Assembly (NCBI GenBank): GCA_016839705.1
Contig: JAEOTR010000072.1
Span: 1-29,926 of the forward strand
Length of the DNA: 29,926 nt
Reading direction: 5' to 3'
From: Promethearchaeota archaeon
Lineage (GTDB): Archaea; Asgardarchaeota; Lokiarchaeia; Sigyniarchaeales; SOKP01
Positions 1 to 29,926 of the stretch are shown here, piece by piece. How positions within the stretch are numbered: the stretch's first letter is position 1; each line of letters begins with the position of its first letter. Position numbers and translations under genes: made by a program. The notes beneath the pieces were generated by a model. It was not told the DNA's origin. It saw only the letters and a program-made list of their open reading frames with translations, and did no database searches.

Positions 1-629
1 AAAGGTCCTAATCTAATCTTAGACAAAACATTGGATAGGAGAGCATAGCCTTCATTTTCTACGATTAGCAGTTTTGCCCCCAGAGCAATTCTTGCTTTTA
101 AATAATCAGCTCTGTTAAAACCCATTGTTTCTTTATCAAGAATCAACGTCCAATCAGGAATCGATTTCTTAATTTGAACACCTTCTACAACTTCTTGCAA
201 TTCAGATTCAATTTTTGCAAGATGATGCATCGAAGCACTATACTTTCCCCGAAAGCCGTATTTCTTATAGATTGGTTCTCCAAATTTTGAAGCATAAAGT
301 ATTACTGATTTAATACCTGAACTTTGCGCTATATCCATTAAATTACTAAATACTGCCGTTCCTATACCACGTCCTCTGTAATCTTCTAATACACCCATAT
401 ACCCAACACTCGCGACTTGCTGAAATAGGAATAATCCCCCCACACCGATTATTTTATCTTCTTTCTCAGCAATAAGAAATGTGGCTATTTTCTTATTAAT
501 TAAATATACCCACGTCTTTTTTTCAGCTAAAATATTGCTAAAATCCTCCCTTCCAAAAGATAAAAGGAAAGTCTTAATACTTTCAAGAATCTCATCCAGA
601 TTGGGCTCTCTAATTATAACTGAATTCAT
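1..629 (-). CDS. GNAT-family N-acetyltransferase (YitH-like, two-domain), 3' end runs off the window
   Basis: Not in the ORF track. Manual translation from ATG at 629 (GAGGT RBS upstream) gives MNSVIIREPNLDEILESIKTF...IIGVGGLFLFQQVASVGYMGVLEDYRGRGIGTAVF...VILYASKFGEPIYKKYGF...IRLGP. It has acetyl-CoA motif A (V..dYRGRGIG) and motif B (Y.K.GF), and is open to base 1. Confidence 0.88.
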   Translation of the reverse strand, partial: MNSVIIREPNLDEILESIKTFLLSFGREDFSNILAEKKTWVYLINKKIATFLIAEKEDKIIGVGGLFLFQQVASVGYMGVLEDYRGRGIGTAVFSNLMDIAQSSGIKSVILYASKFGEPIYKKYGFRGKYSASMHHLAKIESELQEVVEGVQIKKSIPDWTLILDKETMGFNRADYLKARIALGAKLLIVENEGYALLSNVLSKIRLGP

Positions 630-675
630 TTTTAAACCTCTAGAAGTATGATAGGTATATTAGTTATAGGGGGGA

Positions 676-1020
676 TTATTTAATTTTTATATTTTCTAAA
701 GGAACCCATCCTTTCCTTCCCTCCTTATTCGACACCCAAATCCATCCGCTTTCCTCTTTTTCTATTTTCAATTCTTCTCCAATTGACACAGTCAGCTCCC
801 TAGCTTCATAATCTTGTAACATTATGCCGGAATTACCATGTATCTCTACATAATTTTTTGGTACCCATCTTTCTTTTCCATCTTTATTCATACACCAAAC
901 CCATCCAGACCATTCACTTTCTTTATTCCCAACTTGAAGTCTTTCCCCTTTTTGGATTTTCAATGGATCTGTATAGGGTGATGTATACTCAATAATAACC
1001 TTGCAATTCTTCCATTTCAT
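676..1020 (-). CDS. Tandem SH3-domain protein (two variant SH3 domains)
   Basis: Two repeats with SH3 signatures: Y...PLKIQKGE...SGWVWC...RWVPKNYV and DYEARELTVSIGE...SGWIWV...KGWVPLENI. The ATG at 1020 (MKWKNCK) is preferred over the non-ATG start at 1056. Confidence 0.85.
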   Translation of the reverse strand: MKWKNCKVIIEYTSPYTDPLKIQKGERLQVGNKESEWSGWVWCMNKDGKERWVPKNYVEIHGNSGIMLQDYEARELTVSIGEELKIEKEESGWIWVSNKEGRKGWVPLENIKIK

Positions 1021-1101
1021 TTTTTGAAAAAAATCTTTTAAAATATTTATATTCAATTACATTTTACTTTTTAAAAACACTATACTAATTCTTTGTAGAA
1101 A

Positions 1102-1707
1102 TTGATAAGAAACATAATTTTTGATATTGGGAACGTTTTAATCAATTTTAAGCCAGATCAGTTTTTAAGGAGATATATTAATGATGAGCTTCGTATAAAA
1201 GAATTTATCACTAAGGTGGTAAAGACAGAATTGTGGCTGAATTTAGATCGTGGGATTATTTCACTCCAGGAAGCTCGGGATGAATATTTAGAACGATATC
1301 CTGAAGAAAGTAATTTACTTTTAACTTTTTTTGACCATTGGAAAGAGATGTTAACGCCAATTACTCACAACATACAAATTTTGCGAGAATTGAAGGCTAA
1401 TGGTTACAGGATATATCTCCTATCAAATTATATCCAAGAAGCATTCGATTACGTTCAAGACCGTAATGAATTTTTTACAATAGTAGATGGAAAAATAATT
1501 TCTAGTGAAATAAAATCTGCTAAACCAGAAGCGAAAATATATCAAAAATTACTTGATAAATATAATTTGAACCCGGAACAATGTGTATTTATTGATGATG
1601 TTGAATCTAATTTACATCAAGCTCAATCTTTGAAGATAAAAACCATTCATTATTTAAAGGATACTGATTTACGATCAGAACTTAGAACATTGAATGTAAA
1701 AATATAA
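1102..1707 (+). CDS. HAD-superfamily phosphatase (subfamily IA, YihX-like)
   Basis: Motif I IFDIGNVL, motif II LLSN, motif III KP and motif IV FIDD. Confidence 0.92.
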   Translation: MIRNIIFDIGNVLINFKPDQFLRRYINDELRIKEFITKVVKTELWLNLDRGIISLQEARDEYLERYPEESNLLLTFFDHWKEMLTPITHNIQILRELKANGYRIYLLSNYIQEAFDYVQDRNEFFTIVDGKIISSEIKSAKPEAKIYQKLLDKYNLNPEQCVFIDDVESNLHQAQSLKIKTIHYLKDTDLRSELRTLNVKI

Positions 1708-1745
1708 TTCAAGGGAGTTACATTATTAGATGTAAAAAATTATTT

Positions 1746-2417
1746 TTAAAACGTATATATAACTTTAAAAGGGACATATCTTAAGATCTCTTGGAGATCT
1801 TGTTTGAACTTGTCCGAGACGGGTTTAAAGCCATTTAATGTATAATTGCTAACAGAATAATGATCCGGCATAATTTTTAACAAGAAATCCTTTAAACTTT
1901 CCACATTTCTAATATTATCATTCACACCTTTCAAAAACATACTATAAATACCTAGTTTTCCCTTGTATTCTTTCCTAAAATCTGCAATTCCTTTTAATAC
2001 ATCCAAAGGACTCACGAACTGGGGACATTTATTGATTTTTGGAAAGTCTTCTGGATTAACACTATTTAAATTAATAGCAACCACATCACAATCATAAAAT
2101 TCTTTACGTACTTCTTGGTCTTCAAAAAGCGCACAATTTAAATAGATACCTATCTGCTGATGTGAATATTCTTTTTTAATTAAATTTATAATTTTTTTGG
2201 AATTCACATGCTTTAATGAATCACCAATTCCTTTGAACCAAATTAACTCAGGTATTCCCCTATTGATCACACAATCCTTTATCTCATTAAAAATTTCTTC
2301 AGTTGAGTTCATGAGGTTATCAGATTCGTGATAAGTACCAAGATCAACCGATAATAAAGTACCAAAATTAAAGTTAAATTCAAATGTCTTTACGAATCTG
2401 TATTCCATTAGAGCCAC
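1746..2417 (-). CDS. Degenerate radical-SAM-fold protein (COG0731-like) lacking CxxxCxxC
   Basis: Segments LSVDL, TEEIFNEIK, IWFKGIGDS (normally ITFSGxGEP), YLNCAL, INLNSVNPEDFPKIN, FRKEYKGKL and MFLKGVND match my recollection of this radical SAM subfamily. There is no Cys triad. The start may be the ATG at 2408. Confidence 0.65.
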   Translation of the reverse strand: MALMEYRFVKTFEFNFNFGTLLSVDLGTYHESDNLMNSTEEIFNEIKDCVINRGIPELIWFKGIGDSLKHVNSKKIINLIKKEYSHQQIGIYLNCALFEDQEVRKEFYDCDVVAINLNSVNPEDFPKINKCPQFVSPLDVLKGIADFRKEYKGKLGIYSMFLKGVNDNIRNVESLKDFLLKIMPDHYSVSNYTLNGFKPVSDKFKQDLQEILRYVPFKVIYTF

Positions 2418-2422
2418 ATTTC

Positions 2423-5392
2423 CTACCTAGAATTCTCTTTTTTTAACTTGTTCATTTTTGCCCGAAGTTCTGAAAACCTTTTATCCGCTCTTGGTCCATG
2501 AAATTTTCGATAAGTCGGGTTCTGTCTATCTTCAAGAATTTTCCCAGTTTTATAAGATTCAAGAGCTTTTTCGTACATTCCTAACTCTTCATAGCATTCT
2601 CCCATTCTTATAAATGTTTGGTCTCTAAACCACCCTTTGGGTTCGATTCTTAGTGCTTCTTCATATTTCTTAATAGCTTGTTCGTAGTCCCCAAAAATTT
2701 GAAGAATTTCACCATAAGTGTCATAGGAATTCCCATGGTTTGGGTCAAGAGTTAATAGGTAATCAGCAGTTTCAATAGCTTCCTCTTTTCTCTTTAACCT
2801 GGCTAGAACTTCCACTTTATTATTAATAATGTCCAAATCATTGGGAAATAGTTTTGATATTTCATTGATGACCTCATAGCTCTCCTCATATTGTTTATTG
2901 TTCCAATATAATATTGATTTATGTTTGTAAAGCTCTTTTTTATATTTAGGATATTTACTTACAGATTCTTCAATTAATTCTAAAGCTTCTAAGGGTTTAT
3001 CTGAATTGGTCAAAAAGTAAATTTTTATTCGATATTGACAAATATGATTAGGAAGTATTTCAATAGCTTTATCAACAGTCTCAATTGCCTTCTCATATTC
3101 TTTTATATTAAATAAGGTAAATCCTTGGAAAGCAAGATATTTTGCTTTATGTGATTTATTAGAATCAATTGGTATAGCTTTTTGAATTACGTCTAGAAAA
3201 GATTCAATATTTGATTCTTGAACTTTAAATTTGTAAATTAAATTATAACCAAGTACTATTGATTTAGTGAAATAGGATATAGGGTGATTTGGATACAGTT
3301 CTAAAACTTGATTTGCAATCTTTAAAGCCTTTTCATATTTACCTCGTGCTAGATAAGATGATGCAAAAATAAAAAATGTAGATGTATGTATTTTTGGATT
3401 CTTTTTGAGAATATTAATGTCAATTTCTTTTATTAAAGACCTCTTTGCTTCTCTAAATTTATCCATTTTACAATAGACTAAACTTCTTAAAATTACAAGT
3501 TCTTTGTCATTCGGATTCAATTTAATAGCAGAATTTATAGTTTCTAAAGTTTTTTCTGGATCTTTAATACCGCAATACCATTCATTTATATCGATCCAAC
3601 ATTTCAGTCGAAGGAAAAAAATATGATGAGGATGAGTTAAAAGATTGCTATCTATTATATCTAAAGCTTTACCATAATCCTCTAATTTGGTTAGTATTTG
3701 TGCTTTTTGACAAGATAATAAAATGTTAGGTGCTTTCTTTAATCCTTTCTCAACTGCGCTTAATGCGTTATCATAATCATCCATTAAAAAGTAGGTTAAT
3801 GATTGTAATAAATATCCAATAAATTCTTCTGAATACTTTTCTATAATTTCAGTTGTGATTTTAATTGAGTCATCCAAATCATTTTCTGCCGTAACTAAAA
3901 TATCTTTTAGTATTAATTGATTAATCTCGCTAAGGTCATAATCACCAACCTCATATAATTCTCTTGCCTTAATGATTTTTCCTCGGTATAATAATTTTTC
4001 AATATTTTCAAAAACTTTCTGCTTTTTAATACCATAAGTCTCTTGAACTTCTTCTGATTTCAAGAAACTTAGCTTGGATAAATAGATCACATCTAAAGCT
4101 TCAAAAAATCCTTTATCAATAGAATAAAAAGGTTCATCATCATCTATAGCACCAATTGGTTGACTAGAAGGCTCAAATGTTTGGAACTCTTCAAAAATAT
4201 TCTGCCACACAAACCCTTCTAATTTTGCTTCATTATCAACTAATTTCTTCTCAACTTCTATTTTATAAGCCAAATATTTTATATACTCAGGTAAGAATGA
4301 TTTTATGCAGGATTTCAAATTTTCATTAAATAAATTACCGCAAATATTATTTAAAATGTTCTCCAATAATAATTCTAGATCTAAAGATGGATTTTCTTGA
4401 AATTTATTTAGATAGGTTAATTTCGTAATATATTTCTCAACAATAGCATTAAGGATTTTCTCAATTGGTTCCCCTTTTTGAAAATAATAAATTCTTCCCT
4501 GTTTATCTTCTAATTTAAAAAATTTTATTTGAAAAAACTGCTTATCTACAATTTCTCGCATGTAGTAATTCAAAGTAGTCGCATCTATGTCATATTTTAA
4601 TGAGAAATCTTCTGGTGAAATATAATCAGGATATTGATTTGGATGATTAATTGAAAGGAATAATAAAATTTTGTTAAAATCCTCTTCATTTTTTAGCAGT
4701 AATTCAACCTTTGAATAATTGAATTTTAGGATATGATCAAGATATCGAAATTTCAACTCATCTTCTTCAATCTTGTATGTGTGAAAAAATGCTCTCGTTC
4801 TTTCCGTTACCTCTTCAATTCTCTTACTCTCTTGTTCTAAAATTGACTGGCGATCCATATCATAGGATTTTAATATGACAAAGTATTCAGCTTTCCCTAA
4901 TGGTGAAATAATATATTCCTTATTTTCTCTAAGAACAAATCCATTATCAATTAAGGAATTCAGATTATTAGACAGAGAAGATTGATTAATGGAAAGGGGT
5001 TCTTGCTTAAAATCTGACCATTTGCATGAATAATTATTATATAACATCCACAAAATCCAATGATCATAATTTCTTCTCTTCAGTAATACTTTAGGAGGAT
5101 ATCTTAATCTTCTTTTTCCTGCTTTTTTATCAAATGTTAGTTCACTATATCTCTCTCTCCCATTTGAAGTAATCATATATTTAGCTTTTTCTGGTTTTTC
5201 AATGTATCCCTTATTCTTGAGTTTCTTCAAATGACCAGATAAAGTTGACATTGGTATTTCAGCAGTAAAATCTGACCACTCACAAATTTCATTATTATTA
5301 AGCATCCATAGTATAATATATTCATAATCTTTTCCTAATGTTGGATTTAATATTTCTCCAGGGGGATAAATAATAGGTTCTGTTTTACTCAT
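2423..5392 (-). CDS. Large TPR protein with two N-terminal winged-helix repeats; putative regulator
   Basis: Two ~86-aa repeats (YPP...ILWML.NN..C.WSDF...S.LS..L..L...G...Y.I...G), followed by many TPR units (e.g. HGNSYDTYGEILQIFGDYEQAIKKYEEALRIEP). Confidence 0.85.
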   Translation of the reverse strand: MSKTEPIIYPPGEILNPTLGKDYEYIILWMLNNNEICEWSDFTAEIPMSTLSGHLKKLKNKGYIEKPEKAKYMITSNGRERYSELTFDKKAGKRRLRYPPKVLLKRRNYDHWILWMLYNNYSCKWSDFKQEPLSINQSSLSNNLNSLIDNGFVLRENKEYIISPLGKAEYFVILKSYDMDRQSILEQESKRIEEVTERTRAFFHTYKIEEDELKFRYLDHILKFNYSKVELLLKNEEDFNKILLFLSINHPNQYPDYISPEDFSLKYDIDATTLNYYMREIVDKQFFQIKFFKLEDKQGRIYYFQKGEPIEKILNAIVEKYITKLTYLNKFQENPSLDLELLLENILNNICGNLFNENLKSCIKSFLPEYIKYLAYKIEVEKKLVDNEAKLEGFVWQNIFEEFQTFEPSSQPIGAIDDDEPFYSIDKGFFEALDVIYLSKLSFLKSEEVQETYGIKKQKVFENIEKLLYRGKIIKARELYEVGDYDLSEINQLILKDILVTAENDLDDSIKITTEIIEKYSEEFIGYLLQSLTYFLMDDYDNALSAVEKGLKKAPNILLSCQKAQILTKLEDYGKALDIIDSNLLTHPHHIFFLRLKCWIDINEWYCGIKDPEKTLETINSAIKLNPNDKELVILRSLVYCKMDKFREAKRSLIKEIDINILKKNPKIHTSTFFIFASSYLARGKYEKALKIANQVLELYPNHPISYFTKSIVLGYNLIYKFKVQESNIESFLDVIQKAIPIDSNKSHKAKYLAFQGFTLFNIKEYEKAIETVDKAIEILPNHICQYRIKIYFLTNSDKPLEALELIEESVSKYPKYKKELYKHKSILYWNNKQYEESYEVINEISKLFPNDLDIINNKVEVLARLKRKEEAIETADYLLTLDPNHGNSYDTYGEILQIFGDYEQAIKKYEEALRIEPKGWFRDQTFIRMGECYEELGMYEKALESYKTGKILEDRQNPTYRKFHGPRADKRFSELRAKMNKLKKENSR

Positions 5393-5450
5393 AATAAAAT
5401 CACATCTTTCACTTTATATATATAATATTCATACTTATTTATATACTTAT

Positions 5451-5484
5451 TACTTCAGAATAAAGTATGAACTTCATATGAAGT
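5451..5484. promoter_or_regulatory. Dyad-symmetric candidate operator sites in a divergent promoter region
   Basis: Perfect 14-bp palindrome ACTTCATATGAAGT (5471-5484), preceded by the related dyad TACTT-N7-AAGTA (5451-5467). A TATA-like TTTATATATA lies at ~5413-5422. Confidence 0.4.
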
Positions 5485-5561
5485 ACGAAGTCAAAACTTA
5501 TAAATCGGAGTTGATCTTTATTGATCTTAAGAAAAAAAATTAAAAAAACGTGAAGAAAAAA

Positions 5562-5783
5562 ATGGTCCAAGTTTATGAAAAACCTGAATTGGAAGAAATT
5601 ATGAAACAGGAAGAAATTTTTGTTGTCATTCCTGAGAAGGTAATTGTAGAAGAAAAGAAGGAGGAGGTAAAACCCCAGAAGAAATCGAAATTGTTTAAAA
5701 AGCGCAATAAACCAATTGACATCAATAAAGTTAAAAATAGGCTTGATGCCAAGATGTACACGAACAGGTTTGTAGTACGATAA
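5562..5783 (+). CDS. Small charged hypothetical protein (73 aa; acidic N-half, basic C-half)
   Basis: The ORF track gives 5550..5783 with a GTG start; there is an in-frame ATG at 5562. The composition is protein-like (E/K/V-rich) and it is the first of three same-strand small ORFs. Confidence 0.6.
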   Translation: MVQVYEKPELEEIMKQEEIFVVIPEKVIVEEKKEEVKPQKKSKLFKKRNKPIDINKVKNRLDAKMYTNRFVVR

Positions 5784-5819
5784 CAATTACATAACTATAA
5801 TTGAGGAGGTTAATCAAAT

Positions 5820-5894
5820 ATGCCTGAGGAACCTGAAAAAATAATTATAATTAAAAGTACACCAGAAGCCCCAAAATCAAGAATAACATTTTAG
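5820..5894 (+). CDS. 24-aa microprotein MPEEPEKIIIIKSTPEAPKSRITF
   Basis: Strong RBS GAGGAGGT (5803-5810) sits 9 nt before the ATG; TAG at 5892-5894. Confidence 0.55.
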   Translation: MPEEPEKIIIIKSTPEAPKSRITF

Positions 5895-5910
5895 AAAACG
5901 AGGAATTATT

Positions 5911-6006
5911 ATGAAAAAGAGAACAAGAATAAATTGTATGAAATGTGGTAAGGAAATAAAACTGAATTTTATGGATGTTAGAGCAGTTTGTAAGGGATGT
6001 AAGTAA
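5911..6006 (+). CDS. 31-aa Zn-ribbon microprotein MKKRTRINCMKCGKEIKLNFMDVRAVCKGCK
   Basis: RBS GAGGA (5900-5904), CxxCG-type motif CxxC-x14-CxxC, TAA at 6004-6006, followed by a long T-tract. Confidence 0.72.
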   Translation: MKKRTRINCMKCGKEIKLNFMDVRAVCKGCK

Positions 6007-6018
6007 AATGTCCCCCTA

Positions 6019-6033
6019 ATTCTTTTTTTTTTT
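6019..6033 (+). terminator. Oligo-T tract; probable archaeal intrinsic terminator of the microprotein cluster
   Basis: TTTCTTTTTTTTTTT begins ~12 nt after the Zn-finger stop codon. Confidence 0.45.
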
Positions 6034-6094
6034 GACTTATTTTCATTTTTTATCAACTCATATCCATTTCCATATTGTTTCACTATAAGCATAA

Positions 6095-6113
6095 GGGCGG
6101 GTTTTACTCGCCC
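6095..6113. terminator. GC-rich hairpin at the 3' end of the dCMP deaminase gene
   Basis: GGGCGGGT-TTT-ACTCGCCC forms an 8-bp stem with one G-U/mismatch. It overlaps the stop codon between convergent genes. Confidence 0.35.
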
Positions 6114-6562
6114 AATTTTAAATTGATTATCTCTAATTGAGAATCATTTATCAAACTTTTTTTAATTTCATTATCCATGTTGTACTCTTCCTTATAGATG
6201 AGCCTTTTAATGTTTGCGTTTATTAACAATTTTAAACAACTCATACAGGGAAAAGTTGTCGAATAAAGAGAGATATTTCCTTCGATGGCTGTACCATGAA
6301 TTGCTGCTTGAATGATGCAATTAATTTCAGCATGTACACCTCTACATAATTCCGGTTTATCTCCAGGAGATAAGGATTTTCGGACACAAGTCTCCGGAGT
6401 GCAATGAGAAAACCCTGAGGGAGCACCATTATAACCAGTTGATAAAATATGATCATCTTTCACAAGCACAGCCCCAACTTTTCTTTTAATGCAAGTAGAT
6501 CGCAATGAAGCAACTTCAGCTATCCTCATGAAATATTCATCTTTAGAAATTCGTTTACCCAA
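6104..6562 (-). CDS. dCMP deaminase (ComEB/deoxycytidylate deaminase family)
   Basis: RSTC..RKVGAVLV, TGYNGAP, and Zn motifs HAE and PCxxC (FPCMSC). Confidence 0.93.
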   Translation of the reverse strand: MGKRISKDEYFMRIAEVASLRSTCIKRKVGAVLVKDDHILSTGYNGAPSGFSHCTPETCVRKSLSPGDKPELCRGVHAEINCIIQAAIHGTAIEGNISLYSTTFPCMSCLKLLINANIKRLIYKEEYNMDNEIKKSLINDSQLEIINLKLGE

Positions 6563-6593
6563 CTTCTACACGACTTTTGATTTAATTATAAGT

Positions 6594-7451
6594 TTACCAT
6601 TTATTGAATTTTGGTTCTCTCTTTTCAAAAAATGCCATACTAGCCTCTCTTGCATCAATACTCTGACTTGCTACATTTTGAGTTTGATTTTCTAACTCTA
6701 TTGCAGATTCCAAAGAGGGTGCATCGATATTGATGTTTAGTGCTTGTTTAGTTAATCGAAGACCTAAGACACTTTTATTTATCATATTCCTTGCGATTAT
6801 CAGAGCTTCTTCAAGAATATTACTATCGGGAACTACTCTTGACACGAGTCTAATACGTTCAGCTTCTTTTGCATCTACATCCTTTCCAGTATAAATGATC
6901 TCTGCGGCGTCTGAGAATCCAATTACTCGTGGAAGCCAATATGTACTTCCACAATCTGCTCCAGATACACCAATTTTTATGAATGCATTACAGAAGACTG
7001 AACTTTCTCCCGCAATTCGAATATCCGCGGCTAATGAAAGTGCAAGACCACCTCCATAAGCAGGACCTTTGATCGCAGCAATTACAGGTTGTGGGATTTT
7101 TCTTAGTTTAATCATTATCTGAGTAATACGTCTTTGGAGCATAAAACCAACTTTAATAGAATCTTTAGTCTGAAGATATCTAAATCTAGGATCTGTTTTA
7201 TATAGCTCATTACTACTCAACGAACCCATATCTTTTAAATCGAGCCCTGCTGAGAACGCTCGACCCTCACCAGTTAAAATAACCACATTGATATCATAAT
7301 TATTTTCTAAATAATCTAAATAATCTAGAAACTCCTCTATCAATTCAAAATTAATTGCATTTAACCGTTCAGGTCTGTTAAGGGTGATAATAGAGATTCC
7401 TTCTTCTCGTTCATCTATTTTGAGAGTTTTATATTCTTTCATATACACCAC
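6594..7451 (-). CDS. Crotonase-fold enoyl-CoA hydratase/isomerase
   Basis: ITLNRPERLNA, GRAFSAGLDL, PVIAAIKGPAYGGG, ADIRIA and C-terminal AFFEKREPKF. Confidence 0.95.
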   Translation of the reverse strand: MVYMKEYKTLKIDEREEGISIITLNRPERLNAINFELIEEFLDYLDYLENNYDINVVILTGEGRAFSAGLDLKDMGSLSSNELYKTDPRFRYLQTKDSIKVGFMLQRRITQIMIKLRKIPQPVIAAIKGPAYGGGLALSLAADIRIAGESSVFCNAFIKIGVSGADCGSTYWLPRVIGFSDAAEIIYTGKDVDAKEAERIRLVSRVVPDSNILEEALIIARNMINKSVLGLRLTKQALNINIDAPSLESAIELENQTQNVASQSIDAREASMAFFEKREPKFNKW

Positions 7452-7544
7452 GAAATGAATCTAATAAAATACTGTAATTAATAGTATATAGAAAAGGTTT
7501 AACTTTTAGTACTTAATTTAATCTTTTTAAGGATTTTTTGTTAA

Positions 7545-8261
7545 TTATGAAAGCTCCTGAATGATTTGAATAACTTCAGAAATTTGTTTTATTTCATAAT
7601 CAGGAAGAATTTCAGTTGACCTTGGAGAATTTTTATCATTTAGCCATATCGTTTTCATTTTAAAATCTTGAGCTCCCTTAACATCTGTTTCCAACATATC
7701 ACCTATATGAATAGCATTTTGCGGTTTACAGTTAAATCTTTCCAACGGTATCTCAAACATTTTGGGGTGTGGTTTGAATAATCCTGTTTCGTCAGAGTAG
7801 ACCATTGAATCAAAATATTGAAGGACATTATATTCATCTAACACTCTATTTATCGTTTTGCCTGGGGTTACGCCTGTATTAGAAATTAGGCCAACTTGAT
7901 AATCCGGGGCAAGGATTTCTAGCGTTTTTTTAATCCCAATTTTTAACTGAGGGGGATCGTGTAATATTTCAGACTCAAATTTCCCTTTAAGCATCTCAAT
8001 ATCTGACTTAGGAACCTGTATATCAATACTTTCAAGCACCCTTGAGATCCTATCCTCCGTATAAATATGACGAAATTCAATTTCTTCAAATGTAACCTCT
8101 GAAAAATGAAATTTAGTATGAAAAACTTCTTCAAATTTATCGAATGGTAAGAAAATATTCCTTTCCTGCAGAAATTGAAAAAATTGTTTTAATCTGAGTT
8201 CTGAATAAGATTTGTTAGAAAATAGCGTGTTCCATAGATCAAAAGTAATTACCTTGATCAT
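7545..8261 (-). CDS. HAD-superfamily hydrolase (IA)
   Basis: TFDLWNTL, LISNT, KPHPKMF and HIGDMLETDVKGA. Confidence 0.92.
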   Translation of the reverse strand: MIKVITFDLWNTLFSNKSYSELRLKQFFQFLQERNIFLPFDKFEEVFHTKFHFSEVTFEEIEFRHIYTEDRISRVLESIDIQVPKSDIEMLKGKFESEILHDPPQLKIGIKKTLEILAPDYQVGLISNTGVTPGKTINRVLDEYNVLQYFDSMVYSDETGLFKPHPKMFEIPLERFNCKPQNAIHIGDMLETDVKGAQDFKMKTIWLNDKNSPRSTEILPDYEIKQISEVIQIIQELS

Positions 8262-8443
8262 GAATAGATAAATACGTCAAGTAATTAATTACCTACCTTT
8301 TGAATGAATTAGTTAAAAGTAATAAATAGAAACTTAAATTCATGAATAAACTTAAAAATTCAATTGATTGTATATTACTTAAGTATAAGAATTTTTAATG
8401 ACATAAAAGTCAGTTTCTTAATTCTAATAATATTTAGGATAGA

Positions 8444-9007
8444 GTGATATTGGGAGAATCTGGGCAAGAAACAGTAGAGCTCGCATATAAGGTCTGTGTT
8501 TTTGGAGATTCAGCTGTTGGAAAAACATCTTTAGTAGATCGCTATCTCACAAATGAATTTCACGAAAATATTCAAGCAACTCTCGGAGCAACAATCCATA
8601 TTAAATTCATAGAAGTGGTGAATGGTAAAATAACACTTCAAATCTGGGATTTTGGAGGGCATAAGAATTTTATGTTCCTTATTCCCTCATATGCTCGAGG
8701 GTCCTCTGGTGCGGTTTTTATGTTTGATCTTACAAAACATAAAAGCTTAGAAAATTTAAATGATTGGTTATTAGAATTTAGCAAAGTAACAAGAATTATT
8801 CCTCTTATTTTAGTAGGGAATAAATTAGATCTTGAACAAGAAAGGATTTGTACAAAAGAGGAAGCCTTAAACACCATGAAATCACATAATTTCGTTAATT
8901 ATATAGAATGTTCTGCAAAAACTGGAGATAATATTCAAATGGTATTTGAATCGTTAACATTAGAAATTTTAAAAAGAACTGGACGCACTGAAATATTTAT
9001 AAGGTGA
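8444..9007 (+). CDS. Rab/Ras-like small GTPase (Asgard type)
   Basis: G1 GDSAVGKTS, G2 T (ATLG), G3 LQIWDFGG, G4 GNKLD, G5 ECSAKTG. No C-terminal Cys prenylation motif. Confidence 0.95.
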   Translation: MILGESGQETVELAYKVCVFGDSAVGKTSLVDRYLTNEFHENIQATLGATIHIKFIEVVNGKITLQIWDFGGHKNFMFLIPSYARGSSGAVFMFDLTKHKSLENLNDWLLEFSKVTRIIPLILVGNKLDLEQERICTKEEALNTMKSHNFVNYIECSAKTGDNIQMVFESLTLEILKRTGRTEIFIR

Positions 9008-9232
9008 AATGAAAAAAAATAATTTCTTAGTATTCTATCTTTTCTTCTTTAGAAATTTTTCCCTTATTATATCAAAAAGCAAATAATTTTGCCATCCAAG
9101 CTAAATCAACCTAACTTCAGTTTGGGTTTAAAAGTTCACTCTAAGTTCAGCATTTTAATCTATTTAGCTAATGAGTAATTGAATGATTATAAAGAGTTTA
9201 TTAAAATTTAGAAATACTATAGTTGAAAGATA

Positions 9233-10522
9233 ATGGAAAAAACACCGACTAAAAAGACTTTTCATCATTATTTATATTTCTTATTTGGACAGCAATTCTC
9301 AATGTTAGGTTCGATGATTGTAGGTTTTGTTATCACATATTGGCTTACCATTGAGACTGGAAGTGTTGTCATTCTTTCTGTATCCTCATTTTTAATGTTT
9401 GTCCCTCAAATTGTGGTTACACCTTTATCTGGGGTATTAGCTGACAGATGGAATCGTAAAACGATAATTGCAATTTCAGATTCGTTTCAAGCGCTCGTTA
9501 CATTCCTCTTATTTCTGTTTTTTCTAAGTGGGATTCAAAATGTCTGGTTAATTCTAGGAATAAATATACTCAGAGCGGGATTATTCGCATTTCAAATGCC
9601 GGCAGTACAATCAATCATTCCTACTATGATCCCTAAAGAAAGCTTAAGTAGAATTAATGGAATGAATTATCTATTCTCTGGGTTAATCTTTAGCTTCGGG
9701 CCGGTTATTGCAGCAACACTAATATCGTTTTTCGCCGTTGAACATATTTTCCTTCTTGATATATTCACTTTTTTAATAGCAATTGTACCTTTATTGTTAA
9801 TAAAAATACCCACAGTTCACCATATTACAGAAGAGGCTACGAAAAAATCAGTTTTTAAAGATTTTAAGACAGGTTTACTCGTTGTAAGAGTGGTTCCTGG
9901 CCTTCTTGCCATGATTATTTTTGCAATGATATGGAATTTCATTTTTAGACCTTGGAATGTTTTGCTACCATACTTTATATTAAATACACATGAAGGAACT
10001 GCGTTTAATCTTGCTCTTTTAATGACTTCATTTAGTATAGGTAGCATTACTGGCTCTTTAATCACATCAATTAAGAAAAATTTTAAGCACAAAATAAAAA
10101 TAAACATAATTGGAGCATCTTTTTTCTTTGTAGGGCAAATTTTTGCAATTTTAACTCCAAGGGGAAATTTTATTGTAATGATGATTGCATTATTTCCTGG
10201 TGCTGTGGTTTTCCCAATTACTGTATCAACTTATTTAGCAATTTTACAATCAGCTGTTCCAAAAGATAAAGTAGGGAGAATAATGTCTATAGATCATATG
10301 ATTTCTATGGCAATTGCTCCGATCGGCGCCCTTTTATCTGGGCCGTTAGCAAATCTTTTTGGTATAATCAATCTACTTCTGATGTGTGCGATTATTGGAA
10401 TTATTTTCCCAAGTTTAATATGGTTTTTCACAAAAATTAGACACCTTGATCACGTCGAAGAAAAAGATGAGGAAGTTTTAGAACAAACAGAAATAGTGGA
10501 AATTGCAGAAGTTATTAAATAA
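9233..10522 (+). CDS. MFS transporter, DHA3/Mef-like efflux family
   Basis: About 12 hydrophobic segments, GQQFSMLGS, MFS motif A GVLADRWNRK and LQSAVPKDKVGR. Confidence 0.92.
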   Translation: MEKTPTKKTFHHYLYFLFGQQFSMLGSMIVGFVITYWLTIETGSVVILSVSSFLMFVPQIVVTPLSGVLADRWNRKTIIAISDSFQALVTFLLFLFFLSGIQNVWLILGINILRAGLFAFQMPAVQSIIPTMIPKESLSRINGMNYLFSGLIFSFGPVIAATLISFFAVEHIFLLDIFTFLIAIVPLLLIKIPTVHHITEEATKKSVFKDFKTGLLVVRVVPGLLAMIIFAMIWNFIFRPWNVLLPYFILNTHEGTAFNLALLMTSFSIGSITGSLITSIKKNFKHKIKINIIGASFFFVGQIFAILTPRGNFIVMMIALFPGAVVFPITVSTYLAILQSAVPKDKVGRIMSIDHMISMAIAPIGALLSGPLANLFGIINLLLMCAIIGIIFPSLIWFFTKIRHLDHVEEKDEEVLEQTEIVEIAEVIK

Positions 10523-10648
10523 TTAATTTTTGTTTTAACTTTTTGTTTTCTTTATTGAAAATAATATCCAATTTCACTACTTTTTAATATGTAAATTTAA
10601 AAAAATTCATACTATTGAGTTATTAATTTTGCTTCTCTAAGTTAAAGT

Positions 10649-11449
10649 ATGAAATTAAAAAATAAAGTCGCTTTAATTACAGGTGCAGCCTTGGGTTTTA
10701 AAGAAGGAGGTCCGTCCATTGGGAGTGCAATCGCGTTAAAGTTTGCATCTGAGGGTGCCAAAATTGTAGTTGTAGATGTTTTTGAAGATATGGGACAAAA
10801 AACAATTGACCAAATTGTGGAAAAGGGCGGGGAAGGAATCTTTATTAAGGTAGATGTTTCTAAAACTGAGGAAGTAAAAAATGCTATCAATCTTACTCAG
10901 AAAAAGTATAATGAATTGCATATTTTAGTTAATTGTGCGGCTTCATATGAAGGGGATATCTTTCAGAATGTGGTAAATACTCCTGAAGAGGATTGGTATA
11001 ATATCATTGATGTTAATTTAAACGGATATTTTAGGTTTGCTAAATATGCTATTCCTTTAATATTAAATAGTGGAGGAGGAACTATTGTGAATATTTCATC
11101 AAGTGCAGCTTTTAAAGTATTAAGGGATTTTTGTGTATATCCTGTAACCAAGGCTGCTATAAATGCCTTAACAAGAACTTTAGCTGTCGATTTTGCCCCC
11201 CAAATACGTACTAATTCAATTTGTCCAGGTTTCGTTAGAATTGCGAACTCTGAAGGCGATCGTACAACTGAAGAAATAGAAGATTGGATTAATGGTATAT
11301 CAAAAAAATATCCCTTAAGAAGAGTGTGTACTGTTGATGAAATTGGGAAAATTGCTTTATTTTTAGCAAGTGATGATTCATCTTATGTCAATGGTCAATG
11401 TTTAATTGTTGATGGGGGAAAAATTATATCTGAGACACATGAATTTTAA
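10649..11449 (+). CDS. Classical short-chain dehydrogenase/reductase
   Basis: KVALITGA, LVNCA, IVNISS, catalytic YPVTK (YxxxK), ICPG and FLASDDSSYVNGQ...DGG. Confidence 0.95.
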   Translation: MKLKNKVALITGAALGFKEGGPSIGSAIALKFASEGAKIVVVDVFEDMGQKTIDQIVEKGGEGIFIKVDVSKTEEVKNAINLTQKKYNELHILVNCAASYEGDIFQNVVNTPEEDWYNIIDVNLNGYFRFAKYAIPLILNSGGGTIVNISSSAAFKVLRDFCVYPVTKAAINALTRTLAVDFAPQIRTNSICPGFVRIANSEGDRTTEEIEDWINGISKKYPLRRVCTVDEIGKIALFLASDDSSYVNGQCLIVDGGKIISETHEF

Positions 11450-11530
11450 CTGAAAGAGTTTTTATTATCTGATTTATATCTCAACAATAGCTAAATTAGA
11501 AAAAGAAAAAAAAAGATTGATCACTAAAAT

Positions 11531-11899
11531 TTATTTAGCATCCTCATCTTCTTCCATAACTCCAAGCTTATTACCTTCTGTATCTTTAAACATGTAGAAA
11601 TGGCCTACTCCTGGGACTGATATTTTAGGAGACTCTATTGTTCCCCCATTTTTTTCTATAAGTTTTTTAATTTCATCTACTGAGGAAACACTAATATAAT
11701 TAAAGATCTGATCTTCAGAATCCTCTCTTTGTTGTAATCCTCCGTTTATTCCTTCTTCACTTTCTTCTCCTGCTTCTATTACATGATAATCGGGATTTCC
11801 TTCCCAACTTCGAATTTTCCATTTAAAAACTTTTTCATAAAAAGCCTTTGCTCTTGATATATCATCCGCATTTACTTCGAAATGCACTATTTTTGGCAT
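11531..11899 (-). CDS. VOC/glyoxalase-bleomycin resistance family protein
   Basis: IVHFEV.ADD..RA..FY..VF.W, GINGG, VPGVG.F..FKDTEGN. RBS GAGGTGG upstream. Confidence 0.93.
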   Translation of the reverse strand: MPKIVHFEVNADDISRAKAFYEKVFKWKIRSWEGNPDYHVIEAGEESEEGINGGLQQREDSEDQIFNYISVSSVDEIKKLIEKNGGTIESPKISVPGVGHFYMFKDTEGNKLGVMEEDEDAK

Positions 11900-12011
11900 T
11901 TTACCACCTCAAATTTGTTGATATTGAAAATCTTATGATTTGTGAAGTACATTAATAATAAAATGGTATTGTATATAAAATATAACTCCTCTAAAGCAAT
12001 ATGAATTTATC

Positions 12012-12111
12012 TTGAGGAGACAATAATATTAACATGACATGGGGATATCCTCATGGTATACCTTTTTAACCGTGAAAGTACACTTTCACGAAGATTTTGG
12101 AATATCCTCAA
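12012..12111. promoter_or_regulatory. Cluster of inverted repeats (operators or structured RNA)
   Basis: CATGGGGATATCCTCATG (12038-12055, one mismatched pair) and CGTGAAAGT-AC-ACTTTCACG (12071-12090). ATATCCTCA occurs twice, and TTGAGGA (12012) is complementary to TCCTCAA (12105). Confidence 0.4.
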
Positions 12112-12226
12112 TAACAATAATTACTAAAATTTAGAAGTGATAACTAAACGAAGAATTTAATAAAATTGATTGCTATTTTATGTTACTTGCATGAGAGAGT
12201 GATCTTTCATAGACGGGTGAGTATAG

Positions 12227-12334
12227 ATGATAGAAGAGTTAATGGAAAAGGACTTTCAAAAAGTAAAACATTTGTTTGGAGATAAAGCTAAGGCGTCAGA
12301 ACTAAAAAGTTTAATAATAATAAAAAAATCTTAA
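12227..12334 (+). other. 35-codon ORF; microprotein or truncated gene remnant
   Basis: RBS GGGTGA before ATG 12227; translates to MIEELMEKDFQKVKHLFGDKAKASELKSLIIIKKS. Confidence 0.3.
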
Positions 12335-12359
12335 AATCTTCAAATACTCGAATTTAATT

Positions 12360-13439
12360 ATGAATTATTTTACAAAAGATAAGTTAATTTCAACTATTGG
12401 TGATTCTGTAAGACTCGTAAAATTGGATTCAGGAAAAAGCTCTGTTCTAATTTCTGAATATGGAGGACGGCCATTAGGAATCTTTCCAAAAGATAATTTT
12501 TTTAACATACTTTGGGTCAATCCAAATATCAAGGAAGCAATTAAATCACGGAGTCATGAGATTGGAGGCGATCGGTATTGGGTAAGCCCAGAACGAGATT
12601 TCTTCTATAAAAAGCCTGAAACATTTGAAGAATGGTCCTGCCCTCAAGGTCTTGATCCGGCAAACTATGAAATTTTAGCAAGTTCGGAACATTCTTGTAC
12701 AGTTTCAAGTGGAATTTTTCTTTTGAATCAAAGAACTAAGCAAGGATATCAAGGAGAAATCACCAGACAATTCAAGCTTATCGACGAGCCTTATTCTACA
12801 GGAGTTAGTTATTGTGGGATTGAAATTCTTGATGATTGTATATTTTATAGACCTAATCTGAAGATTAATGGATGGTCTTTAACAACCACCATAAGTGGGG
12901 GTGTTAAAAATCCCGGAACTGTTTTGATACCTACCAGAGAAAACCCAAAACTAATATCATATTTTCGTATGGTGCCCGAAGATCGGGTAAAAATTGGAAA
13001 AAATTATGTAGCTTTCAAGATTGATGTCGATGATATTTACAAGTTAGCAATCCGACCGGAAGATATTGATTTCAACTATCCCGCTAAAATAGGATATATA
13101 TTAAAAATGCCCGATAATGAAGATTATGGATTCATAGTAAAATTGTCAGATGATATTCCAAAAGATCAGACTGAATGCTTCGATGTTCCTAGAGATCATC
13201 CCGAATCTGAGATTGGCGTTGTACAATCTTATAATTCTGAATCACTAGATAAATCTGTACTAAACTTTGGTGAAATTGAGCTTCAATTAAATTCTTTTAA
13301 AACGATAGATAATGCTTCTCATGGCAAAGCTAAACATGAACTCTTCGCATATGTTGGCTCTAAAGAGGAGATCTTAACAGTAGTTAAAAAATACCTTGGA
13401 ATAGAAAATCCATTTCTTTATCAAATTAATAATAATTAA
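12360..13439 (+). CDS. Conserved hypothetical beta-rich protein, DUF6786-like (possible galactose-mutarotase-like fold)
   Basis: EYGGRPLG, LWVNP and GGDRYWVSPE resemble the family motif as I recall it; C-terminal FGEIELQ. Confidence 0.55.
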   Translation: MNYFTKDKLISTIGDSVRLVKLDSGKSSVLISEYGGRPLGIFPKDNFFNILWVNPNIKEAIKSRSHEIGGDRYWVSPERDFFYKKPETFEEWSCPQGLDPANYEILASSEHSCTVSSGIFLLNQRTKQGYQGEITRQFKLIDEPYSTGVSYCGIEILDDCIFYRPNLKINGWSLTTTISGGVKNPGTVLIPTRENPKLISYFRMVPEDRVKIGKNYVAFKIDVDDIYKLAIRPEDIDFNYPAKIGYILKMPDNEDYGFIVKLSDDIPKDQTECFDVPRDHPESEIGVVQSYNSESLDKSVLNFGEIELQLNSFKTIDNASHGKAKHELFAYVGSKEEILTVVKKYLGIENPFLYQINNN

Positions 13440-13463
13440 TAAAAAAGATTAAAGAAATATGTT

Positions 13464-15407
13464 CTAAATTTTTAATTTACTTCTCCAGAAGTTAATTTTA
13501 TTTAGTAAATCTTGTTTTTCAGAGGGATTTAATAAATTAGGATTGGATTTTAACGGTGCGATGCTCATTCTTATCTGTCTTAATACCCCACTATAACCTT
13601 TTTTCTCAAGAATATCATCTTGTAATGTCTGTAGTTTAGAAGCGATATCATATCCATTAAGATCTCCTATACTACTCAATAGAGTATCAATCTGAGATGA
13701 TAGATATGCATCAGTTGATCCTATAGCTGCTGTAGACATAGGTGTTTCCTGTCTAAATTCAGGAATTTCCTGGGGAGGCTCTGATTTTATAACCGGTTCA
13801 GGTTGAATTGTTACTTCAGGTTCAATTGGGGGTTGTTCGGGGGGTGTAGGTGTAATTCTTTCTGGTATAGGTGGTTTCACAGTTGGAGTAAACTTCTCTG
13901 AGGGTATAACGGGTTCTGGAACGCTCTTTATTGCATGTAGAACTTCTACTTGATCAAGTTTCTTAGACTGAATCCACACATCTTCTAAAACAGCTGCAAA
14001 TAATTTTACATGTTCTTCGAGGACAGATCCCATACCTGCAATTTCAAATTCTCCTTCTTCTGATTTAGAAACTACACAAACAATAACTTCTTCAAAGTCT
14101 TTATTAATTGACCATAAGTTTTCACGAGGATAATGTCTTACAGCAAAATTTGATAAATCTTCAATTTGCCTAAATCGCATCTGATCTTCCGGATTACTTA
14201 AATCAAAATTAGTTGAAATTCTAATATTAATATGTTTTTTTAATCCTGAGAGGGCTACTAAATCTATATCTGCCAGTTTTGGTGCAATAATATGAACACG
14301 CATCTTCACACGGGTAAGTGATTCATTAATTTGTGCTTTAATACCCTCAATACTTCTAACAAACCATACATCTTTAAAACTTAATAATGAAACTTCCTTT
14401 GAACGCTCCCAAAACTCATTCATTGTTAATTCTGAGCTATCAAGTTGGGTGATAATGTTATTAATGATATCATTTTGAATGGTTTCGAAAATTTCGGTTT
14501 TGAATAAGGTTTTTAATTCTTGAATACCTGAAATTATATCATCATAAACACCTGATACCCTATTTTCTAAATCTTCTAAAGTTGTCTTTAAACCACTTTC
14601 TATATCGGTAAATACTGTTCCCAAATCTGAGCTTATCTCGCCAGCAGTGTCAGTTATACTTCCTAATTGTTCTACTACTTGATCCAACATATTTTGGGTG
14701 GTTTGTACGAATTTATCACGAAAAACAACGGTAATTTCTTTGAATTGCTCTGAAATCACACGAGAAACAATTTTCTCAGCCATACTTTTCAAGGCGCCAA
14801 TTCTAAATTGCTTTTCGAATCGATTGGAAATCTCGATTTTTATACCATCTAATCGACTTTCCATCACCCCGAATTCCTTAGTGACTTCCTCGGGAACTAT
14901 TTCCTTTAAATTAAGAATAAATCTTCTAACATCTCGAAATCTATTAACTTGCTCAAGCTCTTTTTCAAATCTATCAAACTGTGATTTTATTTGTTCTGGA
15001 AGCTTTGTTTTCATTAATTGAAGATATGCACGGTAATCATCTAGTTTCTTTAACTTTGCTGAATGGGTTTCGAGAGAATCAAATCGTTCTTGGATATTTC
15101 TAGGTGTTACATCTTGAAAAGTTTTAATAGTTTCTTTAAATTGATGAATTTGTCCCAAGAGTGCGGCATATGGTGGTAAGGCTTCATAAATTACTGATTT
15201 GCCCGGAATTTGTTTTAAAAGCCCTTTATGAAACAAATTCTCTGCGATTTGTGCTGCTCTTTCTTCTTCACACTCTGCCAAAAGTGCAATTTCACCAACC
15301 ATGACTGGGCCTCTTCCTGTAATCTGAAAATAAGTATTCACTTCATCATGAGCTAATCCTATTAACTCTAATACTTGCATGGTTGCAGAATCATTTTTAT
15401 CAGACAT
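13464..15407 (-). CDS. TrmB-like HTH + long helical/coiled-coil region + PLD-like (TrmB effector) domain + Pro-rich linker + C-terminal helical domain
   Basis: N-terminal GL...E...Y...G.....EIA...L..KGL...GK...YEALPP is TrmB-type. VWFVRS.E.I...I...L.R.K..VHIIAP...INKDFEEVIV is typical of the TrmB PLD-like domain. No HKD motif. Confidence 0.75.
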   Translation of the reverse strand: MSDKNDSATMQVLELIGLAHDEVNTYFQITGRGPVMVGEIALLAECEEERAAQIAENLFHKGLLKQIPGKSVIYEALPPYAALLGQIHQFKETIKTFQDVTPRNIQERFDSLETHSAKLKKLDDYRAYLQLMKTKLPEQIKSQFDRFEKELEQVNRFRDVRRFILNLKEIVPEEVTKEFGVMESRLDGIKIEISNRFEKQFRIGALKSMAEKIVSRVISEQFKEITVVFRDKFVQTTQNMLDQVVEQLGSITDTAGEISSDLGTVFTDIESGLKTTLEDLENRVSGVYDDIISGIQELKTLFKTEIFETIQNDIINNIITQLDSSELTMNEFWERSKEVSLLSFKDVWFVRSIEGIKAQINESLTRVKMRVHIIAPKLADIDLVALSGLKKHINIRISTNFDLSNPEDQMRFRQIEDLSNFAVRHYPRENLWSINKDFEEVIVCVVSKSEEGEFEIAGMGSVLEEHVKLFAAVLEDVWIQSKKLDQVEVLHAIKSVPEPVIPSEKFTPTVKPPIPERITPTPPEQPPIEPEVTIQPEPVIKSEPPQEIPEFRQETPMSTAAIGSTDAYLSSQIDTLLSSIGDLNGYDIASKLQTLQDDILEKKGYSGVLRQIRMSIAPLKSNPNLLNPSEKQDLLNKINFWRSKLKI

Positions 15408-15425
15408 GTTAAACTGGTCACCCCA

Positions 15426-16553
15426 CTATTTTTTATATGTTTCTTCAAGAAACTCTAAGTGTTTTATTGCTAAATTCTTCTTTAATTTTCCTTCCATACT
15501 TTCTTTACGAATTTTTTCAATCATATATTCAGGATAAAATGTATGAGCAACAACATCTGTAAATAATAAAATCCAGTCTATGTTTTTTTCATCTTTAAGA
15601 ATGATAATAATATTATCCTCTTCCATAGCTTTTAAAAACCCACCGATTTCTTCCGGACTTTCTCCGGGTCCTCTCGGTAACTTATTTATTGGATATGCCC
15701 TTTCTCTAAAAAGCGTGATATAATCATATTTATCAGGATTCATCATATTTTTGGCAATCTTTAAATTATCTTCAAAAGTGGGGCTATAGCCCGCAAAGAA
15801 CTTATTTACAGCTTCAAGATATTTTGTTGCTAATGTGGGAGTAGGTAGATTTTTCTTGGCACCCTCAATTAATTTAGTGGCTGGTGATCTAAAGAAAGAA
15901 AAATCAGATAGTAAGAATAAAGAGATATCAGAATCGCCCTCAACCCAATCTTGTTTTATAAGGCCAGTTTTAATAAATGGATCTAAAGAAATTTCGATAT
16001 TAGATATAATTTTGTTTAATTTTTCACCTAAAATGCTTTGTAACTCTTTCCTTGATAACGGTTTTTCTTGTAACATCTCTAATATTGTTCTTCCTTTTTC
16101 ACTAATGTATATTTGTGCTAATCTCTGTTCTTTCGTTAAATTTTTCAAACGTTCTAATAAAAACAGTGCGCCTTTTATATATGACTTTAATTCTTTGATA
16201 ATTTCATAGTCCTGAGAAACATCAGTTCCCATTCTCATTACAAATGTTAAAATCGATTCATTAATTTCTTGGATAACAGTTTCACCAAACATTTCAGGCT
16301 CCTCTCCTAATTCTAGAATTAAATTAACCATAATTGGTTTTTCAGACTCCATTCCTGTGAAATAACTCGATACATTAGAACGTGCTTTTTCTAGTCTTAC
16401 CAAAACATTACCAGCTTCTCCAGCACCGGTAATATGGGCATAAAAAATACGCATCATATCATCCAAATCAGTTTCAACTTCTTCAGGAAAATTAAATTTA
16501 GTAACTAAACCCTGATCCTCTGTCCATTCTGTAATTATAATTCCTTTAGGCAT
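15426..16553 (-). CDS. Longin/uDENN-like N-terminal domain + winged-helix domain(s) protein
   Basis: MPKGIIITEWTEDQGLVTKFNFP is a beta-hairpin start of the uDENN type, followed by a helix and three strands. The central GRTILEMLQEKPLSRKELQSIL...LDPFIKTGLIKQDW is wHTH-like. Confidence 0.6.
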   Translation of the reverse strand: MPKGIIITEWTEDQGLVTKFNFPEEVETDLDDMMRIFYAHITGAGEAGNVLVRLEKARSNVSSYFTGMESEKPIMVNLILELGEEPEMFGETVIQEINESILTFVMRMGTDVSQDYEIIKELKSYIKGALFLLERLKNLTKEQRLAQIYISEKGRTILEMLQEKPLSRKELQSILGEKLNKIISNIEISLDPFIKTGLIKQDWVEGDSDISLFLLSDFSFFRSPATKLIEGAKKNLPTPTLATKYLEAVNKFFAGYSPTFEDNLKIAKNMMNPDKYDYITLFRERAYPINKLPRGPGESPEEIGGFLKAMEEDNIIIILKDEKNIDWILLFTDVVAHTFYPEYMIEKIRKESMEGKLKKNLAIKHLEFLEETYKK

Positions 16554-19500
16554 TCACATCTCTTCCTCTTTAAATTTATCTGGTTGAAGTCGAACAATTG
16601 CCGACTCTAATATTTTCTTCTGATTTTCAAAATTTTTGTTTGAAATCTCTTCCCTTTTACTCACCATTATCGGTTTTGTTTTCCTCCCTTTTTTAATTCT
16701 TTTCTTTATCTTTCTCATTTTCCGAACCAATGGAGGATATTTAAAGTAAGTTTGATAAAAAATAAAAATCGTAACAAGACCTAGAATCGCACCTATTAAT
16801 ACAAAAACAAGCCAACCTAAATCAGCTCTAGGTTGGGTAGTAGGTTGACTCACGATTAAAGTTATTTCAAAGCTCTCAAAATTATAATCATCGCCAGCAA
16901 AAGCAGCTATAGTTATATCATAAACTCCAGATTGTACATTGAGTAAAGTGGCTTCATAAATACTATCATCATCCGGATCTACAAGTTCTCCTTGCCCATA
17001 CGCCCATCTATACGTTACTGTAGCATTAGTAATTGTACCCCCAAATATCGTATCATTTAAAACTAATTGTAATAAAACATCTTCCCCAACATCCACTGTT
17101 ATTTGAGATATCCCACTTTCTGTATTAATTGTTGCTCTTATCCTATTAATGGTAATTCTTGGATCCACTGTCTTTATTTGGTAATTTGTAGCTTGAGCTA
17201 CGATTGAAAATAATTTCACACCAATGCCTAAAGTTGTTGTATCAAGAATAGTATAATATTGTCCTAGAATATCATCTCTCGTTAAATTTAGTAATAATCC
17301 CTCTCCTATCAATTGTACGTTCCCAGTGTTAATATGCTGTCCCGTTTGATTATCAGTGTATTTTATAGTTAAATTTAAATCCTGACCTTTTGTGAGAGAA
17401 TATACGGGATCTAAAGTTTTATCTTCGCTATTCAAAAATAAATCTAATTCGGTTGATCTCTCAACTACTTCAACAAAAAACTGGATAGATTGAGTTTGGT
17501 AATTCATCAATTGTGCAAATATTTTCAAAACAGAAATCCCTTGATCTAAATCCTGTGCGTTTATTGTAAAATTATATTGATTACCCGTTTCATTAAACGT
17601 TCCTCTTCCCACTAAAATGATTGTTGCGTTAGGAAGATAAGCTTTTGTGTTGTTGTCTTTGTAAAATACAGTGACATTTATCATATCATCCAGTTCGACT
17701 TGGATTGTATCACCATCATTTTTTGGAATATTATTCAATAGTAATGTTAATTCTGTTACTCTTTCAATTATTTCAACAAAAAATAAGATGGATTGAGTTT
17801 GATAATTACTTAATTGTGCAAATATGGTTAAAACGGTAATAGCTTGATCTAAATCTTGAGCGTTTATAGTTATGTTATATTGATTATTAGTTTCATTTAG
17901 CGTACCAATTCCAATTAAATTGACTGTAGCGTTGGAAACATGCTGCTTAGTTTTGTTATCTCTATAATTTATAGTAACATTTATTGATTCATCAATCTCA
18001 AGTTGAATTGTATCACCATCATTTTTTTGATTCCCATCAATGAATAATTGAATCTCTGTAGCTCTTTCTGTTATTTCAACGAAGAATTGAATGGTATGCT
18101 GTTCATAAACATCTTTTTGGGCTGTTACACTAAGAATCTTTACTCCAATACCCAATTGAGATGTGTTAACCATTAACGTATATTGTTGTAATGTTATGTT
18201 CTCGGAAAGAGTACCTGAAACTTTCCCTTCTAATTGAACTGTCGCATTTGTAATATGAGCTCCAGTTTGATTAACAATATACTTAATAGTAATATTCAAA
18301 TTTTCGCCTAAAGGAAGTGCTATTACAGGATCATCAGTCTTATTTATGTTATTTAAAAATAATTCTAAATTTGAGGGAATATCAGCAAAAGTTTCTGTAT
18401 AAGTAATGTTAAGATACACTTCATCTATTGATATAGTAATTGTACGGTTTAATTCGAATGTGTCCGCCAGGTATACTTGAAGTGAAAGATTTATATTATG
18501 GTCTTCATCAATTAGAGAAGTAATATCAAATCCTCCTGATTTTGCGTCTTGTGGAGAAATAGTAGCTGTACTTAATTTGACTGTTTCTGAATGTGGGATA
18601 TCATTAATTAAAATTCTAATTTCAGAATTAGGTGATAAACTTGACCAAGTGTCATTAATTTTATATTTGAACCAAAACAATGCTTCATTTACTGTAATAG
18701 TATTATTACTTATATCACTTGGTTTTTCTCCATCTTGGTTCCAAGATATTGAAGTAAGTTGATCAATTTTTTTCTCATAAGTAAATGTTAAATTAAGGGA
18801 TTGAATTCTCAGCTCATTCCAGTCATCGAAATCAGTTCCAGTATAGTCGTCTTCACAAGAGATTTCTATTCCTATAATGATAGTAAAATTATCATGATCT
18901 GGATCGTTTTCAAAAACTCTATTCAAGTAATAAATTAAGTCTTCCTCATCTCCTACTGGTTCAATTGATTTTGTATCTATAGTATAAAATGTAGGTGCAG
19001 TATCCTTTCCTAAATCGCTTGTTTGATTATAAGCTATTCTGTAAGTACTTTTCATATCTAAATCTGCAATCTCAACAAAAAAGAAAGCATGATCAAATAT
19101 CCCTGGTTGATCTATCTGATAATCCGGACTAAATCTAGCATAGGTATCGTATTTTGTATCAATGTTAGGATCGACATCAGCAAACATTGTTGAATTAATA
19201 AAAGCGGATGTAATGATATAGTCAGACATATCTATATCCATACTGACGTTATATCTCCAACTTATGCTAGCAAATTGATCGGCTGTAGCATCATGCCATG
19301 AGTGACTTACATAAAATCCATTATTGTCAATAGTATAGGTATCAGGATTAATTGCTGGTTCAGTTTTATTAAATGCTGTCCAATTGCCACTATTGGCAAT
19401 ATTAATTGGATCTGAGATTTCTTTCCTTCCTTTTTTTCCGAGGACTTCAAAGTTTGCTTGTCCTCCACTTATTGAAGCATCAACGTCCGTAGGATCTCCT

Positions 19501-19718
19501 AAAATGCCCTTAGTCGATGTCCAATTTGCGGTAGATGTAAAATTAGGGTTTTTAATCCACTGCTCTGTGAAAGATTGGGTTGCTGAAAGATGGATTTTTT
19601 CTTGATTTTCAAAGGCAAAAAAAGAGGATTTTTTATTTTTATTACCAATTGGAGTTATTACTGAAAATAATACCGTCAATATGATTAAATAACTAATTAA
19701 CTTTTTTTTTTCTATCAA
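16554..19718 (-). CDS. Large single-pass cell-surface glycoprotein with Ig-like repeats
   Basis: Basic + hydrophobic signal peptide, beta-rich ectodomain with many N-x-S/T sequons, 4-5 ~100-aa repeats, C-terminal TM helix, then YFKYPP.VRK.RK.KK and a ~60-aa basic cytoplasmic tail. Confidence 0.85.
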   Translation of the reverse strand: MIEKKKLISYLIILTVLFSVITPIGNKNKKSSFFAFENQEKIHLSATQSFTEQWIKNPNFTSTANWTSTKGILGDPTDVDASISGGQANFEVLGKKGRKEISDPINIANSGNWTAFNKTEPAINPDTYTIDNNGFYVSHSWHDATADQFASISWRYNVSMDIDMSDYIITSAFINSTMFADVDPNIDTKYDTYARFSPDYQIDQPGIFDHAFFFVEIADLDMKSTYRIAYNQTSDLGKDTAPTFYTIDTKSIEPVGDEEDLIYYLNRVFENDPDHDNFTIIIGIEISCEDDYTGTDFDDWNELRIQSLNLTFTYEKKIDQLTSISWNQDGEKPSDISNNTITVNEALFWFKYKINDTWSSLSPNSEIRILINDIPHSETVKLSTATISPQDAKSGGFDITSLIDEDHNINLSLQVYLADTFELNRTITISIDEVYLNITYTETFADIPSNLELFLNNINKTDDPVIALPLGENLNITIKYIVNQTGAHITNATVQLEGKVSGTLSENITLQQYTLMVNTSQLGIGVKILSVTAQKDVYEQHTIQFFVEITERATEIQLFIDGNQKNDGDTIQLEIDESINVTINYRDNKTKQHVSNATVNLIGIGTLNETNNQYNITINAQDLDQAITVLTIFAQLSNYQTQSILFFVEIIERVTELTLLLNNIPKNDGDTIQVELDDMINVTVFYKDNNTKAYLPNATIILVGRGTFNETGNQYNFTINAQDLDQGISVLKIFAQLMNYQTQSIQFFVEVVERSTELDLFLNSEDKTLDPVYSLTKGQDLNLTIKYTDNQTGQHINTGNVQLIGEGLLLNLTRDDILGQYYTILDTTTLGIGVKLFSIVAQATNYQIKTVDPRITINRIRATINTESGISQITVDVGEDVLLQLVLNDTIFGGTITNATVTYRWAYGQGELVDPDDDSIYEATLLNVQSGVYDITIAAFAGDDYNFESFEITLIVSQPTTQPRADLGWLVFVLIGAILGLVTIFIFYQTYFKYPPLVRKMRKIKKRIKKGRKTKPIMVSKREEISNKNFENQKKILESAIVRLQPDKFKEEEM
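17455..18060 (-). repeat. Tandem 303-bp (101-aa) intragenic duplication
   Basis: TTGTATCACCATCATTTTTT occurs at 17705 and 18008. The protein shows KNDGDTIQ...NQYN.TINAQDLDQ...IFAQL.NYQTQSI.FFVE twice. Confidence 0.9.
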
Positions 19719-20022
19719 TTTATATCACTGTCTAAAGTAAACACTTTTTTGACTTACTATATTCTAATTTTGAGTTTATCTTATTGTATTTTTAAAAATA
19801 AAATATTTTAAAATTAAATCTACTGCTTTAATCAAAGAAGTTATCTTAAAACTCACTAAATTTTAACTCAACGAATACTGGATAATAATGGTAATATAGT
19901 ATATAAAAATCTTTTTTTGTTTTTATCAAGAAAATAGAAGATATGTTATTTAAATGATAAAATATAACGATATTATTTTATGAATTATTTTTTTTCACAA
20001 AGGACTTTTTAATAAACAGTTA

Positions 20023-20169
20023 TCAACTTGTATTCACAATCTTGGTAAAGTAACGACTACAAATAATTATAATTGCACCCTCTTCATTAAGCCTTTTAGC
20101 ACTCGCAAAGACTAAACCTTTACTTGATACCAAAACCAGCGCAACTTTATTTTTTAAACCCATATCCAT
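20023..20169 (-). pseudogene. 5' remnant of an SDR oxidoreductase gene (48 codons)
   Basis: GAGGT RBS, then MDMGLKNKVALVLVSSKGLVFASAKRLNEEGAIIIICSRYFTKIVNTS*. This matches the SDR start MDLGL.GKVALV.ASSKGLG.A.A..L..EGA.V.ICSR, with G-to-V in the nucleotide-binding loop and an early stop. Confidence 0.8.
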
Positions 20170-20553
20170 ATTGAATTACCTCATAGATTTTTATTTTAAA
20201 TCAAAGTTAAGATATATAGAACATTTATAAAAAAATAAATTACACCTCGTACAATTTTCAGACTTAGAACAATTTGTTGAATAGGGACACTTTATGTCAT
20301 ACTTGTCCAATTTAATCATTACTCTGTGTAATCTTTTTTCAATTTCATTATTCATTATTTATTTTCTACACACAGATAATTATACTGATATAATAACTCT
20401 AATTTGATCCTTAAAAAAATATTTTTCCTAAATTTCCTATGACAGATTTTAAAAAGATAATTTTATAAATTCAAATGATTATAATAGTTTTAAAGATTGA
20501 ATGATATTTTATTATATTAAAAATCATACTATAAAAAAAACTAAAAAAGGTGT

Positions 20554-21015
20554 ATGAGTATAAGTATTGACACCAAAAGCTTCGATAATATTCTCAGTAA
20601 AATAATAAAAAGCGAAAGTGGTATTAAAAAGGTAATCTTGGTAGATAGAACAGGATTAACTATTGCAAGTGTTTCGAAGTTTTCCTATTTCCCAGCTGAC
20701 GTTGATGGAATTGGTGCAATTGCCAGCGCGGTTTTTTGTGCATCAGAAGAACAAGGTAAAAATCTGGAACTTGGCAATCTCGAAATTGTTACGTCAGAAT
20801 TTGGAGGTGGTAAAATTTTCGCTTCAAGTTGCGGACCTAAAGGTGTTCTTACACTTATCTCAGATCCTGACATTAACATCGGATTAATAAGACTTATTCT
20901 TAAAAGATCGGGAGATGAACTAAAAGAAATTTTGGACGAGTTTTTAGCTGAATCACCAGAAATCGTAGATAGCGGTTTGGATTTATCAGACCTCGATCAG
21001 CTTACACCTGATTAA
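20554..21015 (+). CDS. Roadblock/LC7 (MglB/LAMTOR-like) domain protein with acidic C-terminal tail
   Basis: VILVDRTGLTIAS, IGAIASAVF.ASE, EFGGGKIF and INIGLIRLILKR form the roadblock pattern. Confidence 0.92.
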   Translation: MSISIDTKSFDNILSKIIKSESGIKKVILVDRTGLTIASVSKFSYFPADVDGIGAIASAVFCASEEQGKNLELGNLEIVTSEFGGGKIFASSCGPKGVLTLISDPDINIGLIRLILKRSGDELKEILDEFLAESPEIVDSGLDLSDLDQLTPD

Positions 21016-21056
21016 GAGAATATTGTGCTAAATTATCACTTTTTTTAATCTCAATT

Positions 21057-21587
21057 TTAATACTTGGTAATTTCATACAAAGTTCTATTACTGAAATTCA
21101 TTTCATTCAAAGAATTGATAAACTTAGTTTGACTTACCCGCTTCCGTGTTAATTTTTCTTTTAAATCTTGTAGGCTCATCATTCTGATTACAGTTTTTTT
21201 AATTTCTTTAAAACCATCAAGATATAACAAGTATAATTTTTTCACCTTGTCTTTAGAGAGTAGAAATTTTACGAGATCCTTTAGATCTTCTACATCATCC
21301 TCTAATATCAAATAATGGTGTCCTTGAAACAGGAGTGCATCGTTTTGACCTTTTATTTCCTCAAACATCTCATAAATGGGACGACATATTTGGCAATCAC
21401 TATACTGAGGCATCTTGTCTCTGCGTGTAAGTTTAAGGTATAAATGATAAGGGTCATCCCTTTGTTCATTATGCTTTTCTTGGAGGTGTGTGAGTATAGA
21501 TTCTCTATCTTTCTCATTCCAAGTACCTTGAGCAAATATTAAAACACAAAAATGCTCATATGCACCGATCTTTTGGTGTCTTGACAT
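21057..21587 (-). CDS. Hypothetical protein (176 aa) with CxxC and several His
   Basis: ATG start with AAGGT upstream; fills the gap between neighbours. No family recognised. Confidence 0.7.
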   Translation of the reverse strand: MSRHQKIGAYEHFCVLIFAQGTWNEKDRESILTHLQEKHNEQRDDPYHLYLKLTRRDKMPQYSDCQICRPIYEMFEEIKGQNDALLFQGHHYLILEDDVEDLKDLVKFLLSKDKVKKLYLLYLDGFKEIKKTVIRMMSLQDLKEKLTRKRVSQTKFINSLNEMNFSNRTLYEITKY

Positions 21588-21706
21588 GTTTTACCTTTTA
21601 ATATAGAGTATAATAATCAAGAAAACATGCTAATTTATATTTTTTACATTGATTTATAATATTTCAGAATTAGTATTCAGTAAAAAGTTGGCTTAAAATT
21701 TTAATA

Positions 21707-22765
21707 CTATAGTAGTTTATTTTTTTTTACAATTTCCTGATAGTGATCTCTTTCCCTTCTTAAAACTTTCAATTCCTTTTTCATTTCAATAATATCATCT
21801 TTGCCTTTATTTGTAACATTGTTTTCTGAAGCAATTTGTTGTTGGATATTCCTTTGTTCCAACTTCAAATTAGTTATGGTTTCTAGATGAGTTTCGCTTT
21901 CACGTTGTGACTTTAAAACCTGAAACTTAAGCTTTTTATTTATCTCATTTAACTTTTCAATTTTTTGATGGAGGTTTTCATTTTCAGTTTTTATCTGTTT
22001 GATTTGTTTCAGCAGTTTTTCAGCGCCTTCTTCAATTTCCTCTTTTTCCTTTAAAATTTTTCTAAGTTTTATAATCTGATCATCCTTCTGCACCACTTCA
22101 CTTTTTTTTTGAGTTGAGGATTGTGTCAACTCTTTGATTTTTATGGTTAGACTAGCATTATATTCATTTAATTCAGCCATTTGGGCAGACCAATTATCCA
22201 TTTTCACGTATAATCCATTTATTTCATCTTTTAGCTCGTCAACATTCCGTAGATGATCTGATCTATCTGAGACTAACAATGAGACTTTTTGGGCAAGATC
22301 GTCAATTCTCGCCTTTTTGGAACTTAGATCTTGAGTTAATTCTAGCATTTGCTGATAATAGGGATCTAGTTCTCCCTTTTTAAGTAAATCAAAACACTTT
22401 ATGAATTGATCATAAAAATCTGGCTCCTCTCTTTTAGGCAACAACTCAAAGGCTATTCTTCTTACTTGGCCTTCAAAAGTTCTTGGGAGAGTATCATCAT
22501 CAGAAAGGAATATCGTTATTGCATGATCAGGCTTTCCAAGAAAACTCCTTTCGGAGTGACCCGTAAAGAAACTTGCTACGCTAACATTACGCTTGATCTG
22601 CATTTCAATATAATTGGGACCCGTTTTTACGGTTTTGTGTTGTTCAAATAAACTTAGTAATCCCGATGTAGAAATTTGTAATTCTTCCGTTATACCCTCT
22701 GGATACTGAACATCAATAGCAGGCTCAGAATTCTCACTTAAAGTTAGAATTACAATTCCTCGCAT
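21707..22765 (-). CDS. Longin/uDENN-like N-terminal domain + ~200-aa coiled coil
   Basis: MRGIVILTLSENSEPAIDVQYP...VASFFTG aligns by eye with the 15426..16553 N-terminus. The C-terminal half is E/K/Q/L heptad-rich. Confidence 0.65.
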   Translation of the reverse strand: MRGIVILTLSENSEPAIDVQYPEGITEELQISTSGLLSLFEQHKTVKTGPNYIEMQIKRNVSVASFFTGHSERSFLGKPDHAITIFLSDDDTLPRTFEGQVRRIAFELLPKREEPDFYDQFIKCFDLLKKGELDPYYQQMLELTQDLSSKKARIDDLAQKVSLLVSDRSDHLRNVDELKDEINGLYVKMDNWSAQMAELNEYNASLTIKIKELTQSSTQKKSEVVQKDDQIIKLRKILKEKEEIEEGAEKLLKQIKQIKTENENLHQKIEKLNEINKKLKFQVLKSQRESETHLETITNLKLEQRNIQQQIASENNVTNKGKDDIIEMKKELKVLRRERDHYQEIVKKNKLL

Positions 22766-22873
22766 GATGCATCCCCAAAAGAACCTTTATAGTATATAAA
22801 TTCTTTTTTTGACTAATTTATATATAGATTATTCTTTAATAAATGTAATAATTCGGTTGATATTTCAAGCTTT

Positions 22874-24421
22874 CTAAGTATAGATATGAGTAAATGTTTC
22901 TACTGTTTTATTAATATCTATCGACAGATAATTTGTTTTAAATAAAGACGCAAAAAATGCTCTATCTTCTGGATCAAAATATCTATAGCCAAATTTCTTC
23001 CATTCTATGTTTGATTGTAATGGGGCGAAGATAGATATGAAATTTTTAACTAAATTCATCAGGAGCATATTTCTCTCTTGTTTGCTTTTACTCGATATGA
23101 CCGTCAATAATACATCATCGTTGAAAGCAGTCCATGTATCTTTAAATTGTAAGCAAAATTGCTTAATATCTATAATATTTCCCACAATCAATTGAGCAAT
23201 TGTGTTTATTGCTGTTTCATAAGTGTTTACCTTATTTTGGTTATATAAGGGATTTGATAGAGTAAGACTCGGAGGACTCTTTAAATCTTTTTGTTGTTGA
23301 GGAACACAATATTCGGGTAATATTCGTAGTTGATTTAATCCAAGAATATTTTTAACATCTCTTAAAGTTCCTCCTGTGTCAAAGAATTGTTTATTGATAA
23401 CATATTTCAGTAATTTTTGTGAATGTACATCCCCAAAATAGGGATAGTCACTAGCGTAAAGGAGATATTCAGACCAAGTTCGATTATCTACTCTTTCTTT
23501 ATTATTTGATTTAAACCATCTTCGAAAACTTTCAAAGAAATTCCCTGCGCCCGCACCATGGAGCATTGAAAGATCCCCATAAGTATTTGGCTGAACAATA
23601 GTATTGTAAACTTCATGATCATCTATATTTCCCTGAGCAAAATGAGCAATAATGACTTTAAAATGAGGTAATAAATCAGGATAACTGGATTTTATTGCAT
23701 TTCTTGTAGATTCGATCAGTTGGCCAATTTGTAGAATTGAGCCTCTTCCTCTTGTATCAAAAATTACAGGCATAGAAAATGACGCTGCTTCTATAAGAAC
23801 TTGAGAAGCTTTTTCTGAGGTAATTTTATCAATCCACCCTTCAGAACGGGGATGCAACTTTAATCCTCGAAGCCCTAACACTTCCCTCATATACCTTACT
23901 TCATTAACAGCTTTCTCTCCTTCCATAGGATCACAACGACCATATCCTATTAATTTCATTGAAAAAGGAAATCGTGTAGTAAAACGTGAAACATTAATAT
24001 TACTTGCCCGATATAGCGCTTCAGGACGTTTATCTCGAAAAACATCTTGAAACGGAAAACACACACCTTGATCTATCATAGAATAAAATTTTGATTTCTC
24101 TTTTAAATCAGAATGTTTTTTTCCAAGCTTCTGTAATGCAATATATAATTTATCTGTAAAAGGATAAGGAGTAAATGACCACGAAATTTTAGTAGTCTTC
24201 CCATCTATATTAGTTGTAAAAGATTGTTCTCCTGTTTTTTCCCAATCTGACTTGATTCTCCCTTGTACATTACCCCAAAAATCAAAAGTTCCCGCGCCTG
24301 GCGCTAATGGATTCATCATTGTAGCACCATCGACGTCTTGACCAATGTGTGAATGAGCATCAATAACAAATATTTTTTCTTCCCATTTTTTTCCATTCTG
24401 TTCTATAGTACACGTGAGCAT
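22874..24421 (-). CDS. Amidohydrolase superfamily (Amidohydro_2-like TIM barrel) with C-terminal extension
   Basis: IDAHSHIG (HxH), GLRGLKLHP, IIAHFAQG, YGDLS and LLYASDYPY. Confidence 0.88.
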   Translation of the reverse strand: MLTCTIEQNGKKWEEKIFVIDAHSHIGQDVDGATMMNPLAPGAGTFDFWGNVQGRIKSDWEKTGEQSFTTNIDGKTTKISWSFTPYPFTDKLYIALQKLGKKHSDLKEKSKFYSMIDQGVCFPFQDVFRDKRPEALYRASNINVSRFTTRFPFSMKLIGYGRCDPMEGEKAVNEVRYMREVLGLRGLKLHPRSEGWIDKITSEKASQVLIEAASFSMPVIFDTRGRGSILQIGQLIESTRNAIKSSYPDLLPHFKVIIAHFAQGNIDDHEVYNTIVQPNTYGDLSMLHGAGAGNFFESFRRWFKSNNKERVDNRTWSEYLLYASDYPYFGDVHSQKLLKYVINKQFFDTGGTLRDVKNILGLNQLRILPEYCVPQQQKDLKSPPSLTLSNPLYNQNKVNTYETAINTIAQLIVGNIIDIKQFCLQFKDTWTAFNDDVLLTVISSKSKQERNMLLMNLVKNFISIFAPLQSNIEWKKFGYRYFDPEDRAFFASLFKTNYLSIDINKTVETFTHIYT

Positions 24422-24448
24422 AACATATCCTCAAAATTATTTTGTTTT

Positions 24449-26119
24449 TTATTCCCTCATTTCCTTTGGAAGAGTTAAAACTCCGGTTAGTGGATTATTT
24501 AGAGGGTCTTGGCAATATTGAATTGTAAAATATATTAAATCATATAATATACTTGGATTTTCCCCATTATCCAATTTATACTGGTACAAACTTAATTGAT
24601 ATTCCGCTTCTGTTATAGGTGGTTCTGCATAAGAAACACTCCCAAATACAGATTGTAATATAGGCTTCATAAACGGTGAATATAGAAAACCTAATTCTTT
24701 TAATTCATCTTTTAAATATATAAACATGCGTTGCACTGCTTGAGTCATGTAACGCACTGGTTGGTTTTCTGGACCAAGATATTGTTCTGCGAAGCTAGGA
24801 TCATATTGTGCTAGTTTGTCACGACTAAGATTGGGAGCAACTCTAAATAAAGAAATTAGACCACGTTCTATTGCTCCTTGTCGATTCATTGTAATTGTTT
24901 CTGAGCCTACATCAGGTACCCAAACACCTTTCTGAAGCAGCTTTTTAGCTTTATAACAGAGGGCTTCAATCAAAAGTGCGATCCCAATTCTACGACATAT
25001 AGAAATTTGAGCATCGCTAATTCTAATCTCTATGGTTCCCCAATCTGTTACAGGGAAGATGTCTTGAAACCTTGCGTCTTCTAAGCTTGCCTTTTGAACT
25101 GTATTGAGTAGAAAATTGATAGAGTTTTCACTAAGATCAATTAAATAAGGAATAAAATGATTCGGATCATTATTGCTCAGCATAGTAGTGTTACTCTTCA
25201 ATCTTAAAGACCGGACGCAGTTAGGTGCTGTAATTCGTTTATTAATGATCTTTACGACATCTGTCGGTTGATTATTTATAATAGGTGAGTTGCATGTAAG
25301 AGCAATGATATGTGGAATAAAATTACGTATCATACAATAACTCTGTACTCTTTCCAGATCTGATTCAAAAGAACCAATATGACTATGATCCGCTTGGGAT
25401 ACTCCGCGCATGTATTCCCTCGTCGCAGGATTAATCGCTGAGGCGATGATATGCAGATCTTTTGGTAATGTAGCTTTAGCTAATAAAAATAGAGTACTAG
25501 CCCAGTATGCTAGTTCTTCAACGTAAACACAGGGGGGAGTTACGAGCTCCAAAATATAAGTAATGGCTGTTACATTTCCATCTCGTGCAAAAGTGTCAAT
25601 ATCTACAGAGGAGTTTCCTAAAGCATAGCGTATATCCATAGCATAGCCCTTTTCGAGATCATCCCGACCCCAAGGCCTAGCCAAGACTTTTTGTCTTATA
25701 TAGTCTGGTACAGGAGGAAAATCAGTTCTACCTTCATACAACATCTCATCCATAATTTTAATCGCATCCTTGACAATTTCCTTCATTCGGTAAACCATTT
25801 CTTCGCCAGGTGGATAGTCTCCATTATCATCTGCGATGATTAGCTCCATTTCAATACCATGGGTATAAGGTAAGGGTGTCCAATGTTCAACATCAACTAA
25901 CATATCCGCCCATGGTCTTTCTGGTATGAATACTTCCCTATAATCTGTTCCCAGAAAGAGTTTATCTCCAGATCTATCAACACTTTGTCCCAATGAAACA
26001 CCTGTGGGAGTAGTAGCTTTAGCTTTTTTTGTTTTTGTAATTAATTGAGAAAAAGCGTCGCTTTGTTCTTTCTTCTTCTCTTTTTTCTTCTTTTCTTTCT
26101 TTTTCTTATCTTTTGCCAT
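24449..26119 (-). CDS. GCS2/YbdK-like carboxylate-amine ligase (glutamate-cysteine ligase family 2 fold)
   Basis: THGIEMELII (GxExE), LELVTPPC, HSHIG (HxH), ALTCNSP and FQDIFP...WGTIEIRISDAQ (T.E.R..D). Confidence 0.85.
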   Translation of the reverse strand: MAKDKKKKEKKKKEKKKEQSDAFSQLITKTKKAKATTPTGVSLGQSVDRSGDKLFLGTDYREVFIPERPWADMLVDVEHWTPLPYTHGIEMELIIADDNGDYPPGEEMVYRMKEIVKDAIKIMDEMLYEGRTDFPPVPDYIRQKVLARPWGRDDLEKGYAMDIRYALGNSSVDIDTFARDGNVTAITYILELVTPPCVYVEELAYWASTLFLLAKATLPKDLHIIASAINPATREYMRGVSQADHSHIGSFESDLERVQSYCMIRNFIPHIIALTCNSPIINNQPTDVVKIINKRITAPNCVRSLRLKSNTTMLSNNDPNHFIPYLIDLSENSINFLLNTVQKASLEDARFQDIFPVTDWGTIEIRISDAQISICRRIGIALLIEALCYKAKKLLQKGVWVPDVGSETITMNRQGAIERGLISLFRVAPNLSRDKLAQYDPSFAEQYLGPENQPVRYMTQAVQRMFIYLKDELKELGFLYSPFMKPILQSVFGSVSYAEPPITEAEYQLSLYQYKLDNGENPSILYDLIYFTIQYCQDPLNNPLTGVLTLPKEMRE

Positions 26120-26202
26120 ATAACCCTTACTCTGTATTTTTCATTTTTCTATTATTAAAATAATTGCCATCTGTTTTATCATTTTGAATGTCCTACTTTT
26201 TC

Positions 26203-27972
26203 CTAGAATAAAGTTTTGATAAATTCTATCAATATATTATAATCATTTATGAACTCATATGAAAGAAGTAAATTAACAATTTCACCTTTAGCTGGAGGTA
26301 TTATTTCTTTTAAGGTATCATAGATCTTGCCTCCTTTAAACATCGAATCATCAATAATTAGATTAACTTTATCCCCCAGTTTGTGAATCTTGGATTTAAG
26401 ATTATCATTCAGATGAGATTCAGATGATATTATAATAGTTGGTTTTCCTAAATATGGGATGAAGTCCAAATTAAAGAGACATAATTGATTTGTCACATTT
26501 GCAAAATTCTTGAAAAACTGGTTCAATGTTGTTTTAAGTATTGTTAATTCATTGTTCTGATAATTATCAATCGAAGGAAAAACATAATATCCTATAGATT
26601 TCTTCATATTAAATTTTAAATCATTATATACACGATCGATGATTGGATATATGCTAAAATTAAAATTAAATAAAGACAGAAAAGCTATTTTAAAATTAAA
26701 ATCTCCTGAAAGAATATTATTGCTTATATTGCCCCCGATACTGCTAAAGCGTTTAATCTCATTCCTAATGTTCGAAACATAAGTATTTAGTAAAAAAAAT
26801 TGAGAAAAAGCTAATTCAGATTCTATTTTAGTTTTTATTTCATCTACAAGTACATATATAATGTCAAATATTTCTTTAGTGATTTTTTCCTTGAGTCCTT
26901 GTTCATGGATTCCTTCAATAATACCATGTGAAACACCAGGATTCTCTATTTCAGCTAAAATGCTTAGATTATCAATAAAAATTTCAGATAAACGTTTTTG
27001 ATGTTTTTTATCATTATTTTGTACTGCCAATTTTACTAATGACTCTATAATACGGTTCAAGATATTAGATAGTTCAGAGGAATTATGTTCTTCATACAGC
27101 TTTTTGGCAATATTAAAGAGTATTGTAATTTTTAAAAATGGATCTTCACTACTTTCAGCTAGTTTTATGGATGAAATCGGATTAACAGGGATTTGATCTA
27201 ACACTATGGATATATATAAATTTTGTTTTATCTTTTGATCTTGTAAATCATTAACTAATTTTATTGCTTCATCCATATTTTCAAACGCAAATGCTCGTAT
27301 CAAATTCGAATAGAAATTAATCTGTTCTGTTGGATCCGATAATCCTAAAGCAAATTCTAGAGATTTTAGTAAATTTTTGTTTGAGAAATATCCTTTCGCT
27401 AATCTCCTTATACTTTCATCAATATCCTTTAATGATACTGTTGGAGATGATATATTACTGGTAGGATCTGCTGATAATGAAGGATTATAGGAGTTTTTCA
27501 TTATCGTTAGTTGTTCTTCACCCTGTTGCAGTTCTTTTAGATTCATCTCATTAGTATAATTTTTAGGGTTCAGCGTCTGAAACTTTTTTGCTTCCTTAAA
27601 GACATATTTTTCTAATAAAGCTTCAACTTTACTTTTCGGGACGGTTTCTCTAACTCTTTGTACTTTTTCAGTGTATTCTATAATCTTAAGCCAATAAGCA
27701 CTAATGGTAAGTTTTCCAAAACCATCTATTTCTGGATTTAAGTTTATATCTACATTTTTAGTCTCATTTGGGGCAAATTCAATTTGATCTCCTAATTCCT
27801 CAGATCTTAAACCAACAGTTAGATTTTCCCCTTCAAAAACAAATTTAAATTTCTCATTTTTAGCTGAATTATTAGTAGCTTGAATGGTAACACCATTTTT
27901 CGACCCAGGAATTAAAAGATTTTGAGGAAATCGTGTTATACTTAAAGTAATAATACTTGATGAATTTGACAT
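26203..27972 (-). CDS. Hypothetical multidomain protein: Ig-like beta N-terminus, helical-repeat middle, alpha/beta C-terminus
   Basis: 589-aa ORF with no signal peptide or obvious TM segment. VTIQATNNS...FKFVFEG...APNETKNVDINLNP...GKLTISAYW is Ig-like. Confidence 0.7.
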   Translation of the reverse strand: MSNSSSIITLSITRFPQNLLIPGSKNGVTIQATNNSAKNEKFKFVFEGENLTVGLRSEELGDQIEFAPNETKNVDINLNPEIDGFGKLTISAYWLKIIEYTEKVQRVRETVPKSKVEALLEKYVFKEAKKFQTLNPKNYTNEMNLKELQQGEEQLTIMKNSYNPSLSADPTSNISSPTVSLKDIDESIRRLAKGYFSNKNLLKSLEFALGLSDPTEQINFYSNLIRAFAFENMDEAIKLVNDLQDQKIKQNLYISIVLDQIPVNPISSIKLAESSEDPFLKITILFNIAKKLYEEHNSSELSNILNRIIESLVKLAVQNNDKKHQKRLSEIFIDNLSILAEIENPGVSHGIIEGIHEQGLKEKITKEIFDIIYVLVDEIKTKIESELAFSQFFLLNTYVSNIRNEIKRFSSIGGNISNNILSGDFNFKIAFLSLFNFNFSIYPIIDRVYNDLKFNMKKSIGYYVFPSIDNYQNNELTILKTTLNQFFKNFANVTNQLCLFNLDFIPYLGKPTIIISSESHLNDNLKSKIHKLGDKVNLIIDDSMFKGGKIYDTLKEIIPPAKGEIVNLLLSYEFINDYNILIEFIKTLF

Positions 27973-28089
27973 AACGAAAGCAAAAAATTAATCTCTCTTT
28001 TAATAAAGAATGATTATTCTGATATTTATTTTTATATTAAAAAAAATCTTAAATCAACAAGATTTTGAGTAAAATAAGTTATTTTTTAA

Positions 28090-28827
28090 TTATCTTCCCA
28101 TACGTCTTTTTCTCTGGGTAAAATCAATTAAATCCTCAAGAACCATTTCTTTATTATAATCAGGCCACAAATCATTTCTAAACTTAAATTCTGCGTAGGA
28201 AGAATCCCACAGTAAAAATCCTGAAATTCGAGCTCCGTCAGTCATTCCCGTTCTAATGACATAATCTAATGGTGGGAAATTTTTTGACCAAAGATATTTT
28301 TTAATTAAATCAGTATTGATTTCTCCAGGATCTATATCATCATTAATTATACCTTTAACAGCATCAACAATCTCTTCATGTCCATCGTACATTATGCAAA
28401 GATTTATGAAATTTTGATCATGGTCTTTAGTGAACTCAATTAATTCCAATATCTTTTTCTTTGTCTCTTCTGGGAGCATTCCAATCCTCCCGATTACATT
28501 GAAATTAACTTTTTCTTCTCTAACGATAGACTCATTTACAACAGTATCAACAGCCATAATCATAATTTTATATAAATATTCAAGCTCTTCAGTCGTTCTT
28601 TTCTTCACATTCTCAAGTGATAATATATATAAACTGAGGTATTGGATTCCAGTGTCAAAAAAATCAAACAATCTCTTCTTAAGATTTTCATATCCTACCA
28701 TATGGCCGAAATTAACATCTAGGTTTCGCTCTTTTGCCCATCTTCTGTTGCCATCGATAATTAAACCGATATGTCTTGGTAACCTATCTTTAGCTACTTC
28801 TTTTAGCTCTTCTAAAGAGGATGTCAT
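28090..28827 (-). CDS. uppS: cis-prenyltransferase (polyprenyl/undecaprenyl diphosphate synthase)
   Basis: PRHIGLIIDGNRRWA, LSLENVKKR, YDGHEEI, DYVIRTG...RISGFLLW, LWPDY and C-terminal RRMG (RxG). Confidence 0.96.
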   Translation of the reverse strand: MTSSLEELKEVAKDRLPRHIGLIIDGNRRWAKERNLDVNFGHMVGYENLKKRLFDFFDTGIQYLSLYILSLENVKKRTTEELEYLYKIMIMAVDTVVNESIVREEKVNFNVIGRIGMLPEETKKKILELIEFTKDHDQNFINLCIMYDGHEEIVDAVKGIINDDIDPGEINTDLIKKYLWSKNFPPLDYVIRTGMTDGARISGFLLWDSSYAEFKFRNDLWPDYNKEMVLEDLIDFTQRKRRMGR

Positions 28828-29043
28828 CTAACATTTTGAAAATGCTTTAGTTTTAATATTAGTATTAAAAATAATTAATTTATCTAGAAATTCTAAGGAA
28901 CCATTATTTATCAATTTAATATGTGCCAAAGTTTAGTTCTTTATAATGGTACTAATTTTGGATAATTTATTTAATATTGCAGAAAAAGGTACTAACTTCA
29001 ACTAATGTTTGTTATGTTGGATTTTAAAAAAAAGTTTTATCCT

Positions 29044-29823
29044 TTAAAATTTGGTTTTTTTCTGGAATATAATGATACCAAGTAAAATAAAAGCGAAAGT
29101 TAATGCAACAATAATTAAAAGTCCACCCCATATTGGCATTGCAATTGGTTGAGCGGTTACTCCTATTAATGAACTACTATATAGGGGATCATTTAATCCA
29201 TGTCCCAATACAGTAATCTGAAGGAATATTTGCTTAGCCCAGAAAGGTGGTGTGAAATAAACAATAGGACTTTCAAAAGGAAATAATGAACCAGAAAGAA
29301 ATAAGATTGGCATATAATAAAATAATGCAATTGCATTTGCAATTTCGGGAGTTTTTGCGATGCCAGAGATAATAATACCAATTCCAACAGATGAAATACC
29401 GAATAAAACAGCAATAAAAAACCCGATTAATAATTCAAAAAGACCCTCATATGGAATTTGGAGTACACCGTATCCAAGTATAAACATAATGAGAATTTGA
29501 AGCGAAACCATAACAGTTTCAGACAATAAAGCACCTAAGAATAGATTTTTCCTCCCTGTGGGCATTGTATCCAACCGTTCTAGCATACCGGATGTTTTAT
29601 CTAATGCAAATGATATAGCTGAACTTGTTGTACCTGCTGCTGTTGTATATATTATCATACCGGGAAAACCATATTGGAATTGCTCTCGTCCAAGAAAAAT
29701 GTAAAACATCAACGTAAACATAACAGCAAAGCCAAGAGAGAAAACTAAATATTGCCAGTGCCGTGTCTTATCTTTAATATTTTTAATCGCTATTTGGATC
29801 GCCTTATTTTCTAAAAAGTTCAT
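29044..29823 (-). CDS. ABC-2 type exporter permease
   Basis: About 6 TM segments, FPGM, DKTSGMLERLDTMP and FLSGSLFP. Confidence 0.92.
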   Translation of the reverse strand: MNFLENKAIQIAIKNIKDKTRHWQYLVFSLGFAVMFTLMFYIFLGREQFQYGFPGMIIYTTAAGTTSSAISFALDKTSGMLERLDTMPTGRKNLFLGALLSETVMVSLQILIMFILGYGVLQIPYEGLFELLIGFFIAVLFGISSVGIGIIISGIAKTPEIANAIALFYYMPILFLSGSLFPFESPIVYFTPPFWAKQIFLQITVLGHGLNDPLYSSSLIGVTAQPIAMPIWGGLLIIVALTFAFILLGIIIFQKKTKF

Positions 29824-29824
29824 T

Positions 29825-29926
29825 TTAATCTCGCAACCTCCTTCCTGTTAAATTTAGAAATACATCTTCTAAGGAATTTTGCCTAAACTTCATGTTTTCA
29901 ACCTCATCAATATTTTCAATAAGCCC
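29825..29926 (-). CDS. C-terminal end of an ABC-2 (DrrA-like) ATP-binding protein, partial
   Basis: Manual translation gives GLIENIDEVENMKFRQNSLEDVFLNLTGRRLRD*. SLEDVFL.LTGR is the typical C-terminal motif, and the stop is 1 nt before the permease ATG. Confidence 0.88.
   Translation of the reverse strand, partial: GLIENIDEVENMKFRQNSLEDVFLNLTGRRLRD

Follow-up and report, generated by a model that had tools for sequence, protein, structure and literature searches.

The window, a stretch of 29,926 nucleotides (contig JAEOTR010000072.1, positions 1 to 29,926, assembly GCA_016839705.1) from a Promethearchaeota archaeon of the Lokiarchaeia, contains five co-oriented genes on its minus strand (Table 1). 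The list of open reading frames (ORFs) places gaps of 83, 27, 108, and 119 nt between them, in exact agreement with the preliminary description, in which the five genes were read as a candidate system for forming and removing amide bonds, built from a GCS2-type carboxylate-amine ligase, an amidohydrolase, a scaffold-like protein, and a longin/coiled-coil protein. The 27-nt gap between the ligase and hydrolase genes holds a GAGGA sequence 8 nt ahead of where the hydrolase gene starts. The 117-nt gap between the UppS gene and the gene for the 589-aa protein contains a T8 run and TATA-like boxes, and UppS is probably transcribed separately from the unit. Downstream of the hydrolase gene, 22.9 kb remain to the end of the contig.

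Table 1. Genes and protein regions of the ligase-hydrolase locus, with positions in the window.
Feature	Position	Strand	Basis
UppS-type cis-prenyltransferase, upstream neighbour	28090..28827	-	PF01255, 187 bits
589-aa partner/adaptor candidate, opens the unit	26203..27972	-	ORF; no Pfam family; AF2 model pLDDT 86
Ig-like beta-sandwich, residues 1-107 of the 589-aa protein	27652..27972	-	All-strand model; VIA matches
Alpha-helical repeat region, residues 116-372 of the 589-aa protein	26857..27627	-	TPR/SNAP/14-3-3-like
Conserved alpha/beta domain, residues 373-589 of the 589-aa protein	26206..26856	-	Ligase partner phylum-wide
556-aa YbdK-fold carboxylate-amine ligase	24449..26119	-	Fold match, GhExE signature, conserved residues
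Lys-rich disordered tail, residues 1-40 of the ligase	26000..26119	-	K/E-rich translation; pLDDT <50 at 1-38
515-aa Amidohydro_2-like metal hydrolase with C-terminal extension of ~140 aa	22874..24421	-	Weak Pfam match
352-aa coiled-coil protein, facultative neighbour, not core	21707..22765	-	Coiled-coil matches only
176-aa orphan gene	21057..21587	-	ORF list

The genomic context of the related genes was examined at 80 species-level loci. The order 589-aa gene, ligase, hydrolase, with all three co-directional, was found in 70 of these, including Helarchaeota and the cultured Ca. Lokiarchaeum ossiferum B35 (CP104013.1, about 4.900-4.905 Mb), and the remainder mostly stop at contig ends. When neighbours were counted at those of the 80 loci with room on the contig, a co-directional gene for a relative of the 589-aa protein immediately preceded the ligase in 70 of 71 loci, the hydrolase gene followed downstream in the same direction in 60 of 61, and UppS lay upstream of the unit in 46 of 53. 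The gene for the 352-aa coiled-coil protein is a frequent downstream neighbour (32 of 48) but not a core member, and the 176-aa gene, which had been counted with the unit, is an orphan found in 0 of ~100 related loci. Only three of the five flagged genes make up the unit, and the species-level loci show no other biosynthetic enzyme or transporter as a conserved neighbour. Counting strong hits in 201 Asgard genomes, ligase and hydrolase occur together in 96, the ligase alone in 3, the hydrolase alone in 3, and neither in 99; this split and the gene order bear out the proposal that the two form a co-conserved pair. Ligase identity has a median of 82% across the 80 species versus 69% for the housekeeping UppS, making it one of the most conserved proteins of the neighbourhood. 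Of 60 loci, 18 have 1-5.4 kb of unrelated genes between ligase and hydrolase, which means that the two are not always co-transcribed; in the Asgard family f7 their spacing is 10-12 kb, and overall the pair is linked in at least four arrangements (adjacent, convergent, overlapping, and within 12 kb). The three genes are kept together far beyond chance. A literature search yielded no published description of the three-gene module.

The ligase scores 15.0 bits (E 0.016) against the Pfam family GCS2 (PF04107), short of the cut-off of 21, and its best NCBIfam score of 41.7 bits reaches neither the TIGR02050 cut-off of 176.4 nor the NF0100xx cut-offs of 332-437. NCBIfam gave eight matches with an E of 1 or lower, all of them YbdK or GshA models and none a PafA or Dop model. 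Relatives at 31-44% identity score 20-39 bits against GCS2, most of them passing the cut-off, and the long-form orthologues, which are 35-40% identical, score 30.7-39.1 bits in four of the five scanned and 21.4 in the fifth. The assignment to the family is therefore carried by these relatives and by the structure match rather than by the protein's own weak score, and the ligase is a divergent member of the GCS2 superfamily rather than a clean Pfam member. The predicted structure (pLDDT 89.8, below 50 at residues 1-38) aligns with YbdK (Escherichia coli 1r8g, Salmonella 1tt4) over 330-332 residues with Z 31.0-31.1 and rmsd 2.8-2.9 (Foldseek against the YbdK fold: E 1.5e-14, target-normalised TM 0.78) and with the plant glutamate-cysteine ligase (GCL, 2gwc) with Z 25. 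The GCS2-type label of the preliminary description is thus right, though weak for the window protein itself. The GhExE signature, defined previously and given a role in the Mg/ATP site (PMC2588565), is present as G88-I-E90-M-E92, and across 30 sequences there is little or no variation at E191, H245/H247, E364, R366, and D369. According to the model, the enzyme has the YbdK/GCS2 fold with a complete predicted Mg/ATP and acyl-phosphate site; it has the GhExE, HxH, and ExRxxD motifs in common with YbdK and presumably also the acyl-phosphate ATP chemistry.

The ligase differs from YbdK (~352 residues) in a core of ~470 aa with ~140 aa of inserts and the Lys-rich tail, and in having fixed partner genes. 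Both enzymes exceed minimal members of their families, as had been noted (YbdK, 352-372 aa; the Amidohydro_2 profile, 289 positions). In a phylogenetic tree the ligase belongs to a clade (79 representatives; support, 100; stem, 0.95) that is distinct from ordinary GCS2 proteins, and the named members of the clade are all Asgard, bar one Thermoplasmatota metagenome-assembled genome. Because the genes are co-conserved and the ligase lies outside the ordinary gamma-Glu-Cys ligases, neither a broken pairing nor a placement among those ligases, either of which would speak against a dedicated system, was found. In the window the ligase is short and stands alone, with the 589-aa protein as its adjacent partner, whereas elsewhere in the family many members are fused to giant proteins: 55 of 93 ligase-family cores lie within proteins of >700 aa, up to 3804 aa, that carry Ig-like repeats, HhH motifs, zinc ribbons, basic linkers, or transmembrane (TM) anchors. 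Basic tails or linkers recur among the relatives, several of which have N- or C-terminal TM anchors.

The hydrolase scores 14.9 bits against Amidohydro_2 (PF04909), below the cut-off of 26.4, and an orthologue (L021:2352-3812) scores 63.9 bits, above it. D21, H23, H25, H190, H260, and D325 are invariant in eight sequences down to 24% identity; the DxHxH motif with H190, H260, and D325 corresponds to the HxH of strand 1, the His of strand 5, the His of strand 6, and the Asp of strand 8. By sequence, the protein retains every metal ligand of the amidohydrolase superfamily, which it has in common with the Amidohydro_2 enzymes ACMSD, LigW, and LigI, and it appears as a divergent member of that family, so that the amidohydrolase label holds despite the low score. 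It also carries an insert at residues 58-114. Its best sequence matches in the Protein Data Bank (PDB) are not amide hydrolases but LigW-type Amidohydro_2 decarboxylases (LigW, E 0.07), and most of the characterised Amidohydro_2 members act on small molecules, as decarboxylases, hydratases, or lactonases. Since these nearest relatives decarboxylate small aromatic acids, the role of eraser is an assumption.

No Pfam family matched the 589-aa protein, whose relatives have a median identity of only 41% to the window protein. Its N-terminal sandwich (residues 1-107) gives VIA matches to SPD-2/ASH, MG-type, and other sandwiches with Z 9-10.6, a generic fold likeness only, and the Z 9-12 of the helical region (residues 116-372) is inside the noise range for helical repeats; an MIT-like three-helix unit lies at residues 276-346. 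One homologue bears the database name 'Tetratricopeptide domain protein'. Residues 373-589 are the best conserved part. A profile of this C-terminal domain (A3) recovered stand-alone homologues of 220-263 aa in the Asgard families f7, f8, and f19, always encoded immediately upstream of the ligase. The domain is thus a partner of the ligase throughout the phylum, which is a new result, and the module includes the small protein whose gene precedes that of the ligase. The fold leads for the domain are 2odf of the N-formylglutamate amidohydrolase (FGase) family (Z 10.0, rmsd 3.5, 168 aa) and pyroglutamyl peptidase 6ltq (Z 8.8), on both of which it superposes; a phage poly-gamma-glutamate hydrolase (PghP) and a Pithovirus FGase follow as weak matches in BFVD at E 0.0045-0.027, Foldseek values above 0.001, and atlas features give 0.85 toward FGase-like folds. 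No sequence-profile match was found in the PDB, and the fold assignment, made on the model from moderate scores and without sequence support, is tentative. FGase, PghP, and pyroglutamyl peptidase (Pcp) all bind glutamate-derived amides, and catalysis in PghP and Pcp depends on Zn-binding His/Glu/His residues or on a Cys-His-Glu triad. The C-terminal domain differs from them in lacking sequence similarity and catalytic residues: no invariant His or Cys was found in 34 full-length and 16 domain sequences, and D541 is the only column invariant phylum-wide. This leaves no invariant His or Cys from which their catalytic sites could be formed, and the domain is probably a binding module, not an enzyme. 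As the 589-aa protein is a conserved partner, the earlier scaffold-like label stands in that respect, and an adaptor role is reasonable.

The 352-aa protein consists of an N-terminal domain and a coiled coil. The coiled coil had been recognised correctly, but the longin assignment found no confirmation, with no Pfam or PDB profile match for residues 1-135; the atlas gives that region a lead of 0.80 to a cluster with NPR2 in 19% of members. Of 40 genomes of the family, 33 carry one gene for a Cdc48N-vWA protein, among them all four congeners searched; when on the same contig, this gene lies 8-55 kb downstream of the unit. Neither one protein nor profile A7, used as queries, recovered it from the source genome (93% complete). 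As had been noted, the window has no glutathione synthetase gene. The source genome has no other PF04107 gene; it does encode, elsewhere, a gamma-glutamyltranspeptidase and a GSH-S_ATP-type ATP-grasp protein, and in view of the transpeptidase free gamma-glutamyl compounds may belong to its metabolism. Neither the unit nor its neighbours include a conserved small gene resembling a tag gene, and no Pup-like gene (GGQ/GGE end) is present, the 27-119-nt gaps being too short.

We interpret the unit as an Asgard-specific ligase-hydrolase module in its Lokiarchaeia-type form. The gene order, the near all-or-none co-occurrence, and the invariable position of the C-terminal domain upstream of the ligase point to one functional module, and the ligase model with its three motifs and the invariant metal ligands of the hydrolase lead us to predict two active enzymes; we consider this combined prediction, drawn from sequences and models, very probable. 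In the mechanism that we propose, the ligase would phosphorylate a carboxylate, likeliest the gamma-carboxylate of glutamate as in all characterised relatives, and join it to an amine. The 589-aa protein would be a non-catalytic subunit or adaptor that docks via its C-terminal domain, which resembles a glutamyl-amide hydrolase fold stripped of catalytic residues, and presents substrate or product, while the hydrolase would trim or reverse the ligase product. The Cdc48N-vWA protein, being loosely linked, may be an additional partner. We favour a substrate that is macromolecular or bound to a surface, such as a protein or a target at the membrane, over a free metabolite because of the large proteins in which most ligase cores reside, because the conserved partners (the 589-aa protein and Cdc48N-vWA) are of binding type, because no extra biosynthetic enzyme or transporter is kept beside the unit, and because the Pup ligase, argued to descend from a GCS2 precursor (PMC2588565), provides a precedent. 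We offer the mechanism as a whole, with its adaptor role and macromolecular substrate, tentatively.

The module could alternatively serve a small-molecule pathway, in which a free dipeptide or amide, gamma-glutamyl or otherwise (a thiol, osmolyte, or cofactor precursor, for example), is produced by the ligase and then modified or recycled by the Amidohydro_2 enzyme. The 589-aa protein would act as a regulatory subunit, much like the modifier subunit in the glutamate-cysteine ligase of eukaryotes. The proximity of the ligase model to YbdK and plant GCL, the small-molecule enzymes nearest to the hydrolase, the missing tag gene, and the gamma-glutamyl-related gene content of the source genome would all fit such a pathway. 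Proteins of 700-3800 aa that are non-enzymatic or membrane-anchored outside the ligase core would, however, be odd for metabolite synthases, the partners kept are binding modules and not enzymes or transporters, and the ligase forms its own clade far below the YbdK/GshA equivalog cut-offs. We regard this pathway as a serious but somewhat unlikely explanation.

A narrower version of the macromolecular proposal is a reversible protein modification of the Asgard archaea's own, arisen from a GCS2-type ligase independently of pupylation. The ligase would place a glutamyl-type amide mark on target proteins, the 589-aa protein would read or present the mark via its degenerate glutamyl-amide-hydrolase domain, the metal hydrolase would erase it, and Cdc48N-vWA would couple marked proteins to an AAA+ unfoldase. 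The actinobacterial system (the ligase PafA, the depupylase/deamidase Dop, and Pup) likewise opposes a hydrolytic enzyme to a ligase of the GS/GCS fold, and since PafA has been argued to stem from a GCS2 precursor (Iyer et al. 2008, PMC2588565), an offshoot of GCS2 for protein tagging has precedent. The writer/eraser idea of the preliminary description is in this sense plausible. The Asgard unit departs from pupylation in that its hydrolase is a metal amidohydrolase, predicted to be of the TIM-barrel type, and not a paralogue of the ligase, and in that it comes with no Pup-like gene and no proteasome link in the window. The ligase model matches Dop (Z 19.1) and PafA (Z 18.1) much more weakly than YbdK, and this greater nearness of the model to YbdK and plant GCL counts against a protein as substrate. 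This version is unlikely.

The membrane-surface form of the chemistry, in which the module would amidate, on the cytoplasmic side of the membrane, a carboxylate of either a lipid head group or a glycan linked to polyprenyl phosphate, is suggested by the UppS gene directly upstream in 46 of the 53 loci, by a DUF92 gene, which we take to encode a member of the prenyl-phosphate-kinase family, directly downstream of the long ligase in six of six f7 genomes examined, by the TM anchors of several relatives, and by the Lys-rich tail, which could bind anionic membranes. Both syntenies are family-level and count as two independent events at most, the vicinity has no conserved glycosyltransferase or flippase, the f8 and f19 neighbourhoods contain no isoprenoid genes, and the source genome has no DUF92 match; such a role is quite improbable. 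That the genes are neighbours by descent only, acting in unrelated processes, would accommodate the insertions in 18 of 60 loci and the 10-12 kb spacing in f7, but with a presence that is nearly all-or-none in 201 genomes of many families, with at least four linkage arrangements of the two enzymes, and with a C-terminal-domain partner invariably adjacent to the ligase it is very improbable.

The occurrence of the unit in a cultured organism, Ca. Lokiarchaeum ossiferum B35, makes it directly testable. If it makes a metabolite, an Asgard-specific compound would be defined. If it modifies macromolecules, it would be the second independent case, after pupylation, in which an enzyme of the glutamate-cysteine-ligase type was recruited for tagging, and would place such tagging in the lineage ancestral to eukaryotic protein-modification systems.

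The window is the whole of a 29.9-kb contig from an assembly (G000) of 3.36 Mb that is 93% complete; the names given to near-identical proteins mark it as Asgard (Promethearchaeota, Loki-type). An ORF listing placed five minus-strand ORFs where the preliminary description had put them, with intervening gaps of 83, 27, 108 and 119 nt; genes for a UppS-type cis-prenyltransferase and an ABC-2 permease lie upstream of this run, and a Roadblock/LC7 gene lies downstream on the opposite strand. That description had read the five genes as a candidate reversible system in which the ligase forms a gamma-glutamyl or isopeptide bond and the amidohydrolase removes it, the flanking proteins serving as adaptor or substrate. 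The reading held in part, as the genes for the 589-aa protein, the 556-aa ligase and the 515-aa hydrolase form a module, whereas the last two genes did not bear out the roles assigned to them. The 352-aa protein has a clear coiled coil; of the 48 loci with space for its gene downstream, 32 carry it. Neither Pfam nor a PDB profile nor the atlas features pointed to a longin domain. The 176-aa protein, ending in ...EITKY, is without a homologue in any of about 100 related loci; its ORF is an orphan of this lineage or else no genuine gene. None of the window ORFs inspected resembles a ubiquitin-like protein with a C-terminal Gly. A GAGGA motif is found 8 nt from the hydrolase start codon, inside the ligase–hydrolase gap, a T8 run and TATA-like boxes occupy the 117-nt gap preceding the gene for the 589-aa protein, and the coiled-coil gene is preceded by its own TATA-like box in the 108-nt gap; these sequence signals would fit a three-gene transcript. 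Apart from coiled-coil noise, PADLOC returned no defence-system match. Conservation of the Roadblock/LC7 gene is extreme, with a median identity of 93% in 25 loci, and from one genome to another it changes strand with respect to the module; 836 nt lacking any ORF of at least 80 aa separate it from a 1054-aa gene on the minus strand.

Coordinates of the module genes and neighbouring features in the window
Feature	Position	Strand	Basis or remark
515-aa hydrolase	22874-24421	-	weak Amidohydro_2 match, invariant metal-ligand residues
556-aa ligase	24449-26119	-	weak GCS2 sequence match and YbdK-fold model
589-aa protein	26203-27972	-	no Pfam family; AF2 model with pLDDT 86
UppS	28090-28827		cis-prenyltransferase type
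176-aa ORF	21057-21587	-	
Roadblock/LC7 gene	20554-21015	+	
Interval free of ORFs of at least 80 aa	19719-20553		

By sequence, the ligase is a distant member of its family, scoring 15 bits against Pfam GCS2 (cut-off 21), 41.7 bits against TIGR02050 (cut-off 176.4) and E 0.013 against YbdK (1r8g); relatives with 35-40% identity to it exceed the Pfam cut-off. Its AF2 model (pLDDT 89.8, pTM 0.89) superimposes on YbdK with Z 31 and an rmsd of 2.8-2.9 over 330-332 residues, followed by plant GCL (Z 25), Dop (19), PafA (18), E. coli GshA (17) and the glutamine synthetases (15). The GhExE signature (G88-I-E-M-E92), an HxH motif (245-247) and E364/R366/D369 are conserved, and GhExE is part of the Mg/ATP site in this ligase superfamily (PMC2588565). 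Given these motifs, the YbdK fold and the role of GhExE, an active ATP-dependent carboxylate-amine ligase is a reasonable prediction. Residues 1-38 form a disordered, Lys-rich tail, and no second PF04107 gene was found in G000.

The hydrolase scores 14.9 bits against Pfam Amidohydro_2, and an orthologue in a related locus (L021) reaches 63.9 bits. The metal-ligand set of the amidohydrolase superfamily (D21, H23, H25, H190, H260 and D325) is retained without change in sequences as low as 24% identity. Among PDB sequences the family profile best matches decarboxylases of the LigW type (E 0.07-0.1), and the name amidohydrolase is therefore no proof of amide cleavage.

The model of the 589-aa protein begins with an Ig-like sandwich (residues 1-107), continues with helical repeats (116-372) and ends in an alpha/beta domain holding most of the invariant residues (373-589, hereafter the C-domain). 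Structure searches with the first two parts gave generic matches only; likenesses of the helical region to MIT, gamma-SNAP and 14-3-3 (Z 9-12) lie in the range of helical-repeat noise and are leads only. The best solved match of the C-domain is the FGase-family structure 2odf (Z 10.0, 168 aa), then pyroglutamyl peptidase 6ltq (Z 8.8), and a viral model library added weak matches to a phage poly-gamma-glutamate hydrolase and a Pithovirus N-formylglutamate amidohydrolase. Language-model features indicate the same families, and a search of PDB sequences with the C-domain profile gave no match; the resemblance may be taken as a fold-level lead. Because no invariant His or Cys, as needed for the FGase, PghP or peptidase catalytic sites, is present in the alignments, a non-catalytic binding role is more likely for this domain. 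A complex prediction for ligase residues 40-556 with the C-domain scored 0.00, which is no verdict in either direction. Three other leads on the 589-aa protein were rejected. A likeness of the full model to alpha-2-macroglobulin and complement (Foldseek E ~1e-8) superimposes with a TM of only 0.13 and an rmsd of 24-38, reflecting the sandwich-plus-helices composition, and no Cys that could form a thioester is invariant. An origin of the N-terminal and helical parts in the extension that long ligases carry at their C-terminus was dropped, with no significant profile match between the two. An apparent 974-aa fusion to the ligase in another Asgard genome (G198:C11) is a false frame across a 100-N scaffold gap (L124 3056-3155), and no partner–ligase fusion exists among 139 representatives of the ligase family.

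The gene order 589-aa protein, ligase, hydrolase recurs in every locus fetched from the family and order of the window, and cultured Ca. Lokiarchaeum ossiferum B35 has the unit as well. Species-representative genomes, scanned with alignment A5, yielded 155 relatives, of which 80 loci were kept. Where the contig left room, the upstream partner was present in 70 of 71 loci and a co-directional hydrolase downstream of the ligase in 60 of 61, within 100 nt in 42 and behind 1-5.4 kb of inserted genes in 18. Helarchaeota loci in this set carry a short partner, a 501-aa ligase and the hydrolase, all adjacent. Over these 80 loci, median identity to the window is 82% for the ligase, 71% for the hydrolase, 69% for UppS, 53% for the coiled-coil protein and 41% for the 589-aa protein. 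The ligase–hydrolase junction is an insertion hot spot (L029 7311-8606, L030 11352-13296, L032 10843-12477), with inserts that include a CitMHS transporter gene in the reverse orientation and a gene for a Gtr1/RagA-like small GTPase together with a 223-aa gene. Two contigs bearing other labels (L115/L114) are probably misbinned: on one, titled 'Candidatus Nanopelagicaceae bacterium', the whole block of UppS, 589-aa protein, ligase and hydrolase is present, its ligase sharing 85% identity with that of the window, and one from a 'Bathyarchaeota' MAG encodes a ligase 50% identical to that of the window.

Across Asgard archaea the ligase and hydrolase are co-conserved: strong matches to both were found in 96 of 201 sampled genomes, to neither in 99, and to the ligase or the hydrolase only in three each, mostly in fragmented or incomplete assemblies. 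Their arrangement varies among other Asgard families, being convergent and about 5 kb apart in f8 and f19, overlapping with the hydrolase first in f22, adjacent in f27 and 10-12 kb apart in f7. The C-domain profile detects stand-alone proteins of 220-263 aa in f7, f8 and f19, always encoded directly upstream of the ligase and in the same direction. Two different isoprenoid-phosphate genes, UppS and DUF92, flank the module in two lineages. The DUF92 (PF01940) membrane gene follows a long ligase at L024 11310-12314 and in genomes G103, G087, G137, G093 and G128; SPFH/NfeD and Rce1-like genes come after it in L024, and an M48 peptidase gene is nearby in L023.

Searching 1.84 billion cluster representatives recovered only the 139 ligase relatives, with YbdK-sized GCS2 proteins reached only at E 1e-10 to 1e-14. 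A quick FastTree of 93 cores, built without named EgtA, GshA or PafA rows, set the Asgard-type proteins apart from these as a clade of 79 (support 100, stem 0.95). The window ligase belongs to a subclade of seven, made up of stand-alone forms of 466-610 aa, plus a fragment of 375 aa, with Loki, Hel and Heimdall as labels. Elsewhere the domain is often part of something larger: 55 of the 93 cores are embedded in proteins of 700-3804 aa with Ig-like repeats, basic linkers, HhH domains or zinc ribbons, and several relatives have N- or C-terminal TM anchors. In three representatives of 2783-3804 aa (P0271, P0274 and P0293) the ligase domain is near the C-terminus; an HhH domain occurs in one of them, and no Pfam family matches the protein of 3804 aa.

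A further partner is dispersed. A single-sequence vWA query gave no match in G000, and a profile built from four sequences identified a single Cdc48N-vWA homologue per genome in 33 of the 40 genomes from the family of the window (E about 1e-87 to 1e-94, open frames of roughly 560-770 aa); the idea of a lineage lacking this partner was dropped. It is present in all four congeners searched and, when on the same contig, lies 8-55 kb downstream of the hydrolase. The profile did not find it in G000, where 22.9 kb of contig follow the hydrolase gene; its absence is likely an assembly gap.

The three genes thus very probably constitute one functional module with a predicted active ligase and an active metal enzyme. 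Its substrate may be macromolecular or surface-bound, an assignment we make tentatively on account of the many fusions to giant non-enzymatic proteins, TM anchors and basic disordered segments, together with binding-type partners and the lack of a conserved companion enzyme or transporter. Action on a small molecule appears less likely; it would agree with the closeness of the ligase structure to YbdK and GCL, the Amidohydro_2 relatives of the hydrolase, a unit that lacks a tag gene and a gamma-glutamyltranspeptidase encoded elsewhere in the genome. A third, improbable option is membrane chemistry on polyprenyl-linked or lipid substrates, suggested by UppS as the immediate upstream neighbour in 46 of 53 Loki-type loci and by DUF92 as the next gene after the ligase in each of the six f7 genomes examined.

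Full-text literature searches gave no account of the ligase family or the module in Asgard archaea; the 2009 survey by Iyer et al., which is said to be the main one of such ligases, lay outside the search, and a prior mention there is possible. Asgard coverage in the review 'Redox and Thiols in Archaea' consists of counts of GshA-type matches only. The locus is a Loki-type variant of an Asgard ligase–hydrolase module. Details added here are the modelled structure of the 589-aa protein, the pairing of its C-domain with the ligase across the phylum, a vWA partner that is dispersed, and the finding that a cultured species has the unit.
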